Made by a program: the position numbers and the translations under genes. Source: Patescibacteria group bacterium (GTDB taxonomy: Bacteria; Patescibacteriota; Patescibacteriia; UBA9934). Taken from it: DNA of 64,000 nt. The stretch lies in the NCBI GenBank assembly GCA_038064675.1, contig JBBTSM010000006.1:7776-71775 (forward strand), written 5' to 3'. The notes under the pieces were generated by a model. It had not been told where the DNA came from, did not search any database, and worked only from the letters and a program-made list of their open reading frames with translations. This document shows positions 1-64,000 of this stretch, one piece after another. Positions within the stretch are counted from its first letter, which is position 1. Every line of letters begins with the position of its first letter.

Positions 1-855
1 AACAATTCCAAGAATCGCCGCAGCTGGTCGGGCAATCTTCATCGACGGAATCGACTTCACCACAAATACCAATGCGAGGCCCACGAACAATCCAAGAAAT
101 GCCGAACGCGATCCCGTCAGCAGCATACCGATGATGAGAACGACCGTGCCGATGCTTGTGATAACCATCATCTTCCGACGAAAAAGCCCCCCTCCGATTC
201 CCCCCATAAATGGGGGGAGAGATTTCACCTGAGCCATGAAGGCCCACCAAGCGAACAGCCCAACACCGAGGAATCCCCCAAATACATTCGGATGCGGAAA
301 ACTTCCATAGGTACGAAGAACGCGCTCACCGCTGGCTGTAAATACGGCATCACCAAGCTGCGAAGCGTCGCGATACGCAAGACCGAGCCATGAGTTCGCA
401 GGCGAAGAACCGCCGAATACTTGAATGAGACCGAGCACGAAGGGTGCAGCCAACGACACGACAAAAGCAAAGAGCAGATGTTTTACACTGACGCGATCAA
501 TGAGAATCGCAACAAAAAGCGCGTACGCAAGGCCAAGATGCGTGACCGTCGACAATGAAAACGCTGATCGATCCGCAAACGCCGTACCAAGAACCGCAAC
601 GATAAGAACAATCCCGCCGAGACGAACGGGAAGCTGACGTTTCGCGTCGATCGTCCACCATTTCCGATCAAGAATACTCCCCCCGATGAGCGCAGCCGCA
701 AGAAGAAGCTCCACCGCATACAAGCTCATCACGCCGAACTCTGTGTGCGCGCCAGCAATGGAAACCTCGCTATACATCCATCGCGTTTGCCACGGCAGAA
801 GAAAGATCGTTATGGACAGGAACAGCGTCGTCCAATTTGGAAAGAAGCGTTTCAT
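1..855 (-). CDS. O-antigen ligase / Wzy_C-like polytopic membrane protein; C-terminus truncated by window edge; alternative start at 777
   Basis: Manual minus-strand translation is open from about 855 to position 1. It gives MKRFFPNWTTLFLSITIFLLPW..., several TM helices and a TGSRSAFLGLF motif typical of O-antigen ligase/polymerase-family proteins. Not in the ORF track because there is no stop codon inside the window. Confidence 0.5.
   Translation of the reverse strand, partial: MKRFFPNWTTLFLSITIFLLPWQTRWMYSEVSIAGAHTEFGVMSLYAVELLLAAALIGGSILDRKWWTIDAKRQLPVRLGGIVLIVAVLGTAFADRSAFSLSTVTHLGLAYALFVAILIDRVSVKHLLFAFVVSLAAPFVLGLIQVFGGSSPANSWLGLAYRDASQLGDAVFTASGERVLRTYGSFPHPNVFGGFLGVGLFAWWAFMAQVKSLPPFMGGIGGGLFRRKMMVITSIGTVVLIIGMLLTGSRSAFLGLFVGLALVFVVKSIPSMKIARPAAAILGIV
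187..222. repeat. GC-rich palindromic element copy (a): cccccctccgattccccccataaatggggggagaga, in-frame inside the O-antigen-ligase-like CDS
   Basis: Seen directly. About 30/34 identical to the copy at 15645-15678. Confidence 0.7.
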
Positions 856-1753
856 AAGCCTGAAGGATATCTTGTCGACGATCATTATGATGAAATTTTA
901 ACATGCCATCAGTCACAACAACGCGGGTATCGGCATTCATCATCGTCCGTAATGCCAATGGGAATCGCGCCCGCTGCATTCGTTCAGCCAGGCCTTCGAT
1001 ACTGAAAACATTCGGGAGCGTTCGAACTGCCGTTGCAGCGTACGACTGAGCTCTGCGAACACCGTGTGCCCGAGGGACATCGGGACGCATCCAACCGTTC
1101 GCCACACGAAGCTTCGCGAGCATGTCTCCTCGATCCAAAAGCGGAGAGAGCGTCGCGATCCAGAACATCAAATACGGATCTTTCGATCCAATCTTTACTG
1201 ACGAAAAATCGAGCCGATCATCAGTAACAAAAAAACTCAAACATACCGGGTCTTTTACGCGTTCGCCTGGCCGTGCGTGCATGAGCGCCAAGGCGCCCGC
1301 AAGAATGAACCGTGTAGACCAAATCTTTCCCCGATCGGTCACAATAAAAAGATCTATGTCACTCTCATGGTTCGTAAATGAAAACGCTAACGAGTTGCAC
1401 ACCGCAACCATCTTCACCCAGGGCAGTCGCGATGCAAACTTCACAAATCGCGATGCACGACGAGATTTGCGCAGTGCATCAGTCACGCGGCAAAGACGCT
1501 CCAATCGCCACTCGGCAGCGTCACCGAGTGCGAAGAATCCTTGGTCCGATACGCAGCCCCGCGATCGAAGCCAAGAAGACGACATCAGCACTACTTCGAC
1601 CTCAAAGAGTGTAACGTTTGGCGCATCGCACCATTTCCAGAGCTCAAGCGTTGTAAGAGGAAACTGAAAATAGGCGAAGTACGCGAGCGTCCGGAACAAC
1701 GATTGCTCGAGTGTCGTTGGCATACTTACGCCTTTACTTTCTTGAGCACCCAA
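770..1753 (-). CDS. hypothetical protein, possible nucleotidyltransferase fold
   Basis: 327-aa ORF. Segment ...VCNSLAFSFTNHESDIDLFIVTD... resembles the G[SG]x9-13DxD minimal NTase motif. Overlaps its neighbours on both sides (operon-like). Confidence 0.35.
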   Translation of the reverse strand: MGAQESKGVSMPTTLEQSLFRTLAYFAYFQFPLTTLELWKWCDAPNVTLFEVEVVLMSSSWLRSRGCVSDQGFFALGDAAEWRLERLCRVTDALRKSRRASRFVKFASRLPWVKMVAVCNSLAFSFTNHESDIDLFIVTDRGKIWSTRFILAGALALMHARPGERVKDPVCLSFFVTDDRLDFSSVKIGSKDPYLMFWIATLSPLLDRGDMLAKLRVANGWMRPDVPRAHGVRRAQSYAATAVRTLPNVFSIEGLAERMQRARFPLALRTMMNADTRVVVTDGMLKFHHNDRRQDILQAYETLLSKLDDAVPVHNDLSSAVANAMDV

Positions 1754-2760
1754 CCTGATCCGGTTCGGATCATGTGAAATACGCCGAACACAATAAATAC
1801 GGCGTCGCGCAAACGAATCATCAACGCAAAAGCTAATGGATCCATTGGAACGTTCAGCGCAGCAAACACGGCAGCAAATCCGCCTTCAAAGATCCCTAGG
1901 CCACCAGGAACCGGAAGAATAAGTGCGAGTCCAGGAAGTGAACTTGCAAGGAATGCTTGGGCGAAATTCAGTGTCACGCCAAATCCCCAGGCAATGTAGA
2001 GGGTTTCGACAACTCGGAATGCCACCATCGTCATTGATAACGCAGAAATGCCGAACACCACCCAGCCGCCACCAGCAAAGAAGCCACGCATCAAATCTTC
2101 CGTCTCTTCCAGCCAATGTTCAACGCCACGGAATCGTTTCACACGATCCAACCGTAAGCGATGAAAGAGCGGCTTCGCCATTGGTCTCCCCCGACCGAGC
2201 GCCGTAAAAAATGAAAGAAGCAAGCCAAAAGCAATCGCGAGGCCAACGGCCATAATCCACAACGTCCCAGCGCCTCCCTGATGCTCCACAAGTGCAAAGA
2301 TCACGCCGAGCGCGATGAAGACGACGTACGAACAAAGCTCAAAAGCAATATCGAGTGTCGCTGATGCTACTGCGCTCTTCCCTGGCACGCCGTCCGCCAT
2401 TAAAAGCGCAACACGAACCGGCTCACCGCCTGCTTGGTTGAGCGGCGTCAAATACCCAACGGCATACCCCGTCATGCGGTGCCAATACATCCGCCACACC
2501 GAAAGCTTATGCTTCTTTTCCGTGACTTGCCGGCGCAAAATGATCGTCCAACGGATGCTGTACAGCGTGAAGTTCAGCATCGAAATAGCCACAAGACCGA
2601 CGAACGGCCATGCACCAAACGTGCTCATGTTTTGCAGAACACTCGCCCAACCCTCCTTTGCAAGAAGCGCGTACAACAACCCAACACCAAGGAGGCCGCT
2701 CAAGACAACACCGAGAATACGCCACGGGACACGTTGAGCCATAATGGAACAAGTGTACAC
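1726..2760 (-). CDS. flippase-like / lysylphosphatidylglycerol-synthase-TM-like integral membrane protein (UPF0104-type)
   Basis: 344 aa with about 8 predicted TM helices and a Gly-rich C-terminal half (LPGLALILPVPGGLGIFEGGFAAVF). Overlaps the downstream gene by 28 nt. Confidence 0.5.
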   Translation of the reverse strand: MYTCSIMAQRVPWRILGVVLSGLLGVGLLYALLAKEGWASVLQNMSTFGAWPFVGLVAISMLNFTLYSIRWTIILRRQVTEKKHKLSVWRMYWHRMTGYAVGYLTPLNQAGGEPVRVALLMADGVPGKSAVASATLDIAFELCSYVVFIALGVIFALVEHQGGAGTLWIMAVGLAIAFGLLLSFFTALGRGRPMAKPLFHRLRLDRVKRFRGVEHWLEETEDLMRGFFAGGGWVVFGISALSMTMVAFRVVETLYIAWGFGVTLNFAQAFLASSLPGLALILPVPGGLGIFEGGFAAVFAALNVPMDPLAFALMIRLRDAVFIVFGVFHMIRTGSGWVLKKVKA

Positions 2761-2767
2761 GAACCCG

Positions 2768-3490
2768 CTAGCTCTTCTTTGGACTCAAAAATAATGCGTA
2801 CATTGCGTAGGTAAACGCGGTGCTCACGAAGATGTAGAGCGTTACGCCCCCAACAAGTGTCGTTACGCCAAGAACCAACATCATGATCGGCAACATATAT
2901 ACCATCATTTTGTTCATCGTTGCGGTCATGTCCTCATCAAGCGCTGGGCTCGTTCCGCGCGCCACTGCCGGCGGACGACGAGTGATCATCTGCTTAGCCT
3001 GGAAGTACTGAGCCACGGCGGACGCCACGGCGAGAGGAATTGAGATCTTACTCAAATCCATTCCCAGAAAGGACGGGGACATCGATCCGGGACTTGGAAT
3101 AAAGCCATACAAAATCGAGGCATCAACAGTATGAATTCCAGCCTCAAGCGCCTTGTACAGCGCAATGAACACAAACAACTGCACTATTGTTGGCAAACAT
3201 GAGGCGAAAGGATTTACGTTGTGCACCTTGTACACACTCATGAGTTCCTTCGCCATCGTCTCTTTGTCGTCCTTATACTTCTCCTTAATCTCCGCAATCT
3301 TCGGCTGAATCTCTTGCAGCTCCTTCTGTGCCTTCATGGACTTGTACGTCAGTGGCAACACGATGCTCTTCACGATGACGGTCATCACGATAATTGCGAG
3401 CCCAAGTCCGCCCCACGGCGCAAGATTGTAGATGAAGACGAGAAGATTGTAGAGTGGCTGGTAGAGAATCGTAAAGAAGAAGGAAGCCAT
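2768..3490 (-). CDS. yidC: membrane protein insertase YidC (short form)
   Basis: 240 aa. Contains KSMKAQKELQEIQPKIAEIKEKYKDDKETMAKELMSVYKVHNVNPFASCLPTIVQ, a characteristic YidC/Oxa1 region, and a C-terminal TM bundle. Confidence 0.8.
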   Translation of the reverse strand: MASFFFTILYQPLYNLLVFIYNLAPWGGLGLAIIVMTVIVKSIVLPLTYKSMKAQKELQEIQPKIAEIKEKYKDDKETMAKELMSVYKVHNVNPFASCLPTIVQLFVFIALYKALEAGIHTVDASILYGFIPSPGSMSPSFLGMDLSKISIPLAVASAVAQYFQAKQMITRRPPAVARGTSPALDEDMTATMNKMMVYMLPIMMLVLGVTTLVGGVTLYIFVSTAFTYAMYALFLSPKKS

Positions 3491-3491
3491 A

Positions 3492-4748
3492 TTACTCAGA
3501 AACTACAGGTGTCTCGACCGCAGCCTCAGCGACGGCTTCGACTGGCTCCGCAACAGCGTCCACATTTTCAACTGGAGCGATAACACCATCAGCCTGACGT
3601 TCCTGAATGTTTACCTTCCAACCAGTGAGTTTCGCCGCCAAACGGACGTTTTGACCACCGCGACCAATCGCGAGGGAAAGCTGATCGCTTGGAACAACGA
3701 CGATTGCTGCGTGTTCTGCCTCATCAAGATTTACCTCGAGCACCTTTGCCGGAGACAGCGCGTGCGTAATGAGTTCGCGTGGATTTTCGCTCCACTGGAC
3801 AATGTCGATCTTTTCGCCAGAGAGCTCTCCAGTAATCGTTTGGATACGGCTTCCGCGCTGCCCGATACATGCTCCGATTGGATCGATCCCCGCATCGGTA
3901 GATGCAACGGCGATCTTGGTACGCGCGCCAGCTTCGCGAGCAATCGCCTTAATGACGACGGTGCCCTCGGCGACTTCCGGAATTTCCACCATGAACAGCT
4001 TCTTTACCAACTCTTCACTGGTTCGGGAGAGCAAAATCTGCGCACCGCGCGAACCGAGCGACACTTCGCGAACGTAGAACTTCAAACGGTCTCCAGAGCG
4101 ATAGCGTTCCGTTGGCATCGCGTCTTCTGGCTTGATAATTCCAGCCGTGCGACCGATATCCACGAGAATAATACGGCCTTCACGACGCTGCACCGTTCCC
4201 ACAATTACATCGCCTTCGACACCCTTGAATTCGTTAAAGATGATTTCGCGCTCTGCTTCACGAAGCTTCTGGGTAATAACCTGCTTCGCGGTCATCGCTG
4301 CCATACGACCAAATTCCACAGCCTGTGGAAGCTCCGTACGCAACACGTCGCCAACCTTTGCACCCATCTTCATGAGCTGCGCGTCGGAAATCATGATGTC
4401 CGTTTTTGGATTGAACTTTGGTGCAATCTCGTCCACCGGTGTTTCTGTTGGTGGCATAAAGTCACCAAGCGCTTTCATTGCTTCGCGACGAGCCGATTCC
4501 TCAGCCTCAATCTTCTTCACCTCTTCCATTTCTTCTGCGGTAATATCTGCGACCACCGTTTTCACGTCGAAAATTCGAGCAAGGCCCGTTTCCGTATCGA
4601 ACTTCGCTTCAAGATTGTGATATTTGTCGCCAAAATCCTTACGATACGCCGCCGCCAATGCGGATTCGATCGTGGTCATGACACTTTCATACGAAAGGCC
4701 CTTCTCGTCACAAATCTGACGAATCGCTAACTCGATTGCACTTGCCAT
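3492..4748 (-). CDS. nusA: transcription termination/antitermination factor NusA
   Basis: 418 aa. N-terminal NusA domain, S1-like segment, KH repeats (GACIGQRGSRIQTITGELSGEKIDIV) and an acidic C-terminal tail. Confidence 0.9.
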   Translation of the reverse strand: MASAIELAIRQICDEKGLSYESVMTTIESALAAAYRKDFGDKYHNLEAKFDTETGLARIFDVKTVVADITAEEMEEVKKIEAEESARREAMKALGDFMPPTETPVDEIAPKFNPKTDIMISDAQLMKMGAKVGDVLRTELPQAVEFGRMAAMTAKQVITQKLREAEREIIFNEFKGVEGDVIVGTVQRREGRIILVDIGRTAGIIKPEDAMPTERYRSGDRLKFYVREVSLGSRGAQILLSRTSEELVKKLFMVEIPEVAEGTVVIKAIAREAGARTKIAVASTDAGIDPIGACIGQRGSRIQTITGELSGEKIDIVQWSENPRELITHALSPAKVLEVNLDEAEHAAIVVVPSDQLSLAIGRGGQNVRLAAKLTGWKVNIQERQADGVIAPVENVDAVAEPVEAVAEAAVETPVVSE

Positions 4749-4835
4749 ACTAGATTGTTATTAAATTGTTTAACAGTGAAACCTGGCATTGCGGCCAGGT
4801 TTCAACATGCAAAAAGAATATCACAGCCCGATCGA

Positions 4836-5129
4836 CTACGCAATATTCGTCGCGATCTTGAGATGAACAATGTCTTGCCGATTTTTCTCGATCTGCGGAA
4901 GAATTTCATCCTTCACAAGATCGAGGATATCGTCCCGCAAAGTATCGATCTTCTTACCGAGACGCTCTTCTGACGCAAAAACCGCAGAATTCACAACGGC
5001 GTGCATCTCGTCTCGTATTTCACGCTTCAATTGAGAGCCAAAGACCTCATTATTTTGGATCAGTGCATCGCGAACAATTTCTGAAACCAAACCACGCATT
5101 GTTTTCTCATCTTTTGCTGTAAGCATAAA
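4836..5129 (-). CDS. small coiled-coil hypothetical protein (start uncertain; ORF open to 5213)
   Basis: Occupies the position upstream of nusA where rimP usually lies, but shows no RimP-like sequence. Charged, helical MLTAKDEKTMRGLVSEIVRD... Confidence 0.3.
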   Translation of the reverse strand, partial: FMLTAKDEKTMRGLVSEIVRDALIQNNEVFGSQLKREIRDEMHAVVNSAVFASEERLGKKIDTLRDDILDLVKDEILPQIEKNRQDIVHLKIATNIA

Positions 5130-5196
5130 AATACGATGAAAAATAAAATTCGTGGGGACTAGGACCAGCCTACCAAAAATATTTCTCGTCGTCATT

Positions 5197-6192
5197 TCAT
5201 TTCTCCACAACATCGCGAACCATCAGCGTTATCGGAATGACTTTCGTATCCGATAACCGCAACGGTTTCGCTCCGCCTTGATTTCGGAATCCGAATCGCT
5301 CGTAAAATCGAATCGCTTGATTATTGTACGATGCGACTTTTAATTGAATGGGCGTATCAGCATCGAGCCATTCTAATCCACGCCGAAAGACTTCGCCACC
5401 GATTCCTTTTCCAATATACGCAGGATCCAGATATAACGAATCAACCAAACCAAATTCTGCCGTCTTTCCTACCCTACAAAATCCAAGAGTTTTTTGAGCA
5501 TCCTCCAAAATGAATGTCCGAATATTTGCCAGCACCCCCTCATCACGCAATTCTCTCTGCCAAGAAGCCGTTTGCTGATCGACACTTTTTAAATATCTTT
5601 CAATATCCTCACGCGAAATCCCACCGACTTCGTTCGGATACGTCGCCAACCACGACTCATGCTGAATCCGCGCAATCTCCGCCGCATCAGCAACGGTCGC
5701 AATGCGGACTTCGGGTTTTTCCTTCGCGATATCGTGTTCTTTCGGCTCAACCACCCGATATGTTTGAACTTCATCGCGACCAACAACTTTTGCAGGAATT
5801 TCTGCGACGTGTTCGATGAACATCTTTGTTACACGATGGGCGCCGTCAATAATCGAGCCATCTTCAGTTACAAGAATCGGCTCGGAAAGGCTCACTCTCT
5901 GAGCACGGGCGATATGACTGCTCCACTCAGGCTCGCGAGACGCCATGATCGTGTAGTCTCCCTCACATGTTTCCGCAAGATCAATCAACTGTTTTGGCCC
6001 GATACTCCCACCATTATCAAGACTCCAACCGCGATCGTGAGATCGAAAGTCTAAGAAATCCGTCCGCGCCATAACGCGATCAGGAAATCTTCCCTTATCC
6101 GCGATCAATCGATCGACGTTAAGGATCAATCCGCCAACTTGTGCAGTCCGCGCCACTGTTCTCCTCTCAAAATTCTGCTCATTGCGATCCAT
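5197..6192 (-). CDS. two-domain protein: ParB/sulfiredoxin-like N-terminal domain fused to a C-terminal GNAT N-acetyltransferase
   Basis: N-terminal EPILVTEDGSIIDGAHRVTK matches the xDGxHR core of the ParB/Srx fold. C-terminal GFCRVGKTAEFGLVDSLYLDPAYIGKGIGGEVFRRGLEWL...NNQAIRFYERFGF is a clear GNAT fold. Confidence 0.55.
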   Translation of the reverse strand: MDRNEQNFERRTVARTAQVGGLILNVDRLIADKGRFPDRVMARTDFLDFRSHDRGWSLDNGGSIGPKQLIDLAETCEGDYTIMASREPEWSSHIARAQRVSLSEPILVTEDGSIIDGAHRVTKMFIEHVAEIPAKVVGRDEVQTYRVVEPKEHDIAKEKPEVRIATVADAAEIARIQHESWLATYPNEVGGISREDIERYLKSVDQQTASWQRELRDEGVLANIRTFILEDAQKTLGFCRVGKTAEFGLVDSLYLDPAYIGKGIGGEVFRRGLEWLDADTPIQLKVASYNNQAIRFYERFGFRNQGGAKPLRLSDTKVIPITLMVRDVVEK

Positions 6193-6203
6193 ACACGATC
6201 ATT

Positions 6204-6554
6204 CTACCCCACCCCAACGATATGGGTGATTCGTGGGGGCGATTGATCGTATTCAATCGCAATCACGTCGATGCGCCATTCGGATTGGGGGTGATCGGAC
6301 ATGAAATGTTCGGCGACGATGGCGATTTTTCGAAGCTTCGATCGGGTAACAGATTCTTCGGGATACCCGAATTCGTGATCGTTGCGCGCCTTCACCTCGA
6401 CCATGACAAATTCCTCCCCATCTTTTGCGATAATATCGATCTCGCCGAAACGGTTGCGATATTGCGTTTCAATAATCTGAAACTTCTTTGATTTCAAAAA
6501 CGCAGCGGCATCATGCTCAGCTGCGTTTCCAAAAATCCTCCTCTTATCCACCAT
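6204..6554 (-). CDS. YraN-family (UPF0102) endonuclease
   Basis: 116 aa. AAEHDAAAFLKSKKFQIIETQYRNRFGEIDIIAKDGEEFVMVEVKAR matches the YraN family. Confidence 0.75.
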   Translation of the reverse strand: MVDKRRIFGNAAEHDAAAFLKSKKFQIIETQYRNRFGEIDIIAKDGEEFVMVEVKARNDHEFGYPEESVTRSKLRKIAIVAEHFMSDHPQSEWRIDVIAIEYDQSPPRITHIVGVG

Positions 6555-6559
6555 AACGA

Positions 6560-6976
6560 TTACCGGGATCGTTTCGGCAAATATTTATTCACGTCAGCAC
6601 GTGACTGTTCGCGATGCTGCAACGCCGGAACTTCTGTTTTCACGTAGCGGACGATTGAAACAACGCCGGCGAGAACGCCAACGATCCAAATCAAAAACCA
6701 GAATCGGGAACCAAAGAATTGAATCTCTTCGAACGTGAGAAAGAACCAGACCAAGCCAACAAGACCAGAGAACGAACACAGTGTCGCGATCTTCTTGAGG
6801 ACGATCGCCTGATATCGATCGTACTTCCCATTGCGGATCATCATGCGGATTACTGATCCTGCGATGATTACGAGTGCGAAGAAGGCAAAGAAACCTGCCT
6901 CGAACGCTGCGGCCATACGAATCGGCGTAAGGTCGAACCAGAAGCTCAAATTCCAAAGTGGGGAGAGAAAATTCAT
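6560..6976 (-). CDS. integral membrane protein, hypothetical
   Basis: 138 aa with 3-4 predicted TM helices. Confidence 0.45.
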   Translation of the reverse strand: MNFLSPLWNLSFWFDLTPIRMAAAFEAGFFAFFALVIIAGSVIRMMIRNGKYDRYQAIVLKKIATLCSFSGLVGLVWFFLTFEEIQFFGSRFWFLIWIVGVLAGVVSIVRYVKTEVPALQHREQSRADVNKYLPKRSR

Positions 6977-7000
6977 ATGGGCAGGATAGTAGCGGAAAAT

Positions 7001-7546
7001 CTAGTGACTGTAAATTCTCCCCCAATGATCCCGGCTCGCTCTGAACTGTCCGCATTCCTGGCAACCACCTTCGGAAAATAACCGATCAACCGCGTACGGA
7101 GCAACACGATCGGCGCTATTCGGTGCAACGGCATGACGAGTTTGCGGCTCCCAGTCGACGACAATAATCTGCCCATTCGGGGCAAGCAGACGACGAGCCT
7201 CCGAAACGATCGATGCACGACGACGCGCCGACCACAGCGTGTTAATGAGGAAAATACGATCGAGCGAACCCTGTTCAATGTCGGCCACACCTCCAAACCG
7301 TTCAATGTCTCCTCGGACTGGATACAAGTTCAAAAGCGAGTGCAACGATCGGTGCCCGCGAAGCATCGATAACGCTTCAGGATGAATATCGATAGCAAAC
7401 ACCACACCATCGTCGGCAAGGAATCGCGCTGCTGGCAAAACTAAGTGTCCCGATCCCCCAGCACCAAAATCCGCCACACGATAACCGGGGCGAAGGTTTG
7501 CAATCTTGAGGATTACATTTGCATCGAGTAAGGCGCTACCAGCCAT
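7001..7546 (-). CDS. class I SAM-dependent methyltransferase
   Basis: VADFGAGGSGHL (motif I), FAIDIH and LAPNGQIIVVDW (motif IV region). Confidence 0.65.
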   Translation of the reverse strand: MAGSALLDANVILKIANLRPGYRVADFGAGGSGHLVLPAARFLADDGVVFAIDIHPEALSMLRGHRSLHSLLNLYPVRGDIERFGGVADIEQGSLDRIFLINTLWSARRRASIVSEARRLLAPNGQIIVVDWEPQTRHAVAPNSADRVAPYAVDRLFSEGGCQECGQFRASRDHWGRIYSH

Positions 7547-7549
7547 GTA

Positions 7550-7783
7550 TTAGAAAATAGAGCGAACAAAGCTGCCAATAATGATATCGAAGAGGTTGAG
7601 CGTTACAATGAATCCAAGAATCATCACCGCGATTCCAAGAAGCTTGTAGAAGAATGCGGTTGTACCCAAATGTTGCTCAGCCCATGCCACTGGTCCGAGC
7701 ATGTCTTCAAACCACCGCGTTTTCCATACCATCATCCATCCCATCGCAGTGATGAAGAGGCCAATAAGAATTCGCTGCAACAT
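7550..7783 (-). CDS. small membrane protein, hypothetical
   Basis: 77 aa with two hydrophobic helices; tightly packed behind the methyltransferase gene. Confidence 0.35.
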   Translation of the reverse strand: MLQRILIGLFITAMGWMMVWKTRWFEDMLGPVAWAEQHLGTTAFFYKLLGIAVMILGFIVTLNLFDIIIGSFVRSIF

Positions 7784-7837
7784 ATAGCGCTATTTTATCA
7801 CAAACGAAAAAGAAGCCCGGTCAGGCTTCATTTTCGA

Positions 7838-7913
7838 TGGTGGACCGTATCGGGATCGAACCGATGACCTTCTGACTGCCAGCCAGACGCTCTACCAGCT
7901 GAGCTAACGGCCC
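7838..7913 (-). tRNA. tRNA-Ala (anticodon GGC), CCA encoded
   Basis: Manual cloverleaf fold. Acceptor GGGCCGU with the G3:U70 alanine identity pair, anticodon loop CUGGCAG, T-loop GGUUCGAUCC, 3' ACCA. Confidence 0.85.
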
Positions 7914-7920
7914 GAGAAAT

Positions 7921-8040
7921 GAAGAGAACGGGTTTATTTGGTCAAGCTTGGACGCACGGCGAGCAAATGTTTCGAGGCGTACTTCTTGGTACGTTGAGAA
8001 ACTTTGCGATGGCGTAAGTTCAAGATTGACCAAATAAACA
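7921..8040 (-). repeat. copy A of a ~100-nt conserved noncoding element (putative small RNA / repeat), between tRNA-Ala and tRNA-Val
   Basis: Its reverse complement aligns with 23343-23450 and 57453-57565 (core GCAAA.TT.CTCAACGTACCAAGAAGTACGCCTCG.AA...TTTGCTC..TGCG). Confidence 0.5.
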
Positions 8041-8048
8041 CGTTCTCC

Positions 8049-8125
8049 TGGTGGACGCCGGGGGATTCGAACCCTCGACCCTCTCGGTGTAAACGAGATG
8101 CTCTAACCAGCTGAGCTAGGCGTCC
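8049..8125 (-). tRNA. tRNA-Val (anticodon TAC), CCA encoded
   Basis: Manual fold. Acceptor GGACGCC/GGCGUCC, anticodon stem UCUCG/CGAGA, loop UUUACAC, T-arm GAGGG-UUCGAAU-CCCCC. Confidence 0.85.
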
Positions 8126-8212
8126 AAATACGTATCGCCGAGGAATAGTACCCGAAGGCTTGAATCTTTTCAATCTTGAGGTTATGCTTCTGCCCGTTCC
8201 TTTAGTGATCGC

Positions 8213-8298
8213 GCGCGGATGGTGAAATGGTAGACACGCCAGCTTGAGGGGCTGGTGGCCGCAAGGTCGTGGAGGTTCGAGTCCTCTTCCGCGCACCA
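8213..8298 (+). tRNA. tRNA-Leu (anticodon GAG), long variable arm, CCA encoded
   Basis: Acceptor GCGCGGA/UCCGCGC, anticodon stem CCAGC/GCUGG with loop UUGAGGG, long variable arm, T-arm GGAGG-UUCGAGU-CCUCU. Confidence 0.8.
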
Positions 8299-8363
8299 TC
8301 GATGAAGAAGTCCAGAACGGACTTCTTTTTCGTTTTCCCGTTCTTTGATACCCTTATGGCACT

Positions 8364-9074
8364 ATGGCAAACATGAAATTTGGGCTTGTGGGACGGATTT
8401 TGACGATTCTTGCTGCAATCGTAGTAATCGTTGCTGGAATGGCGTGGATCGGTAATGCCCAAGACCGCGCAAAAGAACCACAAAAGCTCGAGGTCGCGGC
8501 CAATGACAATGACTGGTTTGAGGGTGGAAAAGATGCTTCTGTCGTGCTCGTCGAATATAGCGACTTCCAGTGCCCGGCCTGCGGCGCGTACTTCCCTGTT
8601 ATGAAAGGCCTTCAAGAGGCGTACGGCGACAAGCTCAAGATTGTCTACCGCAACTATCCGCTTGCCTCTATTCATGCAAACGCCCAACTCGCAGCACAGG
8701 CCGCAGAAGCTGCTGGCATTCAAGAACAGTTCTTTCTGATGCACGATCTGCTCTTTGGCAACCAACAAACATGGAGTACAGAAACCGACCCAACGAACAC
8801 CTTCATCGGCTACGCAACATCTATTGGTCTTGATGTTGAAAAGTTCAAAACTGACCTTACAAGCGATGAAGCATTCGAGTCCGTAAAAGACGACATTCGA
8901 AGCGGAGACAAATCAAACGTGGATTCCACGCCAACGTTCTTCTTGAATGGTGTGCGGATTGAGAAGAATCCCCAGGGCCTTGAGCCATTCAAGGTACTCA
9001 TCGATGCAGCCCTCCCGCCAACTCCGGTCGCCGATCCGGCAACATCGAGCATTGAAGTGACGACCACGCCGTAA
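8364..9074 (+). CDS. DsbA-like thiol:disulfide oxidoreductase (thioredoxin fold, CPAC active site), N-terminal membrane anchor
   Basis: VVLVEYSDFQCPACGAYFPVMKGL... Thioredoxin-fold CxxC motif after an N-terminal TM helix. Confidence 0.8.
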   Translation: MANMKFGLVGRILTILAAIVVIVAGMAWIGNAQDRAKEPQKLEVAANDNDWFEGGKDASVVLVEYSDFQCPACGAYFPVMKGLQEAYGDKLKIVYRNYPLASIHANAQLAAQAAEAAGIQEQFFLMHDLLFGNQQTWSTETDPTNTFIGYATSIGLDVEKFKTDLTSDEAFESVKDDIRSGDKSNVDSTPTFFLNGVRIEKNPQGLEPFKVLIDAALPPTPVADPATSSIEVTTTP

Positions 9075-9077
9075 GCT

Positions 9078-9539
9078 ATGACCGCTCCCCGCTGGTATCC
9101 ATTCACTGTTCTCGGCGTGAGCATCGTCGGATTCTTCGACGCTGCATACTTAACAATCCAGCACTACACCCAATTCACCCTCCCCTGCACCATCACCCAC
9201 GGTTGCGACTTGGTGACAAAAAGCGAATACTCGCAAATCATGGGCATTCCGGTTTCTGTTCTTGGCGCTGTCTATTACCTCGCGATCTTCCTCGCCGTCT
9301 ACGTCATTCTCGAAACGAAAAAAACGGAATACCTCCGCTTCGTTGCCATCGCCACAACCTTCGGCTTTCTCTTCTCCGCCTGGTTCGTCTACCTCCAATT
9401 CTTCGTCATCCACGCCATCTGCCAGTACTGCATGTTCTCCGCCGCCACCTCAACCACCATGTTCGTGGTTTCGATTGTGTTTTTCTCGAGCGAGCACCTA
9501 AAGAACATTACGAAGTCGACACACTCCGAAGTTCTGTAA
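9078..9539 (+). CDS. vitamin K epoxide reductase (VKOR)-family membrane protein, DsbB functional analogue
   Basis: Four TM helices. Loop cysteines (CTITHGC) and a CxxC (CQYC) at the start of the last TM helix. Sits 4 nt after the dsbA-like gene. Confidence 0.7.
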   Translation: MTAPRWYPFTVLGVSIVGFFDAAYLTIQHYTQFTLPCTITHGCDLVTKSEYSQIMGIPVSVLGAVYYLAIFLAVYVILETKKTEYLRFVAIATTFGFLFSAWFVYLQFFVIHAICQYCMFSAATSTTMFVVSIVFFSSEHLKNITKSTHSEVL

Positions 9540-10023
9540 AAATCGGATCTTTGAACTCATTCGGGATCTTCTCAAGGATCGTCTTTGCGATATCAACGCT
9601 CCTCGCAATTTCATCTGTGTTATCCACTGATCGATAAAATCGGTAACTATCAAGCGTATCTGCTGTTTTCACGATAAGTGCCGATTCACCAACCGCAATA
9701 CACCGATCAATATATTCTCTTCGACGTTCTGCTGGATCGACGATACTGCGATCTTTCGTATTCGCTTTCACGATCGCAAGAACTGCGTCGCCGAACTCGC
9801 TCTTCACGAGACCTTCTGAAGCCTCCGTCCACTCAAGAATGTCGTGAAGCAACCCCGCTAACACGATGTCAGCCGAATAGTCATGTTCGTAAAGATACAT
9901 TCCAACGCGAAGAACATGCATGAGAAGCGGCTTCTTCCGTTTCTCGCCGACGGGCATGTATTGAACCAAAAGCTTCACCGCCTTTTCGAACTGAAGATCG
10001 AGCTGAATATTACCCAAGTTCAT
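9508..10023 (-). CDS. HD-domain phosphohydrolase
   Basis: LLMHVLRVGMYLYEHDYSADIVLAGLLHDILEWT contains the H..HD..H..D HD-domain motifs. Confidence 0.7.
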   Translation of the reverse strand: MNLGNIQLDLQFEKAVKLLVQYMPVGEKRKKPLLMHVLRVGMYLYEHDYSADIVLAGLLHDILEWTEASEGLVKSEFGDAVLAIVKANTKDRSIVDPAERRREYIDRCIAVGESALIVKTADTLDSYRFYRSVDNTDEIARSVDIAKTILEKIPNEFKDPIFTELRSVSTS

Positions 10024-10784
10024 ACTGTTTTTGCTTCAGACTTTTGGAAAATTCTTTCTCCCATGTGTAAGGCGAGTTCGCTCGGCAACCGATGTTCAAT
10101 TACATGTATTTCTCCTTTTTTCGTCTGACGAAGAAGAATATCCAAAACCGGAGATTCGATACCAAATATTAATCCTCCCGGCCTCGTGGCTCGATATACC
10201 TCCTTCGCGAGTGCCTCGTGATATTTCTCGTTTTTTACCATCATGAAATCGATACCATTAATCACAAAGCTTGCAGAATCATCCTTCATCCGAGAAAGAA
10301 CATCGAGCATGTCCGCACAAACGCTCACACGGACAATGCTTCGTGCATCATCTCCAATGCGCTGAATCGAAAACGGCACCATCGGATTCGGCCCGCTCTC
10401 TTCGCTCTGAAAACGCCATCGATCAATATTTACGTACATCGATGATCCGGAAGCGACCGCAAAACTAAACATTCTTCCAAAGCCGCCACCAACATCTACA
10501 AATGGCGCGCCCTCTAAATGTTCTTTAAAATATCCCCGTTCCTTCTCTACAAGCGCCTTTTCTTCTTCGGATCGATCACCAAAAAGGGATAGCGCATGAT
10601 CCCAATTTTCTGAATATGGCGTTTCTAGGCCCGTCACAATACTCGATTGTTTTTCTTGCGTTGCAATCAATTCCTTACACGTCACCGAGGGTTCACGCCC
10701 TGCCTCGATGAGATCTGTAAACGCGGGATCTCTCTTCAAACTAGGCTCCAAAGCTTCAAAACTCATATACACGAATTCTAACAC
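10020..10784 (-). CDS. putative class I SAM-dependent methyltransferase
   Basis: FVDVGGGFGRMF (GxGxG motif I) and TRPGGLIF. 4-nt overlap with the HD gene. Confidence 0.45.
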   Translation of the reverse strand: MLEFVYMSFEALEPSLKRDPAFTDLIEAGREPSVTCKELIATQEKQSSIVTGLETPYSENWDHALSLFGDRSEEEKALVEKERGYFKEHLEGAPFVDVGGGFGRMFSFAVASGSSMYVNIDRWRFQSEESGPNPMVPFSIQRIGDDARSIVRVSVCADMLDVLSRMKDDSASFVINGIDFMMVKNEKYHEALAKEVYRATRPGGLIFGIESPVLDILLRQTKKGEIHVIEHRLPSELALHMGERIFQKSEAKTV

Positions 10785-10788
10785 GAGC

Positions 10789-11523
10789 TCAAAACTTCCT
10801 CGCCTTTCCCGTCACCAATCGGAGCGCCTTTGGGATAACGCGGAAAGAGAAATCTTTTCCCTGAAGCTGATCACCGTCCACTGTGGCGGTGATTTGCTTT
10901 TCGCAGGCAATAAACATTTCTTCGAAAGGAATGCAACCAACGTCGGCTTTGCTTTTAAATAATGAGAATTTTGGCAGGCGAATAATCAAAGAAAGCCGAC
11001 CGTCCACCGGACTAATCATGCCGGCATCGTCGGGTGCGGCGAAGTTTCGGACTTCGATCGAGGCTTTGCGGAGCGGCGTGATGACGTATTGCTTGCCGTG
11101 ATGGATTGAGAAGTCAGTCCCCTCGATGTGGACGGACTGCACGAATCGTTTGCCGTTTACTTCGCCAACGTCGAGTTCTTCCACGATTCGAGCGCTCAGC
11201 ACGTCGCACGCCGCAACACCGCTTGGCATACCGAGGAGCTCGGCCATGCCGCCTTGCGGGCCAACAGGAAGCAGCGCGACAACGGTTTTTCGGTCTTGCA
11301 CCGCATCAATCACGCGACGAAGCGTCATGTCGTTCCCCACCGCAACCACCGTCGTTACTCCCCCGCGAATTTCGTCACGAATCAAATCAATCGGTTCGCG
11401 AAACAAGGCCAAGCGAGCAATCTTGCCGGCAATGCCCAAGTCCGTTAAGCGCGTTTCAATCTGAGCGAGCTCTCGCTCAAACTTTCGGTCTTGCAGCGCC
11501 TCGTCGTACACGTAGCAATACAC
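10789..11523 (-). CDS. DAGK_cat-family lipid kinase (YegS/BmrU-like)
   Basis: TVVAVGNDMTLRRVIDAV (GGDGT-like motif) and LLPVGPQGGMAELLG, typical of the diacylglycerol-kinase catalytic domain. Confidence 0.55.
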   Translation of the reverse strand: MYCYVYDEALQDRKFERELAQIETRLTDLGIAGKIARLALFREPIDLIRDEIRGGVTTVVAVGNDMTLRRVIDAVQDRKTVVALLPVGPQGGMAELLGMPSGVAACDVLSARIVEELDVGEVNGKRFVQSVHIEGTDFSIHHGKQYVITPLRKASIEVRNFAAPDDAGMISPVDGRLSLIIRLPKFSLFKSKADVGCIPFEEMFIACEKQITATVDGDQLQGKDFSFRVIPKALRLVTGKARKF

Positions 11524-11525
11524 AC

Positions 11526-11900
11526 TTAGGATTCATCAACCGTCTCAGCACGCTTCTTTCCCTTTACTACGTCGCCGCCCATGCTGATGTTGCCGTTCAT
11601 TTGTGCGCCAGGACCGATTGCGAGCACTTCCGTAATGACATCGCCGGTCATTTTCGATGATGGAAACAATTCAAACTTTCCATGAACCACAATGTTGCCG
11701 CGAATCTCACCACTCACCACCGCATTTGTTGCCTCGATGTTCGCCTCCACCAACGCCTGATCGCCAATACGCAAATCGCCCTTGGTCTTCACCGTTCCAT
11801 GCACCTCACCTTCGATGACGATATCGCCTTCTGCAACAAGATCACCTTCCAAGCGAACACCATGCGCGATAACTGTTTCTGGACCGGTGCCTTTAGCCAT
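11526..11900 (-). CDS. bactofilin (CcmA-type polymer-forming cytoskeletal protein)
   Basis: 124 aa of repeated beta-helical GDLxxEGDIVIEGEVHGTV / SGEIRGNIVVHG units. Confidence 0.8.
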   Translation of the reverse strand: MAKGTGPETVIAHGVRLEGDLVAEGDIVIEGEVHGTVKTKGDLRIGDQALVEANIEATNAVVSGEIRGNIVVHGKFELFPSSKMTGDVITEVLAIGPGAQMNGNISMGGDVVKGKKRAETVDES

Positions 11901-11935
11901 AAAGATAGAAATTACTTAGCTCTTCAGTACCACGA

Positions 11936-13642
11936 TTACATCGCCTTCACAACTGAGATGTTCAAAAGTTCCATCGCGTTCGTGAGCGTCGAGCTCACGA
12001 CATCGGCGAGTCCCAAGCGCGCGGCGGTCAACGATGGCTGTTCTTCGTCGATCATATGTACCTCGGCATAGTACCGGGAAAACATCTGTGCAAGCTCGAA
12101 GGCGAACAAACACACCAACGACGGACGCATCTCTGTTCCGGCCTGTGCAACAATATCGGGATACTCCGACACTTTGCGCAACAACTGGACTTCTTGCGGA
12201 TCAATCAACGCCGATGCCAATGGGAACGCTGATACCTTCGTCTTTCCGTGCAGGCTATTGATACGTGCAATTGTGTAGAGAATATACGGCCCAGTAAATC
12301 CATCCGTCGCCATTGCCTCTTCCATGTCGAACACGAGAATCTTTCCAGGATCTTGGCGAAGCATCATGAACTTCATCGCCGCAAGCGCAATCGTAAGCGC
12401 ATTCGCATTCACCACTTTCTCCTTCCATTCTGGATGACGAAGCTTCGTGGAATCGACCAATGCCTGGAACATCGCATCGCGAAGCTCATCGTAGCGAACA
12501 ATATTTCCTTTCCGAGATGACATCGCACCATCAGGAAGTGTGACCATTTCGTACCCAACGTGTACAAGTTCCTTGTGGAAATCAAGGCGCTTCAACGTCG
12601 CGAACAGTTGCTTCATGTAGAGCGATTGACGAACGTCAATCACGAAGATTTGGCGATCCGGAGCGTAATCGTGATCTTTTTGTAACGCGAGCGCGAGATC
12701 CTTCGTTGCGTAGAGCGACGAACCATCCGTCTTAAGCACCAAGAACACACCGAGATTCTCGTCAGCGAGATCCACAATCGTTGCGCCCTCGCTTTTCTTT
12801 GCAATTCCGTCGGTGAGCATCTTTCGTACAAGCTCTTTCCCCGGTTTCTCTACTTCGCTTTCGTAATACCACACGCTCGGCTTTACTCCGAGTTCGGCGA
12901 ATACCTTCCGGAACTCATCAAGGCTCCACTCGCGAGTTTCCTTCCACAATCCAAGCCACGGCTGTTCCTCAGCCTCAAGCTTTCGTTGAATATCAGAAAT
13001 TTCTTCCTTCGCTTCTGGATGCTCGTCCACGAACTGCGTCGCCTTGGTATATGCATCGCCGAGTACTTTCGCGCGATCCTCCTTCGCGATCGTTTCATCA
13101 CCGTAAAATTTCTTAAATCCCCAGATGGCTTTTGCGACGTGTGCACCAATATCGCCGATGTATGCCGCAGCAATCGTGTCGTATCCGTTTGCTGTAACAA
13201 GATTTACGATCGATTGTCCGTAAATCGCGTTGCGCAAATGGCCAACATGGAATTCCTTGTGCGTATTTGGCTGTGCGTATTCCACAAGCACACGCTTCCC
13301 CTTCCCCGTTGTGCCACGTCCATACCGCTTCTTCGCCTTTGCAACATCATCAAGTACGTGTGTACCGAACGCTTCGTCGTCGAACGTGAAGTTGACGTAC
13401 GGCCCAGCCGACGTAATTTTCTTGATCATCTTCGACGGCCCGATCTTCGCCGCAAGTTCGGTTGCGATTTCGGCCGGATTGCGACCCATACCCTTTGCCA
13501 AGGTAAAACACGGGAAACTCAAATCGCCGAATCCCGGCTTTGGCGGCGACACAATCATGTCGGCCGTGAGCGTGAATGTTTTTCCCAACGCTTTTTTCAG
13601 CGCGGTATAGACCTCCTTCTTTGCAGTACTTCGTGCGGTCAT
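11936..13642 (-). CDS. argS: arginine--tRNA ligase
   Basis: 568 aa. Class I HVGH motif (VEYAQPNTHKEFHVGHLRNAIYG), an N-terminal Arg_tRNA_synt_N-like region and a C-terminal DALR-like anticodon-binding region. Confidence 0.9.
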   Translation of the reverse strand: MTARSTAKKEVYTALKKALGKTFTLTADMIVSPPKPGFGDLSFPCFTLAKGMGRNPAEIATELAAKIGPSKMIKKITSAGPYVNFTFDDEAFGTHVLDDVAKAKKRYGRGTTGKGKRVLVEYAQPNTHKEFHVGHLRNAIYGQSIVNLVTANGYDTIAAAYIGDIGAHVAKAIWGFKKFYGDETIAKEDRAKVLGDAYTKATQFVDEHPEAKEEISDIQRKLEAEEQPWLGLWKETREWSLDEFRKVFAELGVKPSVWYYESEVEKPGKELVRKMLTDGIAKKSEGATIVDLADENLGVFLVLKTDGSSLYATKDLALALQKDHDYAPDRQIFVIDVRQSLYMKQLFATLKRLDFHKELVHVGYEMVTLPDGAMSSRKGNIVRYDELRDAMFQALVDSTKLRHPEWKEKVVNANALTIALAAMKFMMLRQDPGKILVFDMEEAMATDGFTGPYILYTIARINSLHGKTKVSAFPLASALIDPQEVQLLRKVSEYPDIVAQAGTEMRPSLVCLFAFELAQMFSRYYAEVHMIDEEQPSLTAARLGLADVVSSTLTNAMELLNISVVKAM

Positions 13643-13643
13643 A

Positions 13644-14855
13644 TTATGGAAGAAGTTTCACAAAGAATCGCTTACCCTTTTGCACAATGACGCTATCAGC
13701 GCGAGGAGACACCTGCAACATCGGATCAGAAACAATCTCGGAGCCGATCTTCACACCACCCTGTTCAATGAGCCGTTTCGCTTCGCCTTTTGACGGCGCG
13801 AATCCAGCCTCCACAAGGATCTCGACGATCGTGAGTGGTCGACCGCCCAGTGAAAGTTCTGGAATAACATCCGGCATTTCCTTGTTGCTGAACACTTGCA
13901 AGAAATGTTTCTTCGCTGCTTTTGCCTTGCTCTTGTTGTAATACATCTCAACGACAGTTTCGGCCAAGTGCATCTTTGCATCGCGTGGATTCATACCACC
14001 AGCAATCGCAGATTCGACAGCAGCAATCTTCTCGTCCTCGAGGTCGGTTGCGAGCTTGAAGTATGGAACGATCATGCTGTCGTCCATCGCCATAATCTTT
14101 CCAAACATATCCTCCGGCGCATCCGTAAGGCCGATAATTCCGCCTTCGCTCTTGCTCATCTTCTTTCCTTCGCTGTTCGTAAGAAGCGATGTCGCAACCA
14201 CAAACTTCTCTTTCTGTTTCATTTCCCGCATCAATGTGCGGCCTGCAAGCATGTTGAAGGTTTGATCGTTTCCCCCAAGCTCAACATCCACGTCCATCGC
14301 CACCGAATCGTAGCCTTGCATGAGCGGGTAAAAAAACTCATGGAGATAGATTGGTTTCTGCTCTGCCTCACGCTTCGCGAACATATCGCGCTCCATCATC
14401 TGCTGAACGGTGAAGTGGCTTGCGAGATTGACGACGTCCGAAAAGTTCATCTTTGCTAACCACTTATCATTAAACATGAGCTTCACCGCGTTGTCGCCAG
14501 AAAACTTGAGAATCTTCGACGCCTGCTTTTTGTACGTTGCGGCGTTATCGAGAACCTCCTGTTTGGTGAGCTGCTTTCGCGTTGCAAGCTTATCGGTTGG
14601 ATCACCAATCATTGCGGTAAACGAACCCAACAACAGAATCACCTCGTGGCCGAGATTCTGAAACTCGCGAAGTTTCCGAAACTGCACCGCGTGGCCAATA
14701 TGCAAGAACGGCGCCGTTGGATCAACGCCATGATAAATGCGCAATCGTCGCCCACTCATGAGCTGCTCACGCAACTTTTCAGCGGTTGGATACACGGTCG
14801 CGACACCGCGTGTAAGCAATCGATTAATGTTGTGTTCATCGGTAATAACGTTCAT
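13644..14855 (-). CDS. tyrS: tyrosine--tRNA ligase (start chosen at MNVITDEH; ORF open to 14927)
   Basis: HIGH (FLHIGHAVQF) and KMSKS motifs, plus a C-terminal S4 domain (PLTIVEILVEAGFAPSKGEAKRLIEQGGVKIG). Confidence 0.9.
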   Translation of the reverse strand: MNVITDEHNINRLLTRGVATVYPTAEKLREQLMSGRRLRIYHGVDPTAPFLHIGHAVQFRKLREFQNLGHEVILLLGSFTAMIGDPTDKLATRKQLTKQEVLDNAATYKKQASKILKFSGDNAVKLMFNDKWLAKMNFSDVVNLASHFTVQQMMERDMFAKREAEQKPIYLHEFFYPLMQGYDSVAMDVDVELGGNDQTFNMLAGRTLMREMKQKEKFVVATSLLTNSEGKKMSKSEGGIIGLTDAPEDMFGKIMAMDDSMIVPYFKLATDLEDEKIAAVESAIAGGMNPRDAKMHLAETVVEMYYNKSKAKAAKKHFLQVFSNKEMPDVIPELSLGGRPLTIVEILVEAGFAPSKGEAKRLIEQGGVKIGSEIVSDPMLQVSPRADSVIVQKGKRFFVKLLP

Positions 14856-14865
14856 ATGCAAGGCA

Positions 14866-17520
14866 TTATGACACAAGCGCCGCATGCTCTTTTTGGAGCG
14901 CGGCAAGTTTTTCCTGAAGATCCGCAAGCTTTTGTCGCTCCCCCGCGATCACCTTCTCCGGTGCACGAGCAACAAAATCCGCATTCGCGAGCTTCGATTC
15001 TTGGGCGGCGATGAACTTTGTTGCTTCGGCGATTCCCGATTCGATACGCGCCTTTTCCGATGCCGCATCAACAGCCGGCAATTGCACAAAGATTTGCGCA
15101 GATCCAACCACAATCGGCGTAATCGATTCCGGACGCTCTTCGCCCGAACGAATCGCTTTCACTTTCGTTAAACCGCCGATGATCGATTCCATTCCCGACA
15201 AAACTCCTGCATTTACCATTACAATCGACTCCACATCCTTCGGCAATGTTTTGTGTTCCGAGAGATAATTGCGAATCGCAATCACCGCCGAACACACCTG
15301 ATCAAACGCCGATCGATCCTCCGACGACAATTCGTATTCAACCGTTGGCCACTTTGCGACGATGATCATTCCGGAGTTGAAATTCTTGTAGATTTCCTCA
15401 GTCACGAATGGAGCGAACGGGTGCCAAAGGATGAGCAGGCGTTCGAGAATGTAGAGAAGAACATCGCCCTTCTCGCCCTCGATCTTGGCGATCTCCAGGT
15501 ACCAGTCCGCGAAGTCGTTCCAGGTAAAATCACGCAACATTTCGATGGCGAGCGAGAAGTCGTAACGATCGATGAGTGAACTTACCTTCTTCGCCGTCTC
15601 GCTAAAACGCGCAAGAATCCATCGATCTGCGAGCGTCAGTGACGTCTCTCCCCCATTTATGGGGGAGTTGGAGGGGACGTCTACGTGTCGTGCTCCTCCC
15701 ACATTTCCGATAATAAATCGCGAAATGTTCCACAGCTTGTTCACAAGGTTGCGCGCAGCTTCCACCTTCTCTGTGTAATACCGCGAATCGTTTCCTGGCG
15801 TGTTACCAGAAAGGACGGAGATCCGAAGCGCATCGCAGCCGTATTCGTTGATCACTTCGATTGGATCGATGTTGTTTCCCGATGATTTTGAAAACTTGTT
15901 CCCGTCCTTATCACGCAACAAACCGTGCATGTACGCATTGTTGAACGGAACTTGATTCAACGCATACGAACTCATCAAAATCATGCGCATCAACCAGAGG
16001 TACAAAATCTCATACCCCATCTGGATCCAATTCGTTGGATGGAAGTTCTTGAGATCAGATGTCTTCTCAGGCCAGCCGAGCGTAGAAAACGTCCACGAAC
16101 CGCTTGAGAACCAGGTGTCGAGCGTGTCTTCGTCCTGAACCCAACCATCGCCTTCTGGCCTTGCACCAACAGCAATCTCTTCACCGCGATACCACGCCGG
16201 GATTCTATGACCCCACCAAATTTGGCGCGACAAACACCAATCGCGCAGATTGTTTACGCGATCAAGGTAGAGTTTTGTAAATCGCTCTGGCGTGATCGAT
16301 ACTTTTTGTGATGCATCGCCATTCAATCCTGTCGTCACCGCATCACGCATCAAATCCTTCAACGTCTTTCCACGTCCTGGAATTTCCTTGTTCACGTTCA
16401 GCCACCATTGCGTCATCGGAACCGACTCGATGACGTCGCCATAGCGATCGGACGTTCCAACGTTCTGAATGATGTCCTTTGAGTCTTCGAGAAGCCCTTG
16501 CCCCGAAAGCCATGCAACAACAGTTGCTCGAGCCTTTTCGACGGTTTGTCCAGCAACCAACTGCCCCGCTTCGACAGTCATCTTCCCATCAAGTCCGATC
16601 ACTTGGATAATCTCGATCGGATCCTGCTTCGCCTTCTGCACTTCGTACATTCCAAAGTCGATCGGGCTGTGCGCAGGCGTCACGCCCAGAGCGCCAGTAC
16701 CGAACGATGGATCAACCTCCTCGCTCGCGATAACTTTGATCGTCAATTTCGACCCCGCGAAATCAACATTGAATGTTTTTCCGATGAATGCCGTGTAACG
16801 ATCGTCAGCCGGGTGCACCGCAACAGCCGTATCGCCCACCTTCGTTTCTGGGCGTGTCGTCGAAATCGCAATTGGAAAATCTTTGCTGTATTTGAACGTG
16901 TAGAGAACGGAAGCTCGCTCGATCGTCTCGATTTCGTCATCGGATGACGTCGATTGTCCCTTCACCGACCAATTCACCACCCGGAATCCGCGATAGATAA
17001 GACCATCGTTGTACATTCGCGTAAAAAGCTCATTCACCGCAACGTTTCGCTTCTCGTCGAACGTGTATGCCAAACGGCTCCAGTCGGCGCTGGTTCCCAT
17101 CTTTTTCACCTGGCTCAAAATCGTCGATTTCGATTGCTCGGCAAACTCACGAATCTTTTCAACGAGCTTTTCTCGTCCAAGCTCTTGGCGAGGATTCTTG
17201 ATCCCGTCGGCCATCAACAGTTTTTCCACCTTTGCCTGCGTTGGCAACGCGGCATGGTCGGTTCCCGGAATAAGAAGTGCTTTCTTCCCTAAAAGACGCT
17301 GATAGCGAACCATCGCGTCCATGAGGGAATTTTCCAGCGCATGGCCAAGGTGCAACACGCCGGTAACGTTTGGCGGCGGCATCACGACAGTGAACGCCTC
17401 AGTGGAATCCGTAACATTCGGCAAATTCTCTGGCGTAAAAAAGCCTGAGCTTAGCCAAGATTCGTAAATTCCATCTTCCACCAACTTCGCCTCGTACGCT
17501 TTTGCCATTTCGTTCGCCAT
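14866..17520 (-). CDS. valS: valine--tRNA ligase (start chosen at MANEMAKAYEAK; ORF open to 17583)
   Basis: PPPNVTGVLHLGHALENSLMD and KFSKSSGN (KMSKS) motifs, an editing domain and a C-terminal coiled coil (QEKLAALQKEHAALVS). Confidence 0.9.
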   Translation of the reverse strand: MANEMAKAYEAKLVEDGIYESWLSSGFFTPENLPNVTDSTEAFTVVMPPPNVTGVLHLGHALENSLMDAMVRYQRLLGKKALLIPGTDHAALPTQAKVEKLLMADGIKNPRQELGREKLVEKIREFAEQSKSTILSQVKKMGTSADWSRLAYTFDEKRNVAVNELFTRMYNDGLIYRGFRVVNWSVKGQSTSSDDEIETIERASVLYTFKYSKDFPIAISTTRPETKVGDTAVAVHPADDRYTAFIGKTFNVDFAGSKLTIKVIASEEVDPSFGTGALGVTPAHSPIDFGMYEVQKAKQDPIEIIQVIGLDGKMTVEAGQLVAGQTVEKARATVVAWLSGQGLLEDSKDIIQNVGTSDRYGDVIESVPMTQWWLNVNKEIPGRGKTLKDLMRDAVTTGLNGDASQKVSITPERFTKLYLDRVNNLRDWCLSRQIWWGHRIPAWYRGEEIAVGARPEGDGWVQDEDTLDTWFSSGSWTFSTLGWPEKTSDLKNFHPTNWIQMGYEILYLWLMRMILMSSYALNQVPFNNAYMHGLLRDKDGNKFSKSSGNNIDPIEVINEYGCDALRISVLSGNTPGNDSRYYTEKVEAARNLVNKLWNISRFIIGNVGGARHVDVPSNSPINGGETSLTLADRWILARFSETAKKVSSLIDRYDFSLAIEMLRDFTWNDFADWYLEIAKIEGEKGDVLLYILERLLILWHPFAPFVTEEIYKNFNSGMIIVAKWPTVEYELSSEDRSAFDQVCSAVIAIRNYLSEHKTLPKDVESIVMVNAGVLSGMESIIGGLTKVKAIRSGEERPESITPIVVGSAQIFVQLPAVDAASEKARIESGIAEATKFIAAQESKLANADFVARAPEKVIAGERQKLADLQEKLAALQKEHAALVS
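15645..15678. repeat. GC-rich palindromic element copy (b), in-frame inside valS (encodes VPSNSPINGGETS)
   Basis: Reverse complement tcccctccaactcccccataaatgggggagaga aligns with copy (a). Confidence 0.7.
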
Positions 17521-17634
17521 AGATAGCACGCAGTGTAGACGAAAAGGCGATTTTGGGGTAGGATTCTCTGTCCGTGGGGGCAATCCCTAGGGCACCGCAG
17601 ACGGCCGGACCGCCGTCGTTCACATAGGTTTTTC

Positions 17635-18141
17635 GTGTCTGACTCCAATTCCGCTCCGTTCATCGCCCCCATCGTCGTCAATGTGTGGGGAATCCCGAGC
17701 TGCCTGATCGACAGAGCCAATCCCTCCACTCCGACTGAAGTGCTGTCGGTAGAAGAACGGTCCCGTCACAACGATCGACTCCGCGACTTCGAGCGCCTCA
17801 TCGTCAACACTTTCAGTGAGTCATACAAGTTGAAGCAAGATGCGAACGTTCGGTTCATCGTGAACTTCCCATCGGATCGGAGGCCCTACCGCAACGTCGC
17901 CGAGATCTACATCGAGATCAAGATCTTCAAACTTCCGTTCAACCTACGCGAAGATCAGCTCCAGGTCTCACGCCTACGAGACGCGTCGAAGGACCTCGCA
18001 CGAGAACTCCCGAAGAACGCCGCCGATTTCCTCGTGAAGTTCGACGCCTTCAAGCGAGATCTCGCTTTCGTAACACTGGAGCTCACCGAACACTTCAGTG
18101 AAGGAAAATCAACGATCAGCTGGGGTCAGTGGTCGAAATAG
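17635..18141 (+). CDS. hypothetical protein (inside high-GC islet)
   Basis: 168-aa ORF. Local GC and GC3 are clearly higher than in the flanking synthetase genes. No recognisable motif. Confidence 0.4.
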   Translation: MSDSNSAPFIAPIVVNVWGIPSCLIDRANPSTPTEVLSVEERSRHNDRLRDFERLIVNTFSESYKLKQDANVRFIVNFPSDRRPYRNVAEIYIEIKIFKLPFNLREDQLQVSRLRDASKDLARELPKNAADFLVKFDAFKRDLAFVTLELTEHFSEGKSTISWGQWSK

Positions 18142-18204
18142 AAAGCGTGAGGGGGGACAGCAACTACACAGCTCGCGGCTCGGCTCCTTCGGGGGGGTCG
18201 AGTC

Positions 18205-18232
18205 GTTTCGTTTTAAAACAGAAACGAGCGAC
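18205..18232. terminator. imperfect palindromic hairpin centred on TTTTAAAA between convergent genes (possible bidirectional terminator)
   Basis: gtcgtttcgttttaaaacagaaacgagcgac: arms cgtttcgtttt / aaaacagaaacg with one bulge. Confidence 0.35.
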
Positions 18233-18258
18233 CCGTGGGCCGCCCGTCGTGTCGTCAT

Positions 18259-19020
18259 TCAGATACTGAACACCCCCGGCGGGATACAGAGCGCCCGCAT
18301 CGTCTCTTCCTTGAGTCGCGAGTTCGCTGCGTGGTAGAGGAGTCCCCGACGAACCTTCGTCTCCTGCATCTCGTCCGTCACGCTGGCCAGGTAGAGCGAG
18401 AGCTCCCCCATCGTCATGGTCGGGATGAGATTCGCCGACGGTAGTTCATGCGGGAGCACGTCGGCAACGGTGAGCGCCATGAATGCGGCGACCTCCTCCG
18501 CCACGGTGAGCTCCTTCGGCTCGATCGGCGTCGCGAGCGACGGATCGTAGACGAACAGTTGCTCGAGCGGCATTCCGGGACGAAGTCCGTGCTCGGCGAG
18601 TGCAGCGATGATCGCGGGCTCCTTCGCCCAGTCGCCGGTGCCGGCGAGCGCGATGAGTACTTCGAAGGGGGTCAACCACTTCAGATCCGGCGTTTTGCAC
18701 GCCTGGACGACGACAGCCTCGATGATCTCGCGAAGCTGCGGGAACATGTCGAGGCGACACCCGGCCGGCTTGAGAGCCGCTTCGGCGAAGTTCACGGTGC
18801 CGTTCATGCAGTTCTTGAGCCGACAGAGCTGCACCCGAGGAAGGGTTGCAAGCATCCACACCTGCTCGATGCCCGCGCGCTGACAGACATTCGCGAGCCG
18901 GGTAACGATACTGGACGAGCGCGGAGCTGCCGTCGGAACACGCTCGAGAAGCGCATCGACCGACATCGCGAGAACGTCGAGCGGAACAGATGACGGAGTA
19001 GGAAGAACGAGACGGGTCAT
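18259..19020 (-). CDS. hypothetical protein (inside high-GC islet)
   Basis: 253-aa ORF. High GC spawns several overlapping antisense ORFs. This is the longest, and it is convergent with the 17635-18141 gene. Confidence 0.4.
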   Translation of the reverse strand: MTRLVLPTPSSVPLDVLAMSVDALLERVPTAAPRSSSIVTRLANVCQRAGIEQVWMLATLPRVQLCRLKNCMNGTVNFAEAALKPAGCRLDMFPQLREIIEAVVVQACKTPDLKWLTPFEVLIALAGTGDWAKEPAIIAALAEHGLRPGMPLEQLFVYDPSLATPIEPKELTVAEEVAAFMALTVADVLPHELPSANLIPTMTMGELSLYLASVTDEMQETKVRRGLLYHAANSRLKEETMRALCIPPGVFSI

Positions 19021-19164
19021 GAGGACTCCTTGCCGCCGCTGGATGCGGACGGACGGTAAATCCTAGCCAACCTTGGCGGAAATGTCCACAGAAGAAAGAA
19101 AAACTTCTTGACCATAACCCTCGCAGCCGATAGGCTAGTTCCTCACACTTCCTTCATCTCTTGC

Positions 19165-20298
19165 ATGTCGTTGGCGCTATTTCAACAATTTCATGAGGCA
19201 CTCAAACGGGCAAAACGCCCTGTGGTCGTTCTTCAGGCTTCCCCAACAGTGGACGATTTTACTTCTGCATTCAGCATCGTCGCGCTGTGTAAGACCCTTG
19301 GCGTTCCCTGCTCGATCGTTACGAGCGGCGGACGAGCACCAGATGCATTGAAGTTTCTTTCCGTGTTTCAAGACGTTGCCGGCGACCTTGGGAATATCAA
19401 CGCACTCACCCTTCGTGTCGATCTCAATCGCGCAAAAGTTGATGGGCTCACGTACGCCGTGGATGGCAACGATCTCGTCGTCACCATTACGCCAAAAACT
19501 GGCGCATGGCAGCCGAGCGATGTTCGTATTGAAAGTAACGATTACCGTTTCGATCTCATTATCGCGCTCGGTGCCCCAGATCGTTCCAGCCTTGGCGTAC
19601 TCTTTTCAACCTACGCGGATTTCTTTTTGAAAACCCCCACCGTCGTTATCGACCACGGCCCAGAGAACGAACACTTCGGCACCATCAACATCGTGGACCT
19701 TACGGCGACGAGCGTGTCTGAAGTGTGTTTCAACCTCTTCATGCATATTGATGCGTCGATCGTAAACTCCGATATCGCCACCGCACTTCTCACGGGCATG
19801 ATGAGCAAGACGAAGAGCTTCCGCGCGCCAAACGTTTCGCCAAAAACTCTCGAGATTGCACAAAAACTCATGGAGAAGAAAGCGGATCGCGAGAAGATTG
19901 TGGAGCATCTCTATCGAACACGATCAGTAGAAACACTCCGATTGTGGGGCCGTGCGCTTGCTCGACTCAAGGCTGATGAATCAATCGGCCTCGTGTGGAC
20001 GCTCATCACCAAACAGGATTTCGTTACTGCCGGCGCCAATGCCGAAGCCCTTCGCGACATTGCTGACGAGCTCCTCATGACATCTCCTTCCGCCAAAGTC
20101 GCCCTCATCCTTTTTGAAGCGTATAACGGCGCCATCGCTGGCCAGCTTTTCGCGCAACGGCCATTCGACGCCCTCGTTCTCGGTGCTCCGTTCCGTGCCA
20201 CCGGCACCCGCGAAGCCGTACATCTTTCCTTAACCCAAGCCGACATCGTTTCCGCAGAACGTGCTGTTATTTCACATCTCAAAACAAGTTTGAAATAA
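19165..20298 (+). CDS. DHH-superfamily protein, NrnA-like (DHH motif degenerate to DHG); ORF open from 19108
   Basis: N-terminal KRAKRPVVVLQASPTVDDFTSAF resembles the NrnA motif I/II region. VVIDHGPENEHFG is at the DHH-motif position. C-terminal DHHA1-like region. Confidence 0.4.
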   Translation: MSLALFQQFHEALKRAKRPVVVLQASPTVDDFTSAFSIVALCKTLGVPCSIVTSGGRAPDALKFLSVFQDVAGDLGNINALTLRVDLNRAKVDGLTYAVDGNDLVVTITPKTGAWQPSDVRIESNDYRFDLIIALGAPDRSSLGVLFSTYADFFLKTPTVVIDHGPENEHFGTINIVDLTATSVSEVCFNLFMHIDASIVNSDIATALLTGMMSKTKSFRAPNVSPKTLEIAQKLMEKKADREKIVEHLYRTRSVETLRLWGRALARLKADESIGLVWTLITKQDFVTAGANAEALRDIADELLMTSPSAKVALILFEAYNGAIAGQLFAQRPFDALVLGAPFRATGTREAVHLSLTQADIVSAERAVISHLKTSLK

Positions 20299-20412
20299 GT
20301 GTTTTTACTTTTTTCCCTACAGGATTTTTCGCGAATATTATTGACGATCCACAAAGATTGCACTATGTTTTCCGTGCAATATTGCAGTTCGCAAAACGAA
20401 CGGGAGCGACAA

Positions 20413-20634
20413 ATGCTTTTGAAGAACGTGAAGGAGACCTGCGAAACCGTCGTTTGGGGCTCAACCCTAACCATCGTGATCGCGCTCTGTGGTCTGGTCT
20501 GGGGAAGCTCCGTCACCCACGGCGCCGACACGATCGTCTACAGCTTCGTCTACGGTGGATTCGCCGTGATTCTCCTCATCCCCTCGTCAATCGGGTGGGC
20601 CGTCTCCCACTTCATGACAGCGAGGCGTGAATAG
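20413..20634 (+). CDS. small two-TM membrane protein, hypothetical (ORF open from 20299)
   Basis: MLLKNVKETCETVVWGSTLTIVIALCGLVWGSS...GGFAVILLIPSSIGWAV has two hydrophobic helices. Confidence 0.25.
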   Translation: MLLKNVKETCETVVWGSTLTIVIALCGLVWGSSVTHGADTIVYSFVYGGFAVILLIPSSIGWAVSHFMTARRE

Positions 20635-20750
20635 GAACGGAATCTCAGACCGCGTCGAGTCGGCCCCCAACGAAGGGATCGCTCGCACGGTCTCTTTAGT
20701 TTCAAAAATGCATAGATTCAAGACCTGACCCCACCGTCTTTCAACTCCTC

Positions 20751-20978
20751 CTATTCCCTATTCCACTCAAACCCCACAGATCCACAGTCCCCGCATTTCA
20801 TTTCAAAATACGTTTGATCGTCGCGCGGTTCCGTAACCCCGGTCCATGTTTCCTTGCCGCTGCACAACGGACACTCGGATTCGATAGATTGCATATGCGG
20901 AAATCGTATCACGCACCATCGATCTGCCGAATTGCTCATGTTACAATGTATCCATGGACTCACTCTGGTACTCAACAC
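20751..20978 (-). CDS. small zinc-ribbon protein, hypothetical
   Basis: 75 aa with CPLCSGKE...CGDCGS, a CxxC...CxxC zinc-ribbon signature. Confidence 0.3.
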   Translation of the reverse strand: MLSTRVSPWIHCNMSNSADRWCVIRFPHMQSIESECPLCSGKETWTGVTEPRDDQTYFEMKCGDCGSVGFEWNRE

Positions 20979-22381
20979 GCGCCATGCCGGCTCATCGAAG
21001 AGTTGGTGCGTATATTGCCGATACCGCTCCGCTCGGGCTGTTGTTTAAGCTTGTTCGCGACATTCCTGCAGCAGATCCGTATCTTGTTGGTGGAACAGTT
21101 CGCGACGCGGTTCTTGGCGTCGTTCCACACCGCGCGCACGTGTTAGTTCGCGACGTCGCGCCACCGCTTTTGAACAAATTCCTCAATGCCAACGGTGCGG
21201 TTACGCAACACACAAACGGACATTGGCATGTCACCCCTCGCGGCACACACGAAGCGATTTCCATTTCCGTACCACACGTTCGAACCCTCGATCATTCCGG
21301 AACAGCTACTCGAATTCCCGCACACGAACGATCGCTTCATGACGACCTTGCGGCCCGCGATTTCTCCGTGAACTCGATGGCATATTCGTTGAAAAACGGG
21401 ATTCTTCATGATCCTCACGGCGGATTAAACGATCTCATCAACCGCAAAACCATTCGCACGCTTCATCATCCAGAGCTTCACCTCTCCCAAGAACCGGCGC
21501 TTGTTTCTCGCGCGATTCGTTTAGCAAGTCAGTACGGACTCACGTTCGACCAGGCGCTGTGGAACGCAATCCCCCGTCATCATTCTTCCGTTCATCGCAC
21601 GGATCACGACGAAAACGGCAACAATCAGTACGTCATCCCCCGCGTTCGACTTGGCCACGATGTTTTGATGGCGCTTGCACACAATCCAAAATACGCACTC
21701 GCACTCCTCAAAGACAGTGGCGCGTTAGAATCCCTCGCCCCAGAGCTCCTTCACCATGGCGCAACCATTCATGACGACGGTGAAACCGGTTGGCAGAAAA
21801 CAAACCGTCTCTTCGATATCCTCGAGCATCACGACATCACTCGGGCATACGGCACGGCAAAAAAGAGTGCGACGCTGTACCTTGCCGGTCTCCTCACCCT
21901 TCTCGACGACCGCGCAATGGGAACGCTCCGCAACATCGTTACCCGATTACACCTTCACGCCGTTGATGACCATCGTCTACACTTCGATCATACGGATGCC
22001 GGATGGATGCTCAACAAAACCGTCACCCTCACCCAAGGCCACGCTACCGATCTCTCCCCCGCCGAACGCGAACGACTTGTTCGCGGCCAACGCGGCGCAG
22101 AACTCCTCGCGCTTCTTGATGCAACCGCAAGCGCAAAACACGAACACGGCATCGCTCGTGAGAATCTGGTCGACCTCAGAAACGAACGTGATCGCTGGCT
22201 CAATAACCCAGCTCCTGATGAGCTCGTCCGCGGTCGCGACCTGCTTGCTCTCAACTACTCCCCCGGCGCACATCTCCGAGGAATCTTAGACAAAATCCGC
22301 AGCGCTCAACTGGACGGCTATCTTTCTAGTCGCGCCGCCGCTCTCGACTTTGCACGCTATCTCGCAGCACAACAGTCATAA
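20954..22381 (+). CDS. cca: CCA-adding tRNA nucleotidyltransferase / poly(A) polymerase family
   Basis: LVGGTVRDAVLG (GGxVRD) head-domain motif, DFSVNSMAY, and a C-terminal HD-like region. Confidence 0.8.
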   Translation: MDSLWYSTRAMPAHRRVGAYIADTAPLGLLFKLVRDIPAADPYLVGGTVRDAVLGVVPHRAHVLVRDVAPPLLNKFLNANGAVTQHTNGHWHVTPRGTHEAISISVPHVRTLDHSGTATRIPAHERSLHDDLAARDFSVNSMAYSLKNGILHDPHGGLNDLINRKTIRTLHHPELHLSQEPALVSRAIRLASQYGLTFDQALWNAIPRHHSSVHRTDHDENGNNQYVIPRVRLGHDVLMALAHNPKYALALLKDSGALESLAPELLHHGATIHDDGETGWQKTNRLFDILEHHDITRAYGTAKKSATLYLAGLLTLLDDRAMGTLRNIVTRLHLHAVDDHRLHFDHTDAGWMLNKTVTLTQGHATDLSPAERERLVRGQRGAELLALLDATASAKHEHGIARENLVDLRNERDRWLNNPAPDELVRGRDLLALNYSPGAHLRGILDKIRSAQLDGYLSSRAAALDFARYLAAQQS

Positions 22382-22387
22382 CGCCCT

Positions 22388-23221
22388 ATGTCCTGGGAAC
22401 AACACGCAGCAAACGATCCTCGCCTTGAGCATTTTCGCAATCCGGAAGCGCGAAAAGAATTTTTGGCGCTCTCACGAGAAGAACGGGAAGCCGTGGAAAG
22501 GACATCGGATCTTATCGCAAAGGAGGCGGATTTTTTCCGTTTGTGCATGGGGAAGAAGATTGCGACAAATTACGAAATAAGCGATTTCGGGACGAAAACA
22601 TTTCACGGACCCGAAACCACGATTCCCATTCTCCGAACCTGGGCTGAGAGCATTCCTCTCTCCATAAAGCAGTACCTTGGTGGCATTGTGGATACCGCGG
22701 TCCTCTTTCGTTTTCCGTATCCGGATCCCACTAAGCCCTACAGTCTGTTTTATTTTCACGGAAAGGCTTCAGGACAAATGAAAAATCCCAAAACTGGAAA
22801 ACTCGAACTTGTAAATCCGAATGACGTGCGACCGAATCCGGAAGAATTCGCTTTCGCGATGCACGACGAACGAACATTTTCAAAAACCATCGCAGACGAT
22901 GAAACTGCCCTGCGAACACTTCCGATCAGCATTCTTCACGCGGGCATGAAAATCTCTCCAAAAGACCGAGTGTATTTCGACGGATCAATGACCGGCGCAC
23001 GCGGCACCTGGAAGGATCCACGACGACCTGCAGATGAAAAACGAGGACTTGTCTATGTCGATCTCAAGCACGGGAGACTTCGAAACACGCGGGACATGGA
23101 AGTTCCAGGACTCTCTGATTATCAATGCGCACCCGAACAGCTTCTGCAAAGCTTTGAAACGTCTTCTTTTCGCAAGGGAAGAGACACGGCCTTTCTTCAA
23201 AGTTGGACTTGGTCCGAGTAA
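22388..23221 (+). CDS. hypothetical protein
   Basis: 277-aa ORF starting 7 nt after cca. No motif recognised. Confidence 0.4.
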   Translation: MSWEQHAANDPRLEHFRNPEARKEFLALSREEREAVERTSDLIAKEADFFRLCMGKKIATNYEISDFGTKTFHGPETTIPILRTWAESIPLSIKQYLGGIVDTAVLFRFPYPDPTKPYSLFYFHGKASGQMKNPKTGKLELVNPNDVRPNPEEFAFAMHDERTFSKTIADDETALRTLPISILHAGMKISPKDRVYFDGSMTGARGTWKDPRRPADEKRGLVYVDLKHGRLRNTRDMEVPGLSDYQCAPEQLLQSFETSSFRKGRDTAFLQSWTWSE

Positions 23222-23227
23222 ACAAAA

Positions 23228-23253
23228 CACCGTCCGCAATGGACGGTGTTTTG
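23228..23253 (+). terminator. Rho-independent terminator
   Basis: caccgtcc-gcaat-ggacggtg hairpin followed by tttt, immediately after the 22388-23221 CDS. Confidence 0.6.
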
Positions 23254-23330
23254 TGGTGCGCGCACGTGGACTCGAACCACGGACCTTCACAATGTCAATG
23301 TGACGCTCTAACCAACTGAGCTATGCGCGC
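23254..23330 (-). tRNA. tRNA-Val (anticodon GAC), CCA encoded
   Basis: Acceptor GCGCGCA/UGCGCGC, anticodon stem UCACA/UGUGA with loop UUGACAU, T-arm CGUGG-UUCGAGU-CCACG. Confidence 0.85.
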
Positions 23331-23342
23331 TCGGAGTGCTGC

Positions 23343-23450
23343 TCCAGTTTGCCGATTTTCGGCTTGCTACGTCGCACATTCGCTCAACGTACCAAGAAGT
23401 ACGCCTCGCGAACTGTGCTCCTTGCGCACCGAAACTCGTCTAAACTGGAA
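23343..23450 (+). repeat. copy B of the ~100-nt conserved noncoding element
   Basis: tttgccgattttcggcttgc...gctcaacgtaccaagaagtacgcctcgcgaactgtgctccttgcgcaccgaaactcgtc. Confidence 0.5.
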
Positions 23451-23524
23451 CAGCCCTCATCGATTCACTCTCTGAATTCTCGACCGGAAGGATACGATTC
23501 ACAAGGGACAATGTCAATGTGCAA

Positions 23525-23920
23525 TCACCGCTGCTTTTCGGTTCGGGAGAGGAGCATCGCCACCATGCCGGCGGCAAGGAGAAGAGCGAAGAACATCCCG
23601 CCGGCAACGAGAACGGCACGGAAGTCGCACACGAGGATCGATTGGATGTTGAAGTGCTCAGCGCCTTGCAATGTTCCCCGAGTAACAAGTTCGTCTGGGC
23701 ATCGCAGACCGTGCGGACGGGAAAGAATGATCCCCGCGTACGCTGCGCCAAATGCTGTTGCAGCGGCGCCCAAGGTGAACAAGCAGCTAAACCGGGCCTT
23801 CTTCATGTGCATCGCCCGCGCCGCGGCAATGATCGAAAACACCACGCCACCCAAAATCCAATAGATAATAAACCACGAGAGCGACAGAACAAGAAGTGCG
23901 GTTGTGGGATTCGCGGTCAT
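23525..23920 (-). CDS. integral membrane protein, hypothetical
   Basis: 131 aa with 4 predicted TM helices. A further unlisted 52-aa membrane mini-ORF (MYFIPPLLLFLGVVFG...) lies at about 23926-24085 on the same strand. Confidence 0.35.
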   Translation of the reverse strand: MTANPTTALLVLSLSWFIIYWILGGVVFSIIAAARAMHMKKARFSCLFTLGAAATAFGAAYAGIILSRPHGLRCPDELVTRGTLQGAEHFNIQSILVCDFRAVLVAGGMFFALLLAAGMVAMLLSRTEKQR

Positions 23921-24090
23921 AAAAGATTAGAGCGCGGAAAGCGCAAGGAACAGCACGGTTCCCGCAGCGAACGCCGCAAGGAAGAAGATATAGCTCAAGC
24001 CGACAAACTCGTGGTTATGGTGCTGGCGGCCCATTATACCAAAAACAACGCCGAGAAAGAGAAGAAGAGGAGGAATGAAATACATACGCT

Positions 24091-24167
24091 TGGTGGGTCT
24101 GCCTGGACTCGAACCAGGGACCGGCGAGGTATAAGCTCGCTGCTCTAACCAACTGAGCTACAGACCC
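24091..24167 (-). tRNA. tRNA-Ile (anticodon TAT; AUA decoder), CCA encoded
   Basis: Acceptor GGGUCUG/CAGACCC, anticodon stem GCGAG/CUCGC with loop CUUAUAC, T-arm CCUGG-UUCGAGU-CCAGG. Confidence 0.7.
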
Positions 24168-24266
24168 TTGGTTGGCTATCGAGGAACGCGAACAGCATAC
24201 TCGTGATCGCAGCCTTTCTCAAGTATAACGCTTTCAAATTCATGGGTTCTGTGCGATACTCCGCCC

Positions 24267-25199
24267 ATGAAAACCATCGAAATCCTGAGCATTGAACCAA
24301 AACGTCTCGACATCGCCCTCGCGGAAGTCCTTGAATTGAGCCGTTCAAAGGCCCAAAAGATCATTTCCGATGGCCGCGTACTCGTGAATGGTTCCGAGGC
24401 AAATGCCCACGAACTCGTCTCTTCAGCCTCCAAAGTCGAGATCGCCGAGCCAAAAGCGCCGATGATCGATCCAAACGCAAAACCGCCCGCACCCCTCAAC
24501 ATTCTCTACGAAGACGCAGACGTTCTCGTCGTAAACAAGCCAGCTGGCCTCCTCGTCCACCCAACCACCGCAAGCACGGAACCAACCCTGCTCGACCTTC
24601 TTCGCGCCCACATTCCTGGTCTTGATGCTGTTGGCGACGACAAAGCTCGCGCCGGCATTGTGCATCGTCTCGATAAACTCGCATCCGGAGTTGTTATCGT
24701 CGCGAAAACTCCTGAAGCATTCACGCATCTCAAGGCACAATTCGCTCAACGCCTTACTGACAAACGGTATACTGCGCTCGTTATGGGCAATGTTACCGAC
24801 GATTCCGGAACCATCACCTTCCCTATTGCACGGTCGCAATCCAACGCTCGAATGGCGGCACGACCAAGCTCACAAGAAGGAAAAGACGCTATTACGCATT
24901 TCGACGTCCTTCATCGCTATGCCAGTGCAACACTGCTCGACGTTCACATCGAAACTGGCCGAACGCATCAAATCCGCGTGCACTTCTTTGCGCTTGGCCG
25001 TCCGGTTGCCGGCGACGAGCTCTACAATATCCGTGGAATCAAGCAGATCCCGCTTGGACGACTGTTCCTTCATGCTCGCGCACTGACGATCGACCTCCCG
25101 AATGGCGAACGAAAGACATTCGAAGCGCCACTGCCACCAGAACTCGAACTCGCCCTCACCAAACTCGCAGAACCCCATCTTCAACGTGTGTCTCGATAA
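24267..25199 (+). CDS. rluD: RluA-family 23S rRNA pseudouridine synthase (RluD-like) with N-terminal S4 domain
   Basis: N-terminal S4 domain. HRLDKLASGVVIVAKT catalytic motif and HQIRVH. Confidence 0.8.
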   Translation: MKTIEILSIEPKRLDIALAEVLELSRSKAQKIISDGRVLVNGSEANAHELVSSASKVEIAEPKAPMIDPNAKPPAPLNILYEDADVLVVNKPAGLLVHPTTASTEPTLLDLLRAHIPGLDAVGDDKARAGIVHRLDKLASGVVIVAKTPEAFTHLKAQFAQRLTDKRYTALVMGNVTDDSGTITFPIARSQSNARMAARPSSQEGKDAITHFDVLHRYASATLLDVHIETGRTHQIRVHFFALGRPVAGDELYNIRGIKQIPLGRLFLHARALTIDLPNGERKTFEAPLPPELELALTKLAEPHLQRVSR

Positions 25200-25211
25200 A
25201 TCATCCTCACT

Positions 25212-25778
25212 ATGATCATCGCGCTCTCCGGTCTTTCTGGCACCGGAAAAACCACCATCAAGAACCTCCTCGCAGAACGGCTTGGCTTGCGGTCGTATTC
25301 AATGGGCGACCTTCGAGGGAAGATGGCGATGGAACGCGGCGTGACGATCGACGAACTCAATGCCCAAGGCATGACCGATGCATCGACAGATCGTGAGGTA
25401 GACGAATTTCAAACAAAACTCGGACGGACTGAAGACAATTTCATCATCGACGGCTGGCTTTCGTGGCACTTCATCCCCCACGCCTTCAAGGTGCAGTTGA
25501 CGGTGGATCCGACGGTTGCGGCAATACGCATCTACAACGCAAAAAAGAACGAGCCAGGAAGGGACGACGAGCCAGACTTTTCATCGGTCGCGGAAACGGA
25601 GCGAATCTTAGCCGATCGCGTGGCTCAAAGTGAGGTTCGGTATCAAAAATGGTACGGTTTTTCCCTGAAAAATGACGGGAAATACGACCTCATCGTCGAA
25701 ACCACACACCGAACCCCTGCAGAGATCATCGACGCCATCCTTAGCGCCATCCCCAAAAATCTTGACCCTCAGCCATAA
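25212..25778 (+). CDS. P-loop nucleoside-monophosphate kinase, cytidylate-kinase-like
   Basis: N-terminal Walker A MIIALSGLSGTGKTTI; size and layout are like archaeal-type CMP kinases. Confidence 0.5.
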   Translation: MIIALSGLSGTGKTTIKNLLAERLGLRSYSMGDLRGKMAMERGVTIDELNAQGMTDASTDREVDEFQTKLGRTEDNFIIDGWLSWHFIPHAFKVQLTVDPTVAAIRIYNAKKNEPGRDDEPDFSSVAETERILADRVAQSEVRYQKWYGFSLKNDGKYDLIVETTHRTPAEIIDAILSAIPKNLDPQP

Positions 25779-25878
25779 TTCCGCTACACTCCGCCCATTG
25801 TTCGGAACCTTTCACTCGCTCAATTTGCCCAAGCGCAGCGATCGCCCAAGGCGTAATCGCCGATCGCTCAATACTCCT

Positions 25879-26247
25879 ATGACCGACGCCATCGAAACCA
25901 CTGAAATCACCGACGCTCCAGCAGCAGTCGTCACCCCTACTGTTGTTGAAACAGGCATGGTGATCCGTCTCCACGAAAAAATTCAGGACGTGAACGCCAA
26001 AGGCGAACCACGTGAGCGTATCCAAATCTTCGAAGGCTTGGTGACCGGCACCCGCGGTGCTGGCGCATCGAAATCGTTCGTGGTCCGCAAGGAAAGCAAC
26101 GGATTCGGCGTAGAAAAGATTTTCCCAACCTCTTCCCCAGTTATCGTAAAGATCGAAGTGGTGAAGCGATACAAGGTCCGCAAGCGCAAGTTGAACTTCA
26201 TGAAAGACTTCGGCCGCAAGTTGCGCGAACTCGTCGTCAAGAAATAA
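25879..26247 (+). CDS. rplS: 50S ribosomal protein bL19
   Basis: IQIFEGLVTGTRGAGASKSFVVRK...GVEKIFPTSSPVIVKIEVVKRYKVRKRKLNF is a clear L19 signature. Start set at the ATG at 25879 inside the longer ORF. Confidence 0.85.
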   Translation: MTDAIETTEITDAPAAVVTPTVVETGMVIRLHEKIQDVNAKGEPRERIQIFEGLVTGTRGAGASKSFVVRKESNGFGVEKIFPTSSPVIVKIEVVKRYKVRKRKLNFMKDFGRKLRELVVKK

Positions 26248-26258
26248 TCTCATCAAAA

Positions 26259-26288
26259 CCCCGGCTCTCACGAGCCGGGGTTTTGTAT
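26259..26288 (+). terminator. Rho-independent terminator after rplS
   Basis: ccccggctc-tcac-gagccgggg perfect 9-bp hairpin followed by ttttgtattg. Confidence 0.8.
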
Positions 26289-26307
26289 TGTACGCTCAGA
26301 GTCGGTC

Positions 26308-27738
26308 CTAAAATGTGTGACAGAAGTATCCAGCCCCTAAGCTCGTACTCAATCCAAAGAAGTCCTTGAGCGCCTCGGCGACTGTTCGACTTGTGTCGCT
26401 TGCCGCACCCTCGTTGTACGCGCAGCGTGAAGCACCAAGCGCCGCCGCAACGCCACACGGGTCGGCGTTACATATCGTTTGAAGGAGCAATGCTCCGCCA
26501 GAGAAATTAATCGGAAGCTGCATGTATACCGGATCGGCTACATCCCCAATCTGCTGTGCAGAATATGCCATGTCCAAATCCTCATACACTCCACAGCCCC
26601 GCGGAACGCCCGCCGTGTCGCCGTCCTGCGTGGCGTCGAACAGGATACTTGGACAGCTAATGCCCCGCGCCGATGCCAAAGAATCTCCAGCCGTTGCACA
26701 ACTATTCAGGGTTGAATTAAACACGCAATACGTCGTGCCGCCGGACGCCGTATCATCAAGTGCGTTACACGAACTCGCTGTTGGGCTCGGAAGCTGTGCA
26801 CACGATTTGCACACACTCGTTTCGCCATCCTTCACGCAGACTTTCCCCGCATCAGCACCCGAACATTTTGTGTAATTACACACATCATCTTCCTTCCACG
26901 ATCCAATCGTCCCTTCCACCGGTGTTCCAGAGATCGTCCCCGTTCCACCGCAAGCCGCTGTTCCGGTTTTCAAGGCGACACTGTATCCAACATCGGCATC
27001 CGTTAAGCGCTCGCAGGAAGACTCCGCATCGAGAATTGTTACTTCCTTAATCATCGGGATACGCAGGGCGTTAAGTGCGGTGAGGCGTGGATCGATCAGG
27101 TTCAAGAGTACAAAGATACTCAGCAGAATAACAAGCCCAGTAATGGCGTTTGTAATGCGCTTCTTTGCCTTTTCAATGTACTTACTTTTTCCACGGGACA
27201 TAACGTACTGCAAACCACCGAGCATCATCATCACCACGGCAATAAGCGATGCCGCCGGCAAAAGCCACGTATAGATATCGTTGATGTATGTGGGAAGATT
27301 CGCAACTTCTGTCACACTGCCGATCGCCACGTTTAACGTGTATGGAGCGTCGTCTGCATAACAATATTTCTGCGGCAAGCTACTTGTTTTCGTCACCGCA
27401 CAGTCGTACGGCATGTCTCCCCCAGCCCAAGACGCACCGATCAATGTTGCGCCGCTGTATCCGCTCCATGATTCGCATTGATCTTGTGTCCAGCACTTTG
27501 GATTCCGATCGGGGTACTGCTGGGGATCGTTAAAACACCCAACAAATCGCGTATTCGTATCGATACACGTTTGCTGACAGGCACTATTCGTCATTTGATC
27601 CGCATCTACCGCGCCAGTCCCAGCCGATCCGCAAAAACATTCACACGTTGCTGCCGTCGACGCAAACGTGGCCTTTGGAAAAAAGGTAAGCAACGCCACG
27701 GCGGCGAGGGCAAGAAGACTACGTTTGACGCATGGCAT
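26308..27738 (-). CDS. cysteine-rich secreted protein with a central TrbC/VirB2-like two-TM hairpin
   Basis: 476 aa with signal peptide MPCVKRSLLALAAVALLTFFPKATFA. About 40 Cys in extracytoplasmic segments. Central TWLLPAASLIAVVMMMLGGLQYVMSRGKSKYIEKAKKRITNAITGLVILLSIFVLLNLIDP resembles TrbC/VirB2 pilin-like proteins. Confidence 0.5.
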   Translation of the reverse strand: MPCVKRSLLALAAVALLTFFPKATFASTAATCECFCGSAGTGAVDADQMTNSACQQTCIDTNTRFVGCFNDPQQYPDRNPKCWTQDQCESWSGYSGATLIGASWAGGDMPYDCAVTKTSSLPQKYCYADDAPYTLNVAIGSVTEVANLPTYINDIYTWLLPAASLIAVVMMMLGGLQYVMSRGKSKYIEKAKKRITNAITGLVILLSIFVLLNLIDPRLTALNALRIPMIKEVTILDAESSCERLTDADVGYSVALKTGTAACGGTGTISGTPVEGTIGSWKEDDVCNYTKCSGADAGKVCVKDGETSVCKSCAQLPSPTASSCNALDDTASGGTTYCVFNSTLNSCATAGDSLASARGISCPSILFDATQDGDTAGVPRGCGVYEDLDMAYSAQQIGDVADPVYMQLPINFSGGALLLQTICNADPCGVAAALGASRCAYNEGAASDTSRTVAEALKDFFGLSTSLGAGYFCHTF

Positions 27739-28495
27739 CGAGAATTTGGGTAAAGATGGTAAAAGGAATGGATCCTTCTACTTTCTGACCATTAAAGAAA
27801 AAGGTTGGTGTACCGGTAACACCCGCAGCTGCGCCGTCGGAACTATCCGCCGTTACATCGTTCGCGTAATAATCGGAATCCAAGCAACGCGCAAATTGAT
27901 CGCTATCCAACCCAAGTGTGTCGGCGATTCCGCTTAACGTCTCCACACCGAGCGGTTCTTTGCTCGCGAACACTGCATCATGATACTCCCAAAACTTTCC
28001 CTGCTCTGCGGCGCAACCCCCAGCTTGCGCCGCAATGGTTGCACCGGAGTGAAGTTCCTCCAACGGATAATTTCGGAATACAACGCGAACATCGTCCGGA
28101 TATTGTTTTGCAATGGCACGAACAATAGGAGCGACTTCCTGGGAATAGGGGCAGCCAAAATCGGCGAACTCCACAACCGTGATCTTTGCGTTCTTATTTC
28201 CAAGTGATGGGTCGCTCGCTCCAAGAAGCGATGCGGAATCCGTATTCGTCGCCGCCTTCGCCGCGAATGCCGTTACCGCACGAGTAAAGTTTGTTGTGGT
28301 ATATGCCAACGCCGGGTTAATAGAGCCGTCTCGAATTCCACGGTAAAAAGAAAACACCCGCCACGAAAAACCCAAAACAAGGAAAAGCGCAACAACAAAT
28401 CCAAACATACCCAAAAGACGCGCCGGAGACCACCGGTGTTTCGCTGGTGGCGGCGTCTGTACGGGAAGCATGTTTATTTCCTCAGTCTCCTCCAT
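27719..28495 (-). CDS. DsbA-like thioredoxin-fold oxidoreductase (CPYS active site), N-terminal TM anchor
   Basis: ITVVEFADFGCPYSQEVAPIVRA thioredoxin motif. Its 3' end overlaps the Cys-rich protein gene start by 20 nt. Confidence 0.7.
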   Translation of the reverse strand: MEETEEINMLPVQTPPPAKHRWSPARLLGMFGFVVALFLVLGFSWRVFSFYRGIRDGSINPALAYTTTNFTRAVTAFAAKAATNTDSASLLGASDPSLGNKNAKITVVEFADFGCPYSQEVAPIVRAIAKQYPDDVRVVFRNYPLEELHSGATIAAQAGGCAAEQGKFWEYHDAVFASKEPLGVETLSGIADTLGLDSDQFARCLDSDYYANDVTADSSDGAAAGVTGTPTFFFNGQKVEGSIPFTIFTQILDAMRQT

Positions 28496-28570
28496 ATCTG
28501 CCCGGATTATACCATAATGCGATGCACTGATCTTTACGACACAACCCCAATTTGGTATGCTTTCCGCACT

Positions 28571-28786
28571 ATGATTCTCGATATTCTCCAGGCCGTTCTC
28601 GCTGTTCTTCTCTCAACAGCAATTCTCCTCCAAGCTCGTGGTGCGAGCGTTGGCTTGGCCTTTGGTGGCAGCGGAGACTTCTACCGAACCCGCCGCGGCA
28701 TTGAAAAGAAGCTTCACGTCGCAACCGTTGTTCTTGCGATACTCTTCTTTGGAACAGCACTGGCAAACAGCCTCTTCAACGTCTAG
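28571..28786 (+). CDS. secG: preprotein translocase subunit SecG
   Basis: 71 aa: MILDILQAVLAVLLSTAILLQARGASVGLAFGGSGDFYRTRRGIEKKLHVATVVLAILFFGTALANSLF. Two TM helices with a Gly-rich loop. Internal ATG of ORF 28436-28786. Confidence 0.65.
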   Translation: MILDILQAVLAVLLSTAILLQARGASVGLAFGGSGDFYRTRRGIEKKLHVATVVLAILFFGTALANSLFNV

Positions 28787-28865
28787 TTCCCCATTCCATA
28801 TTTCGTTTTCCTTTTCCTCTCTTCGTGCCCAGTGTTCTCGCTGGATCGCTTCGATCCGCTCTTTT

Positions 28866-30620
28866 GTGCAAAAGCGCCGATCCCCTTCGGCAAATACCGT
28901 CGCCGTTCGACAACTCGTTGGCCTTCGCGGCAGCCGGTTCCCTACGTGGAGGCAGTGGAAAGAGCTCCCACGATTTCTTTCAGAAAAAGAACGAAAACTC
29001 TGTATTGGAGCGCTCGTTCTTTGTGTGCTTTCTGGTGGGCTACTGGGAACACGTTTTTGGCTTTCAAACGAAACGCTCCTTCCCTCCGTCGGCGGCTCGT
29101 ACACGGAAGGCGCCCTTGGTTCGCCGCAATACATTAACCCGCTCTACGCCATTGGAAGCGACGTCGATAGCGACCTTACGCGCCTCATGTTCTCTGGTTT
29201 AATGCGGTTTGACGGAGACCACAGCCTTGTTCCAGACCTCGCAGAAAACTACACCATTTCCGGCGATCAAAAAACCTATACGTTCACCCTTCGCGACAAC
29301 GCACTCTGGCACGATGGGGAGCGTGTCACAAGCAATGACGTCCTTTTTACTGTTGATGCAATTCAAAATCCGGAATACCACAGCCCGCTTGCGGTAAGCT
29401 TCGGCGGATTGACTGTTGAGGCTCCAGACCAACGAACGGTTGTGTTTTCGCTGGACGAGCCTTTTGCGCCGTTCCTTGCCGCGCTCACCGTTGGCATTCT
29501 TCCTGCCCACCTTTGGGAAGAAGTCGCCCCGCAAAATGCTCCGCTTGCGCAGCTCAACATTAAACCCATTGGCAGCGGACCGTTCATGTTCTCAAAACTC
29601 GTCAAAGACAACAAAGGCTCACTTCGAAGCTACACCGTTGAACGAAACCCACACTTCTATCGTGGCACAGTCTATCTCAACGACATCACCTTGAAGTTCT
29701 ACAATAGCCTCCAGGAACTTACCGACGCCGTCCGAAACAAAAACGTTGAAGGCGCATCTGTTCTTGCGGCACAAGACGCACAAAGCCTTTCGCGCGACGG
29801 CGTCATCGCACTTGGCTCGCCACGGCTTTCGCAATTTACTGCAGCGTTCTTTAATCAGAAACAATCCGGAGTACTCGCCGACGATAACGTTCGCCAAGCC
29901 CTCGTCCTGGCAACCGACCGCACCCTCGTTGCCCAAACATCCACAGAATCCTACGCAACGCCACTCGTCTCCCCTATTCTTCCGGGCATGCCAGGATACG
30001 ACGCCGCAACGCAAATTCCCGCTGCCGACATTGAAGGCGCAAAAGGCCTTCTGGAGAGCAAGGGTTGGACCATGGCAAACGGTGCAACGATACGCACAAA
30101 ATCCGGAACTGAACTCGCGCTCATCATCACCACCCTTGATTCGCCCGATCTTATTGCCGCGGCAAACGAGCTTCAGCGCGAATGGGTCGCAATCGGCGCG
30201 AACGTCAGTATTTCCGTCGTTGATCAAGGAACACTTCAAAACGACGTGATCAAGAACCACAATTTCGATGTTCTGCTTGCTGGCGAACGATACGGTGCGT
30301 ATCCAGACCTTTATCCGTTCTGGCATTCGTCGCAAAGCGCATACCCGGGATTAAACCTGAGCGGATTTGCGAATCGCAAGGTTGATACCGCAATCGAAAC
30401 CGCACGAACCAGTGCGGATCCTACAAAAGCCGTGGAAGCCGGGCAGCTCCTCATGAGTACTTTCGCAGAAGAACAACCAGCGCTCATGCTCTATCAGCCC
30501 CAGTATCTCTACGCCCTCAGTCCAAAGCTCTACGGCACCACGGTGGCAAACGTCACCACCCCGTCCGACCGCTTCGCAAATGTGGAAGGATGGTACCGCA
30601 AGACAAAAGTGAGCTTTTGA
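28866..30620 (+). CDS. ABC-transporter substrate-binding protein, family 5 (oligopeptide/dipeptide-binding, OppA/DppA-like) with N-terminal TM anchor; start codon uncertain (GTG at 28866 proposed)
   Basis: SBP_bac_5 architecture (PLYAIGSDVDSDLTRLMFSGLMRFDGDHSLVPDLAENYTISGDQKTYTFTLRDNALWHDGERVTSNDV...). No in-frame ATG lies after the secG stop and before the TM helix, so a non-ATG start is implied. Confidence 0.7.
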   Translation: MQKRRSPSANTVAVRQLVGLRGSRFPTWRQWKELPRFLSEKERKLCIGALVLCVLSGGLLGTRFWLSNETLLPSVGGSYTEGALGSPQYINPLYAIGSDVDSDLTRLMFSGLMRFDGDHSLVPDLAENYTISGDQKTYTFTLRDNALWHDGERVTSNDVLFTVDAIQNPEYHSPLAVSFGGLTVEAPDQRTVVFSLDEPFAPFLAALTVGILPAHLWEEVAPQNAPLAQLNIKPIGSGPFMFSKLVKDNKGSLRSYTVERNPHFYRGTVYLNDITLKFYNSLQELTDAVRNKNVEGASVLAAQDAQSLSRDGVIALGSPRLSQFTAAFFNQKQSGVLADDNVRQALVLATDRTLVAQTSTESYATPLVSPILPGMPGYDAATQIPAADIEGAKGLLESKGWTMANGATIRTKSGTELALIITTLDSPDLIAAANELQREWVAIGANVSISVVDQGTLQNDVIKNHNFDVLLAGERYGAYPDLYPFWHSSQSAYPGLNLSGFANRKVDTAIETARTSADPTKAVEAGQLLMSTFAEEQPALMLYQPQYLYALSPKLYGTTVANVTTPSDRFANVEGWYRKTKVSF

Positions 30621-30643
30621 GCTACCATGCCGACGGCGAGCTC

Positions 30644-30730
30644 GCGAATGTGGCGGAATTGGTATACGCGTAGGTCTCAGAAGCCTATGCCCTTACAGGC
30701 TTGAGGGTTCGAGTCCCTCCATTCGCACCA
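30644..30730 (+). tRNA. tRNA-Leu (anticodon CAG), long variable arm, CCA encoded
   Basis: Acceptor GCGAAUG/CAUUCGC, anticodon stem UAGGU/GCCUA with loop CUCAGAA, long variable arm, T-arm GAGGG-UUCGAGU-CCCUC. Confidence 0.8.
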
Positions 30731-30821
30731 TGAACACAGCGTCTTTTCGGACGTTGTTTTCATTTGGTGTCCCCATGCCCACGTTGCCCATTGCCCATTT
30801 TGCCCCGTATACTCGTTCCAT

Positions 30822-31802
30822 ATGCGAGCACTTACCGGAATTCAGCCTACCAATACCCTGCACATCGGCAACCTCTTTGGCGCGCTTTTGCCTGCCGTAG
30901 AAATGCAAAAGACGTACGATCTGACGATGATGATCGTGGACTTACACGCCATCACCGTTCCGCAAGACCCTGTTCAGCTTCGAAAGAATATTCTCTTTCT
31001 TGCGGCAGCCTATCTTGCAGCCGGGATCGATCCAGAAAAAACCGTTCTCTTCCAACAGTCGCAAGTTCCCGCCCACGCCGAGCTTGGATGGTTGTTGCAA
31101 ACCGTTGGCCGCATGAGCGAACTTGAACGAATGACACAATACAAAGACAAAGCAACGACTAAGAAAGAAAATGTTTCCGTTGGTCTCTTCACCTATCCGG
31201 TGCTCATGGCTGCAGATATCCTGCTCCACGATATCGACGTTGTGCCGGTTGGCGAAGATCAAAAACAGCACATGGAACTCGCTCGCGACCTTGCAGAGCG
31301 GTTCAATCGCGATTTTGGCGAAACATTCGTTGTGCCAAAACCGATTATTCAATCGGAAGGCGCACGAATTCTCGGGCTCGATAATCCAGATAAAAAGATG
31401 AGCAAAAGCGCGGCAAGTACGAAGAACTACATCTCGATCACCGATGATGCCGACACAATAGCGAAAAAGATTCGCTCAGCCGTCACCGATTCCCTACCAG
31501 GTATCACGGTGGATGATTCACGGCCGGGCCTCAAGAACCTCCTCACGATTCACTCGCTCGCAACAGGCCGATCGATAATAGACATCGCCGCGGAGTTCGA
31601 CAGCCAGGGAAACAAAGCGTTCAAAGATGCGACTGCAGCAGCACTCATCGACTTCCTGTCGCCAATTCAACAGAAGATGACCGAACTTCTCGTAGATGAA
31701 TTTGCTTTAATCGCGATCTTGGCCGAGGGAGCGGAAAAAGCAGCGGCCCAGGCAAACACCAAAGTCCAGCTCGCAAAAGCACACATGGGCTTAGTGTTAT
31801 AA
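30822..31802 (+). CDS. trpS: tryptophan--tRNA ligase
   Basis: 326 aa. TGIQPTNTLHIGNLFGAL (HIGH-type motif), KMSKS (DKKMSKSAAS) and a typical TrpRS N-terminus. Confidence 0.9.
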   Translation: MRALTGIQPTNTLHIGNLFGALLPAVEMQKTYDLTMMIVDLHAITVPQDPVQLRKNILFLAAAYLAAGIDPEKTVLFQQSQVPAHAELGWLLQTVGRMSELERMTQYKDKATTKKENVSVGLFTYPVLMAADILLHDIDVVPVGEDQKQHMELARDLAERFNRDFGETFVVPKPIIQSEGARILGLDNPDKKMSKSAASTKNYISITDDADTIAKKIRSAVTDSLPGITVDDSRPGLKNLLTIHSLATGRSIIDIAAEFDSQGNKAFKDATAAALIDFLSPIQQKMTELLVDEFALIAILAEGAEKAAAQANTKVQLAKAHMGLVL

Positions 31803-31847
31803 ACAGAACGCTTGGCTGATATTAGCCAAATAAAGCGCCTTTTTGCA

Positions 31848-31876
31848 TTGACAAAGGGGCGTTTTTCTGCTATAAT
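31848..31876 (+). promoter_or_regulatory. consensus sigma70-type promoter (TTGACA-N17-TATAAT)
   Basis: ttgaca at 31848-31853, a 17-nt spacer, tataat at 31871-31876. It is followed by SD aaaggag (31910-31916) and ATG at 31922. It overlaps the hairpin plus T-run downstream of trpS. Confidence 0.6.
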
Positions 31877-31921
31877 ATTTTTGGTACTTCGATGGGCCTC
31901 ACTCCCCGAAAGGAGAAATTC

Positions 31922-32104
31922 ATGTTCAAAAAGCCGCTTTTTGTTTTGGCTGTCATGACGCCCTACCTCCTGTTCGCCCTGCGACGCCCCTGGCTCAGGC
32001 TCCTCGAGGCCTCTACAGAGAACCTCGAGATCCTCGGGCATCAGCTTCTCGTCGCCGTGGGAGTTGGATTCTTCCTTCTCCCACTCGGTCATCAACGGGC
32101 GTGA
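31922..32104 (+). CDS. small membrane protein, hypothetical (high-GC islet)
   Basis: 60 aa: MFKKPLFVLAVMTPYLLFALRRPW... Preceded by a good SD. The ORF track opens at 31892, but the SD favours the second ATG. Confidence 0.4.
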   Translation: MFKKPLFVLAVMTPYLLFALRRPWLRLLEASTENLEILGHQLLVAVGVGFFLLPLGHQRA

Positions 32105-32230
32105 GACCTTCGAATCTACGACGCAGACCGATGTTCCCCCCGCGGAGCATCGGTCGGCACCAGAAGGCGCAACACACGTTGTTTCATCTGGAGCCCTTCT
32201 CAACTTCCCATCCTCGTTCCGGAGTTCCCC

Positions 32231-32785
32231 GTGCTGAAATCCCTTCGCAATGCCCTCTCGTGGTTCCTCGGCCTTCCGGTCATCAGCTGGATCTACGGCT
32301 GGATGGTGTGGTGGACCCTCCTGCCTATCCGAGTCCTCCAGCTCGGGTGGCAACACAAGAAGGTCGCCATCGTGATCGTCATCCTGATGATCATGAGCGT
32401 CTTCCTCCACGACCACAACAACACCCCCAACTTCCACGGCATCGGCCCTATCCGGTTCGTCCTGGTCGGGCTGATGAACTTCTTCTACGGAATCCTCGAC
32501 AGCGTGATGCACTTCGGTGCAGACGTCGTCTCGATCCCGTTCCAGAAGATGGACGGGTGCCCGCCGGACAAGTTCCTGGTCGGTTTCCTGATCGGCTGCG
32601 TCGTCCACCTGTATTTCTGGGCCATCCCCGAGAGCCTGGTGTACTGGATCGCCAACCACGTCATCTCCCCGGAGCTCCTCTGGGGAATCATCGTGGGCGG
32701 CGTGGTGTACAAGCAAATCCTCCCCGGAGGCAGGGGCGGTAGCAGCCATGCACCGACACCCAAGGCAGCGCCGGCGCATGGCTAG
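32231..32785 (+). CDS. polytopic membrane protein, hypothetical (high-GC islet, GTG start)
   Basis: 184 aa with 4-5 TM helices, very high GC3 (about 62 % GC against about 51 % around it), and a Pro/Gly/Ala-rich tail. Confidence 0.5.
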   Translation: MLKSLRNALSWFLGLPVISWIYGWMVWWTLLPIRVLQLGWQHKKVAIVIVILMIMSVFLHDHNNTPNFHGIGPIRFVLVGLMNFFYGILDSVMHFGADVVSIPFQKMDGCPPDKFLVGFLIGCVVHLYFWAIPESLVYWIANHVISPELLWGIIVGGVVYKQILPGGRGGSSHAPTPKAAPAHG

Positions 32786-32814
32786 TTCGACAACGTTCCG
32801 GTGCGGGTGACAAC

Positions 32815-32894
32815 GGGTCGAGGCGACGAAAACGCCTCGACCGACCCCCAGAACATTCGAGATTCTCGAGTGTCCTGGGGGTTTTCAGTTTCAG
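32815..32894 (+). terminator. tandem hairpins plus T-run closing the high-GC islet
   Basis: gggtcgaggcg-acgaaaa-cgcctcgacc perfect hairpin, then cccccag...(ttcgagattctcgag)...ctggggg followed by ttttcagtttcag. Confidence 0.5.
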
Positions 32895-32956
32895 GTTTCC
32901 TTATTTGATCTCTTTCATTTACTTTCCCCCATTTTTCTGCTATTCTTGCCTTCCGC

Positions 32957-33377
32957 TGGGGATATAAGGCGGTCGCTCGGCATGGCTCCACTGGGGCTGT
33001 GCAGAGAGGAAAGTCCGAACACCCGTTTGCGAGCAATCGCAAGCGAAACAGTGTGTCGTTAACGACGACCCGGCATACGGCATGACGATTCAGAACCGGC
33101 GCACCATCGCCCTGAAACACGATGCTTAAACCGAGGGAAAGTACCACAGAGACCATACAAGTCGGGCTTCGGCCTGATCAAAAGTGAAAAGTGCGGTGGT
33201 GTGTGCTGTTGTAAGACACATGCTTCATCGCTCACGTCATGGCAACATGAACGTGTGGCAAACCCACGCTGGTGCAAGAGCAAGATTGGTCGCTCGCACA
33301 GAGAGATGATCGTCCCGGCAACCATTTCCGTGGTGGGAAATGTGCGCTATGACAAAATTCGGCTTACCAGTATCCCC
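32957..33377 (+). ncRNA. rnpB: RNase P RNA (bacterial type)
   Basis: No long ORF here. Conserved P4 5' strand AGGAAAGUCCGAACAC (33005-33020) and 3' ACAAAAUUCGGCUUAC (33351-33366). Compare E. coli GGAAAGUCCGGGCUCC / ACAGAACCCGGCUUAU. A putative P1 pairs ggggata (32958) with tatcccc (33371). Confidence 0.7.
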
Positions 33378-33415
33378 CAACGGAAAGCACCATCGAACAT
33401 CACGGCCAGACGGTC

Positions 33416-34849
33416 GTGATTTTCGTTTTTGGTGTAAACTACTGCCATATGAAGCGAGCAGATTTAGCATTTGCGTCACTCCTCATTCCGCTCGATTATC
33501 TTGCGCTCGTCTCCGCAGCAATGGCGGCATACTCCCTGCGTTTTACTTCGCTCTTCACATCTATCAAACCGGTGCTCTTTGCACTATCGTTCGAACAATA
33601 CGTCGCTGTCATTCTTCCAATGGCACTCATCACCATGGCAATCTTCGCCGTGTCGGGCTTGTACGTTATTCATCCCCGCCGCATTGCGTCGGAAATGACC
33701 CGCGTCGTTACCGGCGTTTCCACAAGTATCGCGCTCATCCTTGCCGTCGCGTTCTTCTCCCGCGCACTCTTCGAGAGCCGATTCATCGTGCTCGCCGCAT
33801 GGGTCCTTGCGATTGTTTTTGTCCTCACAATTCGCGTTCTCCTTCGGATGCTCCAGCGATCGCTCCGAAAATTCAATATCGGCGTACATTCCGTGGTAAT
33901 CATCGGAAAAACGAAGAGTGGCAACGAATTGAAGCGCTTCTTTGAAACGCACCCGAGTGTTGGATACCACGTCGTTTCCCATATTGCGCAGTTCACCACT
34001 GAAAGCCGTGAACGGCTCCTGGAGCTCAGGAAAAACGACGAACTCGATGCTGTCGTGCTTGCGGATCCCGATGCATCGCGTGTTGACGTGACCGCGATCA
34101 AAGTCTTCACCGACATTGAGCATTGCACCTTCCTGTACAGCGCAGATCTCTTTGCTGGCAGCACACTTCGGCCAATCATGCACACGTTCGCCGAGCAACC
34201 GGTTATCGAAGTGCCAAAAACACCATTGGACGGCTGGGGCGCAATCTATAAGCGCATTTTCGATATCGTCGCTTCGACCATTCTCATTATTATCACACTC
34301 CCCCTCCAGATTCTTATCGCGCTCGCTATCGTCATTGAGAATCCAGGATCGTTTTTCTTCTCCCGTCCTCGCGTTGGCCAAAGCGGAAAGGAATTCTCAT
34401 TCTTAAAGTTCAGATCGATGGTGCAAGGTGCTCATGCGCTCCGATCTGATCCAAAATTTCTCAAAACGTACGGCAACGAACGTGAAGGCACCCCCCTCTT
34501 TAAACTGCAAAACGACCCTCGTGTCACCCGCGTTGGCAGGTTTATTCGCAACTGGAGTTTGGATGAAATTCCGCAGTTTTATTCCGTGCTTATGGGCAGC
34601 ATGAGCCTTGTGGGGCCTCGTCCACACCTTCCAGAAGAGGTTGCGATGTATAAGCCACACCAGCGAAAGGTCCTCACCATCAAACCAGGCATTACGGGCA
34701 TGGCCCAAGTGAGCGGACGGGCATCGCTTGACTTCGATGACGAAGTCCGACTAGATATGTACTATATTGAGAACTGGAGCCCCTGGTTAGACCTGGTTAT
34801 TGTGATAAAAACTCCACTGGCAGTCCTTTTCCGAAGCGGCGCCTATTAA
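33416..34849 (+). CDS. undecaprenyl-phosphate sugar phosphotransferase (WbaP/EpsL-type bacterial sugar transferase), priming glycosyltransferase
   Basis: 477 aa: N-terminal TM block, a central cytoplasmic domain and the C-terminal bacterial sugar-transferase domain (IYKRIFDIVASTILIIITLPLQILIALAIVIENPGSFFFSRPRVG...KFRSM...LDEIPQFYSVLMGSMSLVGPRP). Confidence 0.85.
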   Translation: MIFVFGVNYCHMKRADLAFASLLIPLDYLALVSAAMAAYSLRFTSLFTSIKPVLFALSFEQYVAVILPMALITMAIFAVSGLYVIHPRRIASEMTRVVTGVSTSIALILAVAFFSRALFESRFIVLAAWVLAIVFVLTIRVLLRMLQRSLRKFNIGVHSVVIIGKTKSGNELKRFFETHPSVGYHVVSHIAQFTTESRERLLELRKNDELDAVVLADPDASRVDVTAIKVFTDIEHCTFLYSADLFAGSTLRPIMHTFAEQPVIEVPKTPLDGWGAIYKRIFDIVASTILIIITLPLQILIALAIVIENPGSFFFSRPRVGQSGKEFSFLKFRSMVQGAHALRSDPKFLKTYGNEREGTPLFKLQNDPRVTRVGRFIRNWSLDEIPQFYSVLMGSMSLVGPRPHLPEEVAMYKPHQRKVLTIKPGITGMAQVSGRASLDFDDEVRLDMYYIENWSPWLDLVIVIKTPLAVLFRSGAY

Positions 34850-34863
34850 CCTCTTGAACGCGT

Positions 34864-35961
34864 ATGCGGGTTGCTCTTGTCCACGATCATCTGACGCAAC
34901 TTGGTGGAGCAGAACGCGTGCTTGAAGTGCTGCAAAGCCTTTGGCCGCTTGCACCAACATACACCCTCCTCTACGACGCATCCGCCATGGATCCCGTCTT
35001 TGGTCACAAAGATATTCGCGCATCGTTCCTCCAAAAAATCCCAGGCGCGATTCGACGCATGCGCTGGCTGCTCCCTCTCATGCCAGTTGCCACTGAGCAC
35101 TATCCATTGAACGAGTATGACGTTGTGGTCTCAAGCGCAAGCAGCTTCGCGAAAGGCGTGGTAACGAGTGCGAATGCAGTGCATGTCTGCTACTGCCACA
35201 CCCCAACACGATATTTGTGGAGCGACGCGGCGAGTTATGTGGACGAACTTCATGCGCCAGGATTCGTGAAAGCGTTTCTTCCCATTCTCCAAAGCGTTCT
35301 TCGAAGCTGGGACCGTCTTGCAGCGGATCGCGTGGATCTTTTTGTTGCAAATTCCGAAACCGTTCGTCAGCGCATTAAAAAGTACTACGGCAAAGACAGC
35401 ATTGTTATTCACCCGCCAGTAAACACGGAAGAATTTTCCATCAGCACTGCGCCAAAAACTGCATTCCTTATTGGCGGTCGGCTGGTATCGTACAAGCGAT
35501 ACGATCTCGTGATCGAAGCGTTCAACCGCCTTGGCATTCCGCTTATCGTCTTTGGCAATGGCCCGGAAGAAGCAAAACTCCGCGCCATGGCAAATGACAA
35601 CATCAGCTTCGTTGGGCGTGTAACCGACGACGAGCGTGCTCGGCTTTTTTCCAACGCCATTGCATTCATTCATCCTCATGAAGAAGACTTTGGGATAACC
35701 GCCGTAGAATCCATGGCCGCGGGCCGTCCAGTCATCGCCTTCAAAAAAGGCGGCGCAACCGAAACCGTTGTCGAAGGCGTCACCGGAACATTCTTCGAAG
35801 AACAGAGCTGGGAGACACTTGCAGATACGATTTTGCATTTTGATGAAAAGAGGTTCAATCCAAGTACAATCAAGGCCTACGCAGAACAATTCTCGCTCGC
35901 GAATTTCCGCAAGGCGATGCACGACGTAGTAACGAAGGCCTGGGAATCCAAGAATGCATAA
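34864..35961 (+). CDS. GT4-family (GT-B) glycosyltransferase
   Basis: N-terminal MRVALVHDHLTQLGGAERV. C-terminal EEDFGITAVESMAAGRPVIAFKKGG matches the E-x7-E GT4 motif. Confidence 0.8.
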   Translation: MRVALVHDHLTQLGGAERVLEVLQSLWPLAPTYTLLYDASAMDPVFGHKDIRASFLQKIPGAIRRMRWLLPLMPVATEHYPLNEYDVVVSSASSFAKGVVTSANAVHVCYCHTPTRYLWSDAASYVDELHAPGFVKAFLPILQSVLRSWDRLAADRVDLFVANSETVRQRIKKYYGKDSIVIHPPVNTEEFSISTAPKTAFLIGGRLVSYKRYDLVIEAFNRLGIPLIVFGNGPEEAKLRAMANDNISFVGRVTDDERARLFSNAIAFIHPHEEDFGITAVESMAAGRPVIAFKKGGATETVVEGVTGTFFEEQSWETLADTILHFDEKRFNPSTIKAYAEQFSLANFRKAMHDVVTKAWESKNA

Positions 35962-35967
35962 TCGATC

Positions 35968-37116
35968 ATGAAGATTGCTATCGATATTCGATCATTAACG
36001 GCGCCCCATAAAACTGGAGTGGGTATTGTCACTGAATCGCTCGTTCGAACATTGGCCGCGCAAGCACCGAATGACACATTTTTTCTCTTCGCGACAGGAA
36101 CAGAAGACACACTCATGAATCTTCCAATATTTCGCGAACACAATATTGTTCTTTCGCCGGTAACAATCCCAAACAAGATCGCGAGTATGCTCTGGGCATT
36201 GCCATTTGGGCCGACGATGGAACGGTTCCTCCCCGAAGTTCCAGATGCCTGGCTCTTTCCAAACGCACATCTTTTAAAGACAAAGCTCCCCTACGCGGTC
36301 ATTTTTCACGATGCTGCGCTCCGTACTGTTCCAAACTTCTTTACGTTCAAAGATCATCTGCGAGCTCGGATCACGAACGAAGACCGTGTATTCCAAAATG
36401 CACAACAGGTTATTGCCGTCTCTCAACACAGCAAGAAAGATGCCGCAGAGTATTACCGTGTTCCTCTCGATCGTGTTACCGTCGCAGACCTTGGCGTTGA
36501 TCACGACGTCTATAGTTCGCGTGAACAATCATCAGATCGATCGTATCGCGCCGCATACGATCTGAATCGACCGTACCTTCTCGCGCTCGCTACGCGCGAA
36601 CCACGAAAGAACATCGATAGCGTTATTACGGCATACACCGTGTTCCGTCAGCAAGGCGGGCAAGCGATTCCCTTGGTGCTCGCAGGTGCAAAAGGATGGA
36701 AAACGCGTCACATCGATGCCGCACTTACTACATCAATGTATCGCAACGATATCCGCGAAGTCGCGTATGTTCCAGAAAAGCACAAAGCCGCGGTGATTCG
36801 CGGTGCAAAAGCACTCCTCTTCCCATCGTTCTACGAAGGGTTCGGTCTTCCGGTTCTTGAAGCGATGGCCTGTGGAACCCCAGTCATCACCAGCATCACA
36901 TCTTCCCTTCCCGATGTTGCCGGCAACGCCGCACTCTTCGTCGATCCTCTCAATATTACCGACATCGTCCAGGCGCTCCACCAACTTCTCGACGAACCGC
37001 ATGGTCCAAAGCTTCAAGAAATTCTCAAAACGCGCGGTATTGAACGCGCGCAACGGTTTTCCTGGAAAAAAACCAGCGAGACCGTTCTAAAGGTACTTCA
37101 CGAAATTTCTTCATAA
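35968..37116 (+). CDS. GT4-family glycosyltransferase
   Basis: FYEGFGLPVLEAMACGTPVITSITSSLPDVAG is the GT4 donor-binding motif. Confidence 0.8.
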   Translation: MKIAIDIRSLTAPHKTGVGIVTESLVRTLAAQAPNDTFFLFATGTEDTLMNLPIFREHNIVLSPVTIPNKIASMLWALPFGPTMERFLPEVPDAWLFPNAHLLKTKLPYAVIFHDAALRTVPNFFTFKDHLRARITNEDRVFQNAQQVIAVSQHSKKDAAEYYRVPLDRVTVADLGVDHDVYSSREQSSDRSYRAAYDLNRPYLLALATREPRKNIDSVITAYTVFRQQGGQAIPLVLAGAKGWKTRHIDAALTTSMYRNDIREVAYVPEKHKAAVIRGAKALLFPSFYEGFGLPVLEAMACGTPVITSITSSLPDVAGNAALFVDPLNITDIVQALHQLLDEPHGPKLQEILKTRGIERAQRFSWKKTSETVLKVLHEISS

Positions 37117-37118
37117 AT

Positions 37119-38501
37119 TTGTTACAATACACACATATACTTACGCCTGGAGAAACGTGGCCAAATAATTTACCAAAAAAGGAAAATACCTCTGAAAGAA
37201 TTGAAAAATACGAATACCGAAATGCCACAGATGAAAAAATTTGCGATGTTGAAGCCACGATAGAGTTTGTTGAAAATGAGGAAGAACAAAAAACGATTTT
37301 ACGCAGTCTCTTTCTCGTTTCTATGTTAGGGGAGCGTATTGATTTTCTGAAATTCATGGAACTTCCAAAAACTTACCGCATCGTAATTGACGAACACGGA
37401 GACCCCGCCTGTGATCACAAGGAATCTACGATTGTTATACAGGGACTCAGCACACCTCTTCAACTCGCAACGCTCGCACATGAAATTGGGCATAGTTTAC
37501 AGCATTTTGAAAAGAATTTCTCCGATCTTGGGTACGGAATGGGTATAAAATTTTCTCCAAAGGATATCGCAAGCGCGAATGAGATTGCAAAACTCAATAC
37601 TCTCACAAATTTCAAACTTGATCATGCCCTTGTTCAGAAACTCGTCACAATGAAAGGAGATCTCGATAGCTGTCTTCATCGGCAAGATGAAGCCCATCAA
37701 ATCTGGGGGAAGCAATTGGAAATATTCAGAGCATTATATCGAATATACTTCACGGAATCTTTATCACTGATACGCGCATCCATAGATGAAGAGGATTTTG
37801 AAGGCATGCTCAGAGATCGCGGAATCCAAATGAGCGACTGGATTGAAGAATTCAAAAAAATACCAAAAGAAGAAATCAAACATTATATTGATAACTTTAT
37901 TCAAGGCACAGAAGGCTACACAACTTTAGGAGTCGATATCACACCGGAGGAGCTCATTGTTTTGCTCAAGATTCCTGCACACGACAAAAAAACGAAAGAT
38001 CGAGAGATATTTCTTCCATTTCATTTAAAAGGCGACGAGAGTCCCCTCTCGGAAAAAATGCAGGAAAGCGTCTTAGCGTATCGTCAAGCTTTTACAAAGA
38101 GCGCACTCGAACGTGCAACAGAAGCGGAAATACGAGAGGAGTATGAGCGCACCGTCGCTCCACACACGAAAACTATCAGCGCTCTGCTTCGGTCGACAAC
38201 AATTATCCTTGAGCAAGACGCCACAAAACGAGCCATCATCACATTGAAAAAGCTTCAAGAACTCGGAATAGATTTATTACAACCTCTAAAAGTTCTTCCT
38301 GTTGATAAGGAAAAAATCGAAAAAAGGAATCTCGAACTTTCACTTCAACTAGGCGAAGGTAGGGTCTTCAATTCGGGCATGGAATATGCCATTCGGAATC
38401 TCAATAGTTGTTTAGTTACATATTCTGCCGATCGTGAGTCAATACGAAGAGACTACCACCGCCCTCTAAAACTGAAAGCAAAGAAACCAAAGAAATCCTA
38501 G
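37119..38501 (+). CDS. HExxH-motif protein (ImmA/IrrE-like zinc-peptidase motif ATLAHEIGHSLQH) with a large charged C-terminal region; AT-rich foreign-looking gene; TTG start as listed, first in-frame ATG at about 37323
   Basis: 460-aa ORF. Strikingly low GC with K/E/I-rich codon usage, unlike the flanking GT genes. The HEIGH motif is embedded like ImmA/IrrE (COG2856) metalloproteases. Confidence 0.45.
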   Translation: MLQYTHILTPGETWPNNLPKKENTSERIEKYEYRNATDEKICDVEATIEFVENEEEQKTILRSLFLVSMLGERIDFLKFMELPKTYRIVIDEHGDPACDHKESTIVIQGLSTPLQLATLAHEIGHSLQHFEKNFSDLGYGMGIKFSPKDIASANEIAKLNTLTNFKLDHALVQKLVTMKGDLDSCLHRQDEAHQIWGKQLEIFRALYRIYFTESLSLIRASIDEEDFEGMLRDRGIQMSDWIEEFKKIPKEEIKHYIDNFIQGTEGYTTLGVDITPEELIVLLKIPAHDKKTKDREIFLPFHLKGDESPLSEKMQESVLAYRQAFTKSALERATEAEIREEYERTVAPHTKTISALLRSTTIILEQDATKRAIITLKKLQELGIDLLQPLKVLPVDKEKIEKRNLELSLQLGEGRVFNSGMEYAIRNLNSCLVTYSADRESIRRDYHRPLKLKAKKPKKS

Positions 38502-38608
38502 AACTACGAATTCTATCGTTCGCGCGCAACGCTTCTCTTGGTGAATGGAATAGCAGAGGACGAAAGCGCGCATCATCGGCGGCTCGGCATACGTGTTTTC
38601 CCAATCTG

Positions 38609-38692
38609 CGAGTGTAAAGACCTCTTTACACTTTTCCGATCAAAATGCCCAACGAAAGTGGAGAAATGTGTGTAAAGAGGTCTTTACACTCG
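38609..38692. repeat. perfect 23-nt inverted repeat pair (cgagtgtaaagacctctttacac / gtgtaaagaggtctttacactcg) separated by 37 nt
   Basis: Seen directly. Lies in the convergent intergenic region between the AT-rich HExxH gene and the DUF11-like gene. Each arm is itself nearly palindromic. Confidence 0.6.
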
Positions 38693-38784
38693 CAAAAGTC
38701 AAAAACCCATACCCCAAACCAAAAAATCACGCGCGCCATCTCATCCGTCCTTCCCCGCCCCATCCAAGATCAGATCACTTGCAT

Positions 38785-40701
38785 TTATATCGACGCCTTC
38801 ACCGTTCCCTTCCCCGTTGTCAGCACATCGCCTTCACATTCGGTGGTCACGGCATCAGCTGATCGTTCGAGTACCGATCCTGTCATGTCGTCCTTGGCAT
38901 TCAAAACTGTTTTGCCGACCAATGTTTTTGCTAAACCAACATCGGCGGCAGTTGGCGTGATCGATACGCTGAATCGAGCAGTAACAGCCGCGGATCCTGC
39001 TGGAATACTCGACATGGTCCAACGAACGATTCGTGTTCCGACGTCGTACAACATCGATCCGCTCGTTGCTGTCGAAAAATCGTCCCACGTCACCCCTTCT
39101 GGAAGCGTTGCAGAAACCGTGATGGCATCCAAGCCATGCAAACCACTCGCAATCGTCCACGTCGCCCGATAATGCGTTGTACTCCCCGCCATTGGTGGCA
39201 GCGGACCGCTCCCGAGTGGTGCACCGTCGTCATCAAAGTATCGCAATGTACTGAGGATTGCGGCATCGGAATTGAGCTGTACTGTTAGTGGAGCAGACTG
39301 AACCGTTATCGCTCCTCGTGTGGCGCTAAAGGCAACGGAAAACGCGCTGCTCACCGCGGAAAGATCGAGCTTCATCGGAAACGCAAGGTCGAGCGTTTTG
39401 TGGCTGCCGGCCGCAACGGTACCGATCGTTTTCGCGTCGAATGTGATACCCTTAGCAGTCACCTTTCCGCCAGCAAGCACCGCAGTGCCCCAATCAATCG
39501 GCAAGTTGTCTTCCGCGGTAAAGTCGAGCAACGCTGTTGCATCGGCAATCGCTGTATCACTGGTGTTATCAATACGAAGCGCAATGCGGAATAACGATCC
39601 TGGATCTGCAACTACCGTTCCTTGTGATCCATTTCCAACCATGAGAAGCGACAACGCGCTTCCCTTCACATCGGTCAGCGCCGTTGTTGTAGTCTGCGGA
39701 GAAAATCGCGTGCCAGCAATGCCGCTCACCACAGTGAGCGTTTGCGTGCCCGATGCGTCAGATGCAAAGGCTCCGGTCACAACAATTGTGGATTCTGAAG
39801 GAATCGGGGCAACAGGCACAGCAGAAGCAACGGGCGATCCGTCGGTTGCAACGGAATCGGCGGCCGGTGCAGCCGGCGGAATGTCTGGCAATGTATAGGT
39901 TGGCGCTCCGCCGGCAGCCAATGGCGGCACACTCGTTTGCACAAAGAATCCCTTTGGTAACGTGAGCTTTACTTGTGGAGCAACAATCGTTTCTGTCCCC
40001 GCATTCTGTACATGGACGGTATACGTAACGGTTTCGCCAACATTTACTGTTTCTGGCGCGTCGATGGCGACAATCGTGGTGCTCGTATTCGTTGCGATTG
40101 TTTTCGTGACGATATCGTGGAACTGCGCATTAAAGTTTGCCGGCTGATACGACGCGAGCGCCTGAATACCAGTGGTACTTGGAACATCGGCATTCCAAAT
40201 ACCTTCGATGAGAATCTTTCCATCGCTCTTCCCAGAAATCGTTCCTAAATCAAACACCATGTCCGCAGCACTCGTCACCGCTGGCGTTGACGACTTCATA
40301 ACAAATCCCGCCGGCAAGTTCATATCAATCTCCACGTTCGTCAGCGGATACGATGTCTGATTCGCGTAGTCGAATTCGATTGTCGCATCAGCACCACTCC
40401 GCATATCATCCGAAGCAACAAACGCCATCGCCAAAGGCTTTCCTTGCTGTTCTGGACCAAAATAGCGCGAGTACACCACGTATCCGCCGAGCGTCAGCAC
40501 ACAAATCACCGTTAACGCCACAATCGCCCGAAGCAAAAATCGTGTGAGTCGAGACCCGCCCTTTGTTACCACCTTCAAGTCGTCGCGCTCGTCGCCGTAA
40601 ATCGCCGAAAGGCCAGCGCTGATGTCCGCCTCCATTTGTTGCGCAGAATCCTTTGGACTCCGAGCGTCCGCGCGATGCGAATGGCGACGTTTAGTGAGCA
40701 T
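38785..40701 (-). CDS. cell-surface protein with N-terminal TM anchor and DUF11-like (conserved repeat domain) beta-sandwich repeats
   Basis: 638 aa with TM LLRAIVALTVICVLTLGGYVVY. Repeats such as VTYTVHVQNAGTETIVAPQVKLTLPKGF; Thr/Ser/Ala/Gly-rich throughout. Confidence 0.45.
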   Translation of the reverse strand: MLTKRRHSHRADARSPKDSAQQMEADISAGLSAIYGDERDDLKVVTKGGSRLTRFLLRAIVALTVICVLTLGGYVVYSRYFGPEQQGKPLAMAFVASDDMRSGADATIEFDYANQTSYPLTNVEIDMNLPAGFVMKSSTPAVTSAADMVFDLGTISGKSDGKILIEGIWNADVPSTTGIQALASYQPANFNAQFHDIVTKTIATNTSTTIVAIDAPETVNVGETVTYTVHVQNAGTETIVAPQVKLTLPKGFFVQTSVPPLAAGGAPTYTLPDIPPAAPAADSVATDGSPVASAVPVAPIPSESTIVVTGAFASDASGTQTLTVVSGIAGTRFSPQTTTTALTDVKGSALSLLMVGNGSQGTVVADPGSLFRIALRIDNTSDTAIADATALLDFTAEDNLPIDWGTAVLAGGKVTAKGITFDAKTIGTVAAGSHKTLDLAFPMKLDLSAVSSAFSVAFSATRGAITVQSAPLTVQLNSDAAILSTLRYFDDDGAPLGSGPLPPMAGSTTHYRATWTIASGLHGLDAITVSATLPEGVTWDDFSTATSGSMLYDVGTRIVRWTMSSIPAGSAAVTARFSVSITPTAADVGLAKTLVGKTVLNAKDDMTGSVLERSADAVTTECEGDVLTTGKGTVKASI

Positions 40702-40704
40702 AGA

Positions 40705-43314
40705 TTACCGATTCAAAATCCAACCAGAGAACACATCGCGTGTGTTATCGAATACGGCAGTATCTGCGTCTTCTCCGGCAACGTTCGTCCAATACGTCTT
40801 AAACGTAGACGGATAATTGATATGCACCGTTGTTGCACGCGACACCACACCAGACTGCTTTTGCGCGAGCATGGAGTAGCCGTCGTGATTGTCGAATCCG
40901 AGCTGCCTGCGTGCACGAGCAAGGAACGACGTGTCCGAATCTTCGGAGAACAGCACTTGAGGGATGCGATAAGACACGTGAACAACCTGTGTCTCTCCCG
41001 GCGCAGTCTGCACCCAGCCGCCAAATACTGTTTTGCCAAACTCATTCCAAATATCCATGCCAGAAATCGCGTCACGCGTTTGGTTGCTCATCACAATCGA
41101 AAGATCGTCGTCCACACTCAATGGAATATCCGACAGCTCAAACAGATTCTGCGCCGGTGGCTCAAAACCGTCGGCAGAGAGTAATACGCTGCCTTCTGGC
41201 ACATAGAACCGCACATAATCCACGTTATTCTTTCCATTGAATAACGCATTCGCCATGCCGTGATGCGTCTTGGTGAGTGTAAGGTCGTCCACAATAGTGC
41301 CGGACTCGGAAATATTCACTTCAACATTCACCGCCTGGTCAATGACCGCATCCGTCTTACCACCACCGATATTTGTGTCCACAACCATCAAGTAATCACC
41401 CGCCGTCTGTTCAACGTTTCCGGTAAAGCCCAAGTCCTGCATCGCCTTCTGTGCATCGTTATCGCGGAAATACACCTGAATATCACGTTCAATAAGCCCC
41501 TGTTCAAGGAGCATCACAATCTTCACCAGCGTCTTCGCGTCGGCTGCTTTAATCTTCTCAATAAGTTTTGGTGCCATGTCGCCCAAAATCGCCTTTGGTG
41601 TGTTTTGTGATTTGTCTGCATCAATCTCGACAGCCTTCTCTGTCGCAAACAGGAAGTTCTCAGAATCGATCGTAAGGCCGTATTCTGACATTTCAATTGG
41701 CCCAACAATGTCCAGAAGTTTTTCAATGAACGTTGCGTTTACAGAAACCACACCGTCGGTGGTTGGTCCACCCGCATGCTCATAAAACCACTGCATCTTT
41801 TTTGCCGACGTTGGAAAATCTGGGAACCAGTTTCCGTCCTGAAACTCCCAACGAGGATTGATGAGCGATAACGGCTGTGGCGCGGCAACGAACGTATCGA
41901 GCTGCCCCTGCACGTCGTATGTGCCACCACCAGGGAGTCGCATGTTCGCGATAGCGCCATTATCCATGTCCACCTCCGCAAAGCTCCCCACAAAACCACC
42001 GGTCGGCCGAAGCTCTGTATTGTTTTGGAACAATGCGAGGTATCGCATTTTGCTCTCGCCGCCAAGGAGGAACGTCAGCGTATGCACAAATTTCAAGAAT
42101 TCCTGCATCGATGCCGCGATGGCTGGAGTTTCGGACTGCAGTTTTACAATCTTGTCTGTGTACTGCGCCGGAACAACGCTCGAATCAACCTTCGCGAGCG
42201 CCGCCTGAGCTGCCAACGCGTGAGGAAGCGCGTTTTCAATATACGCACCGAAAAGATTGAGCTTCGTGACGATGTCCGTCGATGATTGCGACGAAACACC
42301 GCTCCCCGCCTGCGTCATAATGGACGCAGTTTGCGACAACTCCTGACCAGCGGTCACCAAACCGCGCACCGATTCATACGTTCGATCTGTTTGCGGAATA
42401 ACGTTCACGATCGCCACAACACCAGCATGCAAATCGTTCAACGAATCTTGCGCGTCTGCAAATTTCGCTGCTGCTGCGGAGAAATCGGTCTGTGCTGCAC
42501 CAAAATCACGAACACTCAACGCAGACGTTGCGCGAGAAACGTCATCCAAGGCAGCAATGCCGATATTTTGTACCGTACCAACCTGATGTGCAGTGCCCGA
42601 AAGCGTTTGCATGGCGTGGAGTGGCAATACGACGACAAACGATAACATCACGAACGCTGCAAGAGCACGAACCGGCGCATGCTGTAAAAAGCCCCATTCA
42701 AACCGCAACACCTTCCGCATGGTAGACGACGGAGCACGATAGACTGGTGGCATTTCACGAAGAACAATCGGCGATGCAACAACCCATGGCGATAATGGTG
42801 TGCTAGAGGTAAATTGCTCTTCAGCGATCGATTCCAGAGACTGTTCCTCGATAACTTTCGTCATCGGCACCAATGCTTCGAGCGATACTGGCGCCTCGAT
42901 AAATGCGGCAAGCGCGTCGTCCAGCGAGATACTCGGCGCAGTCGATTTCGGAGAAATATATTTCGGTCGTGGTGCCTCTGTGCGTGGCATTACGGTATCG
43001 AATTCGCGAAGCTGACCGGAAATATCCGCGAAGTCAATCCCGAGATCTTCGTGTTCTGTAGTCGATTCCAGCGGAATCTGCTCATCGTCACCATCGATGA
43101 TGAGACTTTTTGCGAGCGCCTCAATCTCTTCAGCGACGCTCATCGGTGCACGCACAACGGCTTCATCGCGAGAAAGCTTCACAATATACGGCGACGGCTC
43201 CCCCGCACCCTGGTGGACGTGGAGTTTCTTCGCGTCGTCAGAACGGTGAATATCAGAAAACCGCTCAGGCAGAGCGTCATCGTACTGGTTCGTATTGTCG
43301 CGGCTCAGCTTCAC
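40705..43314 (-). CDS. large membrane-anchored extracytoplasmic protein, DUF4012-like
   Basis: 869 aa with one TM (LAAFVMLSFVVVLPLHAMQTL). Conserved-looking block LALFQNNTELRPTGGFVGSFAEVDMDNGAIANMRLPGGGTYD is recalled as DUF4012-like. Sits inside the glycosyltransferase cluster. Confidence 0.4.
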   Translation of the reverse strand: MKLSRDNTNQYDDALPERFSDIHRSDDAKKLHVHQGAGEPSPYIVKLSRDEAVVRAPMSVAEEIEALAKSLIIDGDDEQIPLESTTEHEDLGIDFADISGQLREFDTVMPRTEAPRPKYISPKSTAPSISLDDALAAFIEAPVSLEALVPMTKVIEEQSLESIAEEQFTSSTPLSPWVVASPIVLREMPPVYRAPSSTMRKVLRFEWGFLQHAPVRALAAFVMLSFVVVLPLHAMQTLSGTAHQVGTVQNIGIAALDDVSRATSALSVRDFGAAQTDFSAAAAKFADAQDSLNDLHAGVVAIVNVIPQTDRTYESVRGLVTAGQELSQTASIMTQAGSGVSSQSSTDIVTKLNLFGAYIENALPHALAAQAALAKVDSSVVPAQYTDKIVKLQSETPAIAASMQEFLKFVHTLTFLLGGESKMRYLALFQNNTELRPTGGFVGSFAEVDMDNGAIANMRLPGGGTYDVQGQLDTFVAAPQPLSLINPRWEFQDGNWFPDFPTSAKKMQWFYEHAGGPTTDGVVSVNATFIEKLLDIVGPIEMSEYGLTIDSENFLFATEKAVEIDADKSQNTPKAILGDMAPKLIEKIKAADAKTLVKIVMLLEQGLIERDIQVYFRDNDAQKAMQDLGFTGNVEQTAGDYLMVVDTNIGGGKTDAVIDQAVNVEVNISESGTIVDDLTLTKTHHGMANALFNGKNNVDYVRFYVPEGSVLLSADGFEPPAQNLFELSDIPLSVDDDLSIVMSNQTRDAISGMDIWNEFGKTVFGGWVQTAPGETQVVHVSYRIPQVLFSEDSDTSFLARARRQLGFDNHDGYSMLAQKQSGVVSRATTVHINYPSTFKTYWTNVAGEDADTAVFDNTRDVFSGWILNR

Positions 43315-44447
43315 AATCGTCGGTCTGCAAAATTTCGATAAATGTCACGCATCGCAAGCGCAGTTTTTTTCCACGAGAACTTCTCTGCTTGGCGAATGCC
43401 AGGAGCCTTCAAACTCTGCCATGCACTTGGCTGATGGACGGATTCAACCATCAATCGAGCAAGCGCGTCTTCGTCATCAGGATCGAAATACCGCACCGTA
43501 TCCCCCAGCACTTCCGGCAATGAAGATGTGTGGCTTGCTGCCACAGGAATTCCGAGCGCAAGCGCCTCAAGCGGCGGAATGCCGAAGCCCTCGATACGAG
43601 AGGCGATCACGAGTAATGCGGCGTCCTGGTACAACCGCGCAAGCACCGCGTCCGTTGGCGTATTGATGAAACGAATACGCGACGACGGAATGCCAATCTC
43701 CAGTGCAAATGCCTCCAGCTTTTCCACAAACATATCGCGCTTCCCCGCGAGCACAAGCATGGTTCGCTCGTCGGAAGCACACAGTTTGCGGAACGCGAGA
43801 AGTGTTGTCTCGAGATTTTTGTGCGGATACGCATTGCCAACAGACAGAATATACGGCTGTTGCACACCAAGTTCCGCGAGCGATGCCTTTTCCGCACCTA
43901 CCGGCGGGCGAACCCCGTTGTACACCACCGAAATCTTTCCCCCAGGCACTCGGAAGTGCTCAAGAATCGATCGCTTGGTGTATTCGGAAATAGCCACGAT
44001 ATGCTTGCTCCGGTGAATCGCCGCTTCAAGCGCAATGCGATAACCAATGCTCTTGATGCCGTGCAGAAATGCATTTCGTGTTGTGGCGCGCGACGACGCC
44101 GGATCCTCAAGGAGAATGAGGTCGTGAATCGTTACCACAAACGGCACGCGGGAAAATATCGGCACATTCCAATGCGGATAGTGCATGAGATTCACATGGG
44201 CCAACGCAATTTCACGTGGCATTTCGCGCTGCTCTGCAAACGAATACCACGGAACATCCACCATGCGTTTAGTGAAGTTTCCGTTGGTAATGGCGCACTC
44301 GTGAAAGTTTTCCTTGCGTAAAAAAAGCACGTACTCGTTTTCCTTGTCTCCCTCCTGCAATGCCGTCACCAATTCTGCGGTGTAACGGCCGAGGCCGCCG
44401 CCTCCAACACGCGGGCCGTAGAATCTTGCGTCAATTCCGATTCTCAT
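43311..44447 (-). CDS. GT4-family glycosyltransferase
   Basis: EGFGIPPLEALALGIPVAASHTSSLPEVLG motif. 4-nt overlap with the upstream DUF4012-like gene. Confidence 0.8.
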   Translation of the reverse strand: MRIGIDARFYGPRVGGGGLGRYTAELVTALQEGDKENEYVLFLRKENFHECAITNGNFTKRMVDVPWYSFAEQREMPREIALAHVNLMHYPHWNVPIFSRVPFVVTIHDLILLEDPASSRATTRNAFLHGIKSIGYRIALEAAIHRSKHIVAISEYTKRSILEHFRVPGGKISVVYNGVRPPVGAEKASLAELGVQQPYILSVGNAYPHKNLETTLLAFRKLCASDERTMLVLAGKRDMFVEKLEAFALEIGIPSSRIRFINTPTDAVLARLYQDAALLVIASRIEGFGIPPLEALALGIPVAASHTSSLPEVLGDTVRYFDPDDEDALARLMVESVHQPSAWQSLKAPGIRQAEKFSWKKTALAMRDIYRNFADRRL

Positions 44448-44471
44448 GACCCTATTTTATCACGTTGTGTG

Positions 44472-44512
44472 GACAAAATGTGTTCAACGTAATGCACAAA
44501 CTGTGTACAACG
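44472..44512. promoter_or_regulatory. two 18-nt direct repeats (GACAAAATGTGTTCAACG / CACAAACTGTGTACAACG) 25-65 nt upstream of the GT4 start codon; candidate operator
   Basis: Seen directly: 14/18 identity, 23-nt period. Confidence 0.3.
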
Positions 44513-44599
44513 ATGAGTTATCCACGGAACATTGGCGGACGAACATCATGAGCAGCCTGGATGACCCTCCCCGGCCACGCAAGCCGGGGTGTTCTCGCT

Positions 44600-45292
44600 T
44601 TAGAAGTAGTGAGTTGCTGACGGTATCTTTTGGCACAAATCATAAAAGTCACCCTGCATGGCAAATGCATAACCGTCCGACGGGAATCCACGACTTGGGA
44701 TTTGCAGCAGAATCCTCGTAGCATCTAGCCGCCACATTGTTATCAAGTCTTCGACAAAACCTAACAGACGAAAGCCTGTTTCTCCCCGCTGTTGAGCGCT
44801 AAGAATTCTATCAGCCACCTTCCCGAGACTCTCTTCCGTAACAAAGAAAAGCTGTTTTCTTAAGTACTCAAGAGTGCTAACCCGATCATCGAAGAGTGGG
44901 AGATCCGAGAGCGAAAGTTCCCGATCCGGAAGAGCAAGTCTTTGCAACATGGCCAATTTTTCTTTCATCAAATCTGAAGAGTCCTCATTTCTCCCCACCA
45001 AATACACCGCACAATCCGCAGACTTCTCACGCTCATTCCAAGATTCAATAGAAAAAACGTACACAAGCACCGCATTCTCCTCAAACGTGAGCCTCAGAAG
45101 CTCTCCGGCCCGAACATCCCCCACCTTTTTTAAATTACAGATACCGAAACCTCCCAAGCTAACGTATTCAGCAGGGCCGATAGGATAATCCTTAATACGT
45201 GAGGCCTCTGGCTTTTTCCTGAGCTCGAGCTCGAGTTCTACCACTTTCATTCCATTTTTCATATAAAAGATCTTAGCATATTGAACGCTCAA
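44600..45292 (-). CDS. hypothetical protein
   Basis: 230-aa ORF with no recognisable motif. A GC hairpin (ccccggc-cacgcaa-gccgggg, 44570-44590) lies just downstream. Confidence 0.35.
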   Translation of the reverse strand: MSVQYAKIFYMKNGMKVVELELELRKKPEASRIKDYPIGPAEYVSLGGFGICNLKKVGDVRAGELLRLTFEENAVLVYVFSIESWNEREKSADCAVYLVGRNEDSSDLMKEKLAMLQRLALPDRELSLSDLPLFDDRVSTLEYLRKQLFFVTEESLGKVADRILSAQQRGETGFRLLGFVEDLITMWRLDATRILLQIPSRGFPSDGYAFAMQGDFYDLCQKIPSATHYF

Positions 45293-45328
45293 AACTTAAG
45301 ATATATGCACAGCATACGCCCGTGATCT

Positions 45329-46645
45329 TTGTATTTTCATTTACCCTTGGCAACAAAATCGGCTATCATTGTGGCATCTATGACGTTTCCAAAAGGTACG
45401 TTGGTGACATCGCTTTTTCTTGCGCTTCCCCTTGTACTCTGGCTCGTTGCCGAGCCACCCACTGCGTCGATTTCGTATCTTGGAAAAATTCTTGGCGTGT
45501 TTGGTTTTGCGGCATTCACCCTTGCACTTCTTTTAGCCATTCGCATCCCACTTCAAGAAAAAATCTTTGGCGATCTTGGTCAATCGTATCGTTTTCATCA
45601 GACAATCGGAACTCTCGCCCTCATGGCACTCGTGCTCCATCCGGTGTTTCTTGCGTGGCAGTACATTCAACTTTCATTCAAGGATGCCGCAGTTTTCCTC
45701 TTGCCTATCGGCGACCTTGCAAAGAACCTTGGCCTGTTCAGCCTCATCATCATGACCGTGTGCATCATTTGCACGTACTACATTCGTCTGCCGTATCACA
45801 TTTGGAAAAAGGTTCATCGGTACCTCGCACTCGCTTTTGTGTTCGGCGCAATGCACGGCGTCATGATTGGTGGCGATATTCAAACCATGCCACTCTTAAA
45901 GCTTTTGTTCATTATTTTCCTCGCACTTGGCGTTGTTGCCATTCTCTACCGAGTCCTCTTTAATCGTCTTTTTGTTCATCGAACACCATATGTCGTCAGC
46001 GGCGTGAATATCATCAATGAGAAGTTCGTTGATGTAACACTCACGCCAAAAGATCGTGGATTCGATCTAAAGCCCGGTCAGTTTGCGTACATCACCTACA
46101 TGAGTAACGGCGTGAAAGCCGAAGAACATCCATTCTCGATTGCAGGCTCCGGACCGAACGGATCGATTCGCTTCGTGACGAAGAAACTCGGCGACTTTAC
46201 CAACACACTTTCAAACATCGTGGTTGGCGACGAAGCGATGGTTGAAGGACCGTACGGAAGCTTTACGTATACCAGCGGAGGCAAAACTCAATGCTGGATT
46301 GCTGGCGGCATTGGCATTACGCCATTCCTCGCTTTCGCAGCATCGCTACCGGACGATTATCGCGCAACACTGTACTACGCAATCTCCGATGAAACTGAGA
46401 ATGCCGTCGCAAATGATCTCGCCGATCTTGCGAAACGAAAATCAAACCTCGATATTGTCGTGTGGAACAGCAAGGAAAAGGGATTTCTCACCGCGGCATC
46501 GGCGCTTAGCAAGCTCGACCCCGCATCAACCGACGTCTTCCTCTGCGGCCCAGGAGGCATGGTCAAAGCCATGCGTGATCAACTTTTTGCCCTCCACGTT
46601 CCCCACCACCACATCCACCAAGAAAAATTCAGCATGCTCCCCTAA
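45329..46645 (+). CDS. NOX/ferric-reductase-family membrane flavo-heme oxidoreductase (6-TM ferric-reductase domain + FAD-binding + NAD(P)-binding domains)
   Basis: TM helices carry paired His (HQTIGTLALMALVLHPVF; HRYLALAFVFGAMHGVM). FNR-like FAD domain (KPGQFAYITY...HPFSIAG) and NAD domain (CWIAGGIGITPFLAFA). Confidence 0.7.
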   Translation: MYFHLPLATKSAIIVASMTFPKGTLVTSLFLALPLVLWLVAEPPTASISYLGKILGVFGFAAFTLALLLAIRIPLQEKIFGDLGQSYRFHQTIGTLALMALVLHPVFLAWQYIQLSFKDAAVFLLPIGDLAKNLGLFSLIIMTVCIICTYYIRLPYHIWKKVHRYLALAFVFGAMHGVMIGGDIQTMPLLKLLFIIFLALGVVAILYRVLFNRLFVHRTPYVVSGVNIINEKFVDVTLTPKDRGFDLKPGQFAYITYMSNGVKAEEHPFSIAGSGPNGSIRFVTKKLGDFTNTLSNIVVGDEAMVEGPYGSFTYTSGGKTQCWIAGGIGITPFLAFAASLPDDYRATLYYAISDETENAVANDLADLAKRKSNLDIVVWNSKEKGFLTAASALSKLDPASTDVFLCGPGGMVKAMRDQLFALHVPHHHIHQEKFSMLP

Positions 46646-46723
46646 TATGAAATTCGCCCTCACCATTGTTCTCGTATTCGCGACAGTGTCGATTGGACTG
46701 ATTTTAGTGATGGGAGCCTTCGC

Positions 46724-47770
46724 CTAAGATTCCTTTTCCTCTCCGTAATACCCGCGTTCGTTTTCTGGAAGCAGTTCGGCAACCTTCTTCATCACATCGT
46801 GAACACTCTGTCCTTCGCCGAGTACCACGGGTTCGCCCGCTGTCGCGCTTCCCTTGGTGATTCCGACCGGAACAATCGGCAGATCTTTTCCCGTGAGCCG
46901 GCGATATTCACGAGCGATGTGCTCAATGCCACCATACGCTTTTCGCATCTTTCCTCCCTCATACAACCAAAGCCCTTCAGGAAAAAGAATAACCGGCTCG
47001 CCCTTCAAAAGCACGGCGGCTGTAGTCTGTATCGATTCCTGATGAGCGCGCATGGTTTCGCGATCCATCGGCTTCCGATCTCGCTCAATCACTTTTGCGT
47101 AATACGCTTTAGCGCCGCTCGGGGCTCGCTGCAATACTTCTGCCTTCTTTTCCTCTGACAAGTTTCGAAGCGTAGATTTTACCTCGATCGCTCCAATAAC
47201 ATTCAAAAACCATCGTCGCAAGGGGTCTGCCTCAAAGTGCATATCTGCAACAAGCGTATGCGCAGGACGGCCGAGCAGTGCAAGAATTTTATACAGGTCA
47301 AAAAGTCGAGTGTGGTTGCTTACAGCGATACATCCGCCTGTTAGCGGAACATGTTCCCGACCACGGATATGAAAAAGTCCAAGCGCCTCGAAAGCACTAT
47401 AAATGCTTTTCGAGACCCTTTGGAGCGCTCCAGCGAAAAACTGCTTTTCACGAAAACGTTCTGGAAGATTCTTCTCGATGTATGCGTCAACGGAGCTAGG
47501 CTTCGAAGGGACTATCGCCGTGTCTTCGCCAAGCAATCGCTCTCGAACCTTATCCGCAGTATCAAGGTCGCTCTCTCGAGACCGCTCTCTCACCTCTCGT
47601 CCATCAGGAACCTCCGCAACATCGATCGATTCATGGTCACGCCGAATTTCTAAAGCTTCAGCCGATGTCCCGAGCGCCTTTCCTAAATCTTTCTCAGACT
47701 CTTTTGGCATATCAAAGCCCGCTATCGTCCAACAACTCCCCTCACAAATCTCGCAGCTCGATACATCCAA
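46724..47770 (-). CDS. lysophospholipid acyltransferase (PlsC-family, HX4D motif)
   Basis: CIAVSNHTRLFDLY (HX4D) and PVILFPEG motifs of the LPLAT/PlsC family. Confidence 0.7.
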   Translation of the reverse strand: MDVSSCEICEGSCWTIAGFDMPKESEKDLGKALGTSAEALEIRRDHESIDVAEVPDGREVRERSRESDLDTADKVRERLLGEDTAIVPSKPSSVDAYIEKNLPERFREKQFFAGALQRVSKSIYSAFEALGLFHIRGREHVPLTGGCIAVSNHTRLFDLYKILALLGRPAHTLVADMHFEADPLRRWFLNVIGAIEVKSTLRNLSEEKKAEVLQRAPSGAKAYYAKVIERDRKPMDRETMRAHQESIQTTAAVLLKGEPVILFPEGLWLYEGGKMRKAYGGIEHIAREYRRLTGKDLPIVPVGITKGSATAGEPVVLGEGQSVHDVMKKVAELLPENERGYYGEEKES

Positions 47771-48735
47771 TACTTTGGAACGTTCACGGGAATGTCGAAC
47801 GTGCCAGCGGTGGCGTAGATGGAGCCGCCGAAGGCTTTTTTAAACTCGGTGATGCCGGCCCAGGGATGCTTTGCGGATGATCCTTCGGGCGCAATGCCCC
47901 AGAAGTCGTAGCGAATCATCCTGGAGTCGATCGCATCGTGGATAACGAAATCTTGGAGCACATGCGTCGCCTTGAGCTCGCGCATCTGATTGCCCGACGC
48001 ACCGTGAAGATACGTTCGCGTACCAAAAGAATCGATCGTCAGCGTTGCAGCAAGAGGAACCTCGTCTTTCGATGCAATCGCAAGCTTCGCGTGGCACGAT
48101 GGTTCGGCTCCAAGGGATTCGACCATGGATTTGTAGTACGCAATTTCGTGAATAGAAAATGCGTCGCGTTCTGCGGTTTGCTTCATCAAATCCACGAACT
48201 CATCGAATCGATCGATGCCAACGAATTCACAAATAACGCCCTTCTTTACGCCGAGCCTCGTGTTGTACCGAACTCGAGAGTTAAACTCACCGAATACCGC
48301 TTCGTAGCCCTTCGTCAAATCAAGAATCCGCGTGGTTTTTGGATGGGTTTCTTTGGTGGAAACCGATCGTGGAAGCTGCGTAATCGATTCCGTCCGAAGG
48401 TAATCCGTTCCGGCACCGAGCTCGGCGACCAATGCGTCGCGCATCGATTCCGGAGCCGCGTCGCCAATTGGGCCCTTCGGCACGAGCCAGTACGTAATTC
48501 CGAGCGGCGCCCTAAGTTTCATCGCCTGCGCGATACAGACCCCCTCCAACCACTCTCCTCGTCCGGCTCGGGACTCGTCGAGCGCCTTCGTAAGGGGGAG
48601 GGCTATCCTCCGAACCTCTCTTCCCTGACTCTTTTGAAACTCCCCCCACGCAAAACTCTGCAAAAATGCGCCGCTCGTTGGAGCAAAACGTGCGACCAAT
48701 GCATCCCATTCGCGCTGAGAGTATTCTGTCGTCAT
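47722..48735 (-). CDS. FemXAB-family aminoacyltransferase (tRNA-dependent peptidoglycan interpeptide-bridge formation)
   Basis: 337 aa whose block pattern matches FemX-like proteins: FLQSFAWGEF..., PKGPIGD, ILDLTKGYEAVFGEF..., YLHGASGNQ..., DFWGI. Confidence 0.55.
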   Translation of the reverse strand: MTTEYSQREWDALVARFAPTSGAFLQSFAWGEFQKSQGREVRRIALPLTKALDESRAGRGEWLEGVCIAQAMKLRAPLGITYWLVPKGPIGDAAPESMRDALVAELGAGTDYLRTESITQLPRSVSTKETHPKTTRILDLTKGYEAVFGEFNSRVRYNTRLGVKKGVICEFVGIDRFDEFVDLMKQTAERDAFSIHEIAYYKSMVESLGAEPSCHAKLAIASKDEVPLAATLTIDSFGTRTYLHGASGNQMRELKATHVLQDFVIHDAIDSRMIRYDFWGIAPEGSSAKHPWAGITEFKKAFGGSIYATAGTFDIPVNVPKYWMYRAARFVRGVVGR

Positions 48736-49286
48736 ACGTGGCGAGACAAAAGCTTTAACGCAGATTTTACGCGAGATTCTGTGGTTTCGCCAGTAATATC
48801 TTTTGCGATTCCAGACACATCAGCCTTTGAATACCCAAGGCTTTCGAGTGCGTCGGCAACATCCGATTGCACCGATCCTGACTCAGTCTTGTCCTCGAGG
48901 ACGAGCACACCTTTCAAATCGAGAATGATCTTTTGCGCCGTCTTCTTCCCTACTCCCGAAATCGCGTTAAAAAACGCCACGTCGTCTGTATGAATATGGC
49001 GAATGATGTCTTCCGCCGATCCTGAAGCCAAAATCTTCTGCGCAAGCTTCGGCCCAACACCAGACACGCCCATGAACTGCTCGAAGAGTGCTTGATCAGA
49101 TCGATCACCGAATCCGTAGAGATCGTGCTTGTCTTCGCGAATAATCTCGCTGATCCAGAATCGAATCCGATCGCCAACTTCGCATTTCTGTCGCGCAACA
49201 AAAACACGATACCCGATGCCGTTCACTTCCAAGAGAACGCCGTCGGATTCAAGCCCAGTAATTGTTCCGTCTAAATAGGCGATCAT
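48732..49286 (-). CDS. ruvA: Holliday junction branch-migration protein RuvA
   Basis: MIAYLDGTITGLESDGVLLEVNGIGYRVFV (domain I OB fold), HhH pairs (FEQFMGVSGVGPKLAQKIL; ISGVGKKTAQKIIL) and C-terminal domain III. Confidence 0.85.
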   Translation of the reverse strand: MIAYLDGTITGLESDGVLLEVNGIGYRVFVARQKCEVGDRIRFWISEIIREDKHDLYGFGDRSDQALFEQFMGVSGVGPKLAQKILASGSAEDIIRHIHTDDVAFFNAISGVGKKTAQKIILDLKGVLVLEDKTESGSVQSDVADALESLGYSKADVSGIAKDITGETTESRVKSALKLLSRHV

Positions 49287-49424
49287 ATCTTAATTTTATA
49301 GGACTTTCTCATTTGTGACTATTTTCGGTGCGGAGCGAGGAGAACTCGCGAAACGTACTTCGTGTGTACGTAGAGCGATTCGACGATGCGACAAGCCGAA
49401 AAGAGGCCAAATGAGGAAGTCCTA

Positions 49425-50594
49425 CTACACGGAAAGGCCTTCAGCCGCGAGGAGCTTCTGTGCACGGTGGGCGCATTCACAAATATGCCCGGCGTGATCG
49501 CCGAACACCTCGCCTTGCGACTCACCACGAGTCACTTCGTACACATGTTCCATAACAACGCCGCGCTCTGGGCCGATCGGCGTCTTTAAGAGTGCAAAGA
49601 TCACCTCGGGCGCGAGACCAGAATCGCCGAGGATTGATTTGATCCGAAGTTTTCGAGCGTGAGCCTGCCGAGCCTCACGAGCAGCGAATCGTTCTGACAT
49701 CGCCGTATGTTCGGCAAGCGCAAATGCTCGAAAGACTGGTAACGGAATAGGTCGAATAAGACCTATCCGACCAATATCGTGATCAAGCAACGCAATCGCG
49801 AGCAGCGCATCCAAATATTTCTCTACATTCAGTCCTGCTTTTCCTGCACGGGCCGCAAACACGCCGAACTCCGATTCGTTTCCAGGGGTTATAAAAAACT
49901 CTTCGACGTCGTCGTGACTCCAACAGAGCTCTGCAATGAACTTTTCGTACGCATGTTCAAGGTTGAAGCAACGAACAATCGCTGCGCGAGCCTCGGCATA
50001 CTGTGGCGCAATCACCGCGCGATCGGCGTCATCGTATGTTGCAACAATTCCAGATTGTGCAAACCACGATGCGCTGTCACCACCATGTGCCCGTCGCATT
50101 TTGTCGTAGCGATGAAGCTCGGATGACGTTGAATATTCATCTGCTCGGCGATTCAACCGAACAAATCCTTCTCTCTCCCCTACCGACCCGGATTCCGCGA
50201 CCAACAATAATCGATCCGGCTTCGCGATATTGTGCATGACGGCAAACGCACGAAACACGTCTGGAAAATCGCGAATCGCCTCCTCCGCATCGAGAAGCGC
50301 AAGGGAAAGCACAGGATCCGTCGCGATGTCCTCGCAGTCTCGCATCGATTCCCCGCTCGCGATTGCATCGATTGCGGCGAATGTTCGGATGATGTGATCC
50401 GCAACAAACGGCCCTTCGCAATGGCGCGGCGCGGTTTGCGGTGTGGTCGACAACACCGAAATCGATGGAATATCTTGTACGACCGCACCGAACCGATCTC
50501 GAGCATTGTGCAATCGAGGTTCCGTGAGCATTTCATCGATAAGAGTCTGGACCGATCGTGTGGATCGGTGCTCGGGTTTTGCAAGAAAATCCAT
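49425..50594 (-). CDS. hypothetical protein
   Basis: 389 aa, no confident domain call. Stop is 2 nt before the DHH gene start (operon-like). Confidence 0.4.
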   Translation of the reverse strand: MDFLAKPEHRSTRSVQTLIDEMLTEPRLHNARDRFGAVVQDIPSISVLSTTPQTAPRHCEGPFVADHIIRTFAAIDAIASGESMRDCEDIATDPVLSLALLDAEEAIRDFPDVFRAFAVMHNIAKPDRLLLVAESGSVGEREGFVRLNRRADEYSTSSELHRYDKMRRAHGGDSASWFAQSGIVATYDDADRAVIAPQYAEARAAIVRCFNLEHAYEKFIAELCWSHDDVEEFFITPGNESEFGVFAARAGKAGLNVEKYLDALLAIALLDHDIGRIGLIRPIPLPVFRAFALAEHTAMSERFAAREARQAHARKLRIKSILGDSGLAPEVIFALLKTPIGPERGVVMEHVYEVTRGESQGEVFGDHAGHICECAHRAQKLLAAEGLSV

Positions 50595-50595
50595 A

Positions 50596-51447
50596 CTAGC
50601 TCGTGAGAAGCGCCAAACGGTGAGCCGCGATCACTTCATCGACCGTTGGCAGATTTCCATCGGCATCAATCGGCTTGCCCCAACACAAATTCTGTCCAAA
50701 AGTGAAGCCACCAAACGTTTGTTGCAACGCGAGTGCTGTCGGCGTTTCTTGGATGTAGACGATTCGACCGGGCTGATAAATCACCGTTACTGGCGCTTCG
50801 GCAAAGTCTTCAGCAGCGAGAAATGAAATCGCTTCGCGAATACGAAGTGCCGGATCGGGAATCGTTACAACAATAACGCCTTCGATAACTTCCTTATTCT
50901 TCCATGCTTTCAACGCCGCCTTCTCCTCCTTTGCCTGACTAGGATCGAGCACCGCATTTTGCTCGCGATAATGTGCAATCATGCGCTTCCGATCGGCTTC
51001 TGGAACATTCTCCTTTGCCAATTCCCACACAAAGCCGCGATCGATAAGACCAACGCCACGAATAAGCACCGGATCGAATCCCGCAATGCGCAACGTCGTA
51101 TCGTCCATGTCGAACAGTGCACGAATCTGTTCTAGCGAGCTCTCCTTCTTCATTCGGTCCAGCGATTCGTACCGATGATGGTCGACAATATGCACATCAA
51201 ACCCAAGCTCACGCAGCTTGTCTTCCGTAGAAACATTCGGCATCTCCACAATAACAATATCGTGCGCAACCGGATTCGTTTCGCGAATGCGATCAATGAG
51301 GTTCGGTTCCGCATCGAGCGTTGCCCCATGCGGCTGCGCCGAAACAACGCACGGAATATGCAACGCCTCCGCAAGCGAAACAATCGTGAGCGACTCCACG
51401 TCGTTCCTTGGGGAAATGATAATGCTGGTCAGTGGATCAAGGGACAT
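50596..51447 (-). CDS. DHH-family phosphoesterase (start set at MSLDPLT; ORF open to 51651 across a GC-rich hairpin block)
   Basis: GFDVHIVDHHRYESLD carries the canonical DHH motif. Confidence 0.45.
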   Translation of the reverse strand: MSLDPLTSIIISPRNDVESLTIVSLAEALHIPCVVSAQPHGATLDAEPNLIDRIRETNPVAHDIVIVEMPNVSTEDKLRELGFDVHIVDHHRYESLDRMKKESSLEQIRALFDMDDTTLRIAGFDPVLIRGVGLIDRGFVWELAKENVPEADRKRMIAHYREQNAVLDPSQAKEEKAALKAWKNKEVIEGVIVVTIPDPALRIREAISFLAAEDFAEAPVTVIYQPGRIVYIQETPTALALQQTFGGFTFGQNLCWGKPIDADGNLPTVDEVIAAHRLALLTS

Positions 51448-51559
51448 GCGAACATTGTACCGCAATTTTTCCCCAAGACATGGAGGAAGCTCCATAAAAT
51501 CAGAACTCCCACCGCGAGGCGAGAGCCTGGGTGGGAGGGCGTTCCGCCTACGGAGGCGG

Positions 51560-51922
51560 TCAGTGGATGTTGGAGTCACTGTCGTCGCGGTCGGCGCCGA
51601 TCTGAAACACCGACGATACGTGCACGTGGCCCTTGAGGGTTCCGGACACAATACAGACCCAGTTGTCCGTGAAGTTGACGTTCTTCAACCCCGGTGCGAG
51701 GCCGTCGTTGTCCCTATCCTCCACCCACAGACCACCGCCGAGATCCGCGCAGTCCTTGAGGGCCCGCTCCTCACGGGAGAGGTTGGCGGAGGCAGTCGAC
51801 ACGAGAGACGGATTGAAAGAGCTCTTGCCGCCCGGAACCATCCGTACAAAGAGGATAGAGCCTCCGAAGCCGGTAAGGAAGATAAGGATGTGAACCACGG
51901 TATTACGACTCACAGAGATCAC
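51560..51922 (-). CDS. small secreted/membrane-anchored hypothetical protein (high-GC islet)
   Basis: 120 aa with N-terminal hydrophobic segment VVHILIFLTGFGGSILFV. High GC3. Followed on its own strand by hairpins (51506-51537 ctcccacc..ggtgggag; 51544-51559 ccgcct-acgg-aggcgg) and a T-run. Confidence 0.35.
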   Translation of the reverse strand: MISVSRNTVVHILIFLTGFGGSILFVRMVPGGKSSFNPSLVSTASANLSREERALKDCADLGGGLWVEDRDNDGLAPGLKNVNFTDNWVCIVSGTLKGHVHVSSVFQIGADRDDSDSNIH

Positions 51923-52088
51923 CCGAAGCCATAGAGACAGGCTCCGTACCCTTCTGAGGTACGACTTGCCATATCGCTACTATGCCACAAAAAGTGACTT
52001 CTGTCAAGTATAATGGCTAACATTAGCCAAATAATAAAACACAAAATCCCCGGTTTTGGGGATGTTGTGAAGAACAATATTTTAGCGA

Positions 52089-52454
52089 TTACGCCCCTAG
52101 ATAATCTGCGAGCGCCTTGCCCTGGAGATACACATCAGTTCCCTGACCGCGATCAAGATTCACGTACCCGTGAATCTTTACTGGCGCGCCACTAGCGTCG
52201 TACAACACGTCCACGGTTTCGGATGCGACGCGGAGCCCTTCCGGCAACTCCTCGTCCACCAACCAGTACCCGTACGATTCCGGGCTTCCTCCAGAATAAT
52301 GAAGCTCTACAGACGAATCATATACCACTCTTCCTTCGGCGTCTGGACGCGAAGCCGCATGAGCTTTACGAGTAAAAGCCAGGAGCTCCGACATACGCCA
52401 GTTCTCATGCTGCCAGCCTTCCTTTCTTTCTCCAATCTGCTCGCCTGGATTCAT
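52089..52454 (-). CDS. hypothetical protein
   Basis: 121-aa ORF immediately downstream of ileS on the same strand. Confidence 0.35.
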   Translation of the reverse strand: MNPGEQIGERKEGWQHENWRMSELLAFTRKAHAASRPDAEGRVVYDSSVELHYSGGSPESYGYWLVDEELPEGLRVASETVDVLYDASGAPVKIHGYVNLDRGQGTDVYLQGKALADYLGA

Positions 52455-52463
52455 AGAATCTCA

Positions 52464-55373
52464 TTAGGTTTTCACTATTCCGATTGTAACATCCTGCTCC
52501 GCGACGCGGAACGAAACAGACGTTGCGCCTTCCGAAATCGATCCGAACTCGATGGTCGATGAGAGCGTGTCGGCTTTGATGGCGTCGCCGTGCTCCGCGA
52601 ACATGGTTTTTACTTCGTCGGACGATGAATCGATCGTGAGTGCGATGCGGTCGGCGATCGTTAACCCACCATCTTTGCGCATACCGTTTACTCGACGCGT
52701 TACTTCGCGGGCAATACCGTCGCGGATGAGTTCTGGGGTGAGATTTGTATCAACGTCCACCATCAGCTCCTCCCCCTGCATCACTACCGCTTTTCGAACG
52801 TTCACCTCATCGAGGATAACAGTGAGAATATTCTCGTCGATCTCACCAGAAGGCGTCGCGATCGTCATTGATCCGAGTGCCTGCTTTACCGCCCGACCAC
52901 TGCTATCACGAGCTTCCATCACTCGGGATACAATGGCGCGAGCCTCCCCCATTTCCTTAAGAATCGACTGCTCGATTGGCTGTACTTCTGGCCAAAGTTC
53001 CAAGTGCACGGACCGGTCGTCCGCCCCACGAGTAACAGCGAGGTATACGTACTCTGCCAAGAATGGCATGAACGGCGCGATCATCTTAGAGAATGTTTCG
53101 AGCACGGTTCGCAACGTTGCAAGCGCTTCTGCGCGATCGGCTCCGGCGTCCTTCATACGATCGCGAGATCGGCGAAGGTACCAAATGCTCAAGTCCGTCA
53201 CAAACGACTGAAGACCTCGCGTTGCATCAGAGAGCTCGTACTGCTCCAACGACTGCGTTTCGCTTTCAAGTGTTTCATTTAAGCGCGATAAGATCCATCG
53301 ATCCAACACATGTCGTGGTACCGCCGGCTCGAATGTGTCGTGCTCCTGATACAACTGATAGAAGGACAACACGTTGCGCAGAATGGTGATGAATTTCTTG
53401 CTCACCTCATCCACTCCAGACTCTGTGAACCGCAAGTTTTCTGCCTTCACCACCGGCGTGCTCATCAAGTAGAAGCGCACGGCATCGGCACTGTACTTTT
53501 CGATGACTTCTGCTGGATCTGGATAGTTCTTTAAGCGCTTACTCATCTTCTTTCCGTCCTCCGCAAGCACAATTCCGTTCACAATGACGTTCTCAAACGC
53601 CGGCTTGTCGAACAACGCGGTAGACAACACGTGAAGCGTGTAAAACCAACCACGAGTTTGATCCTGACCTTCAGCAATAAACTGCGCCGGGAACCGGCCC
53701 GCGAGCTGATCGGAGTTTTCAAACGGATAGTGCAACTGCGCGTATGGCATCGAACCAGATTCAAACCAACAATCGAGCACCTCAGGAATTCGAGACATGA
53801 TTCCGGACTCACATTTCTCGCAATTGAAATGCAGTTCGTCGACAATATGCTTGTGCAAGTTCGGTGTATCCGAAATTGGATTCACCGATCGTTTTCGAAG
53901 CTCCGCGACGCTACCGATAACAGTGATATGACCGCAGCTTTCATCGCCGCACTTCCATACCGGCAATGGCGTGCCCCAAAAACGGGAACGGGAAATTGCC
54001 CAATCACGAGCGCCTTCCAGCCACTTTCCAAACCGTCCCTCTTTCATGTTATCCGGCACCCACGTAATCGCCTTATTGTTTTCCACTAATCGATCCCGCA
54101 TTTCTGCAACGCGCACAAACCAGGAACTGGTTGCAAAGTTCAAGAGCGGCGTGTCGCAACGCCAGCAGTGCGGATAGCTGTGCGTAAATTTCAGCTTTGC
54201 AAACAACGTTCCGTGATGCGCCAAGTATTTAATGACTTCGATGTCGACAAGGCTGTACTCCCCCTTTGCCTTCACCGGGATTCCTTTCACGTGGTAGCCC
54301 TCAGCCTCGAGATATTCCGAGACCTCAGTCGCAAGCTGGCCATTCATGCCCACGTGCTGAATACCCTTTACACCAAGTTTAACGCCAAGGTTCATGTCGT
54401 CCTCACCGTATGCCGGCGCAATATGCACCACACCAGTTCCATCAGCATCGGTCACGAAGTCTGCCGCCACCACACGGAACGCGTCTTTGTGATTGGCATA
54501 CACTGGGAACAGCGGTTCGTAGGCTGAATCCACGAGATCGAGACCGGTCATTTCATCGACAGTTGAATATTCCTTTCCCGCAAACACCTTTTCGACCAAT
54601 GCTTTTGCAACAATGTACGTCTGGCTCTCAAACGACACGCGGACGTACGTCATTTCTGGATGCACAGCGAGCAACACGTTTCCTGGCAACGTCCATGGTG
54701 TTGTCGTCCACACAAGCATTCGCGATCCGGCGCACTGGCCACCGGTTAACATCGGCGCCACCGTTACAGAGATATCGGTAACGTCCAGATAGCCTTGCGC
54801 AACTTCAAAATTGCTCAACGTGGTTTCGCAACGCGGGCACACGTGCATCGCTTTCTTGCCCTCGTAAATTTTGTTCTTCTTCCAAAGCTCCGCAAACACC
54901 CACCAAATGGATTCCATGAACTCCACGTCCATGGTTTTGTACGCGTTCTCCATGTCAACCCACCGGCCAAGACGACGGATCATCTTTTTCCATTCCGCAA
55001 CATACGTCAGCACCGTCGCTTCACAGCGATCGTTAAAATTCCCAATACCGTACGCAAGAATATCTTTCTTTGATTCCAATCCAAATTCCTTCTCAACCAA
55101 ATTTTCGATCGGCAATCCATGACAGTCCCAACCCCACTTTCGCTCCACGCGATACCCCTTCATGGTCCAAAACCGTGGCACCACATCCTTCATGATGCTT
55201 CCAACAATATGACCGTAATGCGGCAACCCTGTAGCAAATGGTGGACCATCGTAAAACGTGTAATGACGGTCCATGCTTCGCTGGTCCACGGAACGTTCAA
55301 AGACGCGATGCTTTGCCCAATATTCTAAAAGATCCTGTTCTTCTTGCGCGTGAGTCTTATGCATATCAGGCAT
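52464..55373 (-). CDS. ileS: isoleucine--tRNA ligase
   Basis: 969 aa. PFATGLPHYGHIVGS (HIGH), KMSKRLKNYP (KMSKS) and a CP1 editing domain. Confidence 0.9.
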   Translation of the reverse strand: MPDMHKTHAQEEQDLLEYWAKHRVFERSVDQRSMDRHYTFYDGPPFATGLPHYGHIVGSIMKDVVPRFWTMKGYRVERKWGWDCHGLPIENLVEKEFGLESKKDILAYGIGNFNDRCEATVLTYVAEWKKMIRRLGRWVDMENAYKTMDVEFMESIWWVFAELWKKNKIYEGKKAMHVCPRCETTLSNFEVAQGYLDVTDISVTVAPMLTGGQCAGSRMLVWTTTPWTLPGNVLLAVHPEMTYVRVSFESQTYIVAKALVEKVFAGKEYSTVDEMTGLDLVDSAYEPLFPVYANHKDAFRVVAADFVTDADGTGVVHIAPAYGEDDMNLGVKLGVKGIQHVGMNGQLATEVSEYLEAEGYHVKGIPVKAKGEYSLVDIEVIKYLAHHGTLFAKLKFTHSYPHCWRCDTPLLNFATSSWFVRVAEMRDRLVENNKAITWVPDNMKEGRFGKWLEGARDWAISRSRFWGTPLPVWKCGDESCGHITVIGSVAELRKRSVNPISDTPNLHKHIVDELHFNCEKCESGIMSRIPEVLDCWFESGSMPYAQLHYPFENSDQLAGRFPAQFIAEGQDQTRGWFYTLHVLSTALFDKPAFENVIVNGIVLAEDGKKMSKRLKNYPDPAEVIEKYSADAVRFYLMSTPVVKAENLRFTESGVDEVSKKFITILRNVLSFYQLYQEHDTFEPAVPRHVLDRWILSRLNETLESETQSLEQYELSDATRGLQSFVTDLSIWYLRRSRDRMKDAGADRAEALATLRTVLETFSKMIAPFMPFLAEYVYLAVTRGADDRSVHLELWPEVQPIEQSILKEMGEARAIVSRVMEARDSSGRAVKQALGSMTIATPSGEIDENILTVILDEVNVRKAVVMQGEELMVDVDTNLTPELIRDGIAREVTRRVNGMRKDGGLTIADRIALTIDSSSDEVKTMFAEHGDAIKADTLSSTIEFGSISEGATSVSFRVAEQDVTIGIVKT

Positions 55374-55417
55374 AGTGAGACACCGAATACTCGGGCTCGA
55401 TTAGTTTTGATGAAACG

Positions 55418-55933
55418 ATGGTAGCAAAAAGGGGTCGAATCTTCAATATTCAATTGGGCTATACTACCCGCATGACTTCCCCTTCCGTCATCTATATCGG
55501 CGCAGATCACGCCGGATATGCGCTCAAAGAAAGCGTAAAGCGCCATCTTCAGGATCGGAACATTGATGTTGAAGACCTTGGTGCTCACGTTCTTGATATG
55601 AACGACGATTACCCGACGTATGCCGCTCGGGTGGCTGGGGTTGTGCGTGAAAACCCGCGATCGCTTGGCATCCTTGTCTGCGGCAGCGCCGAAGGCATCT
55701 GTATTGCGGCGAATAAGTTCGATGGGATCCGCGCCGGAATCGGATTCTCGATTCCCGCTGCACGAAGTCTGCGAAACGATGACGATGGGAACGTGCTCTG
55801 TCTGTCTGGTCGAATCGATGCCGTCGATAAGCCCCTCGCAATCGTCGATGCGTTTATCGATACCGGATTTTCTGGTGAAGAGCGGCATGAGCGGCGCGTG
55901 AAAGAGATTTCAAAAATTGAGGAAAACGAATAA
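55418..55933 (+). CDS. rpiB: ribose-5-phosphate isomerase B (RpiB/LacA family)
   Basis: SVIYIGADHAGYALKESVKRHLQDRNIDVEDLG and LGILVCGSAEGICIAANKFDGIRA, with the catalytic Cys. Confidence 0.85.
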   Translation: MVAKRGRIFNIQLGYTTRMTSPSVIYIGADHAGYALKESVKRHLQDRNIDVEDLGAHVLDMNDDYPTYAARVAGVVRENPRSLGILVCGSAEGICIAANKFDGIRAGIGFSIPAARSLRNDDDGNVLCLSGRIDAVDKPLAIVDAFIDTGFSGEERHERRVKEISKIEENE

Positions 55934-55937
55934 CACT

Positions 55938-56621
55938 ATGATCGAGGTCCTCCCAGGAATTCTCGCCCAAGACGCCACAGAGCTTCGGGAAAAACTCTTC
56001 TTCCCCGGCTTTTGGCAGCCTGGAATGACTGCACACGTGGATATTCTCGACGGAACAATGTTTGGCGCGACGTGTTTTTGTGATGCGGCGGCGATCGCAG
56101 CGGTCCCCACCTCCCCCTCCGGTCTGCCGACCATCGAACTCCACTGCATGGTCCAAAATCCCATGTCGATCATCGAACAATGGAAATCGATTGTGCCCGA
56201 AACGATTCGCGCCATCGTTCATGCGGAAATCGAAAGACCGATCGCACCAATTCTCGATCAAATTCGCGAGCTCGAGCTTGAGACTGGCGTCGCGCTGTGT
56301 CCAAGAACATCGCCAGACATTCTTGGAGATCTTCCACAGCTTCCGGATCGTGTCCTCATTATGGGTGTGGAACCGGGAGCGTCGGGGCAAACATTTCTTA
56401 GCGAACCAATTCTTGCAAAAATCCGCAGAACACGATCGCTGTATCACTCACTTACCATTGCGGTCGATGGCGGGATGAATATGGAAACCGCACCATCCGC
56501 TGTTTCGGCTGGAGCGAATGCATTCATCGCTACACACGCAATTTGGTCTGAAAAACGGCCTCACGACGCATATCAACATCTCACACACAGCACTCCGCTT
56601 CCCGGCATTCACAAGATTTGA
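55938..56621 (+). CDS. rpe: ribulose-phosphate 3-epimerase (ORF opens at TTG 55917, overlapping rpiB)
   Basis: Block pattern HVDILDG, LHCMV, MGVEPGASGQTF, VDGG, AGANAFIATHAIW matches Rpe. Confidence 0.7.
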   Translation: MIEVLPGILAQDATELREKLFFPGFWQPGMTAHVDILDGTMFGATCFCDAAAIAAVPTSPSGLPTIELHCMVQNPMSIIEQWKSIVPETIRAIVHAEIERPIAPILDQIRELELETGVALCPRTSPDILGDLPQLPDRVLIMGVEPGASGQTFLSEPILAKIRRTRSLYHSLTIAVDGGMNMETAPSAVSAGANAFIATHAIWSEKRPHDAYQHLTHSTPLPGIHKI

Positions 56622-56646
56622 TATCATCATAGTAACAATATCTTCT

Positions 56647-57447
56647 ATGACTAAACGAGCATTTTCGTTCATTGGTTCTTTTGTCGCCATTGCTGCCATT
56701 ATTGGCGCGGTAGGTCTGTGGCACACAGATCGCGTTCAAGCATCGTCCACCGTTGTGTCGGGCGACTTGATCCGCGGCACATCGTTCTCCGCCGTGTATT
56801 ACATGGGCGCCGACGGTTTCCGCTATGTTTTTCCAAACGACAAGACGTATTTCACTTGGTATAGCAACTTCGACAGCGTGAAGTTCCTTTCCGACGCCGA
56901 TCTCGCAAATATCCAGATGGGCGGAAACGTCACCTACAAGCCAGGAAGCAAAATGATCAAGATTAACTCTGATCCAAAAACCTACGCGATCAGTGCAGGT
57001 GGCGTACTCCGCCACGTCACCAGTGAATCCGTTGCAACAACGCTCTACGGCAGCACATGGAACACAAAAATCGACGACGTACCAGATGGATTCTTCAGCA
57101 ACTACAGCATCGGTGCTGCGATTGAATCGTCGAGCGACTATTCATCAACAACCGAAACTGCAGCCGCAACCAGCATCAATACCGACAAAGATCTCACCGC
57201 TCCAGCAAACATCAGCATCACGAGCAACGGCTACAGCCCAATCGACGTCACGATCAGCGCCGGAGAAACCGTCACGTTCACAAACACGGACAGCGAAAAG
57301 CACACTGCAACGAGTGACGATCTCTCATGGGGCACCGGCACCATGGAAGCTGGTGGAACATTCACCCATCGTTTCTCTGAAGGAGGAACCTATACCTTCT
57401 TCGATAGCTACGACAGCGGCAACACCGGCGCGATCTACGTTCAATAA
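56647..57447 (+). CDS. secreted hypothetical protein with C-terminal beta-sandwich-like domain
   Basis: Signal/TM MTKRAFSFIGSFVAIAAIIGAVGLW. Start set at the internal ATG of ORF 56518-57447. Confidence 0.45.
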   Translation: MTKRAFSFIGSFVAIAAIIGAVGLWHTDRVQASSTVVSGDLIRGTSFSAVYYMGADGFRYVFPNDKTYFTWYSNFDSVKFLSDADLANIQMGGNVTYKPGSKMIKINSDPKTYAISAGGVLRHVTSESVATTLYGSTWNTKIDDVPDGFFSNYSIGAAIESSSDYSSTTETAAATSINTDKDLTAPANISITSNGYSPIDVTISAGETVTFTNTDSEKHTATSDDLSWGTGTMEAGGTFTHRFSEGGTYTFFDSYDSGNTGAIYVQ

Positions 57448-57452
57448 AGAAG

Positions 57453-57565
57453 CTTTCTCATTTGGCCGATTTTGGGCTTGCCTCATGGCAAACTTGCTCA
57501 ACGTACCCATGAAGTACGCCTCACAAGATTTGCTCGATGCGCACCCAAACTCGTCACAAATGAAA
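57453..57565 (+). repeat. copy C of the ~100-nt conserved noncoding element, in the leader of the transketolase N-subunit gene
   Basis: tttggccgattttgggcttgc...gctcaacgtacccatgaagtacgcctcacaagatttgctcgatgcgcacccaaactcgtc. Confidence 0.5.
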
Positions 57566-57639
57566 AACCTTCTGTCAGATCGGTTCAAAAATCACTCGCA
57601 ACACTGCGAGTGATTTTTGTTTCTTGATATACTTCGGCT

Positions 57640-58524
57640 ATGCCACAACGTCGACACACCATTTCCGCCATTACCGATGGCGACGTCCGCAAACTCGAGC
57701 TCATCGCGAATAGCATCCGTGAGGATATTTTAAAGATGCTTCTTACTGCGGGCAGCGGCCATAGTGCCGGACCTCTTGGAATGGCAGATATCTTCACCGC
57801 CCTCTACTTTCACATTCTCCATCACAACCCGAAGCGGCCAACATGGGACGAGCGCGATCGGTTATTTCTGAGCAACGGTCATATTGTCCCTGTTCGCTAC
57901 GCCACCATGGCACACGCTGGCTACTTCCCCATCGACGGACTCAAAACTCTACGAAAGTTCGGTTCTCGCCTTCAAGGACATCCGGAAATGCGATTTCTCC
58001 CGGGGCTCGAAAACACGTCCGGCCCGCTCGGTGATGGATCGTCGCAAGCTGTTGGCGCCGCATACGTCGCAAAAATGGATGGATCACCATGGCACACGTA
58101 TTGCGTCATGAGCGACGGCGAACTGGAATGTGGAATTACGTGGGAAGCTGCGCTCTTCGCCGCGAAAAATCAGCTGAACAATCTCACGTGGATCATCGAC
58201 CGCAACAACATCCAAATCGACGGCTATACAGAAGATATCATGCCGCTTGAACCACTCCACGATAAATTTACCGCATTCGGCTGGAATGTTCTGGAGATTG
58301 ATGGCCACAATATTCGCGACATCATCAATGCCTGCGACCGTGGAGAAAGTACCTGGGAGGCACCAACGGTCATTATCGCCCATACCATTCCCGGCAAAGG
58401 CGTCAGTTTCATGGAATGCGAGCCGAGTTGGCACGGAAAGCCACCGAAAGACCGAAAAGAACTTGGTGCAGCACTCAAGGAATTACGAACCTTAGGAGGA
58501 AAAATATCTAACGAAAGTCTATGA
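57640..58524 (+). CDS. transketolase, N-terminal (TPP-binding) subunit of a split transketolase
   Basis: MLLTAGSGHSAGPLGMADIFTALYFHILHHNP...GHPE... matches transketolase N-terminal-section signatures. Confidence 0.85.
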   Translation: MPQRRHTISAITDGDVRKLELIANSIREDILKMLLTAGSGHSAGPLGMADIFTALYFHILHHNPKRPTWDERDRLFLSNGHIVPVRYATMAHAGYFPIDGLKTLRKFGSRLQGHPEMRFLPGLENTSGPLGDGSSQAVGAAYVAKMDGSPWHTYCVMSDGELECGITWEAALFAAKNQLNNLTWIIDRNNIQIDGYTEDIMPLEPLHDKFTAFGWNVLEIDGHNIRDIINACDRGESTWEAPTVIIAHTIPGKGVSFMECEPSWHGKPPKDRKELGAALKELRTLGGKISNESL

Positions 58525-59501
58525 CCCGTACCCCATCGTTCCTTGCACGCATCGCTCGACTCATGCTCATTACCGGCCTAGTGCTCGTCGCGCTCATTTT
58601 GCTCGCAACATATGCAAGCATGCCACGACCGTCTTCCATGATGAGCTGGTGGGATAAAACCGAACGGAACGCTGTCACAAGCTCGTCGTCCGGGAGCGTC
58701 AGTGCATCGGATTCCTTCGGCGGAGGAATGATGGGATACGCCATCGCGCCAGAAACCGCACCGGCGCCATCAGCGACTACAACAACGGACGTTTCAACAA
58801 CGACAACCGTGGATCAGCGCGTCATTAAAACAGGATCGATCGACATGACATCGAACGACGTGCCATCAACGGTAAGCCTCGTTTCGAACCTCGCAACAAT
58901 ACGGGGTGGCTTTGTTCAAACATCCTCAACGAGCGACGATGAACAAGGAAAAACCTCGGCATACATTGTTCTTCGAGTTCCTTCCGGCGATTTTGATGCA
59001 ACGATGACCGACATTAAAGGGTTTGGCGTGCATGTAAATAACGAATCGATTTCCGGTGAAGACGTCACAGAACAGTTCACCGACGTTTCCGCTCGGCTCG
59101 CCGCTGCGAAGGCGCAGGAAGAGCAATATCTCATCATTCTCAAGAGTGCCACCACCGTTGGCGAAGTTCTCGCTGTTCAAGAACATCTTGCGATTGTTCG
59201 TGCAGACATCGAATCACTTCAGGGCCAAGTCAACTACCTCACCAACCGCACCGATCTCGCAACGATCAGCATCGTGGTTTCTGAAGAGCCAACCGCAGAG
59301 ACCGCGAGCGACAGCAAATTCGATCCTGCGCGCGATGCAAACTCTGCAGTCGCTCTCGTTATTACCCTTGGTCAGCATGCACTTTCCGTGCTGATCTGGG
59401 CGGCTATCATCGGTACCGCCGTCGGCATTCCTGTTGGTCTTGTTGCATTCATCTACTGGCTCATCACTCGTCGTCGAGATGTTTCAAAGCGCAGAAAGTA
59501 A
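58521..59501 (+). CDS. DUF4349-like membrane-anchored protein with coiled coil
   Basis: N-terminal TM, central coiled coil (RLAAAKAQEEQYLIILKSATTVGEVLAVQEHLAIVRADIESLQGQVNYL), C-terminal TM. 4-nt overlap with the transketolase N-terminal gene. Confidence 0.5.
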   Translation: MTRTPSFLARIARLMLITGLVLVALILLATYASMPRPSSMMSWWDKTERNAVTSSSSGSVSASDSFGGGMMGYAIAPETAPAPSATTTTDVSTTTTVDQRVIKTGSIDMTSNDVPSTVSLVSNLATIRGGFVQTSSTSDDEQGKTSAYIVLRVPSGDFDATMTDIKGFGVHVNNESISGEDVTEQFTDVSARLAAAKAQEEQYLIILKSATTVGEVLAVQEHLAIVRADIESLQGQVNYLTNRTDLATISIVVSEEPTAETASDSKFDPARDANSAVALVITLGQHALSVLIWAAIIGTAVGIPVGLVAFIYWLITRRRDVSKRRK

Positions 59502-59506
59502 CTCGA

Positions 59507-59540
59507 CCCCCTCCTTACTCCCCCTTGGTAAGGGGGAGAG
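59507..59540. repeat. GC-rich palindromic element copy (c): cccctccttactcccccttggtaagggggagag, upstream of the DUF559 gene
   Basis: Same architecture (CCCCTCC-NN-CTCCCCC-loop-GGGGGAG) with a different loop. Confidence 0.65.
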
Positions 59541-59561
59541 TTATCGACTGAATCTGATCTC

Positions 59562-59948
59562 ATGACACGGATATACAATCAGGAATGGAGTATAGAACGA
59601 CGAAAATCCATGCGATCAAACATGACCGGACCGGAACAGTTGCTATGGAAAGCGCCGAGAGGAGAATCGCTCGGTATAAAGTTTCGACGACAATTCGGCA
59701 TTGGTCCATATATCGCGGATTTTTACTCTCCAAGGAATAAGCTCGTCATCGAAATCGACGGAGGATCACACGCACACCCAAATGCACGAACCTACGATGA
59801 CGAGCGTGACGCTTTCATGATCGGTCTTGGAATAAACGTTTTGCGTTTCTCAAATCACGAAGTCCTTTCAAATATCGACGATGTTCTTCTTCGAATTCAG
59901 GAGGCGATACCCCTCCCCCTTGCCAAGGGGGAGTCGGAGGGGGTTTAG
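59562..59948 (+). CDS. DUF559 / Vsr-like endonuclease-domain protein
   Basis: 128 aa: LLWKAPRGESLGIKFRRQFGIGPYIADFYSPRNKLVIEIDGGSHAHPNARTYDDERDAFMIGLGINVLRFSNHEVL matches the DUF559 pattern. The C-terminal 12 aa are encoded by a palindromic repeat copy. Confidence 0.75.
   Translation: MTRIYNQEWSIERRKSMRSNMTGPEQLLWKAPRGESLGIKFRRQFGIGPYIADFYSPRNKLVIEIDGGSHAHPNARTYDDERDAFMIGLGINVLRFSNHEVLSNIDDVLLRIQEAIPLPLAKGESEGV
59911..59945. repeat. GC-rich palindromic element copy (d), inverted relative to (c), forming the 3' end of the DUF559 CDS
   Basis: ccctcccccttgccaagggggagtcggaggggg; its reverse complement begins ccccctccgact... Confidence 0.65.
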
Positions 59949-59965
59949 AATGTTACAATACGCGC

Positions 59966-60952
59966 ATGTCCACCCTCGCCAGCGCAAAACTCGTCAAAGA
60001 TCTCTTTGCGAAAACCATCAAAACCGAACCAACGCGGAATGGTTTTGGTCGAGGGTTGGTTGAAGCTGGGATACGGAACGAATCCGTGGTGGCACTCTGT
60101 GCAGACTTGAGCGAATCCACTCGCGTGCTCGATTTTAAGAACGCATTTCCGGATCGGTACGTTCAGATGGGTGTTTCCGAACAATCGCTTGCGGCTATCG
60201 CTTCCGGCATGGCACTCGCAGGAAAGATTCCATTCATCGCAAGCTATGCCGCATTCTCCCCTGGCAGAAATTGGGAGCAAATCCGTACTACGGGATGCTT
60301 GCAAAACGTGAATCTCAAAATCGCTGGGGCTCACGCCGGCGTTTCCGTTGGCCCAGATGGCGCAACACATCAAATGACCGAGGATATCGCACTCATGCGC
60401 GTGTTGCCGAACATGACGGTTCTTGTGCCGTGTGATGCGATTGAGGCAGAGAAGGCAACCATCGCCGCAGCCGAAATCGATGGACCAGTCTACATTCGCC
60501 TTGGTCGTGAGGCGACACCGATCTTCACTACAGAAAAGTCCCCTTTCGAAATCGGTAAGGCGCAAGTTCTGACGAAGGGAAACGATGTTGCGATTATCGC
60601 CTGTGGCCCTCAAGTCTACGAAGCGCTCAAAGCGGCACGCGATCTCGAAAAATCTGGAATCGATGCGCGCGTGATCAATTGTGTCTCGATCAAACCTCTC
60701 GATAAGGAGACGATCGTAAAGGCAGCGAAAGAATGCGGCGCAGTCGTAACTGTCGAAGAAGCGCAGATCGCCGGCGGCATGGGCAGCGCAGTGTGCGAGC
60801 TACTGTCGGAAGAATGCCCTGTGCCGATCATAAGAATCGGAATGAACGATACATTTGGGCAGTCTGGAACACCGGATGAACTCCTTGAACACTATCACCT
60901 CACTGCAGCGTGGATTGTGAAGGCGGCAAAGCAAGCCATGAAACGACGATAG
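59966..60952 (+). CDS. transketolase, C-terminal (pyrimidine-binding + C-terminal domain) subunit
   Basis: FGRGLVEAGIRNESVVALCADLSESTRV...MGVSEQSLAAIASGMALAGKIPF matches transketolase C-terminal-section signatures. Confidence 0.85.
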   Translation: MSTLASAKLVKDLFAKTIKTEPTRNGFGRGLVEAGIRNESVVALCADLSESTRVLDFKNAFPDRYVQMGVSEQSLAAIASGMALAGKIPFIASYAAFSPGRNWEQIRTTGCLQNVNLKIAGAHAGVSVGPDGATHQMTEDIALMRVLPNMTVLVPCDAIEAEKATIAAAEIDGPVYIRLGREATPIFTTEKSPFEIGKAQVLTKGNDVAIIACGPQVYEALKAARDLEKSGIDARVINCVSIKPLDKETIVKAAKECGAVVTVEEAQIAGGMGSAVCELLSEECPVPIIRIGMNDTFGQSGTPDELLEHYHLTAAWIVKAAKQAMKRR

Positions 60953-60954
60953 GT

Positions 60955-62214
60955 ATGTATGAAGATCACTTTTTACCCCATGAAGGGCTGAAGGTTCCGG
61001 AACCTTCGGCCGCTGAAGGCCTAGAGCGCTACCATGAAAAATTGCACGCCCTGCAATTTTTGCACTTGCGATCGCCAGCGACCGAATACGACGATGAACG
61101 CCGAGGAGAGCAGCCAATGCCACATCAAAACACCGAAGCCCGATGGAATACCGTTCTTGAAACGGTAACCACAACACTCACAACCGACGACGCCTGGAGC
61201 AGTGATCGATTGATGCGGGGCCTTGTTGAAAACACGTGTATTGGCGTCCTTCGCGAATTCCCGCACTGGAATACCAACGCTCGACTAAACGGGCGACTTT
61301 TAACGCTGCTGGATACCGCGATAATTTCTGCGCGAGAACACGCCGGCGAACATGACGATCTCGACATCGTGAGCGAAAATACGCTCGACGAACTCATTAG
61401 CTCACCAGAAGCCAATCCCCTTCTCCGACGCAAGGCCGAGGCGATGCTGTCGAGAAATACTAACTGGTGGCCACCAGACGCAGGGTTGCGCCGAGAGATC
61501 CTTACGCGGTTCAAGGCTCCATACGAACTCAATGGGAAAACCCACTGGGAAGGACTCGCCGAAGGCGTAACTGATCAAGATCTTCTTGCCATACCTGAAC
61601 CATGGTTTGACGAAGAGGCGGTGGTGGAATTTTTATGGGAAAAGCAGGTGCGAGCGCAAGAAGACTCCGCGCTACGCAAGTCGTCCGATGATCCAGCGCT
61701 CGTGATCGTCAAACTCTCTCCCGAAAACGTTGGCGCGTACGATCGCATGGGTCGACTTGTAGGTGTACGAGACGCCGAGTACGGAGCGGTCACTCCACTC
61801 GCTCAACATCCAGACCTCGTGCGACCAGATGTTGCAGAAGATATTGCTTTTACGTTTGATCTTGGCATGCGAACGCAGCTCAGCAAAGATTTCGGTTTTC
61901 CAATCGAACACCTCACACTTCGCGAACAGGTTTCTCTTATTGGAACACTCAGAGAAATCACCTGGGTGCTCGGCCCCCAGTCCACGGCGATGGACGAAGC
62001 CGAGAAATTCCTCCGTGAAAAGGGGGAGAAGATCGCCTACGCCTGGAAAGGTGAGCGGCGAGCGCTCCCCGGAGAGTCGCAATGCGGCGTCGGAGGATGG
62101 GACCACACCGGGTCACTCGTCATGGTGGATGCTCTCGTTGAACTCACGGGGTATCGCATCACCACCGCAGGCCAAGTGCCTGCGCAGTGGGCGCGACTGC
62201 GCAAGCAAACCTGA
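60955..62214 (+). CDS. hypothetical protein (start MYEDHF chosen 2 nt after the transketolase C stop; ORF opens at 60910)
   Basis: About 420 aa, acidic, no motif recognised. Confidence 0.4.
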   Translation: MYEDHFLPHEGLKVPEPSAAEGLERYHEKLHALQFLHLRSPATEYDDERRGEQPMPHQNTEARWNTVLETVTTTLTTDDAWSSDRLMRGLVENTCIGVLREFPHWNTNARLNGRLLTLLDTAIISAREHAGEHDDLDIVSENTLDELISSPEANPLLRRKAEAMLSRNTNWWPPDAGLRREILTRFKAPYELNGKTHWEGLAEGVTDQDLLAIPEPWFDEEAVVEFLWEKQVRAQEDSALRKSSDDPALVIVKLSPENVGAYDRMGRLVGVRDAEYGAVTPLAQHPDLVRPDVAEDIAFTFDLGMRTQLSKDFGFPIEHLTLREQVSLIGTLREITWVLGPQSTAMDEAEKFLREKGEKIAYAWKGERRALPGESQCGVGGWDHTGSLVMVDALVELTGYRITTAGQVPAQWARLRKQT

Positions 62215-62248
62215 CACCCCTCCTCTACTCCCCCTAGGGCGTAGAGGC
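62214..62248. repeat. degenerate palindromic element copy (f) immediately after the 60955-62214 CDS stop
   Basis: cccctcctctactccccctagggcgtagagg: same left half, diverged right arm. Confidence 0.4.
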
Positions 62249-62424
62249 CTTCATGAATACCGAACGTATGCTGTCGGAATTTCTCATGCCTCTCTCTCGG
62301 CGTGCGAATCTTTCGTTCGTATGTACGGTATTCCTGAGGATCCCCCAGCAATATGTTGAGGGATTTCTGTATAGGGAAAACTCTTTCAAAGTCGCTGTAT
62401 CTCTCTCACAGCGGTTTTCATCAA

Positions 62425-62457
62425 ACACCACCCAGCAATGGGTGGTGTTTGTGTTTT
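62425..62457 (+). terminator. Rho-independent terminator
   Basis: acaccaccc-agcaat-gggtggtgt hairpin followed by ttgtgtttt. Confidence 0.6.
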
Positions 62458-62499
62458 AACGCAGCGAACGACGGCACGCGTGGCCGTCGTTCTTCGTTC

Positions 62500-62775
62500 C
62501 TAGGCGGCCGAAGCCACCGAAATGTTGCCGGTCGATGCAGTGTTGCACTCCTTCATGAGGATGCTCTTCGCCAGCGAAAGCGCCGAACCCGGGCGATCGC
62601 ACCTGATGTGGTCCAACACTTGCAACGTTTGGGGATGATCCACAAGCGCAGCGTGAAAGTCGTCCCACATGCCAGTTACCGCTTTTGTCAGCGGCCGGCC
62701 GTCGAGCTCATCGACGGCGATCTGAAGTTCTTGAACGAGTTCTTTCAACAACAGCAGATTCATTTCTAGCCCCAC
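62500..62775 (-). CDS. small hypothetical protein
   Basis: 91-aa ORF. Followed on its strand by a hairpin gaacgacggc-acgcgtg-gccgtcgttc (62468-62494). Confidence 0.25.
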   Translation of the reverse strand: MGLEMNLLLLKELVQELQIAVDELDGRPLTKAVTGMWDDFHAALVDHPQTLQVLDHIRCDRPGSALSLAKSILMKECNTASTGNISVASAA

Positions 62776-62846
62776 GTTGGAGATTTAGCACCGAAACCGC
62801 ACTCAGATTAGCAAAAAAATGAGTTTTTGTCTACACTACGCGCCAT

Positions 62847-63554
62847 ATGGAACTCATGCGTCTCAACAAATATCTCGTGGATGCTGGGATTTGCTCCCGC
62901 CGGGAAGCAGATCGGTTGATGGTGGCTGGGAAAATCGTGGTCGATGGGAAAAAGGCGGAGCTTGGAATAAAGGTCAATGGGACCGAATCTATTACCGTGA
63001 ACGGCAAACGCGTGGCCCAACCAAGCCAGAAACGGGTGTATCTCGCGTATCACAAACCCGTCGGGATCATCTGTACGTCGGATCCAAAGGCAAAGGACAA
63101 TATCATTGAGGCTGTGGCCTATCCGGAGCGCATTTTTCACATTGGCCGTTTGGACGTGGCATCGTCTGGCTTGATTTTGCTTACGAATGACGGCGACATC
63201 GTGAATAAGATTCTTCGCGCAGAGGGCAAGCACGAAAAGGAGTACGTCGTCACCATCGACCGCGCTGTTACCGATGACTTCGTTCATCAGATGTCGACGG
63301 GAATCGAAATCATGGGCCGGAAAACCTATCCAGCAAAAGTGGAGAAGCTCGGCGACATGAGTTTTGCGATTACCCTCGTTGAAGGCAAGAACCGCCAAAT
63401 TCGCCGCATGTGTGAGGCGATGCATGTGAACGTCAAAAACCTTGAGCGTATCCGCGTGATGAATGTTGAACTTGGCGGACTCCCTCAGGGAAAGTGGCGC
63501 CATCTCACACCGGGCGAGGAAAAGGAACTTCTCGCGATGTTGGGACCGAGATAA
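62847..63554 (+). CDS. rRNA pseudouridine synthase, RsuA/RluB family (S4 domain + PseudoU_synth_2)
   Basis: MRLNKYLVDAGICSRREADRLMVAGKIVVDG (S4), GRLDVASSGLILLTNDGDI catalytic Asp motif, NRQIRRM. Confidence 0.8.
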   Translation: MELMRLNKYLVDAGICSRREADRLMVAGKIVVDGKKAELGIKVNGTESITVNGKRVAQPSQKRVYLAYHKPVGIICTSDPKAKDNIIEAVAYPERIFHIGRLDVASSGLILLTNDGDIVNKILRAEGKHEKEYVVTIDRAVTDDFVHQMSTGIEIMGRKTYPAKVEKLGDMSFAITLVEGKNRQIRRMCEAMHVNVKNLERIRVMNVELGGLPQGKWRHLTPGEEKELLAMLGPR

Positions 63555-63646
63555 CGGTTAATCGCTAGCGCTTGGTTAATCGGGATTACCCTTGGTTAAA
63601 TGGTTATCCGGAATAACCGTTTTCACCGCCTTAACCGCTTAACCCT

Positions 63647-64000
63647 ATGTTCTTTTTCTGGATACTTTTCGTCATCGTAGGCACCATGGCATGGGGCTCC
63701 ATTCTTGCGGCTCCGTGGGTGCCAACCCTTTCGGCGCAAAGGAAGTTGTTGGTTGATAGTCTCGTCATACCTCCCCCCGACCCCCTCCTTCGAAAGGAGG
63801 GGGAGAAATCGGTGACCATTTACGATCTCGGCTGCGGATCCGGATCGATTCTCTTCGAATTCGCCGATCGGTATCCAAACGCTCGTTGCATCGGCTACGA
63901 CGTTGCGCTTCTTCCCCTTTTCATCGGAATGATGGTGAAACTTCGTCATCCGATAAAATATAAAAACGTTTCACTCCGATTTGGAAATTTCTTCAAGAAA
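63647..64000 (+). CDS. class I SAM-dependent methyltransferase with N-terminal TM helix (3' end truncated by window)
   Basis: Manual translation: MFFFWILFVIVGTMAWGSILAAPW...SVTIYDLGCGSGSILFEFADRYPNARCIGYDV (motif I). A palindromic repeat copy encodes PPPDPLLRKEGEK in-frame. Confidence 0.5.
   Translation, partial: MFFFWILFVIVGTMAWGSILAAPWVPTLSAQRKLLVDSLVIPPPDPLLRKEGEKSVTIYDLGCGSGSILFEFADRYPNARCIGYDVALLPLFIGMMVKLRHPIKYKNVSLRFGNFFKK
63770..63806. repeat. GC-rich palindromic element copy (e), in-frame inside the partial methyltransferase CDS
   Basis: cctccccccgaccccctccttcgaaaggagggggagaaa: perfect ccccctcctt/aaggaggggg stem. Confidence 0.6.

Follow-up and report, generated by a model that had tools for sequence, protein, structure and literature searches.

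The 64-kb window analysed here, the whole stretch of DNA under study, belongs to a groundwater MAG of Patescibacteria, Uhrbacteria-like in affiliation. Inside a sugar-coat gene cluster it contains a 460-aa ORF (37119–38501, plus strand) flanked by a GT4 gene and by a convergent DUF11/CARDB-like gene, whose stop codon lies at 38785. The ORF opens with a TTG codon 2 nt past the TAA stop of the GT4 gene (37114–37116), as the preliminary description had read it, and the ATG proposed there as an alternative start, the first one in frame, is found only at codon 69 (37323). TTG is the only canonical start that keeps the conserved domain, since both the family conservation and the high-confidence β-strands described below begin at residues 25–30. 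The ORF is a real gene. Its product has a basic C-terminal tail and no transmembrane segment. An imperfectly palindromic repeat occupies the remaining gap to the DUF11-like gene (Table 1).

Table 1. Coordinates of the features at the locus, numbered along the window
Feature	Position	Strand	Basis and remarks
Last ~13 GT4 codons, divergent and AT-richer (SETVLKVLHEISS*); the foreign segment probably starts here	37075..37116	+	Six-way alignment of GT4 3′ ends
HExxHxxQ codons, H121-E122-I-G-H125-S-L-Q128	37479..37502	+	Invariant in the family; helix 113–130, pLDDT ~94
Two long antiparallel helices (169–222, 309–381) and low-confidence variable tip (~223–308)	37623..38261	+	AlphaFold; length hypervariable in the family alignment
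E365-Q-D367-A368 codons (family motif LERDATxRAL)	38211..38222	+	Helix 309–381, pLDDT 93–97; candidate third metal ligand, putative role
Imperfectly palindromic dispersed repeat, ~256 nt, filling the gap to the DUF11-like stop	38525..38784	.	nhmmer extent 38525–38780
Left arm GCGAGTGTAAAGACCTCTTTACAC, itself a 9+2+9 palindrome, followed by TTTT	38608..38631	.	Perfect inverted repeat
Spacer, 38 nt, conserved and oriented (TTTTCyGATCrAAAAyCCCAAyrAAAG...)	38632..38669	+	Alignment of six copies
Right arm, reverse complement of the left arm	38670..38693	.	Perfect inverted repeat

The gene had been described as AT-rich and as rich in Lys, Glu and Ile compared with its neighbours, and its composition agrees with this. 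Both its GC content (0.406, against a mean of 0.519; z = −3.9) and its GC3 (0.371; z = −2.7) are the lowest among the 48 ORFs of the window, and GC2 is likewise low (z = −2.2). Measured in 500-nt intervals, GC is 0.39–0.43 inside the gene and 0.50–0.55 outside. Lys, Glu and Ile together make up 28.3% of the protein versus 17.1%, which ranks it first of 41. The synonymous-codon vector distance is ordinary (z = 0.85), so the codon-usage and GC check that had been proposed locates the deviation in GC3 and amino-acid composition and not in an exotic codon dialect. Neither an integrase nor a tRNA gene was found at the borders of the gene, the nearest tRNA lying 6.4 kb away.

The HExxH protein and its family

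The expected HExxH motif is present as HEIGH, within ATLAHEIGHSLQH (residues 117–129). An exhaustive HMMER search of 1.84 billion proteins gathered 21 cluster representatives into one family, whose named members come from Patescibacteria, Parcubacteria or Magasanikbacteria, with one from Polyangiales. Word-indexed homologue searches, using either the protein or the family alignment as query, returned only the identical protein and one Magasanikbacteria member. The closest homologue is 26–40% identical, and no donor appeared among the matches. Judged from these sequence searches, the family is rare, uncharacterised, without a Pfam entry and mostly confined to Patescibacteria (CPR), whose genomes are small and rich in genes of unknown function. 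Some members are short (263–333 aa). Members in other genomes lie in housekeeping operons, and in three other lineages the gene occupies a conserved ligA-gatC-gatA-X-lgt context, which means that the family is not intrinsically mobile.

Pairwise identity among the 21 sequences is only ~20–25%, yet all of them share H121, E122, H125, the Gln three residues further on (Q128), the distal E365 and A368, with D367 conserved to at least 90%. This pattern supports functional constraint on the HExxH motif. Given the family alignment as input, AlphaFold produced a model with a pLDDT of 79.4 and a pTM of 0.72; the single-sequence model was unusable (pLDDT 33). In the former, a long antiparallel coiled coil, variable at its tip, splits a β/α head. 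Strands span residues 25–107, and the HExxH helix (113–130) follows those at 87–107 with pLDDT ≥ 89, ahead of the two long helices. An invariant HExxH on an α-helix that succeeds a β-sheet, the criterion for a zincin, is thus seen in both the family alignment and the model. According to the helix register of the model, E365 would sit at head level on the returning helix.

These features suggest an arrangement in which the N-terminal β-sheet would lead into the helix with HExxHxxQ, and a long antiparallel coiled-coil hairpin, hypervariable at its tip, would leave the head and re-enter it. The invariant E-x-D-A of the returning helix would then provide a third metal ligand in a gluzincin-like manner. 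Gluzincins bind zinc through two His and a downstream Glu. Thermolysin-like enzymes of clan MA(E) and minigluzincins share with the present family an HExxH helix after a β-sheet and an invariant later Glu. In gluzincins, however, this Glu lies ~20–60 residues downstream, whereas here the distance is 240 residues with the coiled-coil arm in between, a spacing unusual for the group; their motif is E-x-x-x-D instead of E-x-D-A, and no structural match was obtained.

In profile searches, all Pfam matches of the family fell below gathering scores. DUF6782 (PF20573, a putative metallopeptidase) was weakly matched by 8 of the 21 members over the strand-plus-HExxH-helix region (best E = 5.4e-6, profile positions ~37–113), and Zn_peptidase_2 (PF04298) by four. 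Compared with a gathering threshold of 27 bits, the window protein scored 13.3 and 12.5, respectively, and members scanned individually scored 15.7–18.2. Like the HExxH family, both carry a motif of the HE-x-GH-A-x-Q type after β-strands, but the matches align over ~40–70 residues only and leave the coiled-coil hairpin, the LERDAT helix and the C-terminal YG-AD module unpaired. NCBIfam gave nothing and PHROGs nothing usable, phmmer and profile searches of PDB sequences (full length and N-domain only) yielded coiled-coil noise or nothing, and a literature search on DUF6782 found nothing relevant. In all probability the protein is a zinc-dependent hydrolase of the cytoplasm, for which metal binding and catalysis are both putative. 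The family is coherent and, with its putative active site (HExxHxxQ ... E-x-D-A) and its unusual architecture of head plus coiled coil, offers a target for protease classifiers and CPR biologists.

The junction in related genomes and the repeat element

The gene cluster recurs in five relatives (L013, L058, L059, L060 and L063), and none of them has the HExxH gene at this junction, a check that the preliminary description had proposed. In L059, L060 and L063 the junction is empty, with the convergent stops 2–5 nt apart. L013 carries the repeat element only, and L058 carries a different inserted gene, a methyltransferase, without the repeat. With five syntenic relatives lacking the gene and junctions that differ in content, the site is a hotspot and the gene an insertion specific to this lineage. 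The six-way alignment of the GT4 3′ end supports a boundary on its left: the window sequence matches the consensus at ~90% up to ~37075 and at ~45% thereafter, and each of the five relatives has GSIVLETLREIA... there. Direct repeats of the kind left by target-site duplication scored no better than shuffles at the two gene junctions. Because L013 carries the element without the gene, the element is the older of the two at this junction. The original proposal of a single laterally acquired segment therefore holds in part: the gene is foreign in composition and lineage-specific, but the inverted repeat does not belong to the same segment.

As for the course of events, the repeat, MITE/REPIN-like in build, would have inserted earlier between two convergent operons. 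The gene would then have entered laterally and recently, presumably from a lower-GC donor and by recombination, landing where the 3′ end of the last GT4 gene on the plus strand met the pre-existing repeat and replacing the last ~13 GT4 codons. It would now form the last cistron of a Bac_transf-GT4-GT4 operon. We favour with moderate confidence, as the best explanation of the whole, a putative zinc hydrolase of a rare family, inserted laterally beside a separate and older dispersed repeat. The junction documents gene flow at single-junction resolution, with three different inserts in the same convergent-operon gap (2 nt) among close relatives; we grade its importance as moderate, as no long-standing open question is addressed.

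The perfect inverted repeat reported downstream of the gene exists, with arms of 24 nt instead of 23 and a spacer of 38 nt instead of 37; no such match is expected by chance. Each arm is itself palindromic (GTGTAAAGA-NN-TCTTTACAC). Imperfect complementarity extends around the arms across the whole intergenic region, with outer ends reading (A)CTGATCyTTGrAtGGG... and ...CCCaTCCAAGATCAG, such that the entire unit is an imperfect palindrome. RNA folding of the element gave z = −9.7 for the minus strand and −5.7 for the plus strand, and the core hairpin, in which the arms pair together, reached −48 kcal/mol. Rfam returned only spurious miRNA-hairpin matches to the locus, far below gathering scores. 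A consensus scan for promoters and terminators gave no site in 38500–38790, the inverted repeat included; the stems are A/U-rich, with UUUU after the left arm only. At this site the element is probably only a large hairpin between convergent transcripts, with a conceivable role in termination.

The suspicion that the inverted repeat recurs elsewhere as a dispersed, MITE-like element was borne out. Full copies occur at four non-orthologous intergenic sites in at least four Uhrbacteria genomes. Among the genome fragments searched, the 64-kb window has one copy and contigs of 62 and 143 kb have two each. In an alignment of six copies, the arms were identical or near-identical in all six, differences in some copies being confined to the two central nucleotides and to single bases at the ends, and the flanks were ~60–80% identical. 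Leave-one-out searches showed that the flanks, too, are homologous to non-orthologous copies, adding ~110 further bits. The element has no conserved ORF, as an ATG-TAA in L013 corresponds to an open frame in the window. The inverted-repeat pair is thus the invariant core of a ~256-nt dispersed repeat, separate from the gene insertion, and the repeat is a previously undescribed palindromic family in Uhrbacteria. Most of the 39 metagenome and two viral matches to a 20-mer proved to be isolated palindromes that arose by chance. L016 and L044 were the only real copies, and the Campylobacteraceae match (L012) was also due to chance.

Short non-coding repeats of the MITE/REPIN and Correia/ERIC types resemble this element in having a long hairpin and two inverted palindromic units. 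The 9+2+9 arms fit the REPIN scheme of two inverted REP units in a long hairpin. MITE-like traits include the unrelated intergenic sites, the presence/absence polymorphism at orthologous sites and the terminal inverted repeats, and, as with MITEs, REPINs and Correia and ERIC repeats, the copies occupy gaps between convergent genes as well as 5′ UTRs. Unlike MITEs and REPINs, the element has its most conserved palindromes internally, ~80 nt from each end, occurs at low density (~one copy per 30–70 kb of sequence examined) and has two copies associated with CIRCE promoters. No RAYT or transposase was identified for it in the genome fragments available, no clear target-site duplication was seen at the L013 or window junctions in comparison with the empty sites, and a literature search on MITEs in Patescibacteria found nothing relevant. 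Its mobility, and the mechanism of it, are putative.

Alternative readings

The preliminary description had assigned the motif to the ImmA/IrrE type (Peptidase_M78, COG2856), which shares HExxH. In such a case the protein would be an antirepressor metalloprotease within a prophage or mobile remnant, and gene and inverted repeat would form one cassette. The HExxH in its hydrophobic context, the foreign composition and the absence of the gene from relatives of this small-genome bacterium agree with this, as do weak matches of 4 of the 21 members to phrog_87 'metallo-protease' (best E = 0.015). PF06114 (M78), however, did not match the window protein at E ≤ 10 and matched one of the 21 members at E = 0.014, and the compact M78 domain differs from the protein in size and architecture. 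As had already been noticed, the gene has no adjacent HTH partner, and none occurs within the gene cluster. A search of 2.9 million viral contigs yielded no relative, PADLOC gave no matches of substance, and the housekeeping contexts elsewhere likewise speak against a prophage remnant. We therefore abandoned the M78 assignment, which appears extremely improbable; the one-cassette idea is largely refuted by the element without the gene in L013. A non-catalytic role for HExxH in a structural or scaffolding coiled-coil protein, SMC/Rad50-like, with the polar residues binding nucleic acid or a partner, would agree with the basic C-terminal tail and with the lack of a significant match to any peptidase family or structure. 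Searches with the whole model returned coiled-coil and SMC/Rad50-like head-plus-coiled-coil matches only, with no peptidase, none at E ≤ 1e-3 and no significant solved-fold or viral-fold match. With TM-scores of 0.1–0.13 the SMC/Rad50 likeness is one of topology and not of homology, and the protein has no Walker or ABC motifs. Moreover, it is exactly H-E-x-x-H and the distal Glu that stay invariant at such low identity, the motif helix directly follows the β-sheet in the model as in zincins, and the repeated sub-threshold matches to two putative metallopeptidase families are the only consistent ones; we regard a scaffold as unlikely. Finally, the ancestor of the clade could have had the gene and the relatives lost it; the low GC would then reflect the K/E/I-rich composition typical of the family. 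At four of five other loci the members indeed fall a little below their flanks in GC (−1.4 to −6 points), and the low GC2 and ordinary synonymous-codon distance conform to this. Nevertheless, the gene would have to have been deleted precisely and independently at least three or four times, leaving stops 2–5 nt apart, the outgroup L060 included. At −11.4 points, the deviation from the flanks is roughly double the greatest one at the loci of other genomes, where family members range from +0.6 to −6, and GC3 is the lowest of the 48 ORFs. The GT4 3′ end is rewritten in the window only, and presence in a terminal branch alone is the pattern at all six sampled loci. Ancestry with loss is accordingly very improbable.

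A regulatory rather than selfish nature of the ~256-nt unit deserves more weight, even if we consider it unlikely. The twin palindromes would then be operators of a dimeric regulator of a stress regulon, or parts of a cis-regulatory RNA switch, and the position of the element beside the HExxH gene would carry regulatory meaning. The 20-bp palindromes hardly vary from copy to copy or from species to species, in contrast to the drifting flanks, and the arms can fold locally (−9 to −11 kcal/mol, with UUUU after the left one) or together. Two of the four independent sites touch HrcA/CIRCE heat-shock promoters (p ~ 0.002 by a rough estimate), namely in the 5′ UTR of clpB (L044) and upstream of hrcA-grpE (L011), and a third lies 5′ of a thioredoxin-like gene. 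The genuine CIRCE sites stand beside the L011 and L044 copies and not inside them, and no match to CIRCE (TTAGCACTC-N9-GAGTGCTAA) was found in the window with three mismatches allowed. The adjacency could reflect a regulatory role, but L011 and L044 differ in the side of the CIRCE promoter that the element occupies, and in the window and L013 both neighbouring genes end at the element, which leaves no gene start for it to regulate. Flank homology and presence/absence polymorphism fit duplication and insertion better than convergent operators. A CC↔GG swap in both arms between the window and L013 was rejected as compensatory covariation; since the dinucleotides are complementary in only four of the six copies and the orthologous pair L014/L016 differs in one arm, we take the centre of the palindrome to have flipped, which does not prove selection for the long stem. 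The G·U wobble strand asymmetry (84 versus 54 favouring the window minus strand, p = 0.013) was inconsistent among copies, and we drew no argument for an RNA gene from it. A joint reading, to our minds rather unlikely, would combine a new metal-enzyme class, with a zincin-like site joined across a coiled-coil arm whose tip selects substrate or partner, with a 256-nt element serving as a portable stress-regulon module (twin operators or RNA switch) by HrcA/CIRCE chaperone genes. The copies of the repeat in the clpB 5′ UTR and by the hrcA promoter could affect heat-shock gene expression, in organisms that have very few regulators.

The HExxH gene at the GT4 junction

On the plus strand, the HExxH gene follows a Bac_transf gene and two GT4 genes, and it faces convergent minus-strand GT4, DUF4012 and DUF11/CARDB-like genes. 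The open reading frame proposed in the preliminary description is present, with its TTG start 2 nt past the stop codon of the upstream GT4 gene. The sole in-frame ATG is codon 69; since both the alignment of the family and the predicted structure place the first conserved, confidently modelled β strands at about residue 25, the TTG start is required. The gene is also AT-rich, as claimed, with a GC content of 0.406 (48 window ORFs average 0.519; z = -3.9), the lowest GC3 in the window (0.371; z = -2.7), and sliding-window GC values of 0.39–0.43 inside versus 0.50–0.55 outside. Its K+E+I content, 28.3% versus 17.1%, ranks first among 41. The deviation holds for GC and GC3 but not for synonymous-codon distance, which is ordinary (z = 0.85). 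The gene lies 11.4 GC points below its surroundings; family genes in five other genomes lie at +0.6 to -6 points. Further compositional outliers occur among the mechanically called ORFs, one of them high-GC (0.633, GC3 0.78) and three at GC 0.45–0.46. No tRNA lies within 6 kb of the HExxH gene. Elsewhere, the window encodes a tRNA-Ile whose anticodon is UAU (TAT in DNA), an uncommon bacterial means of decoding AUA codons.

Features of the window and of compared loci (L, from other genomes or contigs); positions without a locus name are those of the window
Feature	Coordinates	Strand	Remarks
HExxH gene	37119-38501	+	460 aa, TTG start
Upstream GT4 stop codon	37114-37116	+	TAA
Foreign segment (suggested)	~37075 to ~38520
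Inverted-repeat arms	38608-38631, 38670-38693		38 nt between
Palindrome centers	38620-38621, 38680-38681
Element, site 1	~38525-38784		abuts DUF11-like stop; between convergent genes, as in L013
Element, site 2	L014, L016		between HhH-GPD glycosylase and thioredoxin-like genes
Element region, site 3	L011:1471-1790		end 22 nt upstream of TTGACA-17-TATACT/CIRCE promoter, hrcA-grpE
Element region, site 4	L044:7771-8125		between perfect TTGACA-17-TATACT / TTAGCACTC-N9-GAGTGCTAA promoter (CIRCE) and clpB ATG
Region with Methyltransf_25 gene	L058:6156-7235	opposite	276 aa
Tandem family paralogues	L057:4517-7413		495 and 470 aa
tRNA-Ile(UAU)	24091-24167	-
Other outlier ORFs	18259-19020, 9508-10784, 44600-45292	-

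We compared the window with five syntenic loci, all of which lack the HExxH gene; similarity among orthologues of the adjacent GT4 is graded. In L059, L063 and L060 (GT4 85, 88 and 80% identical, respectively), the convergent stop codons are 2–5 nt apart. In L013 (Candidatus Uhrbacteria Ike-50m-33; 84%), a 249-nt spacer consists of the inverted-repeat element only, while L058 (90%) carries a methyltransferase gene and no such element; this different insert marks the junction as a recurrent insertion hotspot. GC-rich hairpins, CCCCGCGTAGGCGGGG and CCATCCTCGCCTACGCGAGGATGG, bracket the methyltransferase gene. Judged by identity over four or five proteins common to the loci, L013 and L058 are nearest to the window, followed by L059, with L060 outermost, and in this order of relatedness the empty junction is ancestral and the HExxH gene occurs in the window alone.

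The preliminary description treated gene and repeat as a single acquired segment, a reading contradicted by L013, which holds the element alone and thereby places it outside the gene's cassette. L059, L060 and L063 lack the element at the orthologous junction, which shows that it was itself inserted into the window's junction. The inverted repeat is older than the HExxH gene at this site and belongs to a dispersed element. Upstream, the last ~13 GT4 codons read SETVLKVLHEISS in the window versus GSIVLETLREIA... in all relatives, and GT4 nucleotide identity to the consensus falls from ~90% to ~45% near 37075, which suggests a foreign segment extending past the gene on both sides. This segment may have recombined in from a donor that likewise carried a GT4 gene upstream; no junction repeats were found at the edges of the HExxH gene. 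We conclude that an orphan gene for a putative metalloenzyme was inserted laterally in this lineage only, beside an older palindromic repeat; the observations of the preliminary description are borne out, and its interpretation in part.

An orphan family with a putative zincin-like head

An identical protein is annotated as hypothetical in a Patescibacteria MAG, and the only further occurrences of the sequence are on near-identical contigs, from Hainich groundwater and from a small number of other runs. Exhaustive HMMER searching of 1.84 billion representatives yielded 21 proteins at E ≤ 1e-3, aligning at only 20–26% identity to the query and forming uniformly tiny clusters; the named members come from Patescibacteria, Parcubacteria, Magasanikbacteria and one Polyangiales MAG. 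Across the 21-sequence alignment, H121, E122, H125, Q128, E365, A368 and L432 are invariant and G71, D367, A372 and G383 nearly so. The family signature comprises a conserved hairpin at the N-terminus, Y-x-Y-R-D-A-x-G-x-x-I-C-x-V-E, then HExxHxxQ (in the window protein within ATLAHEIGHSLQH, residues 117–129), a length-variable middle, LERDATxRAL..LR.L...GIDLL, and L..YGAD by the basic C-terminus.

The ImmA/IrrE identity first proposed was rejected on profile, partner and mobile-element tests. The window protein had no significant match in Pfam, NCBIfam or PDB sequence searches, M78/ImmA profiles included (best DUF6782, E = 0.05). Scanned individually, family members matched DUF6782, a putative metallopeptidase family (8 of 21, best E = 5.4e-6), Zn_peptidase_2 (4 of 21) and Peptidase_M78 (1 of 21, E = 0.014), all recorded bit scores being below the gathering score. 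The reported lack of an HTH partner was borne out near the window gene and in every family context examined, and no relative was encoded among 2.9 million viral contigs. PHROGs and PADLOC searches returned nothing informative, and we found no literature on the family. The protein is outside every curated family tested. In three divergent lineages (members P0002, P0004 and P0009), the family gene (X) occupies a ligA-gatC-gatA-X-(small membrane protein)-lgt context, in one of them with a tandem paralogue upstream (E = 6e-48), and in L057 two tandem paralogues lie between gatA and lgt. Other family genes lie downstream of pyrBICDEF, between NTP-transferase and YceG genes, or close to TK/SPOUT genes.

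AlphaFold modeling with the 21-sequence alignment (pLDDT 79.4, pTM 0.72) predicted β strands within residues 25–107, a helix (113–130) bearing HExxH, long helices (169–222 and 309–381) on either side of a low-confidence tip (~223–308), and C-terminal helices. The helix register would return E365 to the level at which the first long helix exits the head, a position that fits a third metal ligand. We read the model as a zincin-like head to which both ends of the chain contribute, with a coiled-coil arm between them, a predicted architecture that is unusual. The conserved motif supports a putative metal-dependent hydrolase, with inconclusive evidence from the fold; in its predicted working, the protein most resembles gluzincin-type zinc hydrolases. 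It has no hydrophobic segment (19-residue hydropathy maximum 1.1).

A dispersed palindromic element

The inverted repeat is perfect, as first described, but its arms span 24 rather than 23 nt and are separated by 38 rather than 37 nt; none is expected by chance. Each arm is in turn palindromic, GTGTAAAGA-NN-TCTTTACAC. When one genome per species was scanned for exact matches, the 20-mer turned up in two Uhrbacteria MAGs, one with two copies on a single contig, and a scan of metagenomes contributed two more copies on one 143-kb Hainich contig; the remaining matches were dismissed as single chance palindromes. There are six copies in all, at four non-orthologous sites. All six keep the arm-spacer-arm core, including the oriented spacer, and homology reaches ~80 nt beyond the core in both directions. 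Leave-one-out profile searches with the flanks recovered the omitted locus at its proper position and strand (left-flank E values 1e-10 to 3e-3). In architecture, the element most resembles MITEs and REPINs. No clear target-site duplication emerged when the L013 and window junctions were compared with empty sites, an Rfam search gave no matching family, and no literature on the repeat was found; it is a new family within a known kind of element.

The 256-nt element forms a long hairpin (z = -5.7 and -9.7 on the plus and minus strands, respectively), the core alone reaching -48 kcal/mol and single arms -9 to -11 kcal/mol. An RNA-level function is weakly supported. The arms are uninformative on covariation because they hardly vary, the copies disagree in their wobble-pair strand bias (84 vs 54 overall, p = 0.013), and the terminator scan found no canonical terminator. 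Over 38520-38790, the minus strand folds at -124 versus -84 kcal/mol for the plus strand, owing to 21 versus 5 potential G.U pairs; this bias recurs in L044 and is missing or reversed in L011, L014 and L016. Palindrome centers alternate between CC and GG in the window, L013, L014, L016 and L044. These dinucleotides are complementary in 4 of 6 copies and switch even between orthologues, L014 and L016 differing in one arm only, which looks like small hairpin-loop inversions and not ordinary substitutions. Two copies adjoin HrcA/CIRCE-controlled promoters (p ~ 0.002, a rough estimate), an adjacency that leaves some room for a regulatory reading. Half-sites of the arms (GAGTGTAAA / TTTACACTC) agree with those of CIRCE at 7 of 9 positions, in everted order.

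Follow-up and report, generated by a model that had tools for sequence, protein, structure and literature searches.

DUF559 nuclease genes and intrastrand triplex motifs (TMs) are physically linked, tightly and across bacterial phyla. In the 64-kb window (the whole stretch of DNA analysed), one such gene lies between two inverted TM copies, and comparison with related genomes indicates that gene and repeats form a compact 464-bp cassette inserted into the gap between the DUF4349 and tktC genes in this Uhrbacteria lineage. We lean towards the prediction that this cassette is a gene-carrying member of the TM family and that the TMs have DUF559 as their cognate nuclease, in a partnership resembling that of REP repeats and RAYTs. 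The features of the region are as follows.

57640-58524, + strand: tktN, transketolase N-terminal subunit gene (context; Pfam PF00456, E=4e-54)
58521-59501, + strand: DUF4349 gene, resident neighbour (Pfam PF14257, E=2e-47)
59502-59965, + strand: lineage-specific insertion, 464 bp (left and right TMs with the DUF559 gene between them, plus 22 nt of right flank)
59507-59538, − strand: left TM, reading on the + strand as outer C-arm, linker and hairpin (9-bp stem predicted as single-stranded DNA)
59562-59948, + strand: gene for a DUF559 (YcjD-like PD-(D/E)XK, Vsr-fold) nuclease of 128 aa (Pfam PF04480)
59913-59943, + strand: right TM (hairpin, linker TCG, third arm GAGGGGG)
59951-59959, + strand: TGTTACAAT, extended −10-like, read from the sequence; inside the inserted DNA, 6 nt 5′ of the tktC ATG
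59966-60952, + strand: tktC, transketolase C-terminal subunit gene, directly 3′ of the insertion (Pfam PF02779, PF02780)

Evidence for the insertion came from relatives in which the site is empty. In L002 and L003, whose TktC proteins are 89% and 84% identical, respectively, to the window copy, the DUF4349 stop codon and the tktC ATG are 3 nt apart (TAA-TCT-ATG in L002, TAG-ACT-ATG in L003), and neither DUF559 nor the palindrome is present at the junction. Because only 3 nt separate the two genes in these relatives, the 464 bp at 59502-59965 are a lineage-specific insertion, with the empty alleles that an earlier note, made from the window sequence alone, had proposed to look for. That note had also placed the cassette, together with the DUF4349 gene, between tktN and tktC; the positions are as it described. 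DUF4349 does not belong to the unit, being resident in relatives that lack the cassette. The order tktN-DUF4349-tktC occurs in at least seven relatives with both tkt genes in view (L002, L003, L005, L009, L012, L016 and L018), and DUF4349 adjoins tktC in L008 and L014. We rejected a 'fractured gene' setting with split inteins because transketolase is already split ancestrally in all 80 relatives, some of which have the tkt gene pair adjacent without any insert. No intein-domain Pfam match was found in either tkt subunit.

In the two closest cassettes, L081 (62% protein identity) and L146, homology runs from outer arm to outer arm, the flanks are unrelated and the genomic contexts bear no relation to that of the window. 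Comparison of filled and empty alleles revealed no target-site duplication in the window. The sequence CTCGA stands on both sides of the L081 cassette and may belong to the element, since it is also found next to the left end of the window cassette; no consistent conserved target or target-site duplication emerged from the filled and empty alleles together with the L081 and L146 cassettes. The putative extended −10 element TGTTACAAT could drive tktC after the insertion; a consensus promoter scan, which needs a −35 element, reported no sigma-70 consensus promoter at the cassette or at this element.

The inserted gene encodes a predicted Vsr-fold nuclease. Its match to PF04480 (E=7.7e-29; 100.2 bits against a cutoff of 20.6) spans residues 13-116 of the protein and positions 6-108 of the 109 in the profile, and Pfam reported only DUF559 and MTES_1575 in the cassette open reading frame, with no known transposase family. 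Profile searches against the PDB matched 3hrl (NGO0050; E=1e-32, ∼39% identity) and the homing endonuclease I-Bth0305I (PDB 3r3p; E=4e-4, Foldseek TM-score 0.59/0.76), and an AF2 model (pLDDT 83, tail disordered) returned 3hrl, 3r3p and 1vsr as its best Foldseek matches. The model thus places the predicted nuclease near the catalytic domain of I-Bth0305I. Four residues that are invariant in 40 homologues (D53, E64, D66 and H70) are putatively catalytic. The last residues, 117-128 (PLPLAKGESEGV), lie beyond the DUF559 domain, which stops at residue 116, and it is the right TM that encodes them; the TAG stop (59946-59948) lies 3 nt past its third arm; the right copy does supply the last 12 codons of the gene, as had been claimed. 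No second DUF559 copy was found in the 64-kb window by tblastn, and no cytosine-5 methyltransferase gene adjoins the DUF559 gene, whose neighbours are DUF4349 and tktC. To our knowledge, DUF559 is a large and widespread nuclease-fold family essentially without an assigned function.

The bracketing of this gene by inverted palindromes, which the earlier note had proposed, is real. The arms (59508-59549 and 59902-59943) are 42 nt long, 81% complementary and 352 nt apart, the inverted-repeat similarity of the left TM extending to 59549, and the 21-nt hairpin core has four matches compared with 0.01 expected from shuffles. The left TM consists of an outer arm CCCCCTCC (59507-59514), a linker TTA (59515-59517) and a hairpin CTCCCCCTT-GGT-AAGGGGGAG (59518-59538); the right TM consists of a hairpin CTCCCCCTTG-C-CAAGGGGGAG (59913-59933), the TCG linker (59934-59936) and the third arm (59937-59943), GAGGGGG being the mirror of GGGGGAG. 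Each copy is a true reverse complement of the other, and both third arms face outward. The order of blocks (C-stem, loop, G-stem, a 2-4 nt linker and a third G-arm mirroring the G-stem) is, on paper, that of a fold-back purine-motif triplex, and such DNA would be triplex-capable. The mirror pairs in the window are GGGGGAG/GAGGGGG and GGAGGGGG/GGGGGAGG, and the third blocks mirror the second so that G.G:C and A.A:T triplets fall in register. Across loci, the third arm was better described as a mirror of the stem in 55 elements and as a direct copy in 9, with 17 ties (31 and 6, respectively, when distinct stem sequences were counted), and we therefore rejected its reading as a direct repeat. We also rejected the third arm as an alternative Watson-Crick partner, because it is complementary to the C-stem only in the G/C run and is mostly unpaired: ViennaRNA, which models Watson-Crick pairs only and leaves triplets outside its model, predicted the hairpin and left the third arm unpaired in most folds. 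In a terminator scan, neither flanking TM was reported as terminator-like, the sole regional match lying elsewhere on the − strand.

In sequence terms, the window palindrome fits the published intrastrand triplex motif class and is not a new element type (PMC4666352). The same blocks (C-stem, loop of 1-6 nt, G-stem, loop, mirrored second G-stem) occur in both, and in both the elements are dispersed and multi-copy, often form inverted pairs of two sequence subtypes, and occupy loci that are unstable or polymorphic between relatives. The stems differ: those of the window (CTCCCCC...GGGGGAG...GAGGGGG) are 7-9 nt, whereas the E. coli family TMECO has CCCTCNCCC, and the TMECO consensus, CCCTCNCCC N3-6 GGGNGAGGG N3 GGGNGAGGG, was not matched, which places the window TMs in the class and outside the TMECO sequence family. 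A purpose-built finder detected exactly five TM copies in the window compared with 0-1 in shuffles, and all five have the triplex-motif pattern of Holder et al. 2015 (consecutive C-stem, G-stem and G-stem blocks of at least 6-8 nt, loops of 1-6 nt, at most one mismatch). Besides the flanking pair, there are three solo copies.

187-218, − strand: solo TM in an unnamed open frame (in frame; − strand, at least 256 aa, running off the window start)
15648-15677, + strand: solo TM in valS (14866-17583, − strand)
63771-63803, − strand: solo TM, the fifth window copy, absent from the earlier note, in a SAM-methyltransferase-like gene (+ strand, from 63647)

Each of the three solo copies is an in-frame insert of 10-12 codons in a coding gene, whereas TMECOs are always intergenic. 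The valS copy encodes the peptide VPSNSPINGGETS just before the anticodon-binding domain, the copy at 187-218 encodes ...KSLPPFMGGIGGGLF..., and the copy at 63771-63803, in a gene with Pfam Methyltransf_31/25 matches, adds 33 nt (11 codons) encoding ...IPPPDPLLRKEGEKS.... The first two had already been credited with the architecture of the flanking copies, correctly, but the name 'ligase' given to the gene around 187-218 was not confirmed, as that frame matched no Pfam family at E<=1e-3. In alignments, the copy at 63771-63803 corresponds to a 33-nt gap in the L002 and L003 orthologues; in the reverse case, rpe of L003 carries an in-frame TM and rpe of the window and of L001 has none. GACGTCT flanks the valS TM on both sides, but the two copies are 35 nt apart, and so do not represent a simple in-frame duplication. 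Flank profiles of 183 TMs showed only a T-rich bias, with no conserved target and no GTAG or CGTC tag.

We found the association of DUF559 with TMs again in 80 metagenome loci picked solely by a DUF559 peptide motif, as well as in cultured bacteria. Flanking inverted repeats with a score of at least 13 were present at 41 of 68 metagenome DUF559 loci, compared with 1 of 334 control placements. TM density was 4.77/kb within 150 nt of the DUF559 gene and 0.21/kb in the rest of the same contigs; in unrelated tkt loci (871 kb) it was 0.0057/kb. The median distance is ∼17 nt from the end of the upstream TM to the DUF559 start codon and ∼12 nt from the end of the DUF559 domain to the downstream TM, and the coding sequence extends into a TM in 30 of 51 loci. 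At 25 loci, the nearest oriented TM pairs comprised 19 inverted pairs, of which 15 have their third arms inward and 4 outward, as in the window, and 6 direct pairs. About 20% of DUF559 loci had no strict TM nearby, the Oceanisphaera homologue (L162) had no TM at its DUF559 locus, and inverted TM doublets without a gene also occur (for example, L108 302-408). In an independent set of annotated replicons from cultured bacteria (Photobacterium, two Deinococcus, Azospirillum, Synechocystis, Picosynechococcus, N. gonorrhoeae, Sinorhizobium, Pseudanabaena and Sphingomonas), all ten DUF559 loci fetched, from five bacterial classes, had TMs within 400 nt of the gene, and density was 2.8 TM/kb near DUF559 compared with 0.054/kb across ±20 kb. 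Deinococcus proteolyticus has the outward arrangement of the window, the two Deinococcus species carry the DUF559 gene at different intergenic positions of the same hpa cluster, and in Sphingomonas the cassette lies between sufB and sufC. DUF559 copies elsewhere thus keep company with the palindrome, a point that the earlier note had proposed to check. Together with the empty sites, this supports the reading in that note, and neither of the outcomes that it had named as refuting was seen. Our literature searches on DUF559, ycjD and these repeat classes returned no paper tying DUF559 to TMs, and the link, seen in the window and at the other loci examined, is unreported in the TMECO paper (PMC4666352).

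The family member of E. coli is YcjD. Like the window protein, YcjD and NGO0050 (PDB 3hrl) are of single-domain size with TMs adjoining the gene, although these TMs belong to another sequence family and, in E. coli and Neisseria, occur only downstream of it. The stop codon of ycjD in E. coli K-12 overlaps a degenerate TM, beyond which comes a partial copy of the ycjD 3′ end, and TMECO #9 lies 167 nt away. TMECO DNA adopts a triplex in vitro and is a marker of unstable loci, and its describers saw neither a mobility gene nor transposase or integrase remnants near the sites (PMC4666352). In phylogroups A, B1 and C, ycjD takes the place of eefRABCD. Loss of the eef operon occurred at least twice, and ST69 and ST182 likewise carry ycjD there, whereas phylogroups D, E and F generally have eefRABCD and not ycjD (PMC12817139). 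Depending on the strain, published TMECO counts are 19-30, 6-15 or 1-2. E. coli K-12 has 23 copies. We take the strains with 19-30 to be phylogroups A and B1, which are among the ycjD carriers, those with 6-15 to be phylogroups D, E and F, and those with 1-2 to be phylogroup B2. This contrast in TMECO counts represents very few independent evolutionary events.

From the association and the insertion polymorphism, we infer that DUF559 acts on TMs and may mobilise the palindromes. In the scheme that we propose, DUF559 would recognise the folded or extruded hairpin-triplex, or the TM sequence, and nick or cut at the TM; through host repair and recombination, the broken site would then receive a copy of the TM, or of the whole TM-gene-TM unit. 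Copying by host repair is proposed because hydrolases of the PD-(D/E)XK type form no covalent intermediate with DNA. Gene-less TMs of this family, such as the three solo copies of the window, are probably scattered through the genome. The scheme would resemble that of REP and RAYT but with another class of enzyme and another DNA structure, and both the nuclease activity on TMs and the copy mechanism are presumed. Several observations speak against it: no target-site duplication or conserved target emerged, the orientation of the flanking TMs is mixed, some 20% of DUF559 loci lack a strict TM nearby, a hydrolytic nuclease alone leaves clean 33-nt insertions at TM-free sites unexplained, the 64-kb window has a single DUF559 gene, the E. 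coli count contrast comes from very few evolutionary events, and the strains that we take to be phylogroups D, E and F have 6-15 TMECOs yet belong to groups generally without ycjD.

Among known systems, there is a parallel with REP/RAYT, where a usually single-copy nuclease-type gene likewise lies between inverted copies of a dispersed short palindrome, and where the repeats, like TMs, also form inverted doublets and clusters. However, RAYT is an HUH/Y1 (IS200/IS605-like) single-strand transposase whereas the window gene encodes a predicted Vsr-fold hydrolase of the PD-(D/E)XK class, REPs carry GTAG or CGTC at the foot of the hairpin and lack a mirrored third arm whereas TMs lack such a tag, and REPs are extragenic whereas the solo TMs of the window are intragenic. 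Rickettsia palindromic elements (RPEs) share with the solo TMs the habit of sitting in frame in coding genes as short palindromes tolerated as extra peptide. RPEs are ∼100-150 bp, of unrelated sequences and without an associated gene, whereas the window elements are ∼30-33 nt and linked to DUF559. Terminal inverted repeats are common to the cassette and to IS/MITE transposons, but the cassette has no transposase of a known family. Very-short-patch repair by Vsr involves a linked cytosine-5 methyltransferase, which the window gene lacks.

Other readings account for parts of these data. DUF559 might be a selfish homing gene that uses pre-existing TMs, especially inverted doublets, as cut site and landing pad, with a gene-bearing doublet templating repair and the TMs themselves spreading by other means. 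Vsr-like/EDxHD homing endonuclease genes are free-standing, selfish-looking and present or absent between close relatives, as the DUF559 gene is between strains; the fold is near that of the I-Bth0305I catalytic domain; and gene-less inverted doublets exist at L108 and as five type A plus type B pairs in E. coli (PMC4666352), the commonest layout (third arms inward) being that of a doublet with a gene in its spacer. On the other hand, no TM whatever is present in the empty sites of L002 and L003, which means that the window TMs came with the DUF559 gene or before it, and the ∼37-fold higher distal TM density on DUF559 contigs than on unrelated ones fits a gene that promotes TM spread. The single 116-aa domain also lacks the additional N-terminal DNA-binding domain of I-Bth0305I, the flanks are structured repeats and not the halves of a long unique target, and the gene is intergenic, outside any group I intron, intein or split-intein fractured gene; we regard homing into pre-existing TMs as unlikely. 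We are more sceptical about a domesticated, Vsr-like host enzyme for TM hairpins, triplexes or mismatches, with the adjoining TMs regulatory or hitch-hiking and the gene not mobile in itself. The DUF559-domain protein VsrA of Caulobacter behaves as a repair-type, chromosomal DNA-damaging endonuclease with linkage to a cytosine methyltransferase (PMC12907096). The gene occurs once in the window and is conserved in E. coli of phylogroups A, B1 and C; RAYTs are also single-copy and vertically inherited. A resident host gene sits poorly with its absence from the same site in close relatives, the differing hpa-cluster positions in Deinococcus, the interrupted tkt and sufB-sufC operons and the want of a methyltransferase partner beside the window gene.

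That the flanking repeats drive programmed inversion of the DUF559 segment is very improbable. The annotation 'DUF559 domain-containing protein' is 14-fold enriched among genes predicted, on the basis of inverted repeats that overlap coding sequences, to be targets of programmed inversion (PMC9881135), but no recombinase gene adjoins the cassette, its repeats are only 31-42 nt and 81% matched, TMs are direct at 6 of 25 loci, and inversion explains neither solo copies nor empty sites. We give almost no credence to chance, or to terminator hairpins of the ordinary kind on either side of a small gene: gene ends often carry GC-rich hairpins, but the observed inverted-repeat score was reached in a single control placement, the finder returned far fewer TMs in shuffles than in the window, the terminator scan passed over both flanking TMs, and TMs also lie inside coding sequences. 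We keep to DUF559 as the probable cognate nuclease of the TMs. More tentatively, and with rather less confidence, DUF559/YcjD may be the cognate nuclease of intrastrand-triplex repeats throughout Bacteria, with TM-DUF559-TM as the autonomous form of an unrecognised mobile class whose ends would be read as a folded hairpin-triplex and processed by a PD-(D/E)XK hydrolase of Vsr fold, and with solo TMs as its non-autonomous progeny.

TMs, including the E. coli BoxC/TMECO elements, are abundant and have had no enzyme or mobility mechanism tied to them so far. The link with DUF559 offers each side a candidate partner, an enzyme for the repeat class and a function for the protein family, and is directly testable in E. 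coli K-12, which has both ycjD and TMECO copies. If true, the proposal would add a second REP/RAYT-like system, built on a different chemistry and a non-B DNA structure, and would account for the short Pro/Gly-rich peptide inserts and C-terminal tails in proteins of such genomes.

Repeat search of the window returned one long inverted pair (59508-59549 and 59902-59943, 42 nt, 81% complementary), which brackets the DUF559 gene as the earlier note had described. The 21-nt hairpin core was present only at these two cassette repeats, with 0.01 matches expected from shuffles. Because the Pfam DUF559 domain stops at residue 116, residues 117-128 (PLPLAKGESEGV) are read from the right repeat, confirming that this copy supplies the last 12 codons; the stop codon lies 3 nt past it. 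A hairpin scan combined with a purpose-built finder identified five window copies of a single architecture, and thereby bore out the proposed likeness of the two cassette copies to the valS element and the element at 187-218.

Triplex-motif (TM) repeats located by the finder, and genes of the cassette neighbourhood
187-218, minus strand: TM copy (a)
15648-15677, plus strand: TM copy (b)
57640-58524: tktN
58521-59501: DUF4349 gene
59507-59538, minus strand: TM copy (c), left of DUF559
59562-59948: DUF559 gene, 128 aa (Pfam PF04480, E=7.7e-29)
59913-59943, plus strand: TM copy (d), right of DUF559
59966-60952: tktC
63771-63803, minus strand: TM copy (e)

In each TM a loop joins a C-rich stem to the G-rich stem after it, and a 2-4 nt linker leads on to a third G-rich arm, which is the mirror image of the G-stem (GGGGGAG then GAGGGGG, for example) and neither its direct copy nor its complement. 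In copy (e) the stem is altered to GGAGGGGG and the third arm correspondingly to GGGGGAGG. Among elements of related loci, the mirror rule outscored a direct-repeat rule by 55 to 9, or by 31 to 6 when distinct stem sequences were counted. A pyrimidine stem followed by a purine stem and then a purine arm in mirror order is the design of a putative fold-back purine-motif triplex; in the predicted register, arm G faces a G:C pair and arm A faces an A:T pair. Watson-Crick folding predicted the hairpin and left the third arm unpaired in most folds. The palindrome belongs to an already described repeat class, the intrastrand triplex motifs, whose catalogued E. coli family, TMECO, is related to BoxC and has the pattern CCCTCNCCC N3-6 GGGNGAGGG N3 GGGNGAGGG (PMC4666352). 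TMECO forms triplexes in vitro, shows an excess of rearrangement at its loci and frequently occurs as inverted pairs of two subtypes, and its authors never found transposase or integrase remnants nearby (PMC4666352).

Hairpins of another type also occur in the window. Four long perfect hairpins with 13-15 bp stems (57586-57619, 23222-23254, 26254-26285 and 62422-62451), one of this type immediately upstream of tktN, have an A-rich run at the start and its T-rich complement at the end (CAAAA...TTTTG) and resemble intrinsic terminators that act in both directions. A pair of related AT-rich palindromes, AGTGTAAAGACCTCTTTACACT (38611-38632) and GTGTAAAGAGGTCTTTACAC (38670-38689), start 59 nt apart and could be paired operator sites.

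The source organism is a member of Candidatus Uhrbacteria, within the Patescibacteria, and the nearest TktC loci come from Uhrbacteria MAGs. In two of these the DUF4349-tktC gap is only 3 nt and free of TMs (L002, TktC 89% identical, TAA-TCT-ATG; L003, 84%, TAG-ACT-ATG), as against 464 nt, holding both repeats and the DUF559 gene, in the window; empty sites for the cassette therefore exist at this junction. DUF4349 separates tktN from tktC in at least seven relatives in which both are visible (L002, L003, L005, L009, L012, L016 and L018) and adjoins tktC in L008 and L014; in L001 and L004 tktN is directly adjacent to tktC. Its presence at the tkt genes of relatives shows DUF4349 to be a clade resident, so that the new DNA is 59502-59965 only. 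Hence, of the DNA that the earlier note had placed between the transketolase genes, the DUF559 and TM part was inserted and the DUF4349 part was not. The most similar cassettes outside, L081 (62% protein identity) and L146, align to the window from one outer arm through to the other, with unrelated flanks, and in none of the 80 DUF559 loci fetched did tkt, DUF4349 or rpe lie close by. Neither a target-site duplication nor a target motif was detected. We conclude that a compact TM-gene-TM cassette entered a 3-nt gap as a single unit.

The inserted DNA also carries an extended -10-like sequence, TGTTACAAT (59951-59959), 6 nt before the tktC start codon, and may thus have brought in its own outward promoter. 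A GGGG(A)GTTTAGAAT motif recurs after the third arm in the DUF559 locus L122, with a near match, GTTAGAAT, in L087. Between tktC and a pseudouridine synthase gene lies a 434-aa ORF without a Pfam match (60910-62214), which marks a second site of variation next to the tkt genes: L002 and L003 lack it, their synthase gene coming shortly after tktC, and L001 has a 40% identical homologue.

All three solo copies lie in frame inside open reading frames, to which they add Pro/Gly-rich peptides of 10-12 residues. Copy (e) accounts for 33 additional nt (11 codons, ...PPPDPLLRKEGEK...) in a methyltransferase-like gene relative to its L002 and L003 orthologues, copy (b) lies within valS immediately ahead of the anticodon-binding domain, and copy (a) is within an unnamed frame extending past the window start. 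Conversely, L003 carries a same-family TM in frame in rpe, the ribulose-phosphate 3-epimerase gene (1573-1603, ...APSLLPHKWGRDHVP...), that is missing at the same position in the window and L001. Solo TMs of the same family were thus inserted elsewhere in the clade, in which the family has been active, with only tolerated in-frame insertions observed. In this they resemble the Rickettsia palindromic elements, which also insert in frame into coding sequences.

The window protein is predicted to be a single-domain hydrolytic nuclease. A profile built from 40 DUF559 homologues, among which D53, E64, D66 and H70 are invariant, matched two structures: 3hrl, the DUF559 protein of N. gonorrhoeae (E=1e-32), and, at E=4e-4, the catalytic domain of I-Bth0305I, a homing endonuclease. 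An AF2 model (pLDDT 83), with the repeat-encoded tail disordered, superposes on 3hrl and 3r3p and more distantly on Vsr. The window protein has no HUH or DDE features.

The proposed link between DUF559 and the palindrome also held elsewhere. Among 80 metagenome loci selected by a DUF559 peptide motif alone, an inverted repeat (score ≥13) surrounded the gene in 41 of the 68 with full flanks; among 334 control placements on these contigs, one gave such a repeat. The strict finder gave 4.77 TMs/kb within 150 nt of the gene, 0.21 in the remainder of these contigs and 0.0057 in 871 kb of unrelated tkt loci. A TM was present on at least one side at 53 of 67 loci and on both sides at 25; about one fifth of DUF559 loci lacked a strict TM. 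These cassettes are tightly packed: the upstream TM stops ∼17 nt short of the start codon, the downstream TM begins ∼12 nt past the domain end, and the reading frame continues into the TM at 30 of 51 loci. The Pro/Gly-rich tails of many homologues (PLLTKEG, PSLRRRG, PPYEGG and PPAKGESEGV, for example) are translated TM-type repeats. The nearest oriented pairs were inverted in 19 of 25 loci and direct in 6; third arms faced inward at 15 loci and outward, which is the window's arrangement, at 4.

At several metagenome loci (L122, L125, L096, L118, L119 and L152) the gene is embedded in arrays, tandem or dispersed, of ∼100-150 nt units. Each unit starts by repeating the 3' end of that gene and carries the hairpins, and the units resemble deletion derivatives of the cassette that have lost the gene. 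In the Parcubacteria tkt locus L046, a 13-kb stretch has four TMs belonging to another sequence family (including 4245-4288, 8609-8633 and 12246-12278) and no detected match to the window DUF559 protein; TMs can therefore be dense away from a visible DUF559 gene.

A tblastn search with DUF559 residues 1-116 matched 31 plasmid and chromid records. All ten loci fetched (Photobacterium, two Deinococcus, Azospirillum, Synechocystis, Picosynechococcus PCC 7002, Neisseria gonorrhoeae, Sinorhizobium, Pseudanabaena and Sphingomonas) had TMs no more than 400 nt away from the gene, and four of these loci, examined over ±20 kb, gave 2.8 TMs/kb near it versus 0.054 elsewhere. Deinococcus proteolyticus shares the outward third-arm arrangement, and in a Vibrio homologue a TM overlaps the stop codon. 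A TM-flanked DUF559 gene separates sufB from sufC in Sphingomonas (L176, 19962-20372), and two Deinococcus species (L166, L168) carry the gene in different intergenic gaps of one and the same hpa cluster; like the window's insertion, these interrupt operons. DUF559 and TMs are thus strongly linked across several phyla.

The BoxC repeat was, we believe, first named from the envM/fabI region of E. coli. In K-12, TMECO #9 is located in the fabI-ycjD interval at a distance of 167 nt from ycjD, itself annotated as a DUF559 domain-containing protein; downstream of ycjD come, in this order, a degenerate TM over the stop codon, a partial copy (∼45 nt) of the 3' end of ycjD, and the perfect TMECO #9 (L164, NC_000913.3 1351030-1351840). 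A separate study reports ycjD at the fabI-sapF site in phylogroups A, B1 and C as well as in ST69 and ST182, with at least two losses of the eef operon (PMC12817139). The ycjD region was present in 3377 of 5426 complete E. coli genomes. Strains rich in TMECOs are presumably phylogroups A/B1, those nearly devoid of them B2 and the intermediate ones D, E and F. Published counts are 19-30 in, for example, MG1655, BL21, HS, 55989, IAI1, E24377A and W, 1-2 in CFT073, UTI89, IHE3034, S88 and SE15, and 6-15 in 042, UMN026, IAI39, SMS-3-5 and Sakai (PMC4666352). This contrast is suggestive, with few independent events behind it, and some lineages generally without ycjD still carry TMECOs. In a screen across the bacterial domain, 'DUF559 domain-containing protein' showed a 14-fold enrichment among genes with overlapping inverted repeats, taken there to be inversion targets (PMC9881135); we regard this as an independent sign of the same anatomy. 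Literature searches on DUF559/ycjD, intrastrand triplex/boxC and RAYT/REPIN found no paper linking DUF559 to triplex-motif repeats.

We lean towards a mechanism in which DUF559 would recognize the TM, by sequence or as a folded hairpin-triplex, and nick or cut it, whereupon host repair would copy TMs or the entire cassette into the break. Counting against it, the orientation of flanking TMs is mixed across DUF559 loci. Such a system would work like REP/RAYT but is not a member of it, because the enzyme class and repeat tags differ. The main rival, that the gene homes into pre-existing TM doublets, draws on the existence of gene-less doublets and the predominance of inward third arms, but the empty sites here are TM-free, and we consider it unlikely.

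A domesticated repair role for DUF559 seems more doubtful still. We give an invertible switch very little credence; chance or terminator hairpins are the least credible explanation of all. The finding is real and the earlier reading supported, but three corrections apply: DUF4349 is a resident gene, the repeat class was known, and mobilization of the palindromes by DUF559 is something we infer. More widely, DUF559 genes are systematically embedded in triplex-motif repeats, an association apparently unreported in the literature searched and directly testable in E. coli.

What the first reader, a model, noticed from the sequence alone, without database searches (positions are those of the whole stretch)
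63770..63806. Third in-frame copy of the palindromic element inside a methyltransferase gene, plus a degenerate copy used as an intergenic hairpin (62214-62248)
ccccctcctt-cgaa-aggaggggg lies between the TM helix and SAM-binding motif I of the truncated methyltransferase. It codes PPPDPLLRKEGEK without a frameshift. A diverged copy sits right after the stop codon of the 60955-62214 gene, where it could act as a terminator. This means the family occurs both in coding and in noncoding contexts, with at least 6 copies in 64 kb.
Basis: seen in the sequence. Interest (0 to 1): 0.6.

Follow-up and report, generated by a model that had tools for sequence, protein, structure and literature searches.

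The report
Triplex-hairpin repeat inserted inside genes
A roughly 40-base GC-rich repeat of the known 'intrastrand triplex' (E. coli BoxC-like) class sits in frame in the flexible linker of a methyltransferase gene of a groundwater Patescibacteria genome, and two sister copies bracket a small DUF559 endonuclease gene that behaves as a mobile cassette, which points to a candidate enzyme for repeats whose way of spreading is unknown.

Summary
At 63768-63803 a 10-bp-arm hairpin (CCCCCTCCTT-cga-AAGGAGGGGG) lies in frame in the methyltransferase and codes PPPDPLLRKEGEK. Orthologues from close relatives carry only four residues at that site, a canonical family copy, or an unrelated hairpin repeat, and these states are interleaved on the protein tree. 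The site has therefore been filled or emptied repeatedly. The element is more than a palindrome. A third segment upstream (TACCTCCCCC) mirrors the hairpin arm, which is the architecture of the published intrastrand triplex motifs (BoxC/PIT/TMECO). Against the copy at the same site in a relative, the interrupting T/A has moved in all three segments together. The window holds five intact copies, one degenerate copy (62214-62248, no T-tract, not terminator-like) and one probable remnant. Four copies are read through by genes. Copies 59505-59538 and 59913-59945 are inverted repeats around a DUF559 endonuclease gene, and this 464-bp unit is absent from three syntenic relatives. In 80 metagenomic DUF559 loci such hairpins flank the gene far more often than they flank neighbouring genes. 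E. coli ycjD lies 168 bp from a BoxC. Best reading: selfish triplex-hairpin DNA tolerated in protein linkers. Mobilisation by DUF559 is inferred, not shown.

The parts
63768..63803 (+). Copy c6, the finding. Third block TACCTCCCCC (63768-63777), spacer CGA (63778-63780), pyrimidine arm CCCCCTCCTT (63781-63790), loop CGA (63791-63793), purine arm AAGGAGGGGG (63794-63803). In frame in the methyltransferase linker. On the minus strand it reads as a purine-motif intrastrand triplex motif (pyrimidine arm, purine arm, then reverse-Hoogsteen block).
   Evidence: hairpin -11.5 kcal/mol, z -2.6; 10/10 triads obey the G.G-C / A or T.A-T rule; insertion relative to orthologues
63647..64000 (+). 5' part of the class I SAM methyltransferase gene, cut by the window end (the full protein P0001 is 182 aa). 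The insert occupies residues about 42-55, in a coil between helix 26-38 and strand 57-61.
   Evidence: AlphaFold2 pLDDT 88.8 overall, 73 for residues 41-50
62214..62248 (+). Copy c5, degenerate. CCCCTCC (62217-62223) and CTCCCCC are kept and the purine arm is lost. The alternative hairpin pairs 62222-62228 with 62241-62247. It starts at the last base of the stop codon (62212-62214) of ORF 60955-62214 and has no T-tract.
59505..59538 (+). Copy c3, the left inverted repeat of the DUF559 cassette. Third block GACCCCCTC (59505-59513), spacer CTTA, arm CTCCCCCTT (59518-59526), loop GGT, arm AAGGGGGAG (59530-59538). Similarity to c4 continues to about 59547 (TATCG).
59562..59948 (+). DUF559 (Vsr-like, PD-(D/E)XK-type) endonuclease gene of 128 aa. 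Its last 13 codons (IPLPLAKGESEGV) are read from copy c4.
   Evidence: PF04480, E 7.7e-29; all residues invariant in the family alignment are present; PDB 3HRL, E 1e-17
59913..59945 (-). Copy c4, the right inverted repeat of the DUF559 cassette, with the element oriented on the minus strand. Arm 59913-59921, loop GCC, arm 59925-59933, spacer TCG, third block GAGGGGGTT (59937-59945).
   Evidence: 9/9 triads
59502..59965 (.). A 464-bp window-specific insertion (c3 + DUF559 + c4) between the DUF4349 stop codon and the ATG of the transketolase C-terminal subunit. Three syntenic relatives have 1-3 bp here.
187..218 (+). Copy c1 (CCCCCCT..TCCCCCC-ataaat-GGGGGGA). A minus-strand open frame that runs off the window start reads through it as SLPPFMGGIGGGLF.
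   Evidence: No Pfam or NCBIfam hit for that ORF.
15648..15677 (-). Copy c2 in valyl-tRNA synthetase (14866-17583, minus strand), coding VPSNSPINGGET in the hypervariable linker between KLWNxSRF and LADRWIL.
56105..56125 (+). Probable decayed copy (CCCCACCTCCCCCTCC) in the ribulose-phosphate 3-epimerase gene, in the hypervariable loop where relative L330 carries an intact copy.
   Evidence: This is an inference from position and residual sequence.

Best explanation
The 63768-63803 sequence is a copy of a small selfish DNA repeat of the intrastrand-triplex class, the class of E. coli BoxC/PIT/TMECO. The unit is a homopyrimidine arm, a loop, the complementary homopurine arm, and 2-5 nt away a third block that mirrors the arm. 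One strand can therefore fold into a hairpin and then dock the third block in its major groove (G.G-C and A/T.A-T triads on the G-rich strand). The repeat spreads at the DNA level, since copies show no orientation bias relative to transcription. It has landed several times in the same permissive spot of this methyltransferase, a disordered linker between the membrane helix and the Rossmann domain. There a net gain of 10-12 codons of Pro/Gly-rich peptide is tolerated. Copies elsewhere in the window and in relatives sit in comparable variable loops (ValRS, an isoleucyl-tRNA-synthetase-like gene, Rpe) or between genes, and they decay with time (c5, the Rpe remnant, the split copy in L329). The likely source of mobility is the DUF559 Vsr-like endonuclease. 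Its gene is bracketed by two inverted copies and this 464-bp unit is itself an insertion. I propose that the nuclease recognises or nicks the folded element and moves or copies cassette and solo elements in trans, in the way a RAYT transposase relates to REP/REPIN sequences. Shown: repeat family, triplex architecture with three-way covariation, insertion polymorphism at the methyltransferase site and of the cassette, and the strong DUF559-element association. Inferred: actual triplex folding in vivo, and that DUF559 is the mobilising enzyme.
For: Family and excess over chance. Insertion at an orthologous site: about half of 32 orthologues have 4 residues where others carry 13-30-residue inserts. 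At the DNA level, L005 and L332 are empty, L004 and L006 carry canonical copies, and L330 carries the c6 type. Filled and empty states are interleaved on the NJ tree; for example, filled P0004 is sister to empty P0013. Triplex architecture: all five intact window copies have a mirror third block, and c6 scores 10/10 triads. c6 and the L006 copy at the same site share the loop TTCGAAA, but the T/A interruption has moved in third block, pyrimidine arm and purine arm together. Among hairpins not selected for a third block, a perfect mirror block is present in 127 of 206 asymmetric arms against 50 with a perfect direct block, and the mirror score exceeds the direct score in 101 cases against 22. 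Two-interruption examples also obey the rule. The class is published, and triplex folding of TMECO was shown by CD and NMR. The flexible linker is supported by the AlphaFold2 model. DUF559 cassette: the 464-bp unit is absent from L004, L006 and L007. In 70 metagenomic DUF559 loci with sufficient flanks, 60 have such a hairpin at a gene end and 42 at both ends, against 5 of 69 and 0 of 69 for other genes in the same loci (Fisher p = 1e-22 and 6e-17). Hairpin density is 4.4 per kb near DUF559 ends against 0.27 per kb elsewhere. Inverted arrangements number 22 against 4 direct. The element type is specific to DUF559 clades. The DUF559 gene in L313 is flanked by copies nearly identical to the solo copy in the L004 methyltransferase. 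E. coli K-12 ycjD (DUF559) lies 168 bp from a canonical BoxC/TMECO. In-frame copies in real genes of other phyla (MetH, AcrB-family, MmeI-like methyltransferase, MatE).
Against: No nuclease activity, binding or transposition has been shown for any DUF559 protein. No target-site duplication or conserved target was found: flanking direct repeats are no commoner than in shuffled pairings. The filled and empty methyltransferase alleles differ by replacement (42 nt against 12 nt) and not by a clean insertion. Only 3 of 120 genome loci chosen by the element pattern hold a DUF559 gene within 8 kb. This fits a single-copy mobiliser, but it equally fits no functional link. E. coli genomes that lack ycjD still carry BoxC-like sequence. 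Holder et al. found no mobility genes near TMECO and read the motifs as instability hot spots, not as mobile DNA. The ValRS copy could not be shown to be an insertion, because only homologues of at most 54% identity were found. Triplex folding of this particular sequence is untested, and a G-quadruplex or recognition of the mirror repeat by a protein is not excluded.
Confidence: 0.6

Rival explanations
1. The triplex-hairpin repeats are not cargo of DUF559. Instead, DUF559 is a free-standing homing-type selfish gene that targets pre-existing inverted pairs of such repeats, or is merely retained next to them because they are recombination hot spots. On this view the repeats arise or spread by host processes such as replication slippage or template switching at the folded structure, gene conversion, and illegitimate recombination.
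For: Inverted doublets without any gene exist (L009, L049, L123; L146, L152, L238), so a doublet could be a landing pad. Holder et al. link TM sites to rearrangement and insertion/deletion and found no mobility genes nearby. Window segment 60944-62792, also absent from relatives, ends at degenerate copy c5. The E. coli sapF-fabI interval that holds ycjD and BoxC is replaced by other genes in O157:H7. There is no TSD. Vsr-fold homing endonucleases are known (EDxHD family, I-Bth0305I).
Against: The three relatives have no repeat at all at the DUF4349/transketolase junction (1-3 bp), so gene and both repeats arrived together or in quick succession. Flanking element types are conserved within DUF559 clades over about 50% protein divergence, as expected for one inherited unit. 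Near-identical 35-nt elements occur as a DUF559 flank in one metagenome and as a solo copy inside a gene in another.
Confidence: 0.22
2. The copies are host-beneficial cis-elements, for example transcription terminators or attenuators, mRNA stabilisers, translational pause sites or protein linkers, kept by positive selection and not as selfish DNA.
For: The sequence is strongly conserved across phyla. The hairpins are stable. c3 and c5 follow stop codons. The coding copies always fall in linkers, where a flexible Pro/Gly peptide could be useful.
Against: No T-tract is present and no copy is flagged by the terminator scan. PIT elements had no promoter or terminator activity in E. coli, as summarised. 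Orientation relative to transcription is mixed: pyrimidine-type in the mRNA for c2, c3, c5 and c6, purine-type for c1 and c4. Close orthologues do without the insert, and the same methyltransferase site is filled by an unrelated hairpin family in other lineages. Copies decay. There is no Rfam match.
Confidence: 0.1
3. There is no element. The stretch is an ordinary low-complexity Pro/Gly-rich linker whose palindromic look comes from codon composition or chance.
For: Pro (CCN) and Gly (GGN) codons are complementary, so P...G peptides tend to look palindromic. The unit is open in 5 of 6 frames.
Against: There are zero matches in shuffles. The DNA-level similarity extends to non-coding copies and to copies read in other frames and on other strands. 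L006 7671-7709 aligns with c3 at 87.5% although the contexts are unrelated. Orthologues show presence and absence.
Confidence: 0.02

Closest known systems
Intrastrand triplex motifs: E. coli BoxC = PIT elements (Hoyne and Maher 2000, 2002, as cited in PMC4666352) = TMECO and the ITxF catalogue (Holder et al. 2015, NAR, PMC4666352)
   Same: The three-block architecture is the same: pyrimidine arm, loop, purine arm, short loop, then a mirror purine or G/T block. The elements are G/C-rich with 6-15-nt stems, dispersed in many copies, found in many phyla, have conserved stems and variable loops, and are associated with variable genome regions.
   Different: The sequence differs from the TMECO consensus CCCTCNCCC...GGGNGAGGG. 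TMECO is reported as always intergenic and without neighbouring mobility genes. Here copies are read through by genes (methyltransferase, ValRS, an IleRS-like gene, Rpe; also MetH, AcrB-family, MmeI-like and MatE genes in other phyla). A DUF559 gene is systematically flanked by them, including ycjD in E. coli.
Rickettsia palindromic elements (RPE), described by Ogata and colleagues (recalled from memory; mentioned in the MITE review PMC10969869)
   Same: They are selfish palindromic repeats that insert in frame into protein-coding genes, add a peptide segment in permissive surface regions, and also occur between genes.
   Different: By recollection RPEs are about 100-150 bp, restricted to Rickettsia, have no mirror third block, and have no known associated nuclease. 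The present units are about 30-45 bp and belong to a class found across phyla.
REP/REPIN sequences and their RAYT (TnpA-REP, HUH Y1) transposases (Bertels and Rainey 2011, PMC3116915; Di Nocera 2013, PMC3733652; both listed)
   Same: Short GC-rich hairpin repeats occur as singlets and inverted doublets, and a small single gene is flanked by two inverted copies of the repeat that is dispersed in the genome.
   Different: The flanked gene here is a DUF559 Vsr-like PD-(D/E)XK-type endonuclease, not an IS200/IS605-type HUH transposase. There is no GTAG or CGTC tag, and the extra mirror block is absent from REPs.
EDxHD (Vsr-like fold) homing endonucleases such as I-Bth0305I (Taylor et al. 2011, PMC3239194)
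   Same: This is a precedent that a Vsr-like nuclease fold can drive the mobility of its own gene.
   Different: Those enzymes sit in group I introns or inteins of phage genes and cut long specific targets. The DUF559 cassette is free-standing, bounded by structured repeats, and its activity is untested.
[quoted passage not shown]
   Same: A short non-autonomous element coexists with a longer gene-bearing element that has the same ends. Inverted doublets of about 110 bp exist in other genomes.
   Different: Solo copies here are a single end and not a TIR pair. No target-site duplication was found, and no canonical transposase is present.

Membership tests
Intrastrand triplex motif (BoxC/PIT/TM class, Holder 2015) | Three consecutive blocks on one strand: a pyrimidine arm, the complementary purine arm, and a third block antiparallel-identical to the purine arm (G for G, A or T for A) | tested here: met
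   c6 10/10, c4 9/9, c3 8/9, c1 7/7, c2 6/7 triads. Three-way covariation between c6 and the L006 copy.
Intrastrand triplex motif (BoxC/PIT/TM class, Holder 2015) | Stems of 6-15 nt and loops of 1-6 nt (ITxF search criteria) | tested here: met
   c6 has a 10-nt stem and loops of 3 and 3 nt. Read with the shorter arms, c1 and c2 have a 6-nt first loop.
Intrastrand triplex motif (BoxC/PIT/TM class, Holder 2015) | Over-represented, dispersed, multi-copy | tested here: met
   4 pattern sites against 0 in 100 shuffles.
Intrastrand triplex motif (BoxC/PIT/TM class, Holder 2015) | Actual folding into a triple helix (CD, NMR, footprinting) | not testable with these tools
   Shown in vitro only for TMECO. 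The available folding tools model hairpins only.
TMECO / E. coli BoxC proper | Consensus 5'-CCCTCNCCC-N3-6-GGGNGAGGG-N3-GGGNGAGGG | tested here: not met
   The window copies are CTCCCCC/GGGGGAG or CCCCCTCC/GGAGGGGG. They share the class but not the sequence family.
Rickettsia palindromic elements | In-frame insertion into ORFs relative to orthologues | tested here: met
   methyltransferase; Rpe in L330. This is the 'works like' criterion only.
Rickettsia palindromic elements | A palindromic unit of about 100-150 bp belonging to the RPE sequence families of Rickettsia | tested here: not met
   The unit is about 30-45 bp and the host is Patescibacteria. RPE size is from memory.
REP/RAYT (REPIN) system | A gene flanked by two inverted copies of the dispersed repeat | tested here: met
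   c3 and c4 flank DUF559. Inverted arrangements 22 against 4 direct in metagenomic loci.
REP/RAYT (REPIN) system | The flanked gene is an IS200/IS605-like HUH tyrosine transposase, and the repeat carries a GTAG/CGTC tag | tested here: not met
   The gene is PF04480 DUF559. No GTAG tag is present in the copies.
MITE | Terminal inverted repeats plus a target-site duplication | tested here: not met
   Solo copies are single units. Flanking direct repeats of at least 6 nt occur in 8% of elements against 6.3% in shuffled pairings.
Intrinsic (Rho-independent) terminator | A GC-rich hairpin followed directly by a T/U tract | tested here: not met
   No copy is flagged, while 62422-62451 is. The sequences after the stems are CCTTCATG (c5) and AGAAATCG (c6).
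DUF559 (PF04480), for ORF 59562-59948 | Match above the Pfam gathering score and the conserved catalytic-core residues | tested here: met
   100.2 bits against a cut-off of 20.6. Invariant Q44, Y50, D53, E64, D66, H70, D79, R82 and N98 are present. PDB 3HRL matches at E 1.2e-17.
Any Rfam RNA family | Covariance-model match | tested here: not met
   Only six tRNAs in the window at gathering threshold. There are no hits with E of 5 or less in 59300-64000.

The most novel reading that the evidence does not exclude
DUF559 (Vsr-like) endonucleases are the missing mobility or maintenance enzymes of BoxC/PIT-type intrastrand-triplex repeats. On this reading a pan-bacterial system, analogous to REP/RAYT but built on a different nuclease fold, recognises a DNA triple-helix-forming hairpin. 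It includes E. coli ycjD and BoxC, and in several phyla it seeds in-frame peptide insertions into essential genes.
Probability: 0.35. Interest if true: 0.85.

Novelty: new variant of a known kind. Interest (0 to 1): 0.66.

Why it matters
According to Holder et al. 2015, BoxC was first described in E. coli in the 1990s, and that paper found no mobility genes near TMECO motifs and no established function. This locus supplies three things the papers I could search do not report. First, clean presence/absence alleles show that such elements enter and leave a gene at one site. Second, they can be carried in frame by essential or conserved genes, so they are a source of linker and loop evolution in proteins, in Patescibacteria and also in Bacteroidota and Proteobacteria genes. 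Third, there is a specific, statistically strong and phylogenetically broad association with one small endonuclease family of unknown function, and the association extends to a genetically tractable pair (ycjD and BoxC) in E. coli K-12. The third point turns an open question into a bench experiment. If DUF559 recognises a folded triplex-hairpin, it would also be a natural protein that reads a non-B DNA structure.

Tried and rejected
(1) Looking up the source contig with the neighbouring pseudouridine synthase found nothing on record. The methyltransferase P0001 did work.

(2) Rfam found no family for any copy.

(3) Terminator reading: no T-tract and no scan hit.

(4) DUF559 as a general neighbour of the repeat: only 3 of 120 pattern-selected genome loci have one within 8 kb. 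The association holds from the gene's side, not from the repeat's side.

(5) Target-site duplication: c2 has a 7-bp direct repeat (AGACGTC) and c3 a 5-bp one (TCGAC). Across 138 elements, however, flanking repeats are no commoner than in shuffled pairings. I therefore treat both as coincidence.

(6) Clean insertion boundaries: the sister alleles L006 (filled) and L332 (empty) differ by 42 nt against 12 nt, so the 3' boundary is ambiguous.

(7) ValRS insertion: no homologue above 54% identity was found. The linker is 26 residues against 13-22, which is suggestive only.

(8) The gene holding c1 has no family hit. I ran no further search on it.

(9) An E. coli 'empty site' for ycjD: in O157:H7 the interval holds other genes, so it is not informative.

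(10) PADLOC and PHROGs gave only weak generic nuclease hits for DUF559 and nothing for ORF 60955-62214.

(11) G-quadruplex as the reason for the third G-rich block: not excluded. It does not predict the mirror placement of the interruptions, or their restriction to A or T.

(12) The second hairpin family seen at the methyltransferase site (GATCCCCGC..GCGGGGATC) is absent from the window.
Full report
THE OBSERVATION

The perfect palindrome CCCCCTCCTTCGAAAGGAGGGGG (63781-63803) never occurs in 100 dinucleotide-preserving shuffles of the window. The reading frame from the ATG at 63647 is open to the window end. It gives MFFFWILFVIVGTMAWGSILAAPWVPTLSAQRKLLVDSLVIPPPDPLLRKEGEKSVTIYDLGCGSG.... Pfam methyltransferase models begin to match at residue 54, at the YDLGCGSG motif.

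A looser family pattern finds four further sites (190, 15649, 59509, 59914) against none in shuffles. A degenerate copy lies at 62214-62248. The identical protein (P0001, 182 aa, named by NCBI as from a Patescibacteria group MAG) is encoded on contigs from three independent samples, two of them Hainich groundwater assemblies. The sequence is therefore not an assembly artefact.

IT IS AN INSERTION, AND THE SITE IS USED REPEATEDLY

Forty-seven homologues were found. In an alignment of 32 of them, about half have only four residues (DSAS, NPES...) between LLVDNLxI and TIYDLGCG. The others carry 13-30 extra residues of at least two kinds. One kind is PPP(D/T/N)P...(K/R)(E/G)GE and APSDSPINGGELS. 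The other is LDPRLRGDDG.

I fetched the DNA of several.
- L005 and L332 are empty.
- L004 holds CCCCCTCC-GA-CTCCCCC-ATAAAT-GGGGGAG.
- L006 holds CCCCCTCC-AA-CTCCCCC-TTCGAAA-GGGGGAG.
- L330 holds the same variant as the window.
- L007 holds an unrelated hairpin, GATCCCCGC-CTA-CGCGGGGAT.

On a neighbour-joining tree built without the insert region, filled and empty alleles are interleaved. Filled P0004 is sister to empty P0013, P0019 to P0023, and P0021 to P0033. The net gains are 30, 33 and 36 nt. An AlphaFold2 model (mean pLDDT 88.8) places residues 39-56 in a coil between a helix and the first beta-strand of the Rossmann fold, with lower confidence there. The site is a permissive linker.

WHAT THE ELEMENT IS

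Every intact copy has, besides the hairpin, a third block 2-5 nt from one arm (CCCCCTCC in the canonical copies). That block is the mirror image, not the complement, of the adjacent arm.

In c6 the T has a different position in the arm: CCCCCTCC/GGAGGGGG instead of CTCCCCC/GGGGGAG. The third block has changed with it, to CCTCCCCC. Meanwhile the loop TTCGAAA is the same as in the L006 copy at the same site. Scored with the rule G opposite G and A or T opposite A, c6 gives 10 of 10 triads.

I tested the mirror rule on hairpins that had not been selected for a third block.
- In 80 metagenomic loci, 127 of 206 hairpins with asymmetric arms have a perfect mirror block and 50 a perfect direct one. 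The mirror score exceeds the direct score in 101 cases and the reverse holds in 22.
- In viral contigs, most hairpins of the CCCCTCC...GGAGGGG type are plain terminator-like stems. A subset carries a mirror block, including arms with two interruptions, such as GAGGAGGGG-TT-GGGGTGGTGGG.

This architecture is published. It is the intrastrand triplex motif, first seen as BoxC in E. coli, re-described as PIT elements, and catalogued and shown to fold as a purine-motif triplex in vitro as TMECO (Holder et al. 2015, PMC4666352). Matches came from Alpha-, Beta-, Gamma- and Deltaproteobacteria, Chloroflexota, Bacteroidota, Cyanobacteria, Omnitrophota, Deinococcus, Saccharibacteria and Gracilibacteria. 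No Rfam family matches.

CODING COPIES

In the window, genes read through four copies: a minus-strand hydrophobic ORF at the window start (c1), ValRS (c2), the C-terminus of DUF559 (c4) and the methyltransferase (c6). The ValRS copy lies in the hypervariable linker before LADRWIL. Only distant homologues were retrieved, so insertion there is likely but not shown.

Relative L330 has further copies inside an isoleucyl-tRNA-synthetase-like gene and inside ribulose-phosphate 3-epimerase. In the epimerase alignment that site is a hypervariable loop, and the window gene keeps what looks like a decayed copy.

This is not peculiar to Patescibacteria. Among pattern matches from other phyla I confirmed by Pfam in-frame copies in a Prevotella MetH (between the pterin-binding and B12-binding domains), a Draconibacterium AcrB-family pump, a Gallionellaceae MmeI-like methyltransferase and a Bacteroidales MatE protein. 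Holder et al. describe TMECO as always intergenic in E. coli.

Copies show no consistent orientation relative to transcription. [quoted passage not shown] Both points argue for a DNA-level element.

THE DEGENERATE COPY

62214-62248 retains CCCCTCC and CTCCCCC but not the purine arm. The predicted hairpin uses other bases. There is no T-tract, and the terminator scan flags none of the copies, though it does flag 62422-62451. The copy lies at the 3' end of ORF 60955-62214, inside a 1.85-kb segment (60944-62792) that syntenic relatives lack.

THE DUF559 CASSETTE

Copies c3 and c4 are each other's closest relatives in the window and are inverted. Between them lies a 128-aa ORF that matches Pfam DUF559 at 100 bits, keeps all residues invariant in the family alignment, and matches PDB 3HRL.

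In L004, L006 and L007 the DUF4349 stop and the ATG of the transketolase C-terminal subunit are 1-3 bp apart. The window has 464 bp there, and the rest of the region is collinear at 75-84% nucleotide identity. The unit of repeat, gene and repeat is thus a discrete insertion.

About 45% of 120 DUF559 homologues end in peptides that are translated GC hairpins, such as PLPLAKGESEGV, PLLTKEG.., SPxPSLRRRGE.. and PPYEGG. Results for the 80 metagenomic DUF559 loci:

| Measure | DUF559 | Comparison |
|---|---|---|
| Hairpin density | 4.4 per kb next to the gene ends | 0.27 per kb elsewhere in the same loci |
| Hairpin at either gene end | 60 of 70 loci with enough flank | 5 of 69 other genes in those loci, Fisher p = 1e-22 |
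| Hairpin at both gene ends | 42 of 70 | 0 of 69, Fisher p = 6e-17 |
| Arrangement of the two flanking copies | 22 inverted | 4 direct |

Flanking types are conserved within DUF559 clades. In L313 the flanks are almost identical to the solo copy inside the L004 methyltransferase.

In E. coli K-12 the DUF559 gene ycjD ends in a decayed motif. A canonical BoxC, CCCTCGCCCC-TCT-GGGGAGAGGG-TTA-GGGTGAGGGG, lies 168 bp downstream. The ycjD plus BoxC segment is present in 3,377 of 5,426 complete genomes.

A full-text search for DUF559 found no paper that links it to repeats, and Holder et al. do not mention it.

MECHANISM AND ITS LIMITS

I commit to the following. These are selfish DNA repeats whose defining property is a hairpin with a docking third block. 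They persist in genes only where a Pro/Gly-rich peptide of 10-12 residues is harmless. Their movement is most likely catalysed in trans by the DUF559 nuclease of cassettes such as 59502-59965, by analogy with REP/RAYT.

The last step is inference. No target-site duplication exists. Filled and empty alleles differ by replacement and not by clean insertion. Most repeat copies are far from any DUF559 gene. E. coli strains without ycjD still carry BoxC-like sequence.

The main rival is that DUF559 is a homing-type gene that settles in, or is retained at, repeat doublets, which are themselves recombination hot spots. A functional cis-element is unlikely, and chance is excluded.

VERDICT

The finding is a new variant of a known kind. 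It also yields a testable and, as far as I could find, unreported lead on how this class of repeat is mobilised.

Noticed in passing
window 60944-62792: A 1.85-kb segment absent from syntenic relatives L004, L006 and L007. It holds a 419-aa ORF (60955-62214) with no Pfam, NCBIfam, PADLOC or PHROG match, starts 3 bp after the transketolase stop, and ends at degenerate copy c5.
   Followed up: partly
L007 about 7500-7540; proteins P0002, P0021, P0025, P0031, P0041: The same methyltransferase linker site is occupied in other lineages by an unrelated hairpin repeat, GATCCCCGC-CTA-CGCGGGGAT (peptide LDPRLRGDNG). From memory this resembles another repeat that is widespread in bacteria. It is absent from this window.
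   Followed up: partly
L329 5753-6340 (P0003; also P0006): A 33-nt secondary insertion splits the pyrimidine arm of the c6-type element and lengthens the peptide to PPPNPSLSSPNDRLVERLRKEGKKS. This is an example of nested change or decay of a coding copy.
   Followed up: no
L004 13867-15280: A reverse transcriptase (RVT_1) next to a bAvd gene, which suggests a diversity-generating retroelement, a few kb from the syntenic block in a close relative.
   Followed up: no
L328 about 8290-8365 (E. coli K-12, between ycjD and fabI): A duplicated remnant of the 3' end of ycjD (GGAGACGGTGCTGGAGAATATTC...) lies between ycjD and the BoxC. This suggests a past tandem or second DUF559 copy at this locus. In O157:H7 the interval holds efflux genes instead.
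   Followed up: partly
L010, L020, L026, L038, L101: Some genes carry two adjacent in-frame copies. Examples are Prevotella MetH (PALPLRGGS ... LSPIRGGAGGG), the MmeI-like methyltransferase and an HrpA-like helicase, so doublets also survive inside coding sequence.
   Followed up: partly
window 57640-58524 and 59966-60952: Transketolase is split into N- and C-terminal subunit genes with a DUF4349 gene between them. The order N subunit, DUF4349, C subunit is conserved in all relatives examined.
   Followed up: no
window 32844-32882: A palindrome with 19-nt arms, ACCCCCAGAACATTCGAGA/TCTCGAGTGTCCTGGGGGT, followed by TTTT. It looks like a terminator and is not a member of the family studied here.
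   Followed up: no
window 15634-15692: Copy c2 in ValRS is bracketed by a 7-bp direct repeat (AGACGTC). Across 138 elements such repeats are not enriched, so this is probably coincidence, but it is the only TSD-like feature seen.
   Followed up: yes
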